Below, one piece after another: positions 1 through 64,000 of a stretch of DNA of 64,000 nt (positions within the stretch are counted from its first letter, which is position 1; each line of letters starts with the position of its first letter). The stretch covers positions 384,001 to 448,000 of the forward strand of contig CBDEUS010000002.1 in assembly GCA_965243395.1 (NCBI GenBank), in the 5' to 3' direction. Position numbers and translations under genes: made by a program. This stretch comes from Gammaproteobacteria bacterium (lineage in GTDB: Bacteria > Pseudomonadota > Gammaproteobacteria > UBA4575). A model generated the notes under the pieces. It searched no databases. It was not told the DNA's origin and saw only the letters and a program-made list of their open reading frames with translations.

Positions 1-109
1 TTTTAAGTAAATTTTTAACTCGCACACAGAATTTTGATCGTTACACTTTGTCGTGAGAAAACTACCGCTCATAGCCTCAATTTAAGCTTAGATCCTAAAG
101 GAGCTCAAA

Positions 110-682
110 ATGTCATTTCCTAATTCACATGCAACATTCAATTCAATTTATTTGCGGAGTTTATTCAAGTACACCTTAATTTTCATTGCCAGCAGCCTGC
201 TGATTAGCGCCTGCAGCGGTGATAAAGAAGATGTACCTGTTGAAAAAGAAGTAACTGAAACTGTTGTTCCGGAAAGCACAAAAGCTACTTCAAACGACAT
301 TGCTTCTGAAATTCAAGTGAATAGAGAAAAATGGATGGCGCATGAAATTAGTAGTTACCAGATTGAGATGCAGAAAATCTGCTATTGCGTTCCTGAAGTT
401 GTACGCATGATGGTGTTTGAAGTTGACGAAAATGAAGTGGTATCTGTGCGTTATGCAGACACTGGTGAAGATGTCGATCCACAACACTACGGTGACTTTA
501 ATACGATTGAAAGCATGTTTACGTTTGTTGAAAAGGCCTTGGAAAAAGATCCAGCCGATCTGTCCATCGCATATCACGATAAGTATGGATACATAAAGGA
601 AATGAGTGTGGATTTTAAAAAGAACATTGCTGACGATGAGATTTCAATTATCGCCTCAAATATGAGGCCAAAAGAAAATTAG
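110..682 (+). CDS. Putative lipoprotein, DUF6174-like domain
   Basis: Lipobox-like LISAC after a hydrophobic stretch; W..HEISSYQ..CYC motif recalls DUF6174; AAGGAG RBS upstream. Confidence 0.6.
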   Translation: MSFPNSHATFNSIYLRSLFKYTLIFIASSLLISACSGDKEDVPVEKEVTETVVPESTKATSNDIASEIQVNREKWMAHEISSYQIEMQKICYCVPEVVRMMVFEVDENEVVSVRYADTGEDVDPQHYGDFNTIESMFTFVEKALEKDPADLSIAYHDKYGYIKEMSVDFKKNIADDEISIIASNMRPKEN

Positions 683-688
683 GTATTT

Positions 689-2638
689 ATGCGATTAGGA
701 GTTGGAACACTAATCTTTTTACTTTCGAGCTTAATTACAAACTTTGCATATGCAGCTCCTGAAGTAAACGATTTAACCATCAATGTAGATGGTATCGATT
801 ATGCTATTGAACTTAAAAAAAGTTCTTTCGCAAAGCGTATACAGGTCAATCTAGATACTGAAAGTGACGAAAACCAACCGAGTATAGAACTCTACCAAGG
901 CGATGTGCCAGAAGTACCTGATAGTTGGGTAGCCGCTTCCTACTATGATGGTGAATGGCAAGGACTTGCATCCATTCACGATAAATTATACGAGCTAAAA
1001 GGTTTTGGAATGTCGGGAACAGCGCTTGCCGTTCTTGATGGTGATGAATCTGTTTCCATGCAAGCAGATGAACTTGATCTCTCTGGTGATTTTGATATTC
1101 ATACAATGTGCGCGATGCCACATGCTTATAACGATGCGGCGGCTAGCACTTTAGCTTCTATTCTTCCTAACGCTAACGCGGTTAACAATAATGGCACAGG
1201 ACAAGGTAATGTAGCTTTTGCCGTAGGCGCTATTACACAAGCCGTCAACGTAGTGTTAGCACTCGATCAATTTCACACGGCACAGTATGCAGATTCTGTA
1301 CAACGCGCCATGCGTATTATCAATAATGTTGATGCTATTTATCGTAATAGCTTGGGTATCGCTATTAATAACACTGCGATACTAAGCTTTGATAACAACA
1401 ATCCATTATTTGCTGGTATAACCGACGCGGAAGTTATTTTAGACCAAGCTATTCTTAATCAAGGCAATGTATTTGGAAATAATCCACGCACACTAGGTGC
1501 ACTGCTCACTGCGAGAGATATACAAGTACCTTTGATAGGTAACGGCGTTGCAGGCATTGCACCTTTAAATGCCACATGTACTATCATCAATGGATTCGAT
1601 ATTGCGGTGAGTGTAAATGAAGATCGTGCATCTGAAGGTGTAGCATCTGTCATATTGGCGCATGAAATGGGCCATAACTTTGGCGCCGAACATGATGGCC
1701 CTCCTAACAATGCGGCATGCCCCGTCAGCACTTTTATTATGTCGCCGGTGGTAGCAAATGGGCTAAATGCATTTTCACAATGTTCGAGAGATGAGATCAA
1801 TGCACATATTGCAAATGGAACTTGTTATAAAGAACCTATCGATATTGCTTTAGCTCGCTTTGGAGCACCACCACCTGATAACTTGGCTCAGTTACAAGAA
1901 ATTACACGTCAAATATCCATATCAAATAACGGTACTGTGGCTGTCGCCAATGTGCAAATTGATGGGGATATCGACAATGTAGCCCTTGCCAGATTTACCG
2001 AAGTTACCGTAAATGGTGCAGCGTGCACTTTGTTAGCTGCAGGCAAATCCTATCAATGCAACCTTGCTTCGATTGCTGCAGCCACGCAACAAATTATCAA
2101 CGAAAAAGTTCAGGTAGTTGGGTTAGGCACATTTAATTTCAGTGCAAACTTTGATAGCTCGGATGTCACGCAACGCATCGATATCGTTACTAACAATCAA
2201 TTTGTTACCGATAGTCGTACCGCGAACCAAGCAGCCGTAGCGCCTGTTGCACCTTCTGGTTTAAGTGCCAGCGCACAAAATACAGGTGACATTGCATTAA
2301 CATGGGCTGACAATAGTAACAACGAACTAAATTTCCAAGTACAACGTTCGACTGGGGGCGGCGCATTTGCAGTTATTGCAAATCTAGCCGCAAACGCAAC
2401 ATCCTATACTGACAGTAATAGCAACTTAACAGTGGGTACAGCTTACACCTATCAAGTAATTGCCACGAATGCGATAGGCAGTTCGCCTTCAAATCAATCC
2501 ACTGCAACAGCATTAGAACCTACTGTAGCGGCAAGCCCTGCACCTTCATCAGATGACAGTGGTGGTGGCGGCGGCGGTGCCATCTATTTATTTTCAGCAA
2601 TTCTGTTACTTGCAAGATTAGTGCGACTCGCTCGTTAA
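689..2638 (+). CDS. Secreted reprolysin-like (M12B) zinc metalloprotease with FN3 domain and GlyGly-CTERM anchor
   Basis: Signal peptide; HEMGHNFGAEHD zinc motif with Met-turn (FIMSP); FN3-like APSGLSA..LTWADNS..YTYQVIATN; C-terminal SGGGGGGA + hydrophobic helix + Arg tail. Confidence 0.88.
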   Translation: MRLGVGTLIFLLSSLITNFAYAAPEVNDLTINVDGIDYAIELKKSSFAKRIQVNLDTESDENQPSIELYQGDVPEVPDSWVAASYYDGEWQGLASIHDKLYELKGFGMSGTALAVLDGDESVSMQADELDLSGDFDIHTMCAMPHAYNDAAASTLASILPNANAVNNNGTGQGNVAFAVGAITQAVNVVLALDQFHTAQYADSVQRAMRIINNVDAIYRNSLGIAINNTAILSFDNNNPLFAGITDAEVILDQAILNQGNVFGNNPRTLGALLTARDIQVPLIGNGVAGIAPLNATCTIINGFDIAVSVNEDRASEGVASVILAHEMGHNFGAEHDGPPNNAACPVSTFIMSPVVANGLNAFSQCSRDEINAHIANGTCYKEPIDIALARFGAPPPDNLAQLQEITRQISISNNGTVAVANVQIDGDIDNVALARFTEVTVNGAACTLLAAGKSYQCNLASIAAATQQIINEKVQVVGLGTFNFSANFDSSDVTQRIDIVTNNQFVTDSRTANQAAVAPVAPSGLSASAQNTGDIALTWADNSNNELNFQVQRSTGGGAFAVIANLAANATSYTDSNSNLTVGTAYTYQVIATNAIGSSPSNQSTATALEPTVAASPAPSSDDSGGGGGGAIYLFSAILLLARLVRLAR

Positions 2639-2753
2639 TTTACATTTGATGAAATTTTCAATATTGGAGAATTGATATTCGTTAAGACAAAATAAATTCA
2701 TCACCTATTTATACCACGTAGTATTTGTAGAGATTTTTTTGAAAGGACTCAAT

Positions 2754-2981
2754 ATGAAATCGATCACTATACTTATCCTCTCACTCTTGGCTTGCATTTG
2801 TTTTGCCTCTGAAAGTGAAGAACAAATAAAACCTATCCTAACTGAACCCGTAGAAATCGTTTTGGTTTGCCCTGAAGGCAGCAAACACGAAGGCGAAGAA
2901 TTACCTGAATGGGTCACCACGCAAGAAGCCTCTGACTTCTACTGTAATGAAGCTGTAGAAGAAACAGAAATCGCTGAATGA
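2754..2981 (+). CDS. Small acidic secreted hypothetical protein
   Basis: ATG 2754 after AAGGA RBS; signal-peptide-like N-terminus; Glu-rich mature part with two Cys. Confidence 0.6.
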   Translation: MKSITILILSLLACICFASESEEQIKPILTEPVEIVLVCPEGSKHEGEELPEWVTTQEASDFYCNEAVEETEIAE

Positions 2982-2984
2982 TTG

Positions 2985-3044
2985 AGTGAGTACAAGGATG
3001 TACGAATAAGAGCCGCGTCTTGGATGACGCGAATAGATTAGAGT
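2985..3044 (+). repeat. 60-bp intergenic repeat with two GGA-loop hairpins, copy 1
   Basis: 54/60 identical to the reverse complement of 44498-44557; hairpins GTACA-AGGA-TGTAC and CGCGTC-TTGGAT-GACGCG. Confidence 0.9.
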
Positions 3045-3131
3045 TAATTTATCTAAAATTGTCCGCTATCAGACATAAGTGATCATATTAATGTAGAGGT
3101 TGCTTCTTCCAGGTATTTAAACAGATTGCAT

Positions 3132-3545
3132 TTATAGTGTTTCACACTTGCCACGAACCATTACAACATCATCTTTTGATTTCTCACTTAAAAAAGCATT
3201 GACATAAGTATAGACAAATCTCTTTCTTGCGGGCTCATAATAAAAGCTCTCATTAAGTCGATCATAATGCCCGGAATAAACACCACGAAAATAACTTGGA
3301 TATCCATACGGGGTCGGCTCTTCGTCAAACGGACCAAAGTCGAATCTATTTTTCCCATCCTGTACTGTAATATATAACATGTATTTTTCTACATGCGCTT
3401 GAGTAAGAGAGTCATCTTCATCTTTATTCCATCCGGTAACCGCACTTGGTATACAAAGCCACTTACCCACAATGTTTGGATCTAGTTTTTCATCTGCTGC
3501 AATTGCATGACCTGCAAATAAATAAAATATTAATACCCATCTCAT
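3132..3545 (-). CDS. Secreted hypothetical protein
   Basis: In-frame ATG 3545 gives signal peptide MRWVLIFYLFAGHAIAA and avoids overlap with the upstream gene. Confidence 0.6.
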   Translation of the reverse strand: MRWVLIFYLFAGHAIAADEKLDPNIVGKWLCIPSAVTGWNKDEDDSLTQAHVEKYMLYITVQDGKNRFDFGPFDEEPTPYGYPSYFRGVYSGHYDRLNESFYYEPARKRFVYTYVNAFLSEKSKDDVVMVRGKCETL

Positions 3546-3558
3546 ACTTTTCTCTATC

Positions 3559-4350
3559 TCATTGATCAAGGTAATCATGTAAGACTTTTCCTTCATTAAT
3601 TCTCATATTTTCTACTCTATAAAACGGATTTGAAGTATTCACAACAGTAATGGCGCCTAATGGATTTTTATCAATTGAATACAAGCTTAACGTAGCATTT
3701 GCTAAATGCATTTCATGTATCACAATTCCATTTTGAGGTGCAGATATTATTTGTTTGACTGCATAACCATCTTTTAAGTTAGGTTTAGGTATACGTTTCA
3801 GTGATAACATATTCCAGTTAGGAAGTTGGCCATTCTCCACTTTAGTTGTAATCTCAAATTTGACATCTACTAGCAATTCACCATCGATCTCAACAGTACC
3901 CATTAGAGAATTACCATCTCGTATAAATGTAATATCAGCTAGAAACTTTGGATATCCGTAAATTTCTCTTCCTCCAATGATGCCATCTATATGGTCAAGA
4001 TATAGAACCGGAAAATAGCTACCATGTTCGGTAATATTTCCATCTTTATAGGTAACGGGAATAAGTAAACCTGCTTCACGATAGTTAAGCTCTTGAGGAT
4101 TCTTTAAATTAAATTCTCCAATGTAGAAATAAATTGTGTTGCCACTATTTGGTATTAAAGGCTCTGGAACAAGATTTCGTAATGTTTTTGAATCTGATGT
4201 GATTGTAATTACTGCAACTTTATTATTTTCATACATATATGGTTGTGTGATATGAGCAACATCATTAGAAGACAGATATGAGTTATCAAATTCATTAGCA
4301 AATAAATAAGTTGTAGCAAAAAACAAAATTAGAAATCTAATTAATAACAC
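3559..4350 (-). CDS. Acetoacetate decarboxylase (ADC)-like family protein with apparent signal peptide
   Basis: GGREIYGYPK Schiff-base Lys motif and YREAG motif; GTG 4350 preceded by AGGGG RBS. Confidence 0.78.
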   Translation of the reverse strand: MLLIRFLILFFATTYLFANEFDNSYLSSNDVAHITQPYMYENNKVAVITITSDSKTLRNLVPEPLIPNSGNTIYFYIGEFNLKNPQELNYREAGLLIPVTYKDGNITEHGSYFPVLYLDHIDGIIGGREIYGYPKFLADITFIRDGNSLMGTVEIDGELLVDVKFEITTKVENGQLPNWNMLSLKRIPKPNLKDGYAVKQIISAPQNGIVIHEMHLANATLSLYSIDKNPLGAITVVNTSNPFYRVENMRINEGKVLHDYLDQ

Positions 4351-4443
4351 GATAACCCCTGAGCATTGAACGATTGTAAATTTCATGCTCAAAAAGATAC
4401 TCATTCATCTAATTATTATCAGTAATAAAAACACACCTAATAT

Positions 4444-4459
4444 TGTGATATTTGTCACT
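4444..4459. promoter_or_regulatory. Candidate CRP site
   Basis: TGTGA-TATTTG-TCACT, one mismatch from TGTGA-N6-TCACA, upstream of the ADC-like gene. Confidence 0.5.
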
Positions 4460-4577
4460 CATATGTTTAGTTGCGTAGTTTAGATAACGTCCGCATTTTG
4501 TTAGATACCAAACATAATAAGGAATTGCAGATTGTTAATTCATCCATATAACTATAAAACCTTAAAAGTAATAGTGT

Positions 4578-4600
4578 ATAATGTTATGTTATAACGTAAT
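4578..4600. promoter_or_regulatory. Candidate Zur box
   Basis: ATAATGTTATGTTATAACGTAAT vs gammaproteobacterial Zur consensus GAAATGTTATAWTATAACATTTC; about 50 bp upstream of the MerC-domain gene. Confidence 0.65.
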
Positions 4601-4651
4601 ATACTTCAGGCTATTATCTCTAGGCACTAATAAATCTTTTCTTCGGCAGAG

Positions 4652-5077
4652 ATGACAATGTTAAATTTACAAGCAATTTCAGATAAGACGGCTATTAGCT
4701 TATCTTTGCTTTGCACCATTCACTGTTTGGCGTTACCCCTGTTAGCCGTTTCACTCCCGTCAATTGCAGCACTGCCATTAACTGATGAAATTTTTCATAT
4801 ATGGATGGTCATTGCAGTAGTACCAATTTCTGCTTACGCCCTCACTATGGGCTGCAAGAATCACAAACGTTACCAAGTATTATTTATAGGCAGCATCGGC
4901 TTATTAATTTTGAGTATTGTTGCTTTTTTTGGTCATGATTTGTTTGGTGAAGTATTAGAAAAAGCCTTTACCGTCATTGGCGCAACGGTGATTGCTATCG
5001 CACATATATGGAACTATCGCCTATGCCGACATCAAAATCTGTGTGTATGCCCAGAACAAAGCAAAATGACTAATTAA
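4652..5077 (+). CDS. MerC-domain membrane protein
   Basis: DKTAISLSLLCTIHCLALP motif, about 4 TM helices, His/Cys ligands. Confidence 0.8.
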   Translation: MTMLNLQAISDKTAISLSLLCTIHCLALPLLAVSLPSIAALPLTDEIFHIWMVIAVVPISAYALTMGCKNHKRYQVLFIGSIGLLILSIVAFFGHDLFGEVLEKAFTVIGATVIAIAHIWNYRLCRHQNLCVCPEQSKMTN

Positions 5078-5126
5078 CTTAGTCATTACTTATTCATCAT
5101 AATTATTTTTAGATTTTATTATTGCG

Positions 5127-5765
5127 CTATGCATCCGCTTTGGTTTTGTCAGAAGTCAAACGTAAATCTTGCCAGGCGATTTGAAATACTCGTGCTGCTG
5201 ATCGTGAAAACATAATTAAAAGTCCAAATGCAATTATTAAATCTGGCCAGCCAGAATTAAATATCCACACCGCTAATGCAGCTAGAATAACTGCAAAGCC
5301 TTCTGCAACATCGTTGCGTGAGCACTCCCAAGCGGATGCCATGTTTACATCTTTATGCCGGTATGGCGTTAATAACAAGAGACAGCTTAGATTGGCAACT
5401 AAATTTACAAGTGCTGCAAGACCCATCGTCTCGAAGATAGGAGTTTCAGGGTGTAACAACCGCAAGATAATCACATACGCAACCACCAAAGCCGAACTGA
5501 GAATTAACAACCCCTTAAACATAGCAACCCGGGCTTTTACATATGGAGCTGCTCCTATCACCATCAAACTTATAACATAGGTTAATGCATCCCCCAAGTT
5601 GTCAAGCGCACCCGACAATAAAGATGCAGAGCCACTGATTTTGGCTGCAATAACCATCATAAGAAAAGTACAAGCATTAATAATAAGAACAACTATGAGA
5701 ACAAGGCGTTGTTTCTGATTTAATGCAGAGCTATCAAAATTATTATGGCAACAAATATCTTTCAT
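5127..5765 (-). CDS. Cation diffusion facilitator (CDF), TM-only type
   Basis: SASLLSGALDNLGD and WECSRND motifs; WPDL near the C-terminus; N-terminal CCH. Confidence 0.8.
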   Translation of the reverse strand: MKDICCHNNFDSSALNQKQRLVLIVVLIINACTFLMMVIAAKISGSASLLSGALDNLGDALTYVISLMVIGAAPYVKARVAMFKGLLILSSALVVAYVIILRLLHPETPIFETMGLAALVNLVANLSCLLLLTPYRHKDVNMASAWECSRNDVAEGFAVILAALAVWIFNSGWPDLIIAFGLLIMFSRSAARVFQIAWQDLRLTSDKTKADA

Positions 5766-5815
5766 TTAATTTGAATATAGGTTTGCTCCTGCACTTCATC
5801 CATCCTTTGCAATCG

Positions 5816-6133
5816 CTAGCGGGTATTCATTTTTTTAAATTCTTTTTTTATTACTTTATTGTAATCATGCTCAATTTCGCAGACATGCCGGTTAAAAGAA
5901 CCACCATGTATAGTAATGTATTTTTGACCTTTATTAGATCTAGCTTCGGTTGTCCTTAAATTAAATTCTTTAGCTTTTGTAAAAACATCACTTATTGATG
6001 ATCCAACATTGATTTTTTTACATACATGATCAATTGTTTCAGGCTGTAAAATCCACGAATCTACTAGAATACTCCCTACAAATATTGCGATGAACACCGT
6101 GACAACTTTCCATAATGTGCTGGGTTTTTTCAT
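5816..6133 (-). CDS. Hypothetical protein with N-terminal TM helix
   Basis: ORF fills the gap; single hydrophobic N-terminal segment. Confidence 0.5.
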   Translation of the reverse strand: MKKPSTLWKVVTVFIAIFVGSILVDSWILQPETIDHVCKKINVGSSISDVFTKAKEFNLRTTEARSNKGQKYITIHGGSFNRHVCEIEHDYNKVIKKEFKKMNTR

Positions 6134-6283
6134 TTAAATTAATTTCATCAGCTTGCATTTCATGTGTATGTTTGTAGAGCACTCGCCTTTAATCAGTGAG
6201 TTAATTTAACTTCTGCAGACAACAATAATTAATTATAGAATATTCAGTATATAAAGATAATAAATGTAGGGTTAGGAGGAACT

Positions 6284-6607
6284 ATGTTGCGAATTATTTA
6301 TGTCTCTATTCTTTCAGTAATTTTATGTGGTTGCGCTTCAAGAGCTAACCTAGAATGGAATTTAAATAGCTGGGTTGGTCAAGATGTTGATGGGTTAGTT
6401 CAACACTGGGGTAAACCATCAGATATTGGTGCACTTGCTAATGGCAATGTGTCATATTCATGGATGTTTGATGAAGGTTTAACAAATGCTCCTATTAACG
6501 GTGTTGTCTCGGGGTATGCGAAATTTTGCAAAATCACATTAGCAGTTTCTAGCAACGATCGCCTAGTGCAATCGTGGCAATTAGAAGGTAATAATTGTAA
6601 AGCGTAA
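6284..6607 (+). CDS. Hypothetical lipoprotein
   Basis: AGGAGA RBS; lipobox LCGC; WVGQ..LVQHWGKP pattern. Confidence 0.7.
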   Translation: MLRIIYVSILSVILCGCASRANLEWNLNSWVGQDVDGLVQHWGKPSDIGALANGNVSYSWMFDEGLTNAPINGVVSGYAKFCKITLAVSSNDRLVQSWQLEGNNCKA

Positions 6608-6650
6608 TGTCTTAGATTGTTCTTAATTGCTCGCCCTAGGATTTTTTAAT

Positions 6651-7055
6651 TCAAATTTGCGATCGTAGTTCAACAGTGTTTCCTTCGGGATCCTTAATAT
6701 AAATAGAACGTCCGGTTCCCTGTGCACCGTAACGGTCCGCGAATTCACCGACTTTAATGTTATGTGTTTCTAAGTGGTTTCTTATTTCTTCTTCGCTGAT
6801 TTTTTCCAGCTGTAAACAAAAGTGGTCCATATTATTATCGCATTTACTCGGCGGCCCACCACCCATTTTGCCGATTTTGCTATCAACATTAACTAGATCA
6901 ATTAATGCATTTCCTGCACGTAATTGTGTGATGCCAAACTCCGCCGAGGTTTCTCTTTCGACTTTACAATTTAATACTCCACAATAGAACTCTAGCATTT
7001 CACTTACTTTTGATGTTCTTAAAACAACATGATCTATTCCAGCTACCTCAATCAT
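6651..7055 (-). CDS. VOC/glyoxalase family protein
   Basis: IDHVVL..FY..DHFCL..SIYIKDPEGNTVEL. Confidence 0.88.
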   Translation of the reverse strand: MIEVAGIDHVVLRTSKVSEMLEFYCGVLNCKVERETSAEFGITQLRAGNALIDLVNVDSKIGKMGGGPPSKCDNNMDHFCLQLEKISEEEIRNHLETHNIKVGEFADRYGAQGTGRSIYIKDPEGNTVELRSQI

Positions 7056-7083
7056 TATTAATCCTACTTAATACTTATTTATT

Positions 7084-7419
7084 TTATGCATGAACACCAA
7101 GAAGAACTTTTTTTGCATTTCCCTTCGCTTTATATATTGCATAAAGTATATATGGAAACCCAAACATACCGCCCATAAAAATACTTAAGAACCCAAAAAC
7201 GATACCTTTATTCGAGAACCCCTCACGCCAGGAAATCCATGTCGCTAGTAAAACAAGGTGAATTAAAAAATCAATATTAAACTGCGAACGCCAATCGAAA
7301 CACAAAATATCGCCAAAAAATACTGCAGGCCAGTTTAGGCCATTGTTATAAAGTGCAAAAACAGTAGCCATGTAGATCGCTAATGTTGCAACGACTAAGA
7401 ACAACTTTATTTCTCTCAA
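7084..7419 (-). CDS. Small membrane protein (3 TM)
   Basis: GGAGGT RBS before TTG; hydrophobic helices; WRSQFNIDF motif. Confidence 0.65.
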   Translation of the reverse strand: MREIKLFLVVATLAIYMATVFALYNNGLNWPAVFFGDILCFDWRSQFNIDFLIHLVLLATWISWREGFSNKGIVFGFLSIFMGGMFGFPYILYAIYKAKGNAKKVLLGVHA

Positions 7420-7589
7420 TTTGCACCTCCTAAATTTATATTAGAAACCAGTATATTTGTTATTTATAAATTCACTTTATTAATTAAATTAAATTTTTCG
7501 AGATTAAGCCTACCAAATTAGTCCTTTTTCCTTATTATAATCTTAGACTTGAACCAGCCACGTTAATAACGATAAATTTGGGAAAGCTT

Positions 7590-7667
7590 ATGTATGAACT
7601 TATTTATTTAGTATTCCTCGCAATCGCAGTTTTGATCATCTGGAGCAATCTTGGTAAGTCGGATTGA
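7590..7667 (+). CDS. Candidate 25-aa single-TM small protein (MYELIYLVFLAIAVLIIWSNLGKSD)
   Basis: Read manually; GGGAAAG upstream; one uninterrupted hydrophobic helix; below the ORF-track cutoff. Confidence 0.45.
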   Translation: MYELIYLVFLAIAVLIIWSNLGKSD

Positions 7668-7724
7668 GTTTATTCATTCAACCTCATAAATAAATCACTG
7701 TGCTAAGAATTTCTGTGGCACATT

Positions 7725-7770
7725 AAAAAAGGCGGCGATTCAATTCACATTGAATGCACCGCCTTATTTT
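7725..7770. terminator. Intrinsic terminator after katG, possibly bidirectional
   Basis: A6-GGCGG..ATTCAAT/ATTGAAT..CCGCC-TTATTTT hairpin. Confidence 0.75.
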
Positions 7771-7779
7771 CAGTTACGC

Positions 7780-9996
<2,217 letters not shown>

Positions 9997-10038
9997 TTAA
10001 AATTTCATTGGATGTAATAATACGTACCCCTCTATCAT

Positions 10039-10082
10039 TTATAAATTATATTATTTATATTGTAATAATCGAATATTTCAAT
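10039..10082 (-). promoter_or_regulatory. Candidate OxyR operator upstream of katG
   Basis: ATTG-N7-CGAT-N7-ATAT resembles OxyR ATAG-N7-CTAT-N7-ATAG; 24/30 identical in the core to the site at 11969-12012. Confidence 0.7.
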
Positions 10083-10308
10083 CATATAGACTACTGAACA
10101 GTTTGCACTTTATTATGCACACACTACGCACTATAGGTGTTTCAATTCGGCTACACCTAAGCGTTAAGAAATGACTTTAGAAAGCTAATAAAATACTAGC
10201 TAGAGTAAGTTTGAATTTAATTGCAGGAAGTGCGGTTAATTTAAGTTAGGAAGCAAGGGAATAGCGTTCAGACTTAGAGAAAGTGGGAGTTGTTGGAGAG
10301 AGAGGTTC

Positions 10309-10402
10309 ACTATCTGGCAATTCCGCTGTCCTAGAATCCTTGCTTCCTTAGACCGGTAATTTTGCGCCCCTAGCTTTCACTAGGTTTGCCCTTTTCAGTA
10401 GT
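10309..10402 (-). ncRNA. c-di-GMP-I (GEMM) riboswitch aptamer
   Basis: Minus strand AAAAGGGCAAACCTAGT-GAAA-GCTAGGGGCGCAAAATTACCGGTCTAAG..CTAGGACAGCGGAATTGCCAG matches the GEMM-I hallmarks; P1 ACTACTG/CAGATAGT. Confidence 0.92.
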
Positions 10403-10435
10403 AAAATTACTCCTCAGTAATCAACTAACAAATAC

Positions 10436-10478
10436 AGTGTAGTAACTATCTCAGTAAAATTAGTTGAGCCTTCTCACA
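10436..10478 (-). promoter_or_regulatory. Candidate class II CRP-dependent promoter of the riboswitch transcript
   Basis: TGTGA-GAAGGC-TCAAC (10478-10463) centred at -41.5 relative to -10 TACACT (10441-10436); predicted TSS about 10429. Confidence 0.6.
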
Positions 10479-10605
10479 GTTTTTCTCAACTACCGCTCAT
10501 CTCAACGGTTAAAAATTCATTTTTAATCAGAGCCTTATATGCATTCACGAATGAGTGGTGCAATATGCCCGATGAAAATAAATTGTATAACTGTAGTTTT
10601 TAACC

Positions 10606-10649
10606 ATCTGAAAATTAGATTGCTATCATGAAAACAATCAAATTTACTT
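10606..10649 (+). promoter_or_regulatory. Candidate OxyR operator/promoter upstream of ybaN
   Basis: 27/32 identical to the distal part of the site at 11969-12012 (GATT.CTATCAT..AAA.AAT.AAATTTACTT). Confidence 0.65.
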
Positions 10650-10706
10650 GTGGATATCAAAGCTGCAAAATTTGTGAATAATTTAATTTACATTGTGGCG
10701 GGAACA

Positions 10707-11114
10707 ATGAAAAAAATACTTTACAACTCTATAGGTGGAATCTCGCTTAGTTTAGGTATTGTAGGTGCTTTTTTACCATTGTTACCTTCTACTTGTTTTG
10801 TTTTATTAGCCGCGTGGGCATTTGCTAAATCTTCGCCCGCATTTCATGCTTGGCTAATGTATAAGTCGCCCTTTGCACAGTCAATTCAAGATTGGCAACA
10901 ACATCGGCTTATCCCTATAAGAGTGAAATGGATAGTAACAATTTCAATTGTTGCCTCTTATTCCATTACCCTTGTATTAATTGAAAATGTATATGTGTTA
11001 GCAGCACTGGGTGCAGGTTTGCTTGCTTTATTGGGATACTTACTTTCTAAGCCTGCAAGTATTGAGTCAACTACTTACCAGCACACTCCAGAATTACATC
11101 GGCCAGTAATTTAA
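10707..11114 (+). CDS. ybaN: YbaN (DUF454) family inner membrane protein
   Basis: LGIVGAFLPLLPSTCFVLLAAWAFAKSS motif; ATG 10707 preferred over GTG 10650. Confidence 0.85.
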   Translation: MKKILYNSIGGISLSLGIVGAFLPLLPSTCFVLLAAWAFAKSSPAFHAWLMYKSPFAQSIQDWQQHRLIPIRVKWIVTISIVASYSITLVLIENVYVLAALGAGLLALLGYLLSKPASIESTTYQHTPELHRPVI

Positions 11115-11970
11115 ATTCATGTTTTCTAACACTAGACTTACGCCAGGCAAGACCAATTTCGCGATATGATTTATCTTTTAAAACCTTCGTTTGAACTTTA
11201 GTGTTCTTTAACAAGCCACTATCGATTGCCATTTGTGGAATAAATGTTACGCCTAGGTCACTATCCACCATCTGTATAAGACTGTATAGACCACTGGCGG
11301 AAAATTTACTTATCTTTGCTTTGCGTCCCAAACTGCAGGCACTCAATGCATGATCACGCAAGCAATGCCCATCTTCTAATAATAATATCGCTTCTTTATT
11401 AAGTTTGTTTGGTGAAAAATTATCTGGGTCAATCAATACTGTATCTTTTTTATATGCGAGCTTGAATGGGTCATTATAAATTGATGTGGTTTCGGTATTC
11501 TTAAGATCGAATGGAAGAGCAAGTAAAAGTAAATCTAGTTCGCCATCTAGTAATAATTCGTGAATTTTTTTTGTTTGTTCTTCTTTTAGGTAAAGCTCTA
11601 ATTTAGGAAATTTCTTGCGAATTTTTGGCAAAATCTTGGGTAATAAGAAAGGTGCAATAGTCGGTATTACACCCATTTTAAGCACTCCGCTTAGAGGTTC
11701 TTGTACAGATTTTGCGATATCGACGATTCCTTCAATATCAAAAATAGCTAACCGCGCTTGTTGTGCTACCAGCTTTCCTGCAGAGGTAAACACCACGCTA
11801 CGGTTGGTGCGATCAACCAAGCAAACATTCAATAATTCCTCTAGATCCTTAATGGCTACACTAAATGCTGACTGGGTAACAAAACACGCCTCGGCTGCCC
11901 GGCCAAAATGCAAGTGCTTTTCCAGAGCAATCAAGTAGCGAAGTTGTTTAACAGTGGGGAGATTAGCCAT
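11071..11970 (-). CDS. oxyR: OxyR-type LysR peroxide-sensing regulator
   Basis: LysR HTH; GVIPTIAPFLLP; LLEDGHCLRDHALSAC retains both redox cysteines; next to katG. Confidence 0.92.
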   Translation of the reverse strand: MANLPTVKQLRYLIALEKHLHFGRAAEACFVTQSAFSVAIKDLEELLNVCLVDRTNRSVVFTSAGKLVAQQARLAIFDIEGIVDIAKSVQEPLSGVLKMGVIPTIAPFLLPKILPKIRKKFPKLELYLKEEQTKKIHELLLDGELDLLLLALPFDLKNTETTSIYNDPFKLAYKKDTVLIDPDNFSPNKLNKEAILLLEDGHCLRDHALSACSLGRKAKISKFSASGLYSLIQMVDSDLGVTFIPQMAIDSGLLKNTKVQTKVLKDKSYREIGLAWRKSSVRKHEFKLLADVILECAGK

Positions 11971-12012
11971 CTATAAAAACGATTACTATCATATAAATAA
12001 TGAAATTTACTT
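11969..12012 (+). promoter_or_regulatory. Candidate OxyR operator overlapping the oxyR start and a divergent promoter
   Basis: Two T-N11-A units; homologous to the katG and ybaN sites; TTTACT (12006) and TAAGAT (12028) are promoter-like hexamers. Confidence 0.65.
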
Positions 12013-12039
12013 ATAGCAAGAATTGCTTAAGATAGCTAG

Positions 12040-12164
12040 CCATAGAAACTAGGTTAAAGGATTTTCATTGCTCTGATGTGTAATTTATAAAACTCTGAAG
12101 ATACTCCTCCCTCCCAACTCCCTATTTTCTTTAGATATTACATCCATCAGAGCAATGTTTTTTT
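12040..12164 (+). ncRNA. Candidate small RNA divergent from oxyR (long hairpin, C-rich loop, U-tail)
   Basis: Perfect 13-bp stem CATTGCTCTGATG/CATCAGAGCAATG (12066-78/12145-57), inner stems, loop CTCCTCCCTCCCAACTCCC, then T7; no ORF; 5' end inferred. Confidence 0.6.
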
Positions 12165-12170
12165 AAGCCT

Positions 12171-12728
12171 TTACTGTTGAGACTCCATGACTTGCTGTGC
12201 TCGTTCAACGTAATCTTGATAAGCGGGAATCGCAATTGCGGCCAATATTCCAATCAAGAATAATGGAACAATCAGTCCTGTAATAATCAACAGTGGTGAA
12301 TTCTTTTCAGGTTGCAAGCCATAGTTATTTGATCCCTTTGTACCAGGCCATAAAAGAACATAAAGGCCAAAGATGATTCCAACAATAGGTATAAATATAA
12401 ATAACTGCCACCAACCGCTCTTATCTAAATCATTTAACCTGCGCTTCATTAAAATGATGGAGAAAATTAGTAAGGGTAAATAGAAAACTAGTACAAGTAA
12501 CACGCCCGCAGTTTCTGAGCCCCCAGTACTGGACGCGAAAATAGGAATCAAGATCGCAGCCGCTATACCTATAATGACCACCGAAACCATTGTGGCAAGC
12601 ATTCCATAGGCCAAGTATCTTAATCTGCCAATTCTGCCATTTACGGCGAATATTTTTGGTTGGTAGGTATCTGATGACGAGGTTGTAGTGACAGACTTCG
12701 GGCTTTCATAAGGATTTACAGCTTCCAT
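12171..12728 (-). CDS. DUF805 membrane protein with C-terminal pilin-like helix
   Basis: GRIGRLRY and KRRLNDLDKSGW..PG..G.N.YG motifs; ends in ILAAIAIPAYQDY. Confidence 0.85.
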   Translation of the reverse strand: MEAVNPYESPKSVTTTSSSDTYQPKIFAVNGRIGRLRYLAYGMLATMVSVVIIGIAAAILIPIFASSTGGSETAGVLLVLVFYLPLLIFSIILMKRRLNDLDKSGWWQLFIFIPIVGIIFGLYVLLWPGTKGSNNYGLQPEKNSPLLIITGLIVPLFLIGILAAIAIPAYQDYVERAQQVMESQQ

Positions 12729-12820
12729 AAATCTCTCCTTTTAAATTGGAATGAGAATTTGTTCTAGTTACCTAGAACAAAAGGAATAATACCCTGATTA
12801 ATCTGCCAACGATGTAATGA

Positions 12821-13405
12821 TCAGTGAATAATATCCAAAAATTCTAATACTTCATCAGCTGTTGCCCGATCTCCGTGATTATCACTTACTTTTGCAAACT
12901 GTATATAGCCATCATGGTCAATAACAAACGCCGCGGGATACGCTGTTTCATTTGGATCATTCCATCTAAGTTTTAACTGATTAGTAATTTTATAATCCTG
13001 GTCTAAAACAAAAATTAAATTATTTGGTAAATCAACTTTTTCTTCTAACGGCGCAGTAAATTCTTTGGCGCGTTTTTCTAAGTTTTTTACTTTACCTGGA
13101 TAAATAAATACAACCGGTGTATTTCTTTGTGCTTCAAATGCTTCAGCTTTGGCAATATACCCAGCAACTTGGGTAGAACAAATTGGGCACTGACTACCAG
13201 GAAAGCCGCGCAACATTATTAATACGACGGATCCTTTTTCAACTAATTTAGATAACTTGAATTCTGCACCATAGATGGTGGTCCCGGTAATTTCGCCTAT
13301 TTTGCTGCCTTCTTCAGGACCTATCTTTAAGTCTTTTGTGTGTGCAATGCTAGACGATAATAGTAATGCGCTTAAAAATATAAAAATATGCATGATTTTT
13401 TTCAT
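12821..13405 (-). CDS. Exported peroxiredoxin-like (AhpC/TSA, redoxin) protein
   Basis: Signal peptide; RGFPGSQCPIC (CxxC); YPAAFVIDHDG. Confidence 0.78.
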   Translation of the reverse strand: MKKIMHIFIFLSALLLSSSIAHTKDLKIGPEEGSKIGEITGTTIYGAEFKLSKLVEKGSVVLIMLRGFPGSQCPICSTQVAGYIAKAEAFEAQRNTPVVFIYPGKVKNLEKRAKEFTAPLEEKVDLPNNLIFVLDQDYKITNQLKLRWNDPNETAYPAAFVIDHDGYIQFAKVSDNHGDRATADEVLEFLDIIH

Positions 13406-13465
13406 AGGATTACCTTAAATTGTTTACCAATAATCTGATGGCCTTAATCGACAATGGTTCTACCG

Positions 13466-13843
13466 CTAATCAAATCTTTTCAGCTTTTCAATGTTTTGCT
13501 CCCAGTTTTTGCCGTCGAACTGTTCTACTGGGTACGAACTAACATCAAAATCATCTAAACAACGTGCATTTACACTTACACCATTTGGGTGAGATCTTGG
13601 AATATAAAAAGACTTAACACCACAGATTTTACAAAAATGATGTTTTGCCTCATGTGTGTCAAATGTATATGTAGAATAACTTCCTTCGCCAGTTAACAGT
13701 TTAAATTTTTCTTTTGGAACAATTAAATGCAGGTAAGCTGTTTTTGAGCAAATGGAACAATTACACTCAACCAAATTAGTGCCCTCAGGTACATCAATTT
13801 CAAATTTAATTGCACCACAGTGACAACCACCTGTATTAATCAT
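13466..13843 (-). CDS. GFA (CENP-V/Mss4-like) family protein
   Basis: GGCHCG..CNCSIC..FCKICG. Confidence 0.9.
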   Translation of the reverse strand: MINTGGCHCGAIKFEIDVPEGTNLVECNCSICSKTAYLHLIVPKEKFKLLTGEGSYSTYTFDTHEAKHHFCKICGVKSFYIPRSHPNGVSVNARCLDDFDVSSYPVEQFDGKNWEQNIEKLKRFD

Positions 13844-14430
13844 GATGCATCTACAGTCATTTTACGCAAAGTTCGATCTTTCTTAACAAAGTGATGATAT
13901 AAAGCCGCAAGTATATGACCAAACACTAATAATAGAACGATTAGCTCACCCCCCAGTTCTTTGTGTATATAATCTATCGGTTCTTCAAATTCCTTGAAAG
14001 TCATATTCAAACCATTTGTTACAAGAGCAGTAAATAATTGAGTACTCTCGAACTTAGTAATATCAAAAAGAAAGAAATATTCTGTATTCACGCCGGTGCC
14101 AATATATCCGGTCAACGGCATAATAATTATCATGGCATATAACAAATAATGTCCTAATTTCACTGCTATGTGTGCCATTCTGCTACCAGGTTCTTTATCA
14201 GGAACACGGTTCATAATGCGCCAAAGGACACGTAAGGTAACTAACACTCCTATAGTAATACCAACAGAAAGATGTAGTTGTAATGCAGTCCAGTTTTCAG
14301 GAGTGTCTTCTACGGTAAACCAATGACGGTATTTTACCGACGCATATGAACATAAAAATAATACTGCGATGCTCCAATGCAACCATTTTGCAATTGAACC
14401 ATATGCAAATTGTGAATTTTTCAGTGCCAC
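13840..14430 (-). CDS. Cytochrome b561 family protein
   Basis: KWLHW, LHLSVG, GHYLLY and HILAALYHHF heme-ligand motifs. Confidence 0.88.
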   Translation of the reverse strand: MALKNSQFAYGSIAKWLHWSIAVLFLCSYASVKYRHWFTVEDTPENWTALQLHLSVGITIGVLVTLRVLWRIMNRVPDKEPGSRMAHIAVKLGHYLLYAMIIIMPLTGYIGTGVNTEYFFLFDITKFESTQLFTALVTNGLNMTFKEFEEPIDYIHKELGGELIVLLLVFGHILAALYHHFVKKDRTLRKMTVDAS

Positions 14431-14475
14431 AGGAGAATTATAAACTCTTGTGTTAGAAATAATACTAAGCGTTTG

Positions 14476-16305
14476 TTATTCGACGGTTACAGACTTTGCA
14501 AGGTTTCGAGGTTGATCCACATCCGTATCTTTTAGAATTGCAACATGGTAAGCAAGAATTTGTAGTGGGATAGTAAAAATGATGGGCGCTACTGCATTAT
14601 CAGGCGCATCTACTTCAATCACTATGGTATCGGGTTCAGAAACGAATCCTGAACTTACATCCGCGAACACATGTAATACTCCTCCACGCGCACGAACCTC
14701 TTCAAGATTTGATTTTAGTTTTTCAAGTAATTCATCATTGGGCGCAACCGTTATTACAGGTATTTTATCGTCTACTAAGGCAATAGGCCCATGCTTCAAT
14801 TCACCGGCTGGATAGGCTTCTGCATGAATATAAGAAATTTCTTTTAACTTTAAAGCACCTTCCATCGCAACAGGGTGATGAATACCTCTGCCTAAAAATA
14901 AAGAATGGTTTTTATCTCCATAGTGTTTGGCAAGTTTTTTAATGGTCGGGTCAAGCTGAAGTACTTTATTAATACGTGCAGGCAGGTTCATTAGCTGCTC
15001 GACAAGAATCTTTTCCAATTCATCATGCATACCATGACGTCGCCCAGCGGTAATTACTATGAGTAAGAGTGCCACAAGCTGTGTTGTGAACGCCTTAGTC
15101 GATGCAACGCCAATCTCTGGTCCGGCATGTGTCATAAGGACAAGATCAGATTCACGCACTAATGAGCTTTCTGGCACATTACAAATGGCTAGTGTTCCTA
15201 TGTAGTCTTCATGTTTTGCCTGTTGCAATGCTGCAAGTGTATCCGCGGTTTCGCCTGACTGTGAAATCGTCACAAACAAAGTGTTTGCTTGCACTACATG
15301 TTTACGATATCGAAACTCACTGGCCACATCTACATAACATGGAATTCCCGCAAGTTCTTCAAACCAAAATTTCGCGATCAATCCAGCATGATAACTGGTA
15401 CCGCACGCGACAATTTGGACCATTTTAGTTTTGTCTAAAATTTCTTTTGCCTGTGGTCCAAGAATTTGTTCCGCTACCCTTCCACTAATGAGCCTGCCTT
15501 CCAAAGTGTCCGAAATGGCTTGCGGTTGCTCATAGATTTCCTTGAGCATGTAATGCGGGTAGCCACCTTTTTCAGCTGCTTCTGCAGATAGCTTACTTGT
15601 TGTAATTTTCCGCTCTGTTTTTGATCCAGTTTGATCATACACATGAATCGCTTCGCGACTGATCTCTGCTATATCGCCGTTCTCCAAAAAAATAAATTTA
15701 TTTGTTTCTTTTATTAAAGCTTGTACATCCGAAGCAATGAAATTCTCTTTTTCACCTATGCCAATCACAAGCGGACTGCCATGTCTTGCCGCAATTAATT
15801 TTTCGGGATCATTTTTATCGATCACCCCCAACGCGTATGCGCCTTTAATATCGTTTATTGTTTTTTGAACCGATTCAAATAAAGATAAGCCTTGATCCAA
15901 ATAAAATACAATTTGGTGCGCAATGACTTCAGTATCTGTGTCAGAAGAAAAATTAAAGCCTTTTTCGATTTGTTGTGCTTTTAATTCTTCAAAGTTTTCA
16001 ATAATACCGTTGTGCACAATAGCAACTTGGTTATTAGAGATATGTGGGTGAGCATTGTTTTCTGCCGGCGCTCCATGTGTGGCCCACCGCGTGTGTGCAA
16101 TGCCAAGCTGGCCAATTAAAGCGGATTCATCAAGTGCTAAACCTAATTCATTTACTTTACCGGTTTTGCGAATTCGTTTTAGTTCGCCATCCATTAATAT
16201 CGCCATTCCGGCAGAATCATAGCCGCGATATTCCAGTCGACGCAGCCCTTCTAGTAATACTGGCGATACATCTCGATTAGATATGGCTCCAACAATTCCA
16301 CACAT
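14476..16305 (-). CDS. glmS: Glutamine-fructose-6-phosphate aminotransferase
   Basis: MCGIVG N-terminus; PRNLAKSVTVE C-terminus. Confidence 0.99.
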   Translation of the reverse strand: MCGIVGAISNRDVSPVLLEGLRRLEYRGYDSAGMAILMDGELKRIRKTGKVNELGLALDESALIGQLGIAHTRWATHGAPAENNAHPHISNNQVAIVHNGIIENFEELKAQQIEKGFNFSSDTDTEVIAHQIVFYLDQGLSLFESVQKTINDIKGAYALGVIDKNDPEKLIAARHGSPLVIGIGEKENFIASDVQALIKETNKFIFLENGDIAEISREAIHVYDQTGSKTERKITTSKLSAEAAEKGGYPHYMLKEIYEQPQAISDTLEGRLISGRVAEQILGPQAKEILDKTKMVQIVACGTSYHAGLIAKFWFEELAGIPCYVDVASEFRYRKHVVQANTLFVTISQSGETADTLAALQQAKHEDYIGTLAICNVPESSLVRESDLVLMTHAGPEIGVASTKAFTTQLVALLLIVITAGRRHGMHDELEKILVEQLMNLPARINKVLQLDPTIKKLAKHYGDKNHSLFLGRGIHHPVAMEGALKLKEISYIHAEAYPAGELKHGPIALVDDKIPVITVAPNDELLEKLKSNLEEVRARGGVLHVFADVSSGFVSEPDTIVIEVDAPDNAVAPIIFTIPLQILAYHVAILKDTDVDQPRNLAKSVTVE

Positions 16306-16330
16306 GATTCAATAAGTATACTCGCTTAGT

Positions 16331-17692
16331 TTAATTATTTTTTTTAGGGCGCTGCCAACTATCAATGGTAATTTGTTTGCTGCGCGACAAGGTTAATTTT
16401 TCTTTAGGAGTATCTTTAGTAATGGTAGATCCCGCTCCTATCGTTGCGCCATCGCCTATATTTACTGGAGCAACAAATTGCGTATCTGAACCTACAAATA
16501 CATTGTTGCCAATCGTGGTGCGATATTTGTTTGCTCCATCATAATTACAGGTAATAGTACCGGCACCAATGTTTACGCCTTTACCAATTTCACTATCGCC
16601 TATGTAGCTCAGGTGGTTAATTTTGCTGCCAGATTTTACCTCGGATTTTTTCATCTCAACAAAATTGCCTACTTTAACCTGTTCAGCTAATACGGTTTCA
16701 GGGCGAATACGCGCAAACGGACCAAGTTCGCATCGTTCACCTATAATGGAGTTTTCAATATGGCAATTTGCATGAATTTTAGTGGCTGCTTTTATCTTTG
16801 AATTAATTATCACAGCATTTGCACCAATATAAACACCATCCCCCAATTCATTGTCACCAATAAATACTGTATTGACATCGATTTCGACGTCTTTCCCTGT
16901 AGATAATTTACCCCGCACATCAATACGCGTGGGATCAATAAGAGTTACTCCATTATGCATGAGTTGATTGGCTATTTGACTTTGTAAAACTCTTTCGACA
17001 TACGCAAGATGTTGTTTGTTATTTACACCAAGAACTTCTTCCTCATTATCGCAAATAATTGCTTCAACCGAAGCTTGGTCACTTATAGCCCGTTCAACAC
17101 AATCTGTTAAATAAAATTCTTTTTGAGCGTTTTGATTATTAATATTCGATAACCAATGTTTCAATTTAGCTGCATTGCTCGCAAGTATGCCGCTGTTGAT
17201 TTCATTAATCTTTAATATCTCATCATTTGCATCTTTTTGCTCAACTATACATTTTAGTTTACCGTCTTTGCGCACTATGCGTCCGTAACCTGTTGGATCA
17301 TTTAGTTTGGCAGATAAAATTGACAATTGATGTTTCGATAAACTATCAATAAGCATTTGCAAAGTTTCTGTTCTTAATAAGGGGACATCACCATATAAAA
17401 TTAAAATATTTTGCTTATCGTCAATACTTGGTAATGCTTGTTGCACAGCGTGACCCGTTCCCAATTGTTCACTTTGCAAACACCAATTTATTTTTTCATC
17501 GGAAAATGCAGTTTGCACCAGATCAGCTCCATGCCCTACAACAACATGAATAGTATTTGGTGTTAATTGCTTTGCAGTATTAATTACATATTCGAGCATA
17601 GGCTTACCGGATACTTTATGTAGCACTTTTGGTAAGTCGCTATGCATACGTATGCCTGCACCGGCAGCAAGAATGATGACTTCTAGTCCCAT
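16331..17692 (-). CDS. glmU: Bifunctional UDP-GlcNAc pyrophosphorylase/acetyltransferase
   Basis: ILAAGAGIRM..LPKVLH; hexapeptide repeats; NHLSYIGD. Confidence 0.98.
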   Translation of the reverse strand: MGLEVIILAAGAGIRMHSDLPKVLHKVSGKPMLEYVINTAKQLTPNTIHVVVGHGADLVQTAFSDEKINWCLQSEQLGTGHAVQQALPSIDDKQNILILYGDVPLLRTETLQMLIDSLSKHQLSILSAKLNDPTGYGRIVRKDGKLKCIVEQKDANDEILKINEINSGILASNAAKLKHWLSNINNQNAQKEFYLTDCVERAISDQASVEAIICDNEEEVLGVNNKQHLAYVERVLQSQIANQLMHNGVTLIDPTRIDVRGKLSTGKDVEIDVNTVFIGDNELGDGVYIGANAVIINSKIKAATKIHANCHIENSIIGERCELGPFARIRPETVLAEQVKVGNFVEMKKSEVKSGSKINHLSYIGDSEIGKGVNIGAGTITCNYDGANKYRTTIGNNVFVGSDTQFVAPVNIGDGATIGAGSTITKDTPKEKLTLSRSKQITIDSWQRPKKNN

Positions 17693-17863
17693 ATTGGCTC
17701 TAATTTTTTTCCAAGAATTGTTTCTTTATAAACCGTAACATTACTTACTGTTATTAGAGTGTATGCTAGCGCAGTATATAAAGGGAAAGCTTTATTTGAA
17801 CAGCTGTGGAATTCAGCGGATAGAATTCCCTGTAAAGTCGTAAGAAGTTGTTTTAATTGAAAA

Positions 17864-18286
17864 TTATTTGCGAATCTTGCGCATGCGTTCAATCATGCGT
17901 AATTGCTCTGCGGCTCTGATCAACTCAGCTTGCGCTTTAGCTGCATCAAAGTCCCCTTTCTGGTCTTTCAATGCCTCTTCGGCACGCTGCTTGGCTTCTA
18001 GTGCTTTGGCTTCATCAAGATCTTCTGCACGGATAGCGGTATCGGAAAGCACTGTAACGACATGCGGTTGCACTTCGAGTATGCCACCTGATACATACAA
18101 ATATTGGTCTTCTTGACCATCGATTTCAATTTTCAATTCACCAGGTCGCAATCCAGTTACTAATGGTGTGTGTCTTGGATATATCCCAACATCGCCCATC
18201 TGGGCCGGTGCAAATACAGCATTGATCGTGCCGGAGAAAAGTTCTTTCTCGGCACTTACCACATCTAAATGCATGGTCATGGACAT
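17864..18286 (-). CDS. atpC: ATP synthase epsilon subunit
   Basis: [16 protein letters not shown]; operon position. Confidence 0.98.
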
Positions 18287-18288
18287 AT

Positions 18289-19671
<1,383 letters not shown>

Positions 19672-19705
19672 TTATCCTCTTTAACTGTATTTTAAAAATA
19701 AACTA

Positions 19706-20569
19706 TTAAACCGCAGCAGCACCGCCAACGATTTCTGAAATTTCTTGTGTAATTGCCGCTTGGCGTGCTTTGTTATAGGCAAGTTGCAACTCGGAAATAA
19801 GTTCGCCTGCATTGTCTGAAGCACTTTTCATCGCAATCATTCTCGCTGCCATCTCGCATGCAACATTTTCTACTACACTTTGATAAACAATCGACTCTGT
19901 ATAGCGTGTTAGTAATCCATCTAATACTTCTTTTGCATCAGGTTCATAAATGTAATCCCAATGATGCTTCAGCTCGTCATTATCTTCAGGTTCTAAAGGT
20001 AACAAAGTAGAAACTTTTGGTTTTTGTGTCATGGTATTTACAAATTCATTTTCAACCAAAAATACACGGTCCAGATTACCTTCCGTATAAGCGTCTAACA
20101 CTGCTTTAATAGTGCCAATCAACTCATTCAAGTGAACCTCATCACCAAGATGTGATACCTGAGAAAGTACGTGCGAACCAAACTTTTTAAAGAACTGTGT
20201 ACTCTTTGCACCAATTAAACAAAAATCGATTTCAATATTTTTTTCCTGCCATTGCTGCATATGCTTTATTGCTGCTTTAAAGGCATTGATATTGAGTCCG
20301 CCACATAAACCTCGATCAGTAGACACAATAATATAGCCGACTCTTTTTACATCAGTATGCTCTATTAGAAACGGGTGACTGTATTCAGTATTTGCATTGG
20401 CGAGGTGTCCGATTACATTCAGCATTTTTTGGGAATAGGGCCGTGTTGCATTCATACGATCTTGCGCACGACGCATTTTACTCGCGGCAACCATTTCCAT
20501 GGCTTTAGTGATCTTTTGAGTATTTTTAATACTCGCAATCTGTGTTCGTATTTCTTTTTCGTTAGCCAT
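19706..20569 (-). CDS. atpG: ATP synthase gamma subunit
   Basis: [13 protein letters not shown]; [15 protein letters not shown]. Confidence 0.99.
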
Positions 20570-20602
20570 ACTGTTAAATTAAATAATTATTTCGCAGATG
20601 AT

Positions 20603-22144
20603 TTACCAAGTCCCTTTGGCTTTGAAGTCTTCAACTGCATTCTTTAGTGCAGCTTCAATTTCATCACTGTAATCACCCGTATCATTAATATTATCAAGCA
20701 TGTCTTTATGTTGTGATCGCATAAAATCGTGCATGGCTTTTTCAAAGTCCACTACCTTAGTTACTTCAACATCATCAACATAGCCTTGGTCTACAGCAAA
20801 TAAAGAAACAGCCATTTCAGCAATGGTTAAAGGTGAGTACTGCAATTGCTTCATTAATTCCATTACGCGCTCACCACGCTCTAACTGTTTACGTGTTTGC
20901 TCATCAAGGTCAGATGCAAACTGCGAGAATGCCGCAAGCTCACGATATTGGGCTAGGGCGAGTCGCACACCACCGCCAAGCTTTTTAATAATTTTTGTTT
21001 GTGCTGCACCACCTACTCGGGATACGGATAAACCTGCATTAATCGCTGGACGAAAACCTGAATTAAACAAATCCGATTCCAAAAAGATTTGTCCGTCGGT
21101 AATTGAAATTACATTTGTTGGTACAAAGGCTGATACGTCACCCGCTTGCGTTTCAATAATGGGTAGTGCAGTGAGTGACCCTGTTTGTCCTTTAACTTCT
21201 CCGTTAGTAAACGCTTCTACATATTCTGCATTCACACGGGAAGCGCGCTCTAATAAACGAGAATGTAAATAGAAGACGTCACCTGGATAAGCTTCTCGAC
21301 CCGGCGGTCGTCTTAACAATAAAGATACTTGTCGATACGCCCATGCTTGCTTAGTTAAATCATCATAAATAATCAAAGCATCTTCGCCACGGTCGCGGAA
21401 ATATTCGCCCATGGAACAACCCGAGTAAGGCGCAATGTATTGCATCGCTGCAGATTCTGAGGCACTGGCGGAGACAATAATTGTGTGCTCCATTGCGCCG
21501 TGTTCTTCAAGTTTGCGTACTACGTTGGCAACTGATGAATTTTTCTGGCCAATAGCAACGTAAATACATTTAATGCCAGTGCCTTTTTGGTTAATGATGG
21601 CATCAATAGCTACGGCAGTTTTACCGGTTTGACGATCACCAATAATCAATTCGCGTTGGCCGCGACCAATAGGCACCATGGAGTCAATGGATTTCAAGCC
21701 GGTTTGCACAGGCTGGCTTACAGACTGACGTTCGATTACACCCGGTGCAATTTTTTCTATCGGGGAACTAAGTGATGCATTGACTGGACCTTTACCATCA
21801 ATCGGTTCACCAAGCGAGTTCACAACCCGGCCTAACATCTCGGGACCTACGGGCACTTCAAGAATACGGCCGGTGCAAGAAACTTTGTCGCCTTCAACAA
21901 TATGTTTGTAATCACCTAATACAACGGCACCGACCGAATCACGTTCTAAGTTAAGCGCCATTCCAAAAGTGTTTTGTGGAAATTCCAACATCTCGCCCGC
22001 CATAACATCTGCAAGACCATGAATACGTACAATACCGTCGGTCACACCAACAACTGTGCCTTCAGTTCGCGCTTCAGCTACCGCTTCAAAATTTTCAATG
22101 CGGCTTTTTATAAGTTCACTAATTTCAGTTGGGTTAAGTTGCAT
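20603..22144 (-). CDS. atpA: ATP synthase alpha subunit
   Basis: GDRQTGKT; [10 protein letters not shown]. Confidence 0.99.
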
Positions 22145-22196
22145 TTCTTTGTTCCTCTTTTGTACCCAAGTACTAAATAAATTATTTAATGTTTAA

Positions 22197-22733
22197 TTAA
22201 TTTGTAAGCGCAGTAGATAGTTTTTCTAAACGACCACTAACAGATCCATCAATTACTAAGTCTCCAGCACGAATTATCGCGCCACCAATAAGTGATGCAT
22301 CAATTTTAGAGGTAAGCCGTACCTCTTTGCCTAAACGATTTTTAAGTGAGGCAGTAATTTTAGCTAGTTGTGACTCACTTACTTCACTTGCAGAAATAAC
22401 TTCTGCCTCTATAGTTCCTTCAGCTTCAGCGCGGTAGTGTTCATACAACGCGGTAATTTCGGGTAATAATTTTAGACGATCATTCTCCGCCAACAGCTTG
22501 ATAAAATTTTTGCCACGTTGATCAATTTTTTCTTCACAAACAGAGATAAACATTTCAGCTGCTTGGTTTTGTGAAAGTCTTGGGCTATCTAATAAAGCCG
22601 TCATTGTAGGGTCATGTGCTACTGCTGCCATAAAGCCCAACATGTCTGTCCATTTTTGTTGCTCACCATTAGCCTTGGCAATATCAAATGCCGCTCTTGC
22701 ATACGGTCTAGCTGCTGTAGTGAGTTCTGACAT
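22197..22733 (-). CDS. atpH: ATP synthase delta subunit
   Basis: MSELTTAARPYA; VIDGSV. Confidence 0.98.
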   Translation of the reverse strand: MSELTTAARPYARAAFDIAKANGEQQKWTDMLGFMAAVAHDPTMTALLDSPRLSQNQAAEMFISVCEEKIDQRGKNFIKLLAENDRLKLLPEITALYEHYRAEAEGTIEAEVISASEVSESQLAKITASLKNRLGKEVRLTSKIDASLIGGAIIRAGDLVIDGSVSGRLEKLSTALTN

Positions 22734-22742
22734 ATCGCTTAT

Positions 22743-23213
22743 TTAAATTTGTGTAGCTAAGTCATCAAGAATGTCTTGATGCGTATCAGCATTAATCTCT
22801 TTCTTCAAAATTCGCTCAGCACCCGCAACTGCAATGGTAGAAACCTGTGCGCGCAATTGTTCTTTGGCACGGTTTACTTCTTTTTCTACTTCGGCATGTG
22901 CAGCTTCTTTAATGCGATTACCTTCTTCAACGGCAACAGATTTAGCGCCTTCAACTATTTCAGTCGCACGCTTTTGTGCTTGGCCAAGAATATCGGATGC
23001 TTGTTGTTTTGCTTCAGCAAGTTGTTTTGCGGCATTTTCTTCTGCAAGTTCTTGCTGTTTCATGCCACGTTCAGCTTCAGCTAAACCATCAGCGATTTTC
23101 TTTTTGCGTTCATCTAATGCGGCCATGATAGGAGGCCAAACAACTTTCATACAAAAAATAACGAACACCGCAAATGCTATCGATTGGCCAATAAGAGTTA
23201 AGTTAATGTTCAT
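22743..23213 (-). CDS. atpF: ATP synthase F0 b subunit
   Basis: [14 protein letters not shown]; coiled coil. Confidence 0.98.
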
Positions 23214-23249
23214 TTGACTGCCTTAATTTCTTAATGTCTGCGTTCTAAG

Positions 23250-24410
<1,161 letters not shown>

Positions 24411-24413
24411 TTA

Positions 24414-24815
24414 TTAAGTTTGCTTGAGTGTTGGTTTGCTAAAAAAATGTGTAACAAGAGGCACGACCCACATGCATGAATGCACAATAAAGTACGTGGT
24501 AAATAATGTTATTGGATGTACGTCCTTATAATTTATTAATACAATTGCAAGTAATGCGATGGCTAAAATTAGCTTAATAAACTCCGCTACATAAATGGAA
24601 CGAAGCAAAGCACCAGCTTCCGCAATTCTACGTTTCGTAAACAACTGGCGCGCAAAATACATATTTGGTAATGCACAGATTGCACCGCCTAAAAATGCAG
24701 ATAATGCCAGATTAGGTTTAGCGACAAATAAAAATGCTGCTATACAAAATGTGATTAGCCATTGCCAAACCAGAATGTGATTTATTTGCGCAGGTATTGT
24801 TAATTTTTGAACCAA
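24414..24815 (-). CDS. atpI: ATP synthase protein I
   Basis: SAFLGG..LPNMYFA..EFIK; first gene of the operon. Confidence 0.85.
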   Translation of the reverse strand: MVQKLTIPAQINHILVWQWLITFCIAAFLFVAKPNLALSAFLGGAICALPNMYFARQLFTKRRIAEAGALLRSIYVAEFIKLILAIALLAIVLINYKDVHPITLFTTYFIVHSCMWVVPLVTHFFSKPTLKQT

Positions 24816-24929
24816 TTTTTTAAATTATTAATTATACGGTTCATGCCTTCATCTCAAGCAACAGTATTTTTAAACCGCTATCGGCAACCGATTTTACGCA
24901 ACTCATCTTATGCTTTGACAGAGGCGCGA

Positions 24930-24958
24930 AGTATAAAATTTAGGCCATAAAATCTCAA
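24930..24958 (-). promoter_or_regulatory. sigma70 promoter of the atp operon
   Basis: TTGAGA-N17-TATACT followed by a GC-rich discriminator. Confidence 0.7.
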
Positions 24959-25000
24959 TAGAAACTAATGAATATGAGATCGTAACTATACGGATCTAAA

Positions 25001-25888
25001 TTATTTTGATTTGCCGATTAATTTTGCAACGATTCCCTCAAATTCATCGAGGTTGCTATATTTAATCTGCATGCGACCACTCCCATTTTGGCTATGTTGA
25101 ATCGATACGCTTGCACCTAAATGGTCAGATAAATTGTGCTCCATGCGAGAAACGTCCGGATCCTGGTGGCTCACTTTAGCATTTTTCTTTTTGCTACCTA
25201 CTTGTTGGTACTGTTTCACCAATGTTTCAGCGCCACGTACAGATAACTGGCGTTGAACAATAGCTTGGGCGCATTTAACTTGTTGTTTATCTTTTAGCGC
25301 CAACAACGCACGTGCATGCCCCATTTCTAAGTCGTTTTGATTTAGCATGGCCTTTACCGGTTCAGCTAATTCTAATAAGCGCAGGCTATTACTGACTGCA
25401 GAGCGGGAACGAGACACCACTTCACCCACTTCCTGGTGGGTCAGACCAAATTTATCGATCAAATTGGCGAATGCTTGTGCTTCTTCTAAGGGATTAAGAT
25501 CTTCACGTTGAAGGTTTTCAATAATCGCAATGGCTGCAGCTTCTTGATCATTAACACTCTTAATAACAGCGGGAATTTCTTGTAATCCTGCCTGCTGTGC
25601 TGCACGCCATCGACGTTCGCCTGCAATGAGTTCAAATTCATCGCCTGTTTTACGTACAACGATAGGTTGAACGACACCTTGTTGACGTATCGAACTCGCA
25701 AGGGCTTCAAGTGCTTCAGGCTCCATAGCCTGTCGTGGTTGATAAGGACTCTGATGAATTAAATCCACAGGTAAGGTTTGTAGTGATTTAGCCGATCCTG
25801 TGTTGTTGCTTATGGCGCTCTCGGTTTCCGCAGCACTTAGCAATACATCTACGCCTAGCGCTCCGAGACCTCGTTTTTTCTTAACCAT
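25001..25888 (-). CDS. parB: Chromosome partitioning protein ParB
   Basis: KRGLG; LIAGERRWRA; ENLQREDL. Confidence 0.97.
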   Translation of the reverse strand: MVKKKRGLGALGVDVLLSAAETESAISNNTGSAKSLQTLPVDLIHQSPYQPRQAMEPEALEALASSIRQQGVVQPIVVRKTGDEFELIAGERRWRAAQQAGLQEIPAVIKSVNDQEAAAIAIIENLQREDLNPLEEAQAFANLIDKFGLTHQEVGEVVSRSRSAVSNSLRLLELAEPVKAMLNQNDLEMGHARALLALKDKQQVKCAQAIVQRQLSVRGAETLVKQYQQVGSKKKNAKVSHQDPDVSRMEHNLSDHLGASVSIQHSQNGSGRMQIKYSNLDEFEGIVAKLIGKSK

Positions 25889-25902
25889 AATTTTACAATC
25901 GT

Positions 25903-26703
25903 TCAGTTAGCCATAGCTGAGGATATGGCATGGGTTTGTGCTTCGTCTCGACGTAACATCTCGCCCGCAAGTGCTAAATAAGCCAATGCACCACGCGAAC
26001 GCTTATCGTACAAAAGTACGGGTAAACCATGGCTAGGCGCTTCTGCTAATGTGACGTTACGCGGAATAATCGTGCGGTAGACACTTTCGCCAAAATGTGA
26101 TGTTAATTGGGCTGATACATCATTGGCTAAGTTATTGCGTGGATCATACATCGTGCGCAACAAGCCTTCGATTTTTAAATCCGGATTAGACGACATGCGG
26201 ATACGCTCGATCGTCTGTGTTAAGGCAGACAAACCTTCTAAAGCATAGTATTCACACTGGGTGGGAATAATAACGCTACTTGCCGCAACTAAGCCGTTTA
26301 CTGTGAGCATGTTTAATGAAGGCGGGCAGTCGATAAAAATATAGTCGTAGTCCTCGGTTACTTCCTGAAGGGCATTACGTAATTTAAATTCGCGCCTGTC
26401 TACGTCAAGTAATTGCACTTCGGCTATGGTTAACTGTTCATTGCCAGGTAATAAATCATAACCACCTTTGCTGCCATGAACTATACACTCGCTAATTGTT
26501 GCTTCATCCAGCAATACATTAGCAGTGCTTTTTTCGACCGTTCGCTTATCCACACCCGAACCCATTGTGGCATTACCTTGTGGATCTAGATCAATGAGCA
26601 ACACGCTGCGATTCGTCGCAGACATGGAGGCCGCTAAATTTACTGAGGTTGTAGTTTTACCTACGCCACCTTTTTGGTTAGTTACCGAAATAATTTTAGC
26701 CAT
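25903..26703 (-). CDS. parA: Chromosome partitioning ATPase ParA/Soj
   Basis: NQKGGVGKTT; DLDPQGN; IDCPP. Confidence 0.97.
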   Translation of the reverse strand: MAKIISVTNQKGGVGKTTTSVNLAASMSATNRSVLLIDLDPQGNATMGSGVDKRTVEKSTANVLLDEATISECIVHGSKGGYDLLPGNEQLTIAEVQLLDVDRREFKLRNALQEVTEDYDYIFIDCPPSLNMLTVNGLVAASSVIIPTQCEYYALEGLSALTQTIERIRMSSNPDLKIEGLLRTMYDPRNNLANDVSAQLTSHFGESVYRTIIPRNVTLAEAPSHGLPVLLYDKRSRGALAYLALAGEMLRRDEAQTHAISSAMAN

Positions 26704-26712
26704 GCGTTTTAA

Positions 26713-27339
26713 CTATACTTTTTCGACGATGACGATGTGTCGTTGTGCCTCGAGTTGTGGAATTTTTACGCGATGAGTTTTGAGTACATTATATCGTTTT
26801 GGCAACCCTTCGAGTCGATTTTGTTTGCCCAGCATAAAAATAATTCGTCCTGCCTGATCTAAGCTTTGCAGCATAGATTCGCAGCGCTCAAAAAGTTCAT
26901 TGCTATTGGCAAAAGCACGGCTGATGAGGGTATGGAATATCTGCTTGGGCAAATATTGTTCAGCTCGTTGATGCACAACCTGGATGTTTTTTAGCCCGAG
27001 TTCAATATTTGCCTGCAGAATAAAGTGGGTTTTTTTGGCGTTGCTATCGAGTAATACAAATTGCTTATCCAGGCAAATGATCGCCAGAGGTATGCCAGGT
27101 AAGCCTGCGCCGCTTCCCACATCGATAACATTTTTGCCTGTCAAGTAAACAGCAGCTGAAAGACTATCAAGAATATGCTTGCTAATAATCTCTTGCGTGT
27201 CATCGATTGCCGTTAGGTTATAGGTCTTATTCCATTTTTGCAGCAATTCAACGTAATGTTGTAATTGTTGAAGTTGAGTTTCACTAACTGTTAACCCTAA
27301 TTCCTGCACACCCCTGTTAAGTAGTTGTGTGGCATCCAT
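26713..27339 (-). CDS. rsmG: 16S rRNA m7G527 methyltransferase
   Basis: WNKTYNLTA; HILDSL; DVGSGAGLPG. Confidence 0.97.
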   Translation of the reverse strand: MDATQLLNRGVQELGLTVSETQLQQLQHYVELLQKWNKTYNLTAIDDTQEIISKHILDSLSAAVYLTGKNVIDVGSGAGLPGIPLAIICLDKQFVLLDSNAKKTHFILQANIELGLKNIQVVHQRAEQYLPKQIFHTLISRAFANSNELFERCESMLQSLDQAGRIIFMLGKQNRLEGLPKRYNVLKTHRVKIPQLEAQRHIVIVEKV

Positions 27340-27350
27340 AGGAGTTATTG

Positions 27351-29240
27351 TTAAGCGCTTTTTCGGGAAGGCTTAGATTTTAAATGTACCAACAGTAATG
27401 AAATTGTAGAGGGTGTGATTCCAGAAATTCTCGCAGCTTGTCCAATCGTTAATGGTTTAATTTCGGAAAGTTTTTGCTTAGCTTCATTTGATAATCCAGA
27501 TATCGCTGCATAGTTAAAATCTTGCGGCAATTTTACTTCTTCTTGTTGCATTAAACGCTCAACCTGTACTTTTTGGCGTTCGATATAACCAGCATATTTG
27601 GCTTGAATTTCTAATTGCTCACAAATTTCTGCAGGGATATCACTTAAATCTTGTTTGCTAAGTTTTTGCAGGTTTTCAAAATCAACTTCAGGGCGGCGCA
27701 GTAATTCATACATGCTGTATTCGTGTTTGAGTGGAGCGTTTAAAATTTCTTGAGCAGTTCTCTGATCTACATCGTTTGCTTGCACATAGCTATTTTGTAA
27801 ACGTTGACGTTGTTGTTCTAATACTTGGCGTTTATTAGAGAATGACTCCCATTGTGTTTCGGTTAAACATCCCAACTCATGTGCAGTTTCGCTCAATCGT
27901 AAATCAGCATTGTCTTGTCGAAGTTGTAATCTAAATTCTGCGCGACTGGTAAACATTCGATACGGTTCTATAGTCCCTCGTGTGACGAGATCATCAATCA
28001 TCACGCCGATGTAAGCTTGGTCACGACGCGGCAACCAGGCCTCTTGCTGACGCATATGTTGCACGGCGTTAATGCCTGCAACCAAGCCTTGTGCTGCAGC
28101 TTCTTCATAGCCGGTAGTGCCATTGATTTGTCCTGCGAAAAATAATCCTTCGATCGATTTAGTTTCCAAACTTGGCTTTAAATCACGCGGATCAAAATAA
28201 TCATACTCAATTGCATAACCGGGGCGTGTGATATGTGCATCTTCAAATCCTTTTATAGTACGCACAAATTTTTGTTGGGTTGCAAACGGCAAACTTGTGG
28301 AAATGCCATTGGGATACACTTCTTGTGTTTGCAGGCCTTCGGGCTCTATAAAAATTTGGTGTTTGTCGCGCTCCGCAAAACGCGTGACCTTATCCTCAAT
28401 AGAAGGACAATAGCGTGGCCCGGTGCTATCGATATTGCCGTTATACATTGGCGAGAGATTTAAATCTTGTCTAATAATTTCATGAGTTTGTTCGTTGGTA
28501 TAAGTGATAGAGCAGTTCACTTGTTCAGGATGGTTTGCAGATTCACCCCAATAAGAAAATACGGGTGTCGGTTTGTCACCCGGTTGAATTTCGGTTTTTG
28601 AGTAATCGATTGTGCGGCCATCAATTCTCGGTGGCGTGCCTGTTTTTAAGCGCCCCACACGTAAATCTAAATCTCGTAGGCGCTTTGCCAAGGTAATTGC
28701 CGGGGGGTCTCCCGCACGACCCGCAGCATAATTATCATTACCAATATGAATTTTACCGCCCAGAAATGTTCCGGTCGTTAACACTACAGATTGGGCTTTA
28801 AATGTGAGCCCACTTTGAGTGACCACACCATCAATGCGATCATTTTTAATTAGCAAATCATCAACGGCTTGTTGAAACAGTTGTAAATTTTCCTGATTTT
28901 CAACCTGCTTGCGAATCGCAGCTTTGTATAAAACGCGATCGGCCTGTGCGCGTGTTGCGCGAACTGCTGGGCCTTTGCGTGAATTAAGCACCCGAAATTG
29001 AATACCGCCCATATCCGCCGCAATGGCCATCGCCCCGCCCATAGCATCTATTTCTTTTACTAAATGACTTTTACCAATGCCGCCAATTGCAGGATTACAA
29101 CTCATTTGGCCAATCGTTTCGATATTGTGAGTAATGAGTAAAGTGCTTGCACCCATGCGTGCAGAAGCTAAAGCAGCCTCGGTGCCAGCGTGACCGCCAC
29201 CGATAACGATGACGTTATAAGTTTGTTCCTTCGTGCTCAT
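27351..29240 (-). CDS. mnmG: tRNA uridine modification enzyme MnmG (GidA)
   Basis: [11 protein letters not shown]; [11 protein letters not shown]; start set to ATG 29240. Confidence 0.98.
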
Positions 29241-29302
29241 ATGCTCAGATATTGTACTGAAGGTCATCGAATTACTCGACTCCCCATAGGTGTCATAGCG
29301 GC

Positions 29303-30637
29303 TTATTTGCCTATGCAAAACTCACTGAATATTTTGCCGAGTAGCTCGTCTGAAGAGAATTCACCAGTGATCTCGTTTAAATGTTGTTGGGCGGAGCGTA
29401 AGTCTTCAGCTATTAGCTCTAATGCCGTTGTGTCATTTAACCGCTGTGCAGCTAATTGAATATTATGCTGTGTTTGTTGTAAGGCGATGACGTGTCGGCT
29501 TCTTGCTAAAAAGGGCGTGTCGCCACTTTCCTGACCACCAAGCCGTTGACCAATAACATCAAGCAATTCGGTAATTCCCTGTTGAGTGATGGTTGATATG
29601 TAAAGTTTATCTGTGTCGCTATCTATGGTGACTAAATCACTTTTGTTATGAATTGTTATAACTTTTTTTGTATCGAACTCATTGGGCAATTCATCAATCT
29701 CTTCATCGCTCGCATCAATCAACCACAAAATTAAATCCGCCTGTTGAAGAGCTTCTTGTGCGCGCTCTATTCCTTTGCTTTCAACAACGTCATTAGTCTT
29801 ACGTAAACCCGCGGTGTCAATTAAGCGTACAGGAATGCCACAGATTTGAATGTCTGCATTTAATGGATCACGTGTTGTTCCGGGGATCTCAGTAACAATG
29901 GCCACATCACTTTGTGCTAATACATTTAACAAACTTGATTTGCCTGCATTGGGTCGGCCGGCAATCGCAAGTGTTGCGCCTTGCTGTAAGCGCTCACCTA
30001 CTTTAGCTTGTTCTAATAATTCATCTAAAGTTTCATTTAAATCTTTTAGTTGGGATTGTATTTGCCCAAGCTGCTGTCGATCTATTTCCTCGTCCGGAAA
30101 ATCTAAATTAGCCTCAATATGCATTCGCGATTGAATTAACTTCTCTAGGATTGTTTGCACACGCTTTGAAAATGCGCCTTGTAATGATCTTGTTGCTGTA
30201 CGAGCAGATTGTTCTGTTGTGCTATTAATTAAATCCGCAATGGCTTCGGCTTGTGTTAAATCAATTTTATTATTTAAAAACGCGCGCAAGCTAAACTCAC
30301 CCGCAGTTGCAAGACGTGCGCCTTCAACACAAAGCGCCTTTAACAAAGATTCGGCTACGAGTGGATTACCATGGCAGTGAAATTCGACAACATCTTCGCC
30401 AGTAAAAGATGCGGGCGCCTGAAAAAAAATAGTTAGCCCTTGGTCAATTACACTTCCGTCCTGATTTAAAAAACTCGTAAAAACCGCTTGACGTGCAACC
30501 AATGATGTCTTTGTTATCTTTTCGGCAACCTCCCGGGCTTGCTTGCCTGACAGGCGAACAATGGCTAAAGCGCCGCGCCCTGGCGGGGTAGCAATGGCGC
30601 AGATCAGTTCTTTTTGTGAGATGTTCTCATCGGGCAT
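29303..30637 (-). CDS. mnmE: tRNA modification GTPase MnmE
   Basis: GRPNAGKSS; GTTRD; FCIGK C-terminus. Confidence 0.98.
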
Positions 30638-30676
30638 AGATGCGCCCTTTAAATATTGATTTATAGCAACTGAATT

Positions 30677-32380
30677 TTAATACGCTTCGTTCTCGATACG
30701 CTTTGTTATTACATATTGCTGAATAATTGAAAGAATATTATTCACCAACCAATACAACACCAAACCAGCCGGGAAAAAAGCCATAAAAATTGTCATCATA
30801 ATAGGCATCATGGCGAATATCTTTGCCTGCATGGGATCGGGTGGTGCAGGGTTTAATTTGAATTGCACATACATGCTTATTCCCATTAGTAATGGAAGAA
30901 TAAAAATTGGATCGCGCACAGACAAATCATTTATCCATAACATAAACGGCGCTTGACGTAGTTCAACACTTTCTATTAGCACCCAATATAACGCCAAGAA
31001 TACTGGCATTTGTATTAATATCGGCAAACAGCCTTTGGCAGGGTTTACTTTTTCTTTGCGATATAACTCCCAAGTTGCCTGACCTAGTTTCTGTTTATCC
31101 TCTGCATATCGCTCTTGTAAAGCTTTAACGCGCGGTTGTAGTTTGCGCATACGCGCCATAGATTTGTAACTGGTTTCTGATAATTTATAAAAAACAAGTT
31201 TGATTACAATCGTTACTAAAATGATAGACCATCCCCAATTACCGACCATGTTGTGAAACCACTGCATCAACCAAAACAATGGCTTGGACAAAATAGAAAA
31301 CATTCCGTAATCGACACTTAGATCTAGGCCTTTAGCAATGTCTTGCATGTCATCTTGTATTTTTGGTCCGGTATAAAGGCGTCGTTTAAACTCTGCGCTT
31401 GTGTTCGGAGCAATTGTTTTAGCTTCAGAAAGCATGCCTATCAAAAGTTGTTGCTCGTCGTTGGCAGCTTTAACTGCCTTGCTGTAAAAACGATTTTGCT
31501 CACTTTGCTCTGGCACCCAGGCAGAAACAAAATAATGCTGCAGCATGGCGACCCAGCCACCTTCCACAGACATGCTGATGGGTTCATCTACTACGTCTTC
31601 AAAAGAGTGTTTGTGGTAGGCGCCATCAAAATATGCAGTGCCCGTATACGTTGGCAAACGTAACCAGCTGCGGTTTTCTGGAACAGGGCTATGTCTGAGT
31701 TGTTGATACTGTCTTCCAACCCACGTGCGATCACTGCGGTTTGTTACACGATGAGTAACGTCGTAGACAAAAGCTCCGCGCTTGAACGTGTAAATTTTTT
31801 CTACTTCAATACCATTTAGACTTTTCCAAGTGAGGTTTACTTTTAACTCATCCTTACCTTCTGCCAGCTGATAGTTAGTTTTTTCTACGTTGTAAATTTC
31901 ATGGTGTGTGGGCGCCATGCCGGTAATCGATTGACCATTTATTTTGTCATGACGTAAGCCGGATTGTGCAATATACGTGCGTGCATCGCTGCGCATTAAA
32001 CGAAATGCTTCATCATTTTTCTGTAAAGAAACAGGATAGGTTGGCAAATCTACTTGGCGAACATCGCCACCGCGTGTATCAATAATGATATCCAACACAT
32101 CGGTTCGTACTTGTATTTTCTTGCTGCGATTTTTGGTTTGATGAATTTCAGCAACATTATTTGTAGCTGCTGTGTCCTGCGGTGCGTCGAGTGCATCAGG
32201 AATATCATCTGAGTTCTCAGACAAGTTTAAATCATCCGCTACATTGTTGGATATTTGCTCATTACCTTCTTGAGTAGCCACCGAAGGTGGGCGCGGAGCA
32301 TGTTCCTGTTGCCAAGTAAGCCATATCACATATAGCAAAAAAGCCAGTGCCAGATATAGAAAGAATCTTTGGTTTTCCAT
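30677..32380 (-). CDS. yidC: Membrane protein insertase YidC
   Basis: VDYG..GNWGWSII..GCLPILIQMP. Confidence 0.98.
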   Translation of the reverse strand: MENQRFFLYLALAFLLYVIWLTWQQEHAPRPPSVATQEGNEQISNNVADDLNLSENSDDIPDALDAPQDTAATNNVAEIHQTKNRSKKIQVRTDVLDIIIDTRGGDVRQVDLPTYPVSLQKNDEAFRLMRSDARTYIAQSGLRHDKINGQSITGMAPTHHEIYNVEKTNYQLAEGKDELKVNLTWKSLNGIEVEKIYTFKRGAFVYDVTHRVTNRSDRTWVGRQYQQLRHSPVPENRSWLRLPTYTGTAYFDGAYHKHSFEDVVDEPISMSVEGGWVAMLQHYFVSAWVPEQSEQNRFYSKAVKAANDEQQLLIGMLSEAKTIAPNTSAEFKRRLYTGPKIQDDMQDIAKGLDLSVDYGMFSILSKPLFWLMQWFHNMVGNWGWSIILVTIVIKLVFYKLSETSYKSMARMRKLQPRVKALQERYAEDKQKLGQATWELYRKEKVNPAKGCLPILIQMPVFLALYWVLIESVELRQAPFMLWINDLSVRDPIFILPLLMGISMYVQFKLNPAPPDPMQAKIFAMMPIMMTIFMAFFPAGLVLYWLVNNILSIIQQYVITKRIENEAY

Positions 32381-32393
32381 TCTTTATGACTTT

Positions 32394-32633
32394 CTATTTT
32401 GGCTTGAGATTTTTGGGTACTGGGTCAATGCCACCTGCATGCCAAGGATGGCAACTTGCTACACGTTTTATAGCAAGCCAGCTACCGCGATATGGGCCAT
32501 GCTGCTGCAATGCCTCTAAAGCATATTGTGAACACGTTGGATGAAACCTACATTGTTGTCCTAACCATGGGCTCAGCAGTAAGCGATATGCCTTGATTAA
32601 GATAATTAGAAATTTACTTATCAACGTATGCAT
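32394..32633 (-). CDS. yidD: Membrane protein insertion efficiency factor
   Basis: CRFHPTCSQY..CHPW..GGIDPVP. Confidence 0.96.
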   Translation of the reverse strand: MHTLISKFLIILIKAYRLLLSPWLGQQCRFHPTCSQYALEALQQHGPYRGSWLAIKRVASCHPWHAGGIDPVPKNLKPK

Positions 32634-32637
32634 TCTT

Positions 32638-32994
32638 TTAAACTTGTTTCCACAATGTTTCGATTTGTAGCTTAAGGGTTTGCTTAAATTTCGTTTTTTT
32701 GATGGCTTTGATAGGGCGTTTTAAAATTACGATATAGTCGCAGGTTGGAAGAGACGTTTTTGTTTGACGAAAACTCTCTCGGATAATTCTTTTTATAGTA
32801 TTTCGATCTACTGCTCGCTTAGCGTTGCGTTTAGCTACTACAATCCCAAGGCGCGGTTGTCCAATTGCGTTTTCTCTTGACAGTATCGTAAAGAATTCGC
32901 TGTTCGATTTTATTGCTTTATCAAAGACTCGAGTATATTGGCTTGCGTTTTGTAGCCGGTCTAGATGTGTGTACGCGTTTCTTTTAACTTGCAA
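32638..32994 (-). CDS. rnpA: RNase P protein component
   Basis: PRLGIVVAKR..AVDRNTIKRIIRESFR. Confidence 0.95.
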   Translation of the reverse strand: MQVKRNAYTHLDRLQNASQYTRVFDKAIKSNSEFFTILSRENAIGQPRLGIVVAKRNAKRAVDRNTIKRIIRESFRQTKTSLPTCDYIVILKRPIKAIKKTKFKQTLKLQIETLWKQV

Positions 32995-33024
32995 AAATTC
33001 TTGTTAAAAAATCAATAGCAAAAA

Positions 33025-33174
33025 CTATGGTCGTCTTGTTTGCGGACAAAGACGTGCGCGACCACGTGCACGACGAGCATTGATTACAGCACGACCACCT
33101 TTTGTTTTCATTCTAGCTCTAAAGCCATGCGTTCGTGCGCGCTTTAAATTACTAGGTTGATATGTGCGTTTCAT
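33025..33174 (-). CDS. rpmH: 50S ribosomal protein bL34 (49 aa)
   Basis: Manual translation [49 protein letters not shown]; absent from the ORF track. Confidence 0.97.
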
Positions 33175-33303
33175 ATTATTCCAATTTAAATTTTAGTTAG
33201 TTCGTATTCCATCGATTTAATTATTCTATTTTAGTAAATGATTATTGCATTTACATTGCCACTACTTTTATATACTTAGAATAATTATTTAATAAGGTGC
33301 GCA

Positions 33304-33332
33304 AAAATAATCGCGCTACTAACATTTGTCAA
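33304..33332 (-). promoter_or_regulatory. sigma70 promoter of rpmH
   Basis: TTGACA-N17-TATTTT. Confidence 0.65.
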
Positions 33333-33354
33333 CGATTATTGTCTGACATTAAAC

Positions 33355-33385
33355 AGTGGATAACAATCCTATTACTGGATAGACT
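33355..33385 (+). promoter_or_regulatory. dnaA promoter with overlapping DnaA box
   Basis: AGTGGATAA (one mismatch from a DnaA box) overlaps -35 TGGATA; N17; -10 TAGACT. Confidence 0.55.
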
Positions 33386-33438
33386 GATCTACCCCTTAAC
33401 GATTTTACAACAATTATAAACTTACGGGAGTAGGCAGC

Positions 33439-34776
33439 GTGGCGAATGTTCTCTGGAAATCCTGTGTTCACAAACTTGAATCTGAGTTATCCGAACAACA
33501 ACTTAATACTTGGATCCGCCCTCTACACGCAATAGAGGAGAATGGCGGTTTAACCCTGCTAGCACCCAACCGTTTTGTGCTTGATTGGGTACAAGATAAT
33601 TTTCTTGCGCGTATCGACGAGTTAATCGCTGCCAACAATAAATGCGAGCGTCCGGTATGTCTTGAAATAGGCAGTAATAAACACCCAGCCACAACGACGA
33701 AACAGGCTGAAAAAATACAAGTCGTAAGTTCAGCTGCTTCCAAGTTACAAAATTTTAGCCACAACCTGAATCCAAATTTCACCTTTGACACCTTTGTTGA
33801 AGGCAAATCCAACCAGCTCCCTAAGGCAGCCGCCTTACAGGTAGCCAATCACCCGGGAGCCGCATACAACCCTTTGCTTATCTATGGTGGTGTGGGGTTA
33901 GGTAAAACACACTTGTTGCATGCGATTGGCAACCAGATGTTGGTGCAAAATCCTGCTGCGAAGATTTTATATTTACACTCCGAGCGTTTCGTAGCGGATA
34001 TGGTGAAAGCATTACAACATAACGCTATCAGTGAATTTAAGCGTTTTTATCGCACTGTAGATGCGTTATTGATTGACGATATTCAATTTTTTGCTGGTAA
34101 AGAGCGCTCTCAAGAAGAATTTTTTCATACTTTTAATACTTTGCTTGAGGGCCAACGACAGGTAATACTTACTTGCGACCGCTATCCCAAAGAAGTTGAA
34201 GACTTACAAGAGCGCTTGAAGTCACGTTTCGGGTGGGGCTTAACGCAATCCATTGAGCCGCCTGAATTAGAGACTCGCGTTGCCATCATGCAACGCAAAG
34301 CAGAATTACTACAGATTGAATTACCCAGTGATGTCGCCTTTTTCATTGGTAAGCGTATTCGTTCCAATATCCGTGAACTTGAAGGCGCGCTTCGCAGAGT
34401 CATCGCAAACGCACAATTTACCGGATCAGCGATTACTCTAGACTTTGCCAAAGAAGCTTTACATGATTTATTAGCTTTACAAGACAAGCTTGTCACGATC
34501 GATAATATCCAAAAAACAGTAGCTGAATTTTTTAAAATTCGCGTCTCAGATTTACTTTCTGCACGACGCAGTCGTTCAATCACACGTCCTCGGCAAATAG
34601 CAATGAGTTTAGCCAAAGAACTAACCAATCACAGTTTGCCTGAAATTGGTGATGCCTTCGGTGGCCGGGATCATACAACGGTGTTGCATGCTTGCAGAAA
34701 AATAAAAAGTTTAAGGGAAAGCGATTCGCGTATTAACGATGATTACATCAATCTATTACGCAACTTAAACAATTAA
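33439..34776 (+). CDS. dnaA: Replication initiator DnaA
   Basis: [11 protein letters not shown]; IDDIQF; [11 protein letters not shown]. Confidence 0.99.
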
Positions 34777-35002
34777 AACAGCAACAATTTAATATCACTG
34801 TTGATTGGCTGTGTAAAAAAAGTGATATAGTTTGTAAAGCTTTTGTAATGCAGATTTATACCTATACTAAACAGCATAAAAGAACGCTTACTAAACTACT
34901 TTTTCTCAAGTTAAATCTACTTAAGATATTGACTTTAAACAAGTAATTAATGTTATCCACAGCAAAAGAGCCGTTCTATAACAACTACTAATTATATAAA
35001 TA
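34777..35002. other. Probable oriC unwinding region (dnaA-dnaN spacer)
   Basis: Perfect DnaA box TTATCCACA at 34953-34961, short GC patch, DnaA-trio-like CTATAACAACTACTA, IHF-like site at 34922-34934, AT-rich. Confidence 0.7.
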
Positions 35003-36103
35003 ATGCAGTTATCTATAACACGTGAAGATCTGTTAAAACCCCTACAACAAATTATAGGTGCTGTTGAGCGCAGGCAAACCATGCCCGCACTCAGTAATCT
35101 GTTAATCCGGGGCGACGACCAGGCTATAACGATCACTGCAACGGATTTAGAGGTTGAATTAGTTGCCAATTTAGAATTCGGGCTAGAAGACCAGGGGACA
35201 ACCACAATACCGGCTAGAAAACTCTTAGATATATGCCGCTCTTTACCTGAACAAGCAAAAATTACTATCAACTCCAGTAATGAAAAAGTAAAAGTGAGCT
35301 CAGGTCGAAGCCGCTTTTCACTGGTGACACTCCCGGCCGAAGATTTTCCTACAATTGACGACCTTGAGCTGGATCAAAATGTTGTTATTAGCGAAGGCAA
35401 ATTTAAAGCATTGATCGACAAAACAGCTTTTGCAATGGCACAACAAGATGTGCGTTATTATCTAAATGGATTGTTGTTGGAAGTGGACACGGAACAGATT
35501 CGCACAGTCGCAACGGATGGTCATCGATTAGCACTCTCACAGCTAGATCATAAGTCGGATATCGAAGGCTCCAGACAGATCATACTGCCACGCAAAGGAG
35601 TGCAGGAGTTACAGCGTTTATTGAGCAGTGAAGATGACAACATCACAGTTGCTTTAGGTAAGAATCATATCCGTGTCAATCTTGCCAATTTGCAATTTAC
35701 CTCGAAGTTAATCGATGGACGTTTTCCCGAGTATCAACGGGTGTTGCCTGAGGAGAGCGATAATCGCGCGAAAATTGATAAAGTACAGCTAAAACAAGCG
35801 CTTACACGAGCATCGATCTTGTCGAATGAGAAATATAAAGGCATAAGATTAATCCTCGATAACAATTCTTTAGTCATTCAAGCGCATAACCCTGAGCATG
35901 AAGAAGCTGAAGATGAAATTGAAATTGAATATTCTGGAGATCGTTTAGAGGTTGGTTTTAATGTTGTGTACCTATTGGATGTGCTCAATGTTTTAGATTC
36001 TGATGCAGTTGAGGTAATTATTCAGGATGCGAATAGTAGTGCCTTAATTATTTCACCTGACACACAGGCAAGTCGTTACGTTGTAATGCCAATGCGTCTT
36101 TAG
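35003..36103 (+). CDS. dnaN: DNA polymerase III beta clamp
   Basis: ATDLE; QDVRYYLNG; VATDGHRL; YVVMPMRL. Confidence 0.99.
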   Translation: MQLSITREDLLKPLQQIIGAVERRQTMPALSNLLIRGDDQAITITATDLEVELVANLEFGLEDQGTTTIPARKLLDICRSLPEQAKITINSSNEKVKVSSGRSRFSLVTLPAEDFPTIDDLELDQNVVISEGKFKALIDKTAFAMAQQDVRYYLNGLLLEVDTEQIRTVATDGHRLALSQLDHKSDIEGSRQIILPRKGVQELQRLLSSEDDNITVALGKNHIRVNLANLQFTSKLIDGRFPEYQRVLPEESDNRAKIDKVQLKQALTRASILSNEKYKGIRLILDNNSLVIQAHNPEHEEAEDEIEIEYSGDRLEVGFNVVYLLDVLNVLDSDAVEVIIQDANSSALIISPDTQASRYVVMPMRL

Positions 36104-36123
36104 CCAAAACCCTACTACCCGCA

Positions 36124-37200
36124 TTGGCGCTGAAAACACTCCTGGTTCAAAACCTAAGGATTATTCAACAACTCGAAATTTCTCTGGCAGCTGATGCCAA
36201 TTTATTTGTTGGCGAGAATGGCGCAGGTAAAACCAGTATTCTTGAAGCGATTGATATCCTCAGTCGCGGGCGTTCATTTCGGGAACGGCGCACCCAGGCT
36301 TTGCTACGAAAAGACAGTAATGATCTAGTTATAAGCAGCGCCTTAATTCCTGCTGGCGAGGAAATTTATCTAGGAATCCAGAAGTCTGCAAGACAAACCC
36401 TCCTTCATTTGAACCAGGAAAAGGTAAGCTCGATTTCCACCCATGCGAGTTATTTACCTGTTGTTAGCCTGCATCCAGATTCACATCGACTGATTCAGGG
36501 TGGCGGAAAGTATCGTAGAAAATATATGGATTGGTCAGCGTTTCACGTGGAACCTTCTTTTCTTCAATACTGGCGTAACTACAGCAAATGTTTAAAACAG
36601 CGCAATCAAGCCCTACGCGATCAATGTACAGCAGAAGAATTGTCCGTATGGACTGGAGAATTGAACGAATATGCCAACTCTGTAGATCGCGTAAGATCGG
36701 AACTTTTTGCGCAACTTAATCGCTTAATCGACGAATATAGTAGTAAATTGATGCCAGAAGCGGAAGTTAATATCAGCTACTACCGTGGTTGGCCAGAGGA
36801 ATTAGTACTAGAAGATGCGCTACGGGAAGCTCTTGCTCAAGAACGACACATAAAAACCACTCGCTTAGGACCTCATCGCGCGGATCTTAGGTTGTTCCTA
36901 AATGGGCAAGAGGCTGCGGCGGCAGCTTCTAGAGGCCAGCAAAAACTATTAGCAGCTTGTCTCTTACTTGCCCAGATCAAGCACATCCAGCAAACCCGCT
37001 CTCAAAAGTGTGTTGTGTTGCTAGACGACATCAGAGCCGAATTGGATCAAGAGCATGCTCATGCGCTACTGACTGCCTTGCAAGAGCTTGGCTGTCAGGT
37101 GTTTATTACCGCAATCGATCAGGAGCAAAATGATCTGACCGGGTGGCAAGATGTAAAGGTGTTTCACGTGAAACAAGGCGTTTGTAAAGCAATGAAGTAA
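36124..37200 (+). CDS. recF: RecF
   Basis: GENGAGKTS; GPHRADL; SRGQQK; LLDD. Confidence 0.96.
   Translation: MALKTLLVQNLRIIQQLEISLAADANLFVGENGAGKTSILEAIDILSRGRSFRERRTQALLRKDSNDLVISSALIPAGEEIYLGIQKSARQTLLHLNQEKVSSISTHASYLPVVSLHPDSHRLIQGGGKYRRKYMDWSAFHVEPSFLQYWRNYSKCLKQRNQALRDQCTAEELSVWTGELNEYANSVDRVRSELFAQLNRLIDEYSSKLMPEAEVNISYYRGWPEELVLEDALREALAQERHIKTTRLGPHRADLRLFLNGQEAAAAASRGQQKLLAACLLLAQIKHIQQTRSQKCVVLLDDIRAELDQEHAHALLTALQELGCQVFITAIDQEQNDLTGWQDVKVFHVKQGVCKAMK
36539..36554. promoter_or_regulatory. parS site (near-consensus) within recF
   Basis: CGTTTCACGTGGAACC. Confidence 0.75.
37160..37175. promoter_or_regulatory. parS site (perfect palindrome) within recF
   Basis: TGTTTCACGTGAAACA. 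Confidence 0.92.
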
Positions 37201-37287
37201 ATAATAAAAATTCATTTATTAAGCAAGGATTTGCAAGCCCTCAACGCTTAGGCTTGGTATAATATGCGACTTATAAATTAACGCTGA

Positions 37288-39750
<2,463 letters not shown>

Positions 39751-39830
39751 TGAAGAATAAAAAACACTAAATATTATTGAGTTAGTCAGAATTAAATAAG
39801 CATTGGTCCCCGTAGAACTAGTGTAGATAG

Positions 39831-39857
39831 TTGATTTTAAAGAAAATACCCCCATAT
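39831..39857 (+). promoter_or_regulatory. Candidate sigma32 promoter of the lemA operon
   Basis: TTGATT-N13-CCCCATAT vs consensus TTGAAA-N13/14-CCCCATNT. Confidence 0.6.
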
Positions 39858-39905
39858 TAGTTGATAAATAGCAAAGTATTTCAATCTAAAAACTAGGGAG
39901 CATAT

Positions 39906-40478
39906 ATGGGTATCGGTAGCATCGTTTTTTTAGCCATCATTGTAGTTTTGGTTGGCTACTTCATCGTAATTTATAACAACCTAGTTAACTTAAAACATGC
40001 AGTAAGCAAAGCATGGTCAAATATTGACGTGTTGTTAAAGCAACGTCACGATGAAATTCCAAAACTGGTTGAAGTGTGTAAGCAATACATGGGTTATGAA
40101 CAAGAAACACTTACCAAAGTAATGGAGGCCCGCACAAGAGTTTCAAATGCACAGCAATCTGGAGACATGAATGCACTCGGTTCTGCCGAAGGCATGTTGC
40201 GCATGGGTTTGGGTAATTTATTTGCTGTTGCTGAAGAGTATCCAGAGCTGAAAGCTAATGAAACATTTAACCATTTACAACAACGTATTTCTGGTTTAGA
40301 GAATTCTATCGCTGATCGACGTGAATTTTATAATGAAAGCGTGAATCGCAATAATGTACGTATCGAACAGTTTCCTGACATTATTGTTGCTCGTGCTATG
40401 GCGTTTAAGGCTTTCGATCTGCTTGAGTTTGCTGAATCAGAAACTCAAGATGTAGATGTAAAAGCGTTGTTTACGTAG
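39906..40478 (+). CDS. lemA: LemA family protein
   Basis: N-terminal TM; YNNLV..AWSNIDVLLKQRHD; EEYPELKAN. Confidence 0.95.
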   Translation: MGIGSIVFLAIIVVLVGYFIVIYNNLVNLKHAVSKAWSNIDVLLKQRHDEIPKLVEVCKQYMGYEQETLTKVMEARTRVSNAQQSGDMNALGSAEGMLRMGLGNLFAVAEEYPELKANETFNHLQQRISGLENSIADRREFYNESVNRNNVRIEQFPDIIVARAMAFKAFDLLEFAESETQDVDVKALFT

Positions 40479-40509
40479 TTAATAATTTTTTAACTTTTCC
40501 TTTCTACTA

Positions 40510-41427
40510 ATGCAGTTGGCAAATCACTTTAGTCAAGGTGATTGGTTTTTAATAACTGTTCTTATTATTGCTGCAATTGCCTGCTTGTTTGCGGCACTGC
40601 GCATGTTTCATCGCGCACGTTTAATTGAAGATATGCCTACTTCTAAAATTCGCTCTTGTCCGCAAGGTTATGTTGAACTTTTTGGAACCGCAAAGTGGAT
40701 GGAGGGGCCTGAAATACAAGCTCCTTTAAGTGGATTACCCTGTGTTTGGTATTCATTTACGGTGGAAGAATACATTCCACAATCTAAACAAAAGTGGCGA
40801 CGTATCAATAGCGGCGTGAGTGATCAGTTATTTTTACTTGAGGACGATACGGGCGCGTGTGTAGTAGACCCGGATGATGCAGAAGTAACACCCACATCAA
40901 GTACAACCTGGTATGGCAATGAGCGTATAGGCCCACGAACCCATACTTCACCATTAGACATTTTAACAAGCGCACTTATGCAATCCGGGCAGAAATACCG
41001 TTATACAGAAAAACGCATTGATGTGTATGAATCTTTGTATGCAATAGGTGAGTTTTGTTCAATCGGCACGGATTATCGCCAAAGTATAAAAGAAGCTGTA
41101 CTTGAAAAGTTGCGTGTTTTAAAACGAGATAAAGAAAAGCTTGCAACCTATGATAAGAATCAAGACGGTCAAATTGATGAAAACGAATGGCAACAAGCGC
41201 GGATTGATGCCAAGCAAGCTGCGGTGGAGGATCAATTAGCCAAACCTATGCCACAGCGCATGCATATGCTGAAAAAACCACAAACAAAAAAATATCAGCC
41301 TTTTTTACTCTCTACTAAATCAGAATCCCACATATCAAGAAATAACCGAATCTTTTCTGCAGGGCTGGCTTCTTTGTTTGTTTTGTTTATAACCAGCATC
41401 TTTTTAAAAATAACAGGTGTTTTCTAG
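40510..41427 (+). CDS. GIDE-like domain membrane protein with EF-hand
   Basis: RLIEDMPTSKIRS..GYVEL.G; APLSG.PCVWY; FLLEDDTG; EF-hand DKNQDGQIDENE; N- and C-terminal TM. Confidence 0.75.
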   Translation: MQLANHFSQGDWFLITVLIIAAIACLFAALRMFHRARLIEDMPTSKIRSCPQGYVELFGTAKWMEGPEIQAPLSGLPCVWYSFTVEEYIPQSKQKWRRINSGVSDQLFLLEDDTGACVVDPDDAEVTPTSSTTWYGNERIGPRTHTSPLDILTSALMQSGQKYRYTEKRIDVYESLYAIGEFCSIGTDYRQSIKEAVLEKLRVLKRDKEKLATYDKNQDGQIDENEWQQARIDAKQAAVEDQLAKPMPQRMHMLKKPQTKKYQPFLLSTKSESHISRNNRIFSAGLASLFVLFITSIFLKITGVF

Positions 41428-41482
41428 AGCTGTAAATAAAAAGACGTCTCAGTTGAATTAAGTTCAGGCATAATGCTTGGTT

Positions 41483-42130
41483 ATGCAAATAAAAGTTGTT
41501 TTAATTTTATTACTTATTCTTAGTACTCCTCTGTATGCCCAGGAGTTTGCATATGTAACGGATTCATTGCGACTGCGTTTATATACTGATGCTAACGACA
41601 GTAGTGATGTATTAGCTACGTTAGAAAGTGGCGATTCCGTTGAAGTGCTTGAAACTCTCGGCGGGTTTAGTCGAGTGATTACAAATGATGGTACTGAGGG
41701 ATGGGTGAAATCGGCTTTTTTGGTAAGTGAGCCGCCAGCAAAATTATTGTATTACTCGGTTAGTGAACAAAATGAAGAATTACAAGCACAGCTCACGGAA
41801 CTACAAAACAACTTGTCCGCATCATCAACAACAAACAATGAAGCAGACAGTAAACTGATTGCAGAACTACAAACTGCATTGGCAAATGAACAAGAGCTTA
41901 ATCAAAAACTGCAACAACAAATCACAGATGTAGAACACAGTCAGGTTAATCAAACTACGAACCCACCTGTATCGGATCAATTATCGGCGAAAGCATTTCC
42001 CAGTTTTGAAAATAAAGTTTGGTTGATAGCAGGCATACCATTGCTACTAATAATCATAGGCTTTTTATTGGGCATGAAATTTTCAAACGGCCGCATGCGC
42101 AAGCGTTTACATGGTTTCACGCTTAAATAG
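41483..42130 (+). CDS. SH3-domain protein (TIGR04211/YgiM-like)
   Basis: Signal peptide, YVTDSLRLRL..EGWV SH3b, coiled coil, C-terminal TM. Confidence 0.82.
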   Translation: MQIKVVLILLLILSTPLYAQEFAYVTDSLRLRLYTDANDSSDVLATLESGDSVEVLETLGGFSRVITNDGTEGWVKSAFLVSEPPAKLLYYSVSEQNEELQAQLTELQNNLSASSTTNNEADSKLIAELQTALANEQELNQKLQQQITDVEHSQVNQTTNPPVSDQLSAKAFPSFENKVWLIAGIPLLLIIIGFLLGMKFSNGRMRKRLHGFTLK

Positions 42131-42140
42131 ATATTAATCA

Positions 42141-42905
42141 ATGAAAATAGCCTCTTGGAACGTAAATTCATTACGCGTGCGCTTACCGCAAGTGTTGGAA
42201 TGGTTGCAAGATAATCCTGTGGATGTGTTGGCATTACAGGAAACTAAAATGGTCGATGAAGATTTCCCAGTGCAAGAAATCAATAAAGCCGGTTATCAGG
42301 TTCAGTATGCAGGGCAAAAGACGTATAACGGTGTTGCTGTTCTTTCTAGATTGGATGGAACAGATGTAATTACTGATATACCTGGCTTGGATGACCCACA
42401 ACGGCGAATTCTAGCGGTCACGATTGATGATATACGCGTGCTGAACCTTTATGTAGTAAACGGCAAAGAAGTGGGCTCAGACAAATATGAATATAAGCTT
42501 GACTGGCTGAAGAAAGTGACTGCCTTCATCAAAAAAGAAATAGAAAAATACCCTAATTTCGTCGTATTAGGTGATTTTAATATTGCCCCGGAAGATGCCG
42601 ATGTGCATGACCCGCTTGCTTGGAAAGATAAAGTGCTTTGTAGCGATAAGGAACGCCAAGCGCTCCAAGCCATTATTGATTTGGGGTTTGTTGATACATT
42701 CAGACTGTTTGATCAAGAGGAAAATACATTCAGCTGGTGGGATTACCGCGCCGCTGGATTTCGTCGTAACTTGGGTTTGCGTATCGATCTCATCTTGGCC
42801 AGTGCGGCACTGGAGGGAAACTGCGCTTTTAGTGTGGTGGACAAAGCCCCTCGAAGTAATGAACGCCCCTCCGATCATGCCCCGGTGATGGCGGAGTTCA
42901 TGTAG
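42141..42905 (+). CDS. xth: Exodeoxyribonuclease III
   Basis: SWNVNS; LQETK; GDFNIAP; GLRID; PSDHAP. Confidence 0.95.
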   Translation: MKIASWNVNSLRVRLPQVLEWLQDNPVDVLALQETKMVDEDFPVQEINKAGYQVQYAGQKTYNGVAVLSRLDGTDVITDIPGLDDPQRRILAVTIDDIRVLNLYVVNGKEVGSDKYEYKLDWLKKVTAFIKKEIEKYPNFVVLGDFNIAPEDADVHDPLAWKDKVLCSDKERQALQAIIDLGFVDTFRLFDQEENTFSWWDYRAAGFRRNLGLRIDLILASAALEGNCAFSVVDKAPRSNERPSDHAPVMAEFM

Positions 42906-43195
42906 CGATCAGCCGCGAATGTCTGATATGTTGTAGCCATAATACGCGAAAATCTAAAAAAGATGTAAAAAAGTTGCTTTTTGAATGCTAGATTTTAGGT
43001 ATCTCAATGCTCCGTAGTCTATGCCTTAACTTTTTTGTCAGCATACTCTGCAAACAATATCAGTGTTTTTGGTGTGATCTTGATTAGTTAGTTTCAATCC
43101 GTGTTTGCTGAATATAAAAAAGATTCGCACTTGGCATCCTTTGATAGTTAAGACAAACTTCGTTCTTCAAATCCACTAACGTGAGGTGTTAAAAA

Positions 43196-43834
43196 ATGCG
43201 CAACATTATGGTGATTAATTCAAAGGGTGGTTCAGGTAAGTCTACAGTGGCGACTAATTTGGCTTCCTATTTTGCTTCGCAGGGTAAAAGCGTAGTCATA
43301 ATGGATTATGACCCACAAGGAAGCAGCATGTCTTGGTTAGAGGCCAGATCTTCCGCGAGACAACCCATTCAAGGAATTGCCGCATATAAAAAGAATGCCA
43401 AACGTCCTAGCCGTAAAACAGAATTTGTGATTCATGATGCTCCAGCTGGTAAGCATGGCGGTGAGTTGAGCAAGATGATAAATAAAGCTCAGACCATTCT
43501 GATTCCGGTTCTCCCTTCTCCCATTGATATGCGCGCCGTAATTGATTTCATTACAGAAATTAAAAAATCTGCACCGGTGCAACGTAAAAAAGCCAAGCTT
43601 GCATTGATAGCCAATCGCTCACGTGATTACACCAACATATATTGGGAGCTGGATGACTTACTTAGCCGGCAACGCATTCCGTTTTTAACTATGCTGCGTG
43701 ATAGTCAAAACTATATTAAAGCGGCTGAACGAGGACTGGGCATATTTGAAATGGCCCCTGCAGCCACCGAGCTTGACCGAGAAATGTGGGAGCCCATCAT
43801 AAAGTGGGTGAAAAGTAGACGAAGTCGACCGTAA
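43196..43834 (+). CDS. Orphan short ParA/MinD-family ATPase
   Basis: NSKGGSGKST; DYDPQGS; PVLPSPID. Confidence 0.88.
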   Translation: MRNIMVINSKGGSGKSTVATNLASYFASQGKSVVIMDYDPQGSSMSWLEARSSARQPIQGIAAYKKNAKRPSRKTEFVIHDAPAGKHGGELSKMINKAQTILIPVLPSPIDMRAVIDFITEIKKSAPVQRKKAKLALIANRSRDYTNIYWELDDLLSRQRIPFLTMLRDSQNYIKAAERGLGIFEMAPAATELDREMWEPIIKWVKSRRSRP

Positions 43835-43909
43835 ACTTAATGGGCTAGTCATAATTGCTTGCCACACTTTCTTTATCGAAAATTACCAGAGAGTGTAGCC
43901 GTGAGATGT

Positions 43910-44443
43910 ATGTCCAAGTTATTAAAATATATTTATACAATCGCAACATGCTTATTATGTGCGGCCACCATTTCTAGCTACTCAGTGTTTGCGGTTTCAG
44001 AATTAAGTCCTAACGATAAAGCAGATTACGTAGTTGTTAAAAAAACTGAGCGCAAGCTCTATCTTTATCGCGGCAGTGAAATTTTAAAAACTTATCGCAT
44101 TGCACTTGGCAAACAACCCGACGGCCATAAGATACGCGAAGGAGATTCACGTACCCCGGAAGGTCGTTACATTCTAGATTGGCGTAATCCAAATAGTAAA
44201 TTTTATCGCTCGATTCATATTTCCTACCCGAGTAGAACTGATTTTCGTGATGCTCGTGAACGTGGTGACTCCCCGGGCGGTGCAATCATGATTCATGGCC
44301 AACCGACTAGCTGGGTAGAAAAAACAAAACTTTTATTTAATCAAGATGATTGGACCGAGGGCTGTATTGCAGTTCAAAACCATGAAATGGATGAGATTTG
44401 GAATGCAGTGGATGATGGAACACCAATTGAGATTATTCCTTGA
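43910..44443 (+). CDS. L,D-transpeptidase (YkuD) family protein
   Basis: EGDSRTPEG.Y; IMIHG..WTEGCIAV; start set to ATG 43910. Confidence 0.9.
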   Translation: MSKLLKYIYTIATCLLCAATISSYSVFAVSELSPNDKADYVVVKKTERKLYLYRGSEILKTYRIALGKQPDGHKIREGDSRTPEGRYILDWRNPNSKFYRSIHISYPSRTDFRDARERGDSPGGAIMIHGQPTSWVEKTKLLFNQDDWTEGCIAVQNHEMDEIWNAVDDGTPIEIIP

Positions 44444-44497
44444 ACACATTTAAAAGTTTGATTTGAAATTCACAACCTCAATTTTTTAAATTATCGG

Positions 44498-44557
44498 ACT
44501 CTAACCTGTACGCGTCATCCAAGACGCGACTCTTGTTCGTACATCCCTGTACTCACT
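44498..44557 (-). repeat. 60-bp intergenic repeat with two GGA-loop hairpins, copy 2
   Basis: Minus strand AGTGAGTACAGGGATGTACGAACAAGAGTCGCGTCTTGGATGACGCGTACAGGTTAGAGT; 54/60 identical to 2985-3044. Confidence 0.9.
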
Positions 44558-45284
44558 ATTTAGCGAAAACTTTTTTAAGTAAATCAGTTGTGCGTGCAAC
44601 CGGGTCGGTGCGTATCTTGGCTTCTTCAACAGCAAGATAGTGAAAGATGCCATCCATGCCTTTTTCAACCACGTAACTACTGAGATCCGATTTTACGTCC
44701 GGTACTAATGGTATTTTTTTGTATTGACCGATTGCGTTGTCATAACTTTGGATCGCTCCAGCTTCTGCAAGGCTGTCGTTTACAATCGGTGTGAATTCTT
44801 TTACTAGGTCAGGCGTCATTTTGGATTGAAAATAACGTGTTGCAGCATCATTTTCTCCAGCAAGTATATTTCGCGCGTCATCTAAAGTCATTGCTTGAAT
44901 CGCATTCATAAATAACTCTTTAGCTTTAGGTGTGGCAATCTCCGCGGCACGATTTAAACGTAATTCTAAATCATCCAGCATGTCGCTCATGCCAACTTTT
45001 TCTAAAGAGGATTGCACTTTTTGCAGGCTATTTGGTAGAGGAATATGAATATTTGGATCTCCATTAAATCCATTGGTAGTACCCAATTGATTCACCACTA
45101 AGTCAGAGCCAACACGTAAAGCTTCTTTTAAGCCAGAAGCAATTTCACCATCGGTTAGATCGCTCGCGGAAGAGCTTACCCCTGAATCTTCTAATAATTC
45201 TTTGGCTTTATCGAACCAGCTTGCTTGTAAAGTTCCAGCTAGCAAAAATATTGAAACTGTAATTGCGGTTACTGTAAATTTCAT
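44556..45284 (-). CDS. DUF4197 family exported protein
   Basis: GLKEAL..G; LNRAAE; EEAKIRTDPVARTTDLLKKVF. Confidence 0.88.
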   Translation of the reverse strand: MKFTVTAITVSIFLLAGTLQASWFDKAKELLEDSGVSSSASDLTDGEIASGLKEALRVGSDLVVNQLGTTNGFNGDPNIHIPLPNSLQKVQSSLEKVGMSDMLDDLELRLNRAAEIATPKAKELFMNAIQAMTLDDARNILAGENDAATRYFQSKMTPDLVKEFTPIVNDSLAEAGAIQSYDNAIGQYKKIPLVPDVKSDLSSYVVEKGMDGIFHYLAVEEAKIRTDPVARTTDLLKKVFAK

Positions 45285-45324
45285 GCGATCACCTAATTGT
45301 TATTATTGTTTTGATGTAACAAAA

Positions 45325-46698
45325 CTATTTTTGTTCAACAAACCCTAAATTTTCTTCCAAATTATGTCTATACCACAGATATATGGATAACAATATAGCA
45401 GGCACACCGAGTAAAGCGGCATAAATAAAAAAGTCTATATAGCCATATGCATCAACTACTTTACCCGAAAATCCGCCTATTAATTTAGGGAAAAACACCA
45501 TCAGAGAACTGAACAACGCATATTGTGTGGCAGTGTAAGCCCGGTTGGTTAAGCCAGATAAATAGGCGATAAAACTAGTACCAGCTATACCTCCGCTTAA
45601 ATTATCTGCGCTGATAACCATGATTAATGGAATTATTTTGGGCTCTTGTGTGGCCAACCACGCAAACACTAAATTAGTTAGCGCTACTAATAATGCTGAA
45701 ATTATTAACATGCGCATTACCCCATAACGCATTACAAGCACACCACCCAGCAGCGCACCAAAAATCGTTACAAACAAACCAAAAGTTTTTGATGCCCACG
45801 CTATTTGGTGCTCGGTGTACTGCATATCGGCATAAAACGGACCGGACATCACCCCCATGGCAATATCACTCATACGAAATACACTAATAAAAGTAAGAAT
45901 GATCAATGCAGCAACTAAGCTATTGCGTGTAAAAAAATCCACAAAAGGACAAACGACTGCTCCTAAGAACCATGCGAAAAGCCTACGAAGCGGGGCTGGT
46001 AAAATTCCGTCGCGCGCTAAAAAACCCACTACACGTTCTTCATTGCGCCAGGTATCTTGCGAAATGTGTTGTTCAGGTTCGGAAATGAGAAGCGTTGTGA
46101 AGACGCCTATCAACATTGCACAACCCATTACGGCATAAGCAATGTTCCAGCTATAGCTACCGGCAATGAAAAAGGCACCTGCGCCCGCCAATAACATACC
46201 TATGCGATAACCGAGTTGATAAGTTCCTGCCATGGCGCCTTGTTTGTTAACCGGAACTGATTCAATACGCCAAGCATCAATACTTATATCCTGAGTTGCA
46301 GAAGAAAATGCAACCAGTAAAGCAAACCACACTAAGAGTTGTAATTGAGAAGTGGGGTGGGTGTTAGCAATAGCTAATAAGCCAACAATCACGCCTATTT
46401 GTGCAAGCATCATCCAACTTCTGCGTTGTCCTAAAAAATTACCAAGCAAAGGTATTCTTAAACGATCAACTAATGGTGCCCACACAAACTTGAATCCATA
46501 TAACAACGCAACCCAAGAAATATAACCAATCGTTGTGCGATCAATACCTTCTTTGCGCAACCAATATGACAAAGTACCAAATACTAATAAGAGTGGAAGG
46601 CCGGCTGAAAAACCTAAAAAAAGCATGGCTAAAACTTTTTTTTCTTTGTAAACGCTTAGCGCTTCTAGCCAGGTAATATTTGTATTTTTAGTGTTCAA
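45325..46698 (-). CDS. ampG: AmpG muropeptide MFS permease
   Basis: LGFSAGLP; KFVWAPLVD; SATQDISIDAWRIE; TATQYAL. Confidence 0.95.
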   Translation of the reverse strand: MNTKNTNITWLEALSVYKEKKVLAMLFLGFSAGLPLLLVFGTLSYWLRKEGIDRTTIGYISWVALLYGFKFVWAPLVDRLRIPLLGNFLGQRRSWMMLAQIGVIVGLLAIANTHPTSQLQLLVWFALLVAFSSATQDISIDAWRIESVPVNKQGAMAGTYQLGYRIGMLLAGAGAFFIAGSYSWNIAYAVMGCAMLIGVFTTLLISEPEQHISQDTWRNEERVVGFLARDGILPAPLRRLFAWFLGAVVCPFVDFFTRNSLVAALIILTFISVFRMSDIAMGVMSGPFYADMQYTEHQIAWASKTFGLFVTIFGALLGGVLVMRYGVMRMLIISALLVALTNLVFAWLATQEPKIIPLIMVISADNLSGGIAGTSFIAYLSGLTNRAYTATQYALFSSLMVFFPKLIGGFSGKVVDAYGYIDFFIYAALLGVPAILLSIYLWYRHNLEENLGFVEQK

Positions 46699-47471
46699 AC
46701 TTTTAAATCATAGTCAATTAACAATGGAGCATGATCAGAAAAGCGTTCGGTTTTATAGATACTAGACTTTTTTGCGGTATTGTTTAGTTTTGGTGAAGCT
46801 ATGTGGTAATCAATACGCCACCCCACATTTTTTGCCCAGGCTTGTCCGCGATTAGACCACCATGTGTATTGATCTTCTTGTTGATTAAGTTCACGGAACA
46901 CATCGATATACCCGACTTCATCAAACAATGTATCCAACCATGCACGTTCTTCCGGCAGAAATCCGGAATTCTTCTGATTACCGCGCCAATTTTTTAAATC
47001 GATTTCTTTGTGGGCAATATTCCAATCTCCACATAGGATGTAATTCTTACGGCGGCGCTTTAGATTTTTCAAATGTTGCATGAAAGAATCCATGAAGCGA
47101 AATTTAGCTTGTTGGCGCTCTTCGCTAGAAGATCCTGAAGGAGCATATAATGAGACCACTGCAAGCTTATCGAATTGCAACTCTAAGTAACGACCCTCAT
47201 CATCAAATTCTCGATCGCCGTAACTACGAACGACTTTTTGAGGCGCATGTTTACTATACACTGCAACGCCGCTATAGCCTTTTTTAATTGCATCTACATA
47301 ATAGCAATGATAACCCTTAGGGAAATAAACCGGATCTTCTTCCAACTGGTGTATTTGGGCTTTGGTTTCCTGAACACATACTACGTCAGCTTTTTGTTTT
47401 TTTAACCAATCAAAAAACCCTTTACGCGCAGCCGCACGAATACCGTTAACATTAATCGTTATGATGCGCAT
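46695..47471 (-). CDS. Second exodeoxyribonuclease III/AP endonuclease paralog (at the locus occupied by crc in Pseudomonas)
   Basis: NVNGIRAA; QETK; GDWNIAH; WRIDY; FSDHAP; divergent from pyrE. Confidence 0.9.
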   Translation of the reverse strand: MRIITINVNGIRAAARKGFFDWLKKQKADVVCVQETKAQIHQLEEDPVYFPKGYHCYYVDAIKKGYSGVAVYSKHAPQKVVRSYGDREFDDEGRYLELQFDKLAVVSLYAPSGSSSEERQQAKFRFMDSFMQHLKNLKRRRKNYILCGDWNIAHKEIDLKNWRGNQKNSGFLPEERAWLDTLFDEVGYIDVFRELNQQEDQYTWWSNRGQAWAKNVGWRIDYHIASPKLNNTAKKSSIYKTERFSDHAPLLIDYDLKV

Positions 47472-47544
47472 AGATGAAAACTGATTGGTCCAATTGCAGC
47501 TGGTTTTAGTACACTAGCAAAGATCAAATAAGAAAAGTATCTAT

Positions 47545-48198
47545 ATGAAAAATAGTTCTAAATTTATTCAATTTGCCATCCAGCAAGGTGTTTTACAATT
47601 TGGCGAGTTCACTCTTAAATCTGGAAGGATAAGCCCTTACTTCTTTAATGCTGGCTTATTTAACGACGGTCAAGCATTGGATCAATTAAGTCAATTTTAC
47701 GCACAAGCCATCGTAGACTCAGAAATAAAATTCGATATGTTATTTGGTCCAGCTTATAAAGGCATTCCATTAGTGACTGCGGTTTCGATGACTTTAGCAC
47801 GAGAGCACGGACGAAGTTATCCTTATGCATTTAATCGCAAAGAGAAAAAAACTTATGGAGATGGTGGACAGATTGTAGGGGCCCCTCTAGCAGGTAGAGT
47901 TTTGATCATTGATGATGTGATTACTGCCGGTACCGCAATAAATGAAGCGACTGAGATCATTTCGAATCTAGATTCAAATGCGCAAGCTGTGGGTGTCATT
48001 ATTGCTTTTGATCGACAAGAAACGGGTCAGGACCATTCATTGTCGGCCGTACAGCAAGTGGAGCAGGATCTAAAGCTAAGCGTCGTAGCGGTGGCTCAAG
48101 TCAATGAACTTGTTGAATATGCAGAATCTAATCACTTATATGATGAGCATTTACCTGCATTGAAGAAATATCTGGATCAATACCAGATAAAACCATAA
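47545..48198 (+). CDS. pyrE: Orotate phosphoribosyltransferase
   Basis: LKSGRISPYFFN; GPAYKGI; IIDDVITAGT. Confidence 0.98.
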   Translation: MKNSSKFIQFAIQQGVLQFGEFTLKSGRISPYFFNAGLFNDGQALDQLSQFYAQAIVDSEIKFDMLFGPAYKGIPLVTAVSMTLAREHGRSYPYAFNRKEKKTYGDGGQIVGAPLAGRVLIIDDVITAGTAINEATEIISNLDSNAQAVGVIIAFDRQETGQDHSLSAVQQVEQDLKLSVVAVAQVNELVEYAESNHLYDEHLPALKKYLDQYQIKP

Positions 48199-48381
48199 AA
48201 ATACTAAGGTTATAGTTATGATCAAATCCCTATACTTTAAGCCAAATTTTTATGACGAGTGAGCAAAGTTTAGCGATCAAACTAGTGTTTGTCGCTCAAC
48301 CTAAAATACAAATAATAGTAAAATTTCCAGTAATGAAGCATTAACCAGGTTGGTTTAATCAAAAATATACTCAAAGTTTAT

Positions 48382-49014
48382 ATGCGACAAACTAAGAAAT
48401 TCATAGCTTTATTATTTTTCTCAATTCTAATGACGGCTGGTGTCGCAAATGCCGAGTTTTATCGCTGGGTAGATGATGAAGGCACAATTCATTACAGCGA
48501 TAAGCTCCCTCCAAGTAAATCACAACGCGCACAGGATGTGCTCAATGATCATGGACGAGTAGTAAAAAATATACCGGCCCCAAAAACCGTGGGTGAAATA
48601 GAAGCAGAGCAACGTCTTGCAAAACAAGAGGAAGAGAAGCGTAAAAAAGTTGAAGAGGCGGAACGTCGAGACCAAGTACTCATGGCAATGTACTTATCGG
48701 TTGAGGATATTGAATTAGTACGCGATGAAAGAATTGAAACTGTAGATTCTGCAATTCGAATTACAAATTTACGTAAAGAAAAATTTAACAAAAAGCTAAC
48801 TGATTTAGATGTCTCTGAACAGCGTTTCAAGGCAAATGGACAAGATGCACCACCATGGTTAATTAAAAGCCGAAAGCATTATCAAGAACAGCTTGCTAAT
48901 GTTGAAGATATCCTAGCCATTAAAGAAAAAGAAAAACTAAAAATTAAAAAACGTTTTGCAGGCGATATAAATCGTTATATCGAGTTAAAAGATCCAGAGT
49001 TAGCTGCTCAGTAA
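48382..49014 (+). CDS. DUF4124 exported coiled-coil protein
   Basis: [18 protein letters not shown]. Confidence 0.85.
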
Positions 49015-49860
49015 AGTCCCTACACCACGGTCTGTAAGTAATTCCAATAAGACGGCATGTTGTACACGTCCGTCAATAATATGCGCAGTGTTGACCCCAG
49101 AGGAAATTGCATCCCATGCACATCTTACTTTAGGTAACATTCCGCCCTTGATAATATTCCCAGCAATTAATTCTTGTATTTCTTCATAATTAAGCCCGGT
49201 TAAAAGCTCACCATTTTTTTGAACACCAGGAGTATTGGTAAGCAAGATTAATTTCTCTGCTTTGAGTTCCATGGCAATATTGCCCGCCACGATGTCAGCA
49301 TTAATATTCAATGATTCGTTATTTTCTCCCAAGCCAATGGGTGCGATAACAGGTATTAATTGGTGATAATGTAGCTGCGTTATTGCACTAGTATTGACAT
49401 TTTTTATTTCACCCACATGACCTAAATCTGCTGATGTGTTTTTAAGCTTCATACGCCTAGCTTGTATTAATCCATCTGCTTTACCTGTAATTCCTTTTGC
49501 TCTACCACCATGTTGACTAATAAGTTCTACAATTTCCTTGTTTACAACTCCATATAAAACATCTTCAACAATGCGCATGGTCTCATCGTCAGTCACGCGC
49601 ATGCCTTCGATAAACTCACTTGGTTTGCCATGATTTTCCAAGGTCTGGCCTATCTGTGGCCCACCACCATGTACAATGATAGGGAACATGCCTACTTGTT
49701 TGAGGAGCACCATGTCGCGTGCAAAACTACTTTTTAATTCTTCATCCACCATAGCGTTGCCGCCATATTTAATGACGATAGTTTTACCAGAGAATCTTTG
49801 TATATAAGGCAGGGCCTCTGTTAACACTCTTGCAATAGTTTCAGCGGTACTTTGCTGCAT
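49000..49860 (-). CDS. argB: Acetylglutamate kinase
   Basis: IKYGGNAM; VHGGGPQI; NINAD; GGMLPK. Confidence 0.97.
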
Positions 49861-49887
49861 GAGGAATAACTGCGTAAGAAAAATTAA

Positions 49888-51258
49888 TTAAAATGGCAAT
49901 TGAAGACTAGAGTCTATATTAGTCATTTGTGCACGAAAGTCATTTTTAATGTTTTCTATAATATTTTCATCATCGGCTTCAAAACGAATTACCAAAGAAG
50001 GTGTTGTATTAGAAGCGCGCACCAGACCCCAACCATTTTTATAATCAGCACGAATTCCATCTATAGTGGTAATTTTTGCATCTGGTAAGTCGACAGAGTT
50101 TGCAAATTTTTTCATGAAACTGTGTTGAGCACCGTCTTTATCAAAATTTATATTGATTTCTGGTGTACTTAATGAATTCGGTAAAGTAGCAAATAACTCA
50201 CTACTGGATAAATCTTGGTTAGAAATAATTTCTAAAAGACGTGCGGCACTATAAAGCGCATCATCAAAACCATACCACCTTTCTTTAAAGAAGATATGGC
50301 CACTCATTTCACCTGCCAATTCAGCGCCTGTTTCATGCATTTTGTTTTTAATAAAAGAATGTCCGGTTTTCCACATAATAGCCTCTCCACCGGCTTCCTC
50401 AATTACAGTGGCTAAGTTGCGCGATGATTTCACATCAAAAATAATTTTTGCCCCGGGCTTTCTCGATAACACATCGCGAGCGTAAAGCATCATTTGCCGG
50501 TCTGCCCACAATACTTCTCCTTTATTGTCAATGACTCCAACACGATCTCCATCACCGTCAAAGGCCAAGCCAAGATCTAAATTATTTTCCATAACGCAGC
50601 TTATTAAATCTTCTAAGTTTTTGGGGTCACTGGGATTAGGGTGATGGTTCGGAAAGCTTCCATCTACATCACAATATAGATCATAAATTTCACAACCCAA
50701 ACTTTTAAATAAAGTCAAAGCAGACGGCCCTGCAACACCATTGCCGCAATCAATACCAATTCGCAGAGTTCGAGAAAGTTTAATGTCTTCACAAATTGTT
50801 GTGATGTAATCTTCTAATAGCTGATGTTTTTCAATTGAACCTGCATCATGTTTCAATTGCTTAGCAATAATGCATTGGTAAATTGCCTGGATATCGTCAC
50901 CGTGCAGGGTTTTGTTATCCATTACCATCTTAAGTCCGTTATATTCCGGCGGGTTATGGCTGCCAGTAACCATCACACCTGCGCCTGTATTGAGTTTATG
51001 CGTGGCATAGTACAAAACAGGTGTAGGTACTTCGCCAATATCAATTACTTTGCAACCGCTGGTTTGCAAGCCCTGGCTTAAATGCTGCGCTAATAGCGGG
51101 CTTGAATCTCGACCATCTCTACCAACAACTACAGTTCTACTATTTGGATATAAACTGCCCAGGGCATGACCTACTAACTCGGCTACTTCTGGAGTTAGAG
51201 CAGTTTCTACTACGCCGCGAATGTCGTAGGCACGGAATATATTTGCGTCTATGTTCAT
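49888..51258 (-). CDS. algC: Phosphomannomutase/phosphoglucomutase
   Basis: FRAYDIRG; TGSHNP; FDGDGDR; GEMSGH. Confidence 0.95.
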   Translation of the reverse strand: MNIDANIFRAYDIRGVVETALTPEVAELVGHALGSLYPNSRTVVVGRDGRDSSPLLAQHLSQGLQTSGCKVIDIGEVPTPVLYYATHKLNTGAGVMVTGSHNPPEYNGLKMVMDNKTLHGDDIQAIYQCIIAKQLKHDAGSIEKHQLLEDYITTICEDIKLSRTLRIGIDCGNGVAGPSALTLFKSLGCEIYDLYCDVDGSFPNHHPNPSDPKNLEDLISCVMENNLDLGLAFDGDGDRVGVIDNKGEVLWADRQMMLYARDVLSRKPGAKIIFDVKSSRNLATVIEEAGGEAIMWKTGHSFIKNKMHETGAELAGEMSGHIFFKERWYGFDDALYSAARLLEIISNQDLSSSELFATLPNSLSTPEININFDKDGAQHSFMKKFANSVDLPDAKITTIDGIRADYKNGWGLVRASNTTPSLVIRFEADDENIIENIKNDFRAQMTNIDSSLQLPF

Positions 51259-51302
51259 TGAAATTTATAGGAAAGTGGTTAATGGTTTTAGGATAACAAT
51301 TA

Positions 51303-51776
51303 TCAACCAGTACCAGTGTGACCAAAGCCTCCTTCACCTCGATCCGATGCAGTGAATTCTTCTACAATTTCAAATTCCGTTTGCACAATGGGTACGATTA
51401 CAAGCTGTGCAATCCGGTCACCAACATTGACTTCAAAATTTTCTGATCCGCGATTCCATAACGAAACCATTAACGGGCCTTGATAATCTGAATCAATCAA
51501 TCCGACAAGATTACCCAGCACGATACCGTGTTTATGCCCTAAACCCGAGCGCGGCAAAATGGTCGCTGCAAGTCCAGGGTCTTCAATATAAATAGAAATT
51601 CCAGTAGGGATTAAAAGCGTTTCACCAGGTTTAATTTGTACAGTTGTATCAATACAGGCACGCAGGTCCATACCTGCTGACCCCGCAGTTGCATATGTGG
51701 GTAAGGGAATTTCTTTGCCGATACGGCTATCGAGTATTTTGATTTCGGTCTTTTGCGTTTTTAAGGATTGTGACAT
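51303..51776 (-). CDS. dut: dUTPase
   Basis: GSAGMDL; PRSGLG; IDSDYQG; [10 protein letters not shown]; start uncertain. Confidence 0.96.
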
Positions 51777-52986
51777 TGCTTCTTTTATGTGTGTTTGCGT
51801 AACGTTGTGCAATTAAGCTGATGAGCCTCCTTGCGATCTTTGTTTTTGTATCACGCTCTAATGAGCAATGTCCACCGGGCCAGTACACTTCTAACGCATT
51901 TTCTTCATTATCAAAGCCAATTTCGTTTTCTGAAACATCGTTTCCTGCAATCATATTCAATCGCTTTCGTTCTAATTTTTGTAAAGCAAATTTTTCGAGC
52001 TCACGAGTTTCTGCAGCAAAGCCAACAACAAAAGGTTTATTTGATTGTTTTGCCACTTCGGTAATGATATCTGGGTTGCGTACTAGCGCTACTGATAAGT
52101 CATCATGTAATTTTTTAATTTTATCAGGTTGCTTCGCTACAGGCCGATAATCAGCTACAGCAGCGCAGCTGATAAAAATTTGTTGAGTTTTTATATTTGC
52201 TTGTACCGCATCAAACATATCTTGTGCTGTTTTAACCGATACGAATTCAATTCCTTCAGGTTGTGCTAGGACTACCGGACCGGAGATTAAATGCACAGTC
52301 GCTCCTGCATCATAAGCAGCTTCAGCGATGGCGTAACCCATACGCCCGGAGCTACGATTACTAATGTAACGCACGGGATCAATGGGTTCCTGAGTAGGGC
52401 CCGCAGTCACCATAACATTTACATCTGTGAGTTCCCCAGTATTAAATAAATTACTTAATGAAAGTAACAACTGATGCGGTTCAAACATTCGACCTTCGCC
52501 ATTATCACCACAAGCTTGCTGTCCTGTAGCGGGACCAAAAAATAAAAAGCCACGCTTTTCAAGTATGTCCACGTTATCCTGTGTAGCACTATTCGACCAC
52601 ATGGCTTGATTCATCGCTGGCGCCAGGGCGATAGGCGCTTGGGATGCCAAACAAGTTGTACTGAGCAAGTCATCAGCACCACCATGGGTGAGCTTAGCTA
52701 TTGTGTTGGCACTGGCAGGGGCAATTAAAATTGCGTCTGCCCAGCGAGCCAATGCAATATGATCCATACCATTATTGGCTTCTGTTTGTTCAAATTCGTC
52801 CGATAGTACAGTGTTATCAGATAATGCTTGGAAAGTTAGTGGAGTGACGAACTTTTTAGCCGAATGAGTCATCACAACACGTACTTTGGCATGTGCACGC
52901 ACTAATTCGCGTACTAATTCCGCACTCTTATATGCAGCGATCCCGCCGCTAACTCCAAGTAAAATATTTTTATTTGCTAATGACAT
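51727..52986 (-). CDS. coaBC: Phosphopantothenoylcysteine decarboxylase/synthetase
   Basis: GGIAAYK; PAMN..MW; TAGPT.E.IDPVR. Confidence 0.97.
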
Positions 52987-53122
52987 AGTAATTAGTCTAT
53001 CAAAGATAGCTAAGATAATGGTTTAATTCTAACTACATTCTACCAAGCGCTTAGGCCCATTGGTCTAAATCTTTTAATAAATATCAAGGACTTATAAAAA
53101 GCCAATTACAGGGGGGACTAAA

Positions 53123-53794
53123 ATGGCAATTTCTGATTGGCCTGAGGGGGAAAGGCCACGCGAACGTTTATTACGACACGGCGCAAAAGCACTTTCGGAT
53201 GCGGAACTGTTAGCGATTTTTTTGCGCACAGGCGTTAGAGGAAAATCAGCGGTCGATTTAGCCCGTGATCTTCTAAATGAATTTAAGGGCTTAAGGAGAT
53301 TACTGTGCGCAGATCAAAAAAGATTCTGTGACGCTAAGGGTTTAGGTCAGGCGAAATTTGTGCAATTACAAGCAAGCCTTGAAATATCACGCAGGTTTTT
53401 ACTCGAATCCATCGAAAAAGAAGGTCCTTTGTCTAACCCTAATGATGCTAAACAGTTTTTATTAATGAAAATGCGTGATTATGAAAAAGAAGTGTTCGCT
53501 TGTTTATTTTTAGATACAAAAAATCGTGTAATTGCATTTGAAAATTTATTTGTAGGAAGTCTACACAGCGCAGAAGTGCATCCAAGAGAGGTAGTTAAGC
53601 AAGCTGTTCAACATAATGCACATGCAATTATTCTTGCTCATAATCATCCATCGGGAGACGCAACACCAAGCCAATCAGATATTGATATCACACATACACT
53701 TTGTGACGCTCTTGCATTGATAGAAATAAAAGTGCTGGATCATTTAATTATAGGCAACGAAGTAACGTCCCTTGCGGAACTTGGCTATCTCTGA
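53123..53794 (+). CDS. radC: RadC/JAB domain protein
   Basis: ERPRERL; VHPREV; AHNHPSG..PSQSD; LDH. Confidence 0.96.
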   Translation: MAISDWPEGERPRERLLRHGAKALSDAELLAIFLRTGVRGKSAVDLARDLLNEFKGLRRLLCADQKRFCDAKGLGQAKFVQLQASLEISRRFLLESIEKEGPLSNPNDAKQFLLMKMRDYEKEVFACLFLDTKNRVIAFENLFVGSLHSAEVHPREVVKQAVQHNAHAIILAHNHPSGDATPSQSDIDITHTLCDALALIEIKVLDHLIIGNEVTSLAELGYL

Positions 53795-53807
53795 ATAATT
53801 AAGGTAT

Positions 53808-53842
53808 AAAAAAACCCGCACAAACACTGTGCGGGTTTTTAT
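53808..53842. terminator. Bidirectional intrinsic terminator (radC/mscL)
   Basis: AAAAACCCGCACA-AACAC-TGTGCGGGTTTTT. Confidence 0.9.
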
Positions 53843-53859
53843 AAAGACTTAAATAAAAT

Positions 53860-54240
53860 TTATTTTTTTAGACTATCGCGTATTTCACGTAGCAAAACCA
53901 CATCTTCAGGTGGAGCAGCGGGTTTTTCTTCTTCTTTTTTCTTCATGCTATTCATTGCTTTGATGATTAAGAAAATTACAAAAGAAATAATTAAGAAATT
54001 AATCAATGCCTGAATAAAAGCACCATAACCAAAAATTGCAGCTGCTTCTCCTTCGCCAAGAGGAATGCCCAGGCCAGAGAAATCTACACCGCCTGTAAAT
54101 AAACCGATTATTGGCATAAGTATGTCGTCAACGAGAGAACCAACCACTGCAGAAATCGCGGCACCAATGATGATACCGGTAGCCATATCCATCATGTTGC
54201 CCTTCATGACGAATTCTTTAAATTCACTTACCATTCCCAT
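53860..54240 (-). CDS. mscL: Large-conductance mechanosensitive channel
   Basis: [19 protein letters not shown]; GGAGG RBS before ATG 54240. Confidence 0.96.
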
Positions 54241-54342
54241 GAGTTTCCTCCCAATATTATTATCATTATTTGAGCGGTAAGAACTGTAATCATCAATACT
54301 TGAAAAAGCAAGCAAAGTCCTAAGTACACTATCTTCTTGATT

Positions 54343-55497
54343 TTATTGAGATAACTTTGATAATGCCTGCTCTAAGGCAAGAGTTAATTGATCAATATGT
54401 TCCTTAGTATGTAATGTACAAAGACTGACTCGTAGGCGAGCGGTGTCTTGTGGAACGGTGGGAGGGCGAATAGCGGGCACCAAAATTCCCGACTTTAAAA
54501 GTTCGTCACTTACTTTTAGTGTGTCTTCACTGTTACCAATAATAATGGGTTGAATAGGTGTGTTGGAACTAGAATGAGTAATATTTTTTTGCGTACAAGA
54601 TTCACGAAAATATTCAATTAACTCTTGTAAGTTTTCTCTGCGCCAACTTTCAGTTTTGATTAATTGCAAACTGGCCCGAGTAGCTTCTGCTATGGCGGGC
54701 GGTAGCGCAGTAGTATAGATATAGCTATGTGCCTGCTGTATTAGCCATTCAATAATTTCTTGTTTAGCTGCGACGAAGGCACCAAATGTTCCAAATGCTT
54801 TACCTAGTGTACCAACCAGAATGGTGTCGTTAAGAAGTATATCTTCAGCGCTCCCTTTGCCGTATTTTCCTAGTACCCCAATACCATGCGCATCATCGAT
54901 TATCAGGGTTGCGTGATACTTCTTTGCGATTGACTGTAGTTCACTTATGGGTGCAACAGTCCCATCCATACTAAATACACCGTCAGTTAAAAGTAATTTA
55001 CTATCAACATCATTATTTACGATTATCTCTTCAAGCTGATGTGTATTTAAGTGTTCATAGCGGTTTAGTTTTGCACGTGACTGGATAGCCGCGTCATTTA
55101 GTGAGGCATGATTTAGTTTATCTGCGAAGATAGCACTGTTACGCGATCCGAGTGTGCTAACCACCCCTAAGTTCGCCATATACCCAGTAGAAAACAATAA
55201 TACTTTTTCACAACTGAGAAATCCTGCTAACTCTTCTTCCAACTTTGTATGACATGCATGATGACCAGTTATTAAATGTGAGGCCCCCGCGCCCACGCCG
55301 TATTTCGTGGTTGCCTGAATGATACTTTCTACAAGCTTTGGGTGATTTGCTAAACCCAGATAGTCGTTACTGCAAAAAGATAAAACTTTTTGTCCATTAA
55401 TAACGGGCTCAATTTGTTGAGCAGACGAAATCACTCTTCGTGAGCGAAATAGATTTTTTTCGACCAGCTTATCTAGCTCAGTTGCTAGATTTTTCAT
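54343..55497 (-). CDS. bioF: 8-amino-7-oxononanoate synthase
   Basis: FCSNDYLGL; NHASL; DDAHG; TLGKAFG; IRPPTVP. Confidence 0.96.
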   Translation of the reverse strand: MKNLATELDKLVEKNLFRSRRVISSAQQIEPVINGQKVLSFCSNDYLGLANHPKLVESIIQATTKYGVGAGASHLITGHHACHTKLEEELAGFLSCEKVLLFSTGYMANLGVVSTLGSRNSAIFADKLNHASLNDAAIQSRAKLNRYEHLNTHQLEEIIVNNDVDSKLLLTDGVFSMDGTVAPISELQSIAKKYHATLIIDDAHGIGVLGKYGKGSAEDILLNDTILVGTLGKAFGTFGAFVAAKQEIIEWLIQQAHSYIYTTALPPAIAEATRASLQLIKTESWRRENLQELIEYFRESCTQKNITHSSSNTPIQPIIIGNSEDTLKVSDELLKSGILVPAIRPPTVPQDTARLRVSLCTLHTKEHIDQLTLALEQALSKLSQ

Positions 55498-55503
55498 CTT
55501 AAT

Positions 55504-56493
55504 TTAATTTATGGTTGCGGTTTCTTGAGTCGGAGAATTTATTTGGTCAGCTTCAATACCAAGTTTGTTAAATAAATCCTGATCTTTTATCGTGGCAGGA
55601 TTTTTCGCGGTCAACAAAGTTTCACCATAAAATATAGAGTTTGCCCCGGCAAAAAAACATAATGCTTGTGTCTGTTCATTCATATCTTCACGCCCTGCTG
55701 ATAAGCGTACATAGGTATTCGGCATGAGAATGCGCGCAATAGCAATGGTGCGGATAAATTCAAATGGGTCAAGTTTTTCAAGTCCATGCAATGGCGTACC
55801 TTTAATTTGTATTAGCATGTTGATGGGAACAGATTCAGGGTGCTTTGGTAAGTTAGCCAGCTGTAGCAATAGTCCCGCACGGTCTTCTCTAGTTTCCCCC
55901 ATACCCAAGATACCCCCACTGCAGACGTTAATTCCTGCATTACGTACATGTTCTAAAGTATCGAGTCGATCTTGATATGTACGTGTAGTAATTACATTGC
56001 CATAAAATTCAGGAGAGGTATCCAAGTTATGGTTGTAATAATCTAAACCCGCTTGTTTCAAGTGCTGTGCTTGCGTTGCGGTTAACATGCCAATAGTTAC
56101 ACAAGTTTCCAGCTTTAACTGCTTCACGAGTTTAATCATTTGTACTATTTGCTCTAAATTTTTATCGGAAGGATTTCGCCACGCAGCACCCATACAAAAT
56201 CTTGAAGCACCATTTTGTTTTGCAGCTTCGGCGTGTTCCCTGACTTCCTCTAATGCCAGCAGTCGTTCTTTTTCGACGTTAGTGTCATAGTGACCACTTT
56301 GTGGACAGTAAGCACAATCTTCCGAGCACGAACCAGTTTTTACGGAGAGCAAAGTACTGACTTGTACTTTATTTGGGTCATGATGTTCACGAAATATGCG
56401 ATGTGCTAAATATAGCAAATCATTAAATGGAAGCTGGTATAAGTCCAGGACCTCATGTTTTTTCCAGTTATTGCGGACGATGTCGGTAGGCAT
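55504..56493 (-). CDS. bioB: Biotin synthase
   Basis: CSEDCAYC; YNHNLDTS; start set to ATG 56493. Confidence 0.97.
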
Positions 56494-56559
56494 ATATAAA
56501 TTGAATATAATAAAATAGTATTTAAAGAGCCAAACCAAGTCTAATCTTTTGCAGTGGGG

Positions 56560-56590
56560 TGTCAACAAGAGCATGACTTCTAAATTGACG
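56560..56590. promoter_or_regulatory. Candidate BirA operator
   Basis: TGTCAAC-N17-ATTGACG upstream of bioB; right arm degenerate. Confidence 0.45.
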
Positions 56591-57301
56591 TTTTTCCAGC
56601 TTATCCTGAAAAAAACAGCACAAATCATTTATCCAAATGTTTGTCTTCAGTGTGGTGCAGAGGGCGAAAATAGGATTGATCTTTGCCAACGTTGTTACCA
56701 AAGCTTGCCATGGATTAAATTTTATTGTCAAAAATGTGCGTTACCATTAACTAGTAGTGATGCAAAGATTTGTGGTGCATGTAATAAGAAAAATTATTAT
56801 TTTGACCAAACTGTAGCTCCTTTTCAGTTTGAAGGTTTTATTCGTGATGCTGTATATCAATTTAAATTTAAGCAAAAATTAAACCAAGGTAAACTCTTGG
56901 CGCGATTATTTATACGTTCTATTGAAAATAGAGAATACACTGTTCCAGATATTATTATTCCTGTTCCACTACATAAAAAGCGCTTGCGAAAACGCGGTTA
57001 TAACCAGGCTTTGGAGATTGCAAGAATTATAAGTAAAAAACTGAATTGCGATCTTTCTTATAAAGACATATACCGTAATCGAGATACAGGCGTGCAAATG
57101 GAACTGCCCGCTAAACAGCGCTATAAAAATGTAAAGAACGCTTTTTCTTTAACGAAAAGTTCAATAGATTTCAAAAATAAACATGTGTGCATAATTGATG
57201 ATGTAATGACTACAGGAAACACTGTAAACGAGGCGGCTAAATGTTTAAAAAAAGCTGGAGCAAAGAAAGTTGATGTGTGGTGTATAGCGCGTGTTGCTTA
57301 A
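56573..57301 (+). CDS. comF: ComF family protein
   Basis: Double zinc ribbon; PVPLH..RGYNQ; IDDVMTTG. Confidence 0.93.
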
Positions 57302-57324
57302 TGTCTGCCATCAACTAATAGTGG

Positions 57325-58236
57325 CTATGATGAAAATAGATAATGTACAAAGATTCCTAAAAACACCATCATCCCAAAATAATTATTATTTAAAAATGCA
57401 TAGAAACAACGGTCGGGCAAGCGATGTTTGATGAGCATCTGTTGGTAAACAAAAAATAAACTGGCTAGCGCAATGCCAGCATAGTATATCCAGCCCAATT
57501 CAGCATTAATCCCCACTAACACCAAACAAAGAATAACGAGTAATTGCAATATGCCTATCACGACTTTGTCCATAGGGCCAAATAATATTGCGGTAGATTT
57601 AACACCAATTTTTATATCGTCTTCTCGGTCCACCATCGCATATAAAGTGTCGTAGGCAGTAGTCCAAATTACTGCTGTGGTAAACAACAACCATGCCATG
57701 GGCGGTGGATAATCATTGTTTATAGCAGTGAATGCCATAGGAATGGAAAACGCAAACGCAATTCCTAGGTGTACTTGTGGTAAAAAATGAAAGCGTTTCA
57801 TAAATGGGTAGCTTGCAGCAAAAAGAGCTGCGCCTATAGCAAAGAACACTGTTAACTCATTTAAAAAAATTAACACAAGAAGTAAAGCAACGAATGCGAG
57901 GACTGCGCATACATATAATGCTTCTTTAGGTTCAATCAGACCGGCAGCAAGTGGACGGTCTCTTGTACGACCCACAAAACGATCTATATTTCGGTCAGCA
58001 TAATCATTAATCGCACAGCCCGCTGAACGTGTGAGAATGACACCCAGGATAAACACTAATAGGACTTTGATATTAGGTATTCCATCTGCGGCAATAAATA
58101 ATGCCCAGAGAGTAGGCCATAACAATAATAAAATTCCGATCGGTTTATTGAGACGCACCAATTTCGCATATAAAAATAAACGATTTACATCAATTTTACT
58201 AAATTTACCTTGGGGCTTTTGAATACGTTGAATCAT
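57325..58236 (-). CDS. ubiA: 4-hydroxybenzoate polyprenyltransferase
   Basis: RLNKPIG; NDYADR..D..RT..RP; YDTLYAMVDREDD; start set to ATG 58236. Confidence 0.96.
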   Translation of the reverse strand: MIQRIQKPQGKFSKIDVNRLFLYAKLVRLNKPIGILLLLWPTLWALFIAADGIPNIKVLLVFILGVILTRSAGCAINDYADRNIDRFVGRTRDRPLAAGLIEPKEALYVCAVLAFVALLLVLIFLNELTVFFAIGAALFAASYPFMKRFHFLPQVHLGIAFAFSIPMAFTAINNDYPPPMAWLLFTTAVIWTTAYDTLYAMVDREDDIKIGVKSTAILFGPMDKVVIGILQLLVILCLVLVGINAELGWIYYAGIALASLFFVYQQMLIKHRLPDRCFYAFLNNNYFGMMVFLGIFVHYLFSS

Positions 58237-58241
58237 ATTTT

Positions 58242-61021
<2,780 letters not shown>

Positions 61022-61030
61022 AATTATTAT

Positions 61031-61576
61031 TTAGTTTGAACGAATGATTTCACCACTGAGTAAATCACATATTGTACTTGGTATAGACGTTCCAGGTTTA
61101 CCTAAAAGTATGTAGTCCACATGAGGACCAAACCAATTTCTAACTTCTTCATAGGAGGCGAGTATTTTGTATGTGGAAAGATTAGCACTAGTTGAAACAA
61201 CACCACTCATTTTAGCTGCGAGTTGACCTGCGATGAGATGTTCACTTATACGAACGGCAATTTTTTCATGTTCTCCAGTAAGCCATGTAGGTGTTTTTTC
61301 ATTTGCAGGTACTAACCAAGTCGTATTTTCACTAACGGATATCTTTGTTTTTTGCTCTTTCGATAATGACAAAGAATATCTTTCTAAGGTTTCATAATTA
61401 TCAGCTAAAACAATTAGGCCTTTTTCAAACGCACGGTTTTTTAGCCATAGAAGTTTATTAATTGCACTTTCGTTGTAAGGGTCACAACCTAGCCCTAAAA
61501 CGGTTTCCGTACTGTAAGCAATGACACCACCATGTTGCATGATGGTAATGGCTTGCGATAATTGATTAAAGAGCAC
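61031..61576 (-). CDS. tsaC: L-threonylcarbamoyladenylate synthase (YrdC/Sua5)
   Basis: AYSTETVLGLGCDP; K.R..KGLI; STSAN. Confidence 0.92.
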   Translation of the reverse strand: MLFNQLSQAITIMQHGGVIAYSTETVLGLGCDPYNESAINKLLWLKNRAFEKGLIVLADNYETLERYSLSLSKEQKTKISVSENTTWLVPANEKTPTWLTGEHEKIAVRISEHLIAGQLAAKMSGVVSTSANLSTYKILASYEEVRNWFGPHVDYILLGKPGTSIPSTICDLLSGEIIRSN

Positions 61577-61578
61577 GT

Positions 61579-64000
61579 TTACTTTGCAGTACTTTTGTCT
61601 TTACCTGTTTTTTTGGATTTTTTTGTTGCAGCTTTTTTCTTAACAGATTTCTTTTTACTTGCAGTTTTTTTCTTTTTCGCAGTGGCTTTTTTCTTGGTGG
61701 AGGTTTTCTTTTTTGTTGCAGCTTTCTTTTTGCGTCCCCATTTTTTTTCAGGCGCCTCAGCAATCATTTTTTGACATTCTTCTAAACTGAGAGATTTTGG
61801 TTCTGTATCTTTAGGCACTTTTACATTTTTATTGCCATCGGTGACATAAGGGCCATAGCGGCCGTTGAGAATTTGGATACCTTCTTCTTCCCAGTTTTGA
61901 ATGATCTTATTGGCATCGGCAATTTTTTTCTCAGCAATAACTTCTAATGCACGTTCTAAAGTTATCGTGTATGGATCATCTCCGTTATCTTTTTTTATGG
62001 AGACATATTTGCTTCCATATTTAACATAAGGGCCAAATCGCCCAATACTTGCCGAAACTTTTTCCCCTTCCTCGGTTTCACCTAAGTCGCGTGGTAATTT
62101 AAACAACTCCATAGCTTGTTCAAATGTGATGTCTGCCATTTTCTGGCCGGGTAATAATCCCGCAAACTTTGGTTTTTCTTCATCATCACGCGTACCAATT
62201 TGCACAAAAGGCCCATAACGTCCCATACGAACGCTCACCGGTTTACCTGATTTGGGATCCGTACCGAGCTCTCTTGCTTGAACAGCTTCCTCACGCGTAA
62301 CACTTTCTTCTTTGTCAGCCACTAAAGTGTTAAACGGCTTCCAGAATTTATGCATTACAGGAACCCAGTCTTTTTCACCACGCGAGATTTCATCTAAATC
62401 ATCTTCGAGTCGTGCTGTGAAATCGTAATCTACATATTGTGTGAAATGTTTGGTTAAGAAGTCATTTACAATACGGCCCATTTCGGTTGGAGTGAATCGG
62501 CGGTTTTCAACTTCTGCATATTCACGATATTGCAAGGTTGAAATAATACTTGCGTAAGTGGAAGGTCGGCCAATTCCATATTCTTCTAATGTTTTCACCA
62601 GACTGGCTTCTGTAAACCTCGGCGGTGGTTCAGTAAAATGCTGCTCTGCTCTAATTTGATTAAGTTTTACTGATTCACCAATTTCAAAATTTGGCAGCAT
62701 TTTTTCATCAGGCTCATCTTTCTTGTCATCTGTTCCCTCCATGTAAATCTGCATGAAGCCGGGAGTTTTGATAGATGAACCGGTAGCACGAAAAATATTA
62801 CCTTCACCACAATTAAATTCTACTGCTACCAAATTTAAGGTTGCATGAATCATTTGACTTGCAACCGCACGTTTCCATATCAGCCCATAGAGTTTCAACT
62901 GATCAGTACTTAAGTGCTTTTTAATCTCCTCTGGAGAGCGCATAAAAGAAGTTGGACGAATCGCTTCGTGTGCTTCCTGGGCATTTTTAGATTTTGTTTT
63001 AAAAGTGCGTACTTCGTTTGGTAAATTTTCTTTACCATATTTGTCACCAATGAATGTTCGCAATTCGTCAATAGCTTCTTGTGCCAGTACTACTGAATCT
63101 GTACGCATATAAGTTATTAAACCTACTGCACCATCTCCCAGGTCTATACCTTCATAAAGTTGTTGAGCTACACGCATGGTTTTTTGCGCTGAAAAACGCA
63201 GTTTTCGCACCGCCTCTTGTTGCATAGTGGATGTAATAAACGGTGCTGCCGGATTACGCACACGCTCTTTTTTATCAACGCTTTTTACAACAAGTTGTCC
63301 ATTAGCGTTTTTTTCTAGTAGTTGCTTTGCCTCAAATGCATCTTTCTCATTATTAATATCAAATTGTTTAAGTTTGTTATTTTTATAAATCGAAAGCTTG
63401 GATAAAAACTCTTGTTTATCTTTTTCACAATCACCTTCGATAGTCCAATATTCTTGTGGTACAAACTTTTCAATTTCAGCCTCTCGTTCACACAATAATC
63501 TTAATGCAGGGCTTTGAACGCGACCTGCAGATAATCCGCGTTTAATTTTTTTCCATAAAAGTGGAGAGAGGTTAAAGCCAACTAAATAATCTAATGCACG
63601 ACGCGCAAGTTGTGCATTAACCAAATCATCAGAAAGTTTACGAGGATGATCTACTGCATCGTTAACTGCGCGTTTAGTAATCTCATGAAATACTACTCGA
63701 TAAACTTCTTTATCATCGAGTAACCCGCGATCTTTGAGTAATTCATATAGATGCCACGAGATTGCCTCACCTTCACGATCTGGGTCTGTTGCTAGATATA
63801 AAGCCTCGGATTTTTTCAAGGCTTTAGTAATCGCATTAACATGTTTTTCATTTTTTTCGATGATTTCATACTTCATTTCAAACTCATTGTCAGGATCTAC
63901 TGCACCTTCTTTAGGTACTAAATCACGTACGTGCCCATAAGAGGCGAGCACACCAAAGTCTTTGCCAAGATATTTTTCAATCGTTTTGGCTTTTGCAGGA
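61579..64000 (-). CDS. topA: DNA topoisomerase I, 5' end outside the window
   Basis: Frame open to the window edge (PAKAKTIEKYLG); ATDPDREGE; SAGRVQ; ITYMRTD; C-terminal GRYGP repeats and Lys-rich tail. Confidence 0.98.
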   Translation of the reverse strand, partial: PAKAKTIEKYLGKDFGVLASYGHVRDLVPKEGAVDPDNEFEMKYEIIEKNEKHVNAITKALKKSEALYLATDPDREGEAISWHLYELLKDRGLLDDKEVYRVVFHEITKRAVNDAVDHPRKLSDDLVNAQLARRALDYLVGFNLSPLLWKKIKRGLSAGRVQSPALRLLCEREAEIEKFVPQEYWTIEGDCEKDKQEFLSKLSIYKNNKLKQFDINNEKDAFEAKQLLEKNANGQLVVKSVDKKERVRNPAAPFITSTMQQEAVRKLRFSAQKTMRVAQQLYEGIDLGDGAVGLITYMRTDSVVLAQEAIDELRTFIGDKYGKENLPNEVRTFKTKSKNAQEAHEAIRPTSFMRSPEEIKKHLSTDQLKLYGLIWKRAVASQMIHATLNLVAVEFNCGEGNIFRATGSSIKTPGFMQIYMEGTDDKKDEPDEKMLPNFEIGESVKLNQIRAEQHFTEPPPRFTEASLVKTLEEYGIGRPSTYASIISTLQYREYAEVENRRFTPTEMGRIVNDFLTKHFTQYVDYDFTARLEDDLDEISRGEKDWVPVMHKFWKPFNTLVADKEESVTREEAVQARELGTDPKSGKPVSVRMGRYGPFVQIGTRDDEEKPKFAGLLPGQKMADITFEQAMELFKLPRDLGETEEGEKVSASIGRFGPYVKYGSKYVSIKKDNGDDPYTITLERALEVIAEKKIADANKIIQNWEEEGIQILNGRYGPYVTDGNKNVKVPKDTEPKSLSLEECQKMIAEAPEKKWGRKKKAATKKKTSTKKKATAKKKKTASKKKSVKKKAATKKSKKTGKDKSTAK

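Follow-up and report, generated by a model that had tools for sequence, protein, structure and literature searches.

The window analysed here, a stretch of 64,000 nucleotides from an uncultured marine-type gammaproteobacterium, carries an oxyR gene on its minus strand, and the sequence divergent from this gene is a predicted sRNA gene, conserved and previously undescribed. The best NCBIfam match of the oxyR product was OxyR (NF008361, E 3.2e-68; its 230 bits lie under the 329-bit equivalog cut-off), the best PDB sequence match was OxyR chain 7l4s (E 5.7e-71), and the Pfam domains were HTH_1 and LysR_substrate. The element itself, at about 12040-12164 on the plus strand, probably constitutes a stand-alone, trans-acting sRNA gene with its own sigma-70-type promoter. 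The features of the locus are as follows.

11071..11970, minus strand: oxyR, 299 aa LysR-type peroxide sensor, the divergent neighbour (NCBIfam, PDB, Pfam)
11980..12010, plus strand: operator core, a putative OxyR site that abuts or overlaps the −35, common to the katG and DUF454 promoters
12006..12011, plus strand: −35 hexamer TTTACT, read from the sequence and kept in homologues
12028..12033, plus strand: −10 hexamer TAAGAT after a 16-nt spacer, read from the sequence
12040..12164, plus strand: predicted sRNA of about 125 nt, its start placed about 7 nt (± 3 nt) after the −10
12047..12062, plus strand: segment of the single-stranded 5′ tail, complementary to the porin leader at −36..−20 (cofold)
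12066..12078, plus strand: outer (terminator) helix, 5′ arm (sequence, fold, covariation)
12094..12101, plus strand: inner stem, 5′ arm UCUGAAGA, pairing with 12128-12135 UCUUUAGA in the minimum-free-energy structure
12096..12109, plus strand: putative seed UGAAGAUACUCCUC, complementary without mismatch to 14 nt of the porin mRNA that run from the Shine-Dalgarno sequence to the A of AUG
12102..12127, plus strand: 26-nt loop with CUCCUCCCUCCC and AACUCCC, predicted unpaired (probability 1.0 in this genome)
12145..12157, plus strand: outer helix, 3′ arm (sequence, fold, covariation)
12158..12164, plus strand: U7 tail that completes the intrinsic terminator and is typical of Hfq-binding 3′ ends; T-runs occur here in homologues
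10041..10071, minus strand: paralogous operator core before the katG promoter (−35 TTTATA, 17-nt spacer, −10 TATTAT), 25/31 identical
10617..10647, plus strand: third copy of the operator core, before the DUF454 gene, 25/31 identical

The predicted RNA begins with a short, unstructured 5′ tail, after which comes a single long hairpin whose top is C-rich and unpaired. Much of the hairpin geometry proposed in the sequence-only reading of this region was recovered: the outer stem (12066-12078/12145-12157) is a perfect 13 bp, TGTAAT (12079-12084) pairs with ATTACA (12137-12142), and T7 (12158-12164) occurs on the plus strand only. The top of the hairpin had to be redrawn, since in place of a GAAGATA/TATTTTC inner stem and a 19-nt loop the energy-minimal fold pairs 12094-12101 with 12128-12135 and leaves the 26 nt of 12102-12127 open. 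The complete hairpin measures 92 nt in this genome and 62-150 nt across homologues. Folding of 12030-12170, as the same reading had advised, gave −34.4 kcal/mol for the plus strand versus −21.1 ± 3.4 kcal/mol for shuffled sequences (z −3.86), a value that none of 200 shuffles equalled, whereas 17 of 200 shuffles were as good as the minus strand (z −1.36).

A covariance model matched the window at 12034-12163 (G000:C2:396034-396163) with 120.3 bits and recovered one copy each in 17 of the 56 genomes of the family (g1, 14/15 including the present genome, G000; g9, 2/2; g2, 1/1); family and order are equivalent here, as both hold the same 56 genomes. The hosts of the homologues are uncultured Gammaproteobacteria. 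The sRNA adjoins oxyR in divergent orientation in 16 of the 17 loci, the remaining one lying at a contig end. Its downstream neighbour varies (DUF805 in 11 loci, redoxin in 5) while the linkage to oxyR stays, indicating that the sRNA travels with oxyR. A scan of all species genomes with a degenerate pattern yielded six stretches, all of them members already known, and under-counts because the long forms exceed the gaps that the pattern allows. The GC-rich relatives whose OxyR is 78-79% identical (L036-L039) have a different short spacer from which the sRNA is absent, and in G001, a member of the same genus, the region upstream of oxyR is a different one.

The relatives had been suggested as a source of evidence for stem covariation and a conserved loop, and they provided both. 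In the alignment of homologues, the 12-bp helix was paired in 95.1% of 203 cells, versus only 28-42% in controls in which the helix was slid along the alignment. Compensatory changes were present at 6 of the 12 helix pairs, and the covariation score was reached by 0 of 500 shuffles. The loop, GAAGAUACUCCUCCCUCCCAACUCCC, is the best-conserved segment of the RNA across three genera, and its core is predicted to be unpaired with a probability of at least 0.78 in 16 of the 17 homologues. The sequence GAAGA is kept even though the partner it pairs with is downstream in the long forms, whereas in the short ones it is upstream or missing altogether.

The homologues also bear on the functional strand. 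The sequence-only reading had itself raised the possibility that the hairpin acts only on the minus strand, within a DUF805-to-oxyR read-through transcript. Its role would then be that of a processing or stability element or a G-rich regulator. The stem does fold on both strands, and DUF805 and oxyR are co-oriented; against this, the minus-strand fold is no better than shuffles, no U-run follows the hairpin on that strand, and the element is kept in five loci without DUF805. On the plus strand, the helix is followed by 5-7 T within 8 nt in 17/17 homologues, and the helix contains 11 G·U cells versus 3 A·C cells. The T-run and this asymmetry point to the plus strand as the functional one, and we regard function from the minus strand as highly improbable.

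A plus-strand hairpin could also be a terminator or insulator only, stopping stray divergent transcription from the oxyR region, with a loop devoid of function. A helix followed by a U-run is a terminator by form, and the gene beyond the hairpin is convergent. This explanation is nevertheless very unlikely, given that the "loop" above the helix spans 53-130 nt, that across three genera no sequence of the locus is better conserved than its C-rich core, stem and fill being variable, and that a dedicated, conserved promoter lies upstream. The element likewise departs from a plain intrinsic terminator (a short G+C-rich stem with a loop of 3-8 nt at a gene end), because despite its stem and U-run there is no upstream gene on the plus strand. 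A repeat or mobile element was rejected as well, since the element is single-copy in the genome. As for a small protein, the gap had been described as free of open reading frames, which holds for the plus strand (no frame of at least 30 aa) but not for the minus strand, where a 40-aa TTG frame (12131..12253) overlaps the end of the DUF805 gene; the sole ATG frame noticed in the sRNA has four codons and is not kept in G012.

Upstream of the predicted start, the TTTACT-N16-TAnnAT promoter is kept in homologues; by reading of the sequences, the −10 conforms to TAnnAT in 17/17, and the −35 has a variant, TTAACT, in G014. Together with the T-runs and the excess of G·U over A·C cells, these signals agree with the plus-strand transcription unit divergent from oxyR that had been proposed, although a simple promoter scan did not list this promoter and listed another plus-strand site at 11964-11992. 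To locate related operators, the 31-nt core at 11980-12010 was used as the sole query in a genome-wide scan of about 5.16 million positions. The two best non-self matches lay upstream of katG and of the DUF454 gene (25/31 each, the next being 23/31, twice), which bears out the earlier observation of a motif common to katG; the putative OxyR site is thus defined by similarity among three sites of one genome only. The operator region is conserved in relatives, the −35 of the sRNA is placed relative to the operator as TTTATA is at katG, and the register of the operator to the −35 and −10 is identical at the sRNA, katG and DUF454.

The gene katG is a textbook example of OxyR activation. Because the sequence and spacing of the operator are as at katG, oxidised OxyR at the operator abutting the −35 would be expected to turn the sRNA on during peroxide stress, and the same operator would mediate autoregulation of oxyR. 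An alternative is that the sRNA is real and not activated by OxyR, the operator serving only the autoregulation of oxyR and the RNA being constitutive or answering to another signal. Regulators of the LysR type often bind the divergent promoter region of their own gene, and a mere 10 nt separate the operator from the oxyR start codon, both in keeping with this alternative. A register equal to that at katG and the linkage to oxyR in 16/17 loci, while the other neighbour changes, speak against it, and we consider it unlikely; control of the sRNA by OxyR is the interpretation that we favour.

The best candidate target is a general (16-strand type) porin gene located 74 kb away (G000:C2:468967-470289). 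Its identity had to be established by a fold search, since Pfam, NCBIfam and PDB sequence searches all gave nothing; the best Foldseek match was Omp32 (E 1.6e-14, TM 0.71 normalised to the target), and the Atlas score to Porin_4 clusters was 0.98. The sRNA sequence at 12096-12109 complements 14 nt of the porin mRNA, from the Shine-Dalgarno sequence to the A of AUG. This was the longest perfect complement among 2571 start regions, as defined by a crude ORF caller, with a runner-up of 10 nt in seven start regions; 14 nt was reached by 2 of 1000 full shuffles and by 9 of 1000 shuffles that preserved the CUCCUC core. The claim that an exposed C-rich loop opposes GGAG-type ribosome-binding sites is therefore borne out at the level of prediction, with one outstanding target. 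Other start-region candidates with matches of 9-10 nt, among them a 570-aa secreted protein, a 435-aa outer-membrane-type protein and two identical 449-aa binding-protein genes, were at the level of shuffled loops and were rejected; a whole-genome duplex scan with the loop returned mostly G-rich coding stretches and was set aside.

A second site on the same mRNA was detected by full-length cofolding, which is unable to use the loop. The porin mRNA ranked 1 of 2570, barely ahead (−14.6, the next scoring −14.1), through 16 intermolecular pairs with the 5′ tail. The predicted duplex of the tail (12047-12062) with the porin leader at −36..−20 has −15.4 kcal/mol and opening costs of 1.6 and 3.0, and the seed duplex (12096-12109) has −22.2 kcal/mol and opening costs of 5.2 and 6.2, giving a net energy of about −10.8 kcal/mol at each porin site. 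Pairing of tail and leader recurred with different tail sequences in G012 (2/300 shuffles as good) and G002 (9/300); in 6 of 9 genomes it did not exceed the level of shuffles. As the porin start region is invariant, there is no covariation between sRNA and target. The identical porin 24-mer is present in G019 and G023, both without the sRNA; it was not found in 7 of the 17 genomes that carry the sRNA, and G014 and G022 keep the porin site despite a changed sRNA seed. The porin start region forms a small hairpin of its own, whose arms covary in other genera, and this hairpin alone could explain the conservation of the region.

The complementarity could also reflect a decoy: the RNA would either damp strong ribosome sites broadly, as an anti-Shine-Dalgarno mimic, or titrate a protein or some other G-rich RNA. 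In favour of this, the genome's own 16S rRNA has a 3′ end (CACCUCCUUU) similar to the loop, many envelope-protein genes have GGAG-rich sites complementary to the loop, and GGAGTTGG occurs in 10 predicted Shine-Dalgarno windows among 59 genomic copies. Titration of all strong ribosome sites is improbable for a single-copy sRNA, however; a mimic would not need the conserved GAAGAUA beside the C-run, and the 14-nt match, combined with another site on that one mRNA, speaks for a specific target. We therefore hold a decoy to be distinctly unlikely. Most likely, the loop would shut off translation of a major outer-membrane porin in peroxide stress.

These elements can be combined into a tentative mechanism. 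The covarying base of the hairpin with U7 would act as an intrinsic terminator, while its top would display the unpaired C-rich sequence. This sequence would pair with GGAG-type ribosome-binding sites and block translation initiation, probably with Hfq, whose gene is present in the genome. On the porin mRNA, the loop would cover the Shine-Dalgarno sequence through the start codon, and in this species the 5′ tail would pair with the leader some 10 nt upstream of that, making a two-site clamp; outer-membrane permeability would then probably fall under peroxide. For the explanation as a whole, a divergent, stand-alone sRNA gene switched by OxyR and repressing porin translation in trans, we estimate a probability of roughly 0.6.

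OxyS of Enterobacteriaceae has three stem-loops, is divergent from oxyR, is activated by oxidised OxyR, has a 3′ end of the Hfq type and affects translation initiation in trans. The RNA described here has the OxyS arrangement, with an operator in the intergenic region common to the sRNA and oxyR, and its presumed activation, 3′ end and mode of action would be alike. In agreement with the sequence-only reading, which did not recognise it as OxyS, it has no sequence or structure homology to that RNA: it is one long hairpin with a C-rich loop, in a different lineage and with a porin as candidate target. Membership of the OxyS family (RF00035) was rejected, as its covariance model matched neither the window nor the 16 homologous loci. 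More broadly, no Rfam family was matched, whether in 11000-13500 (threshold E <= 10), over the whole window (gathering score) or in the 16 homologous loci (E <= 1). In E. coli, the sRNA of the micF/ompF pair represses a porin under the regulators SoxS/MarA/Rob. The RNA studied here would similarly be stress-induced and reduce outer-membrane permeability by covering the ribosome-binding site on the mRNA of a general porin; the two RNAs are unrelated, and here the regulator would be OxyR, the seed lies in a hairpin loop and the porin target is a predicted one.

The predicted unpaired, complementary C-rich motif would place the RNA among the C-rich-loop anti-Shine-Dalgarno sRNAs, a functional class and not a homology family. 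Cuckoo/CcsR RNAs are described as a run of 2-4 hairpin modules, each 24-50 nt long and carrying the motif CCUCCUCCC, with loops of 9-27 nt; they have been found in alphaproteobacteria only, where most adjoin a particular conserved gene whose function is unknown (PMC4615179). The present RNA resembles them in an exposed loop with CUCCUCCC, which has 8/9 letters of the motif and is partly anti-Shine-Dalgarno, and the sequence-only reading had added a link to oxidative stress. The RNA differs from them in having a single hairpin with one C-rich-motif loop in 17/17 homologues instead of two or more modules, in a hairpin of 62-150 nt (although the 26-nt loop of this genome would fit), and in belonging to a gammaproteobacterial order with oxyR as neighbour. 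With these family-defining features absent, the comparison would be one of analogy only. GsrN of Caulobacter also pairs a C-rich loop with G-rich mRNA leaders and has a role in peroxide survival; it depends on sigma-T, is not peroxide-induced and activates katG (PMC5869019). The sRNA described here is linked to OxyR instead, and katG was rejected as a GsrN-like target, its leader offering only an AGGAGA site. A search of the literature, paper supplements excluded, for a C-rich sRNA tied to OxyR or for a counterpart of OxyS returned nothing matching.

In the same genome, two orphan c-di-GMP-I riboswitches are also followed by a C/U-rich stretch in the loop of a terminator hairpin. A literature search for trans-acting c-di-GMP riboswitch RNAs gave nothing relevant among the matches listed.

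A bolder extension, which we put forward as doubtful, is that this uncultured order independently re-invented the oxyR/oxyS layout, that a peroxide-induced two-site clamp closes the main general porin's mRNA, thereby limiting the entry of H2O2, and that the two orphan riboswitch transcripts are ligand-gated trans-acting RNAs with the same type of effector. To our knowledge, textbooks have long offered a single sRNA under OxyR, namely OxyS, and this RNA is limited to enteric bacteria. If the proposed explanation is true, a non-homologous RNA with a different effector module occupies the OxyS position, and a sensor gene plus a divergent riboregulator would be a recurrent solution. The locus offers a clean, testable triple for heterologous assays (the operator, the 14-nt seed and the two-site porin leader), and the covariance model from these homologues could seed a new RNA family. 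For a lineage known only from metagenomes, peroxide sensing would then be tied to the control of a porin.

The 200-bp gap between oxyR and the DUF805 gene, where the sRNA is predicted, has no plus-strand ORF of at least 30 aa. It contains the long hairpin described in the sequence-only reading, with its perfect 13-bp outer stem and T7 run; the loop, which had been put at 19 nt, spans 26 nt in the fold.

Features of the oxyR–sRNA locus (window coordinates, strand, description)
7780..9975, minus: katG
10071..10041, minus: copy of the operator core before katG, 25/31
10617-10647: copy of the operator core before the DUF454 gene (10650..11114), 25/31
11071..11970, minus: oxyR, 299 aa (NCBIfam and a relative of solved structure)
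11980-12010, plus: operator core, 31 nt, overlapping the −35
12006-12011, plus: −35, TTTACT, conserved
12028-12033, plus: −10, TAAGAT, after a 16-nt spacer
12066-12078 / 12145-12157, plus: outer stem, perfect 13 bp
12079-12084 / 12137-12142, plus: second stem
12094-12101 / 12128-12135, plus: inner stem
12102-12127, plus: loop, 26 nt, bearing CUCCUCCCUCCCAACUCCC
12158-12164, plus: T7 after the outer stem
12171..12728, minus: DUF805 gene

The assignment of the element to the plus strand was supported. The plus-strand fold reached −34.4 kcal/mol against −21.1 ± 3.4 for shuffles, none of which (0/200) was as good, whereas the minus-strand fold gave a z of −1.36, with 17/200 shuffles as good. In an alignment of 17 homologues, the 12-bp outer helix was paired in 95.1% of 203 cells, with two-sided changes at 6 of the 12 pairs (16 cells). 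Its covariation score of 0.284 was reached by none of 500 shuffles (0.175 ± 0.017), and shifting the 3′ partner by 1-3 columns left pairing at only 28-42%. Read on the minus strand, the 11 G·U cells of this helix would become mismatches and its 3 A·C cells wobbles. All 17 homologues carry 5-7 T among the 8 nt on its 3′ side and 1-6 A among the 8 nt on its 5′ side. Homologues differ in the fill that separates helix from loop: it is almost absent in the shortest, an RNA of about 80 nt, and adds about 90 nt in the longest.

The top NCBIfam model for the 299-aa protein was OxyR (E 3.2e-68; its 230 bits fall short of the strict equivalog cut-off of 329), and its closest solved relative was an OxyR chain (E 5.7e-71); by these matches we classify it as an OxyR. 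It retains a C-x8-C pair within HCLRDHALSAC, which we take to be the redox cysteines. The −10 pattern TAnnAT is present in 17/17 homologues, and its position here places the RNA start near 12040; a simple promoter scan did not list the TTTACT-N16-TAAGAT site. When the operator core was used as the sole query across the genome, the katG and DUF454 sites were the top two matches (25/31 each), followed by two at 23/31, in agreement with the motif shared with katG that had been noted beforehand. The copy of the core before katG has TTTATA, a 17-nt spacer and TATTAT downstream, placed in the same register. Since core and −35/−10 register are common to both, the sRNA promoter is built like that of katG, a classic OxyR-activated gene. 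We infer that OxyR binds and activates at the sRNA promoter.

The region before DUF454 (10600-10672) is a third copy of the oxyR–sRNA operator and −35 region (78% identity over 50 nt), and the likeness extends to the bases that form the start codon at oxyR. This suggests either membership of DUF454 in the same regulon or a duplication of the control region. Another operator-like site, at G000:C2:~703392 (plus strand; G000 is the genome holding the window, C1 and C2 its contigs), matches the sRNA core at 22/31 immediately after a CAT; it may be a divergent control region that belongs to a different regulator gene.

The 675-nt katG–DUF454 spacer also harbours a c-di-GMP-I aptamer (RF01051, 80.8 bits, 10313-10400, minus strand; platform to ~10249), on katG's strand and some 240 nt upstream of the promoter of katG itself, with no ORF of at least 30 aa on its 3′ side. 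Pairing of its segment 10350-10340 with 10259-10249 is possible and would enclose a C/U-rich stretch at 10305-10283, in part similar to the sRNA loop. The stretch is 80-92% conserved across the genus. A second copy of this riboswitch, with the same platform, lies at G000:C1:~793385-793502 (minus strand, locus L143), where U7 comes after the 3′ arm, and then what we read by eye as a convergent gene. L143 looks like an orphan riboswitch ending in a terminator of its own and is therefore a candidate ligand-gated small RNA.

When 11960-12175 was compared with 41 relatives by BLAST, 15 genomes, including G000, matched strongly (E < 1e-10). A covariance model built from the sRNA alignment of 15 homologues found exactly one copy in each of 17 of the 56 genomes of the family, which are also the 56 of the order: 14/15 in the window's genus including G000, 2/2 in genus g9 and 1/1 in g2, and 0/38 in the eight other genera. 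The 2.58-Mb genome itself holds one copy only. Across all 185,579 species genomes, a degenerate pattern matched six stretches, every one a known member; the long forms exceed the gaps that the pattern allows. G001, a complete genome of the window's genus, has oxyR with a different upstream region, and in higher-GC relatives (OxyR identity 78-79%) a short spacer leads straight into a convergent gene read as glmS. The sRNA adjoins oxyR divergently at 16 of 17 loci, the 17th match lying 22 nt from a contig end, while the convergent downstream gene changes (DUF805 at 11 loci, a redoxin gene directly at 5), which argues that the RNA belongs with oxyR rather than with DUF805. At one locus (L121, G011:C1:1954207-1957292) the oxyR match is broken into two pieces that overlap (query 1-264 and 258-299), as a frameshift or a fault in the assembly might produce; the adjoining sRNA is intact.

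No Rfam family matched around the locus at E ≤ 10, in the 64 kb at gathering score, or in 16 homologous loci at E ≤ 1. The sRNA is therefore not OxyS by homology, in line with the sequence-only reading, which did not recognise it as OxyS; its like position relative to oxyR makes it an OxyS-position analogue. Its predicted anti-Shine-Dalgarno effector is cuckoo-like, but the RNA falls outside the cuckoo RNAs as PMC4615179 defines them (at least two hairpin modules of 24-50 nt, alphaproteobacteria, a conserved neighbour gene). GsrN, according to PMC5869019, binds a G-tract through a C-rich loop and has a role in peroxide survival, and is a useful functional parallel; it is, however, sigma-T dependent and activates katG. 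No description of this RNA was found in the papers searched.

The homologue alignments showed both the stem covariation and the loop conservation that the sequence-only reading had proposed to look for in relatives: the best-conserved part of the RNA is GAAGAUACUCCUCCCUCCCAACUCCC, whose core has a predicted unpaired probability of at least 0.78 in 16/17 homologues (0.5 in G005), compared with whole-RNA means of 0.44-0.61. GAAGA is retained even though long forms pair it with a downstream partner and short forms with an upstream one or with none, which argues for a role beyond structure. The 16S rRNA of G000 has the standard 3′ end CACCUCCUUU, which makes the loop an anti-Shine-Dalgarno look-alike. 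The genome encodes Hfq (102.4 bits); ProQ was searched for and not found.

The loop was compared with the start regions of 2571 genes from a crude, purpose-made gene caller. One gene stood out, G000:C2:468967-470289 (minus strand), outside the window and 74 kb from the sRNA: sRNA 12096-12109 is a perfect 14-nt complement of its start, from the Shine-Dalgarno through the A of AUG. The next-longest complements were 10 nt (7 genes), and 14 nt was attained by 2/1000 full shuffles, or 9/1000 when the CUCCUC core was retained. Its product has a signal peptide, an aromatic C-terminal residue and a predicted beta-barrel (pLDDT 63.6, pTM 0.65). Sequence profile searches gave no match for it; in Foldseek it matched general porins, with Omp32 as the best hit (E 1.6e-14, TM 0.71 normalised to target) and 247 matches at E ≤ 0.001, and the Atlas grouped it with Porin_4 clusters (0.98). 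In full-length cofolds, which cannot use the hairpin loop and so provide an independent test, the porin mRNA ranked 1/2570 (−14.6 kcal/mol; mean −5.1, SD 2.2; next −14.1), through pairing of the sRNA 5′ tail (12047-12062) with −36 to −20 of the leader (16 pairs). Once opening costs are deducted, loop and tail sites each have a net energy of about −10.8 kcal/mol.

The porin start 24-mer occurs, with at most 3 mismatches, in 12/56 genomes (exact in 9, one mismatch in G005, copies with 1 and 2 in G023). The sRNA is present in ten of these genomes and absent from G019 and G023, and seven sRNA-bearing genomes, several of them fragmented MAGs, gave no 24-mer. Because the site is invariant, there is no sRNA–target covariation, and G014 and G022 keep it with drifted sRNA seeds. 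In addition, the site folds into a small hairpin of its own, and the arms of this hairpin covary in other genera. Tail–leader pairing exceeded shuffles in G000 (0/300 as good), G012 (2/300) and G002 (9/300), with differing tail sequences, and was no better than shuffles in six other genomes. Given these limits, we put the odds that the porin mRNA is a direct target at about even; pairing of the loop with ribosome sites as a general mode is somewhat more likely.

GGAGTTGG, which is exactly complementary to CCAACUCC in the loop, falls in predicted Shine-Dalgarno windows in 10 of its 59 copies in G000, and GGAGGTGA in 1 of 34. Several of the genes with such sites have N-termini that, by eye, resemble signal peptides or lipoprotein signals; they may form a secondary target set or merely reflect a local ribosome-site preference. 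G000:C1:591754-593103 and C2:1003823-1005172 encode 449-aa secreted binding-protein-like products whose first 45 residues are the same and whose start regions (GGAGGAGTACAC ATG) are nearly so, which looks like a recent duplication across two contigs.

Every test open to sequence supported the idea of an OxyR-controlled sRNA at the OxyS position with a C-rich anti-Shine-Dalgarno loop. The locus appears to represent a new RNA family, functionally of a known kind, in an uncultured lineage, and it offers a concrete candidate porin target.
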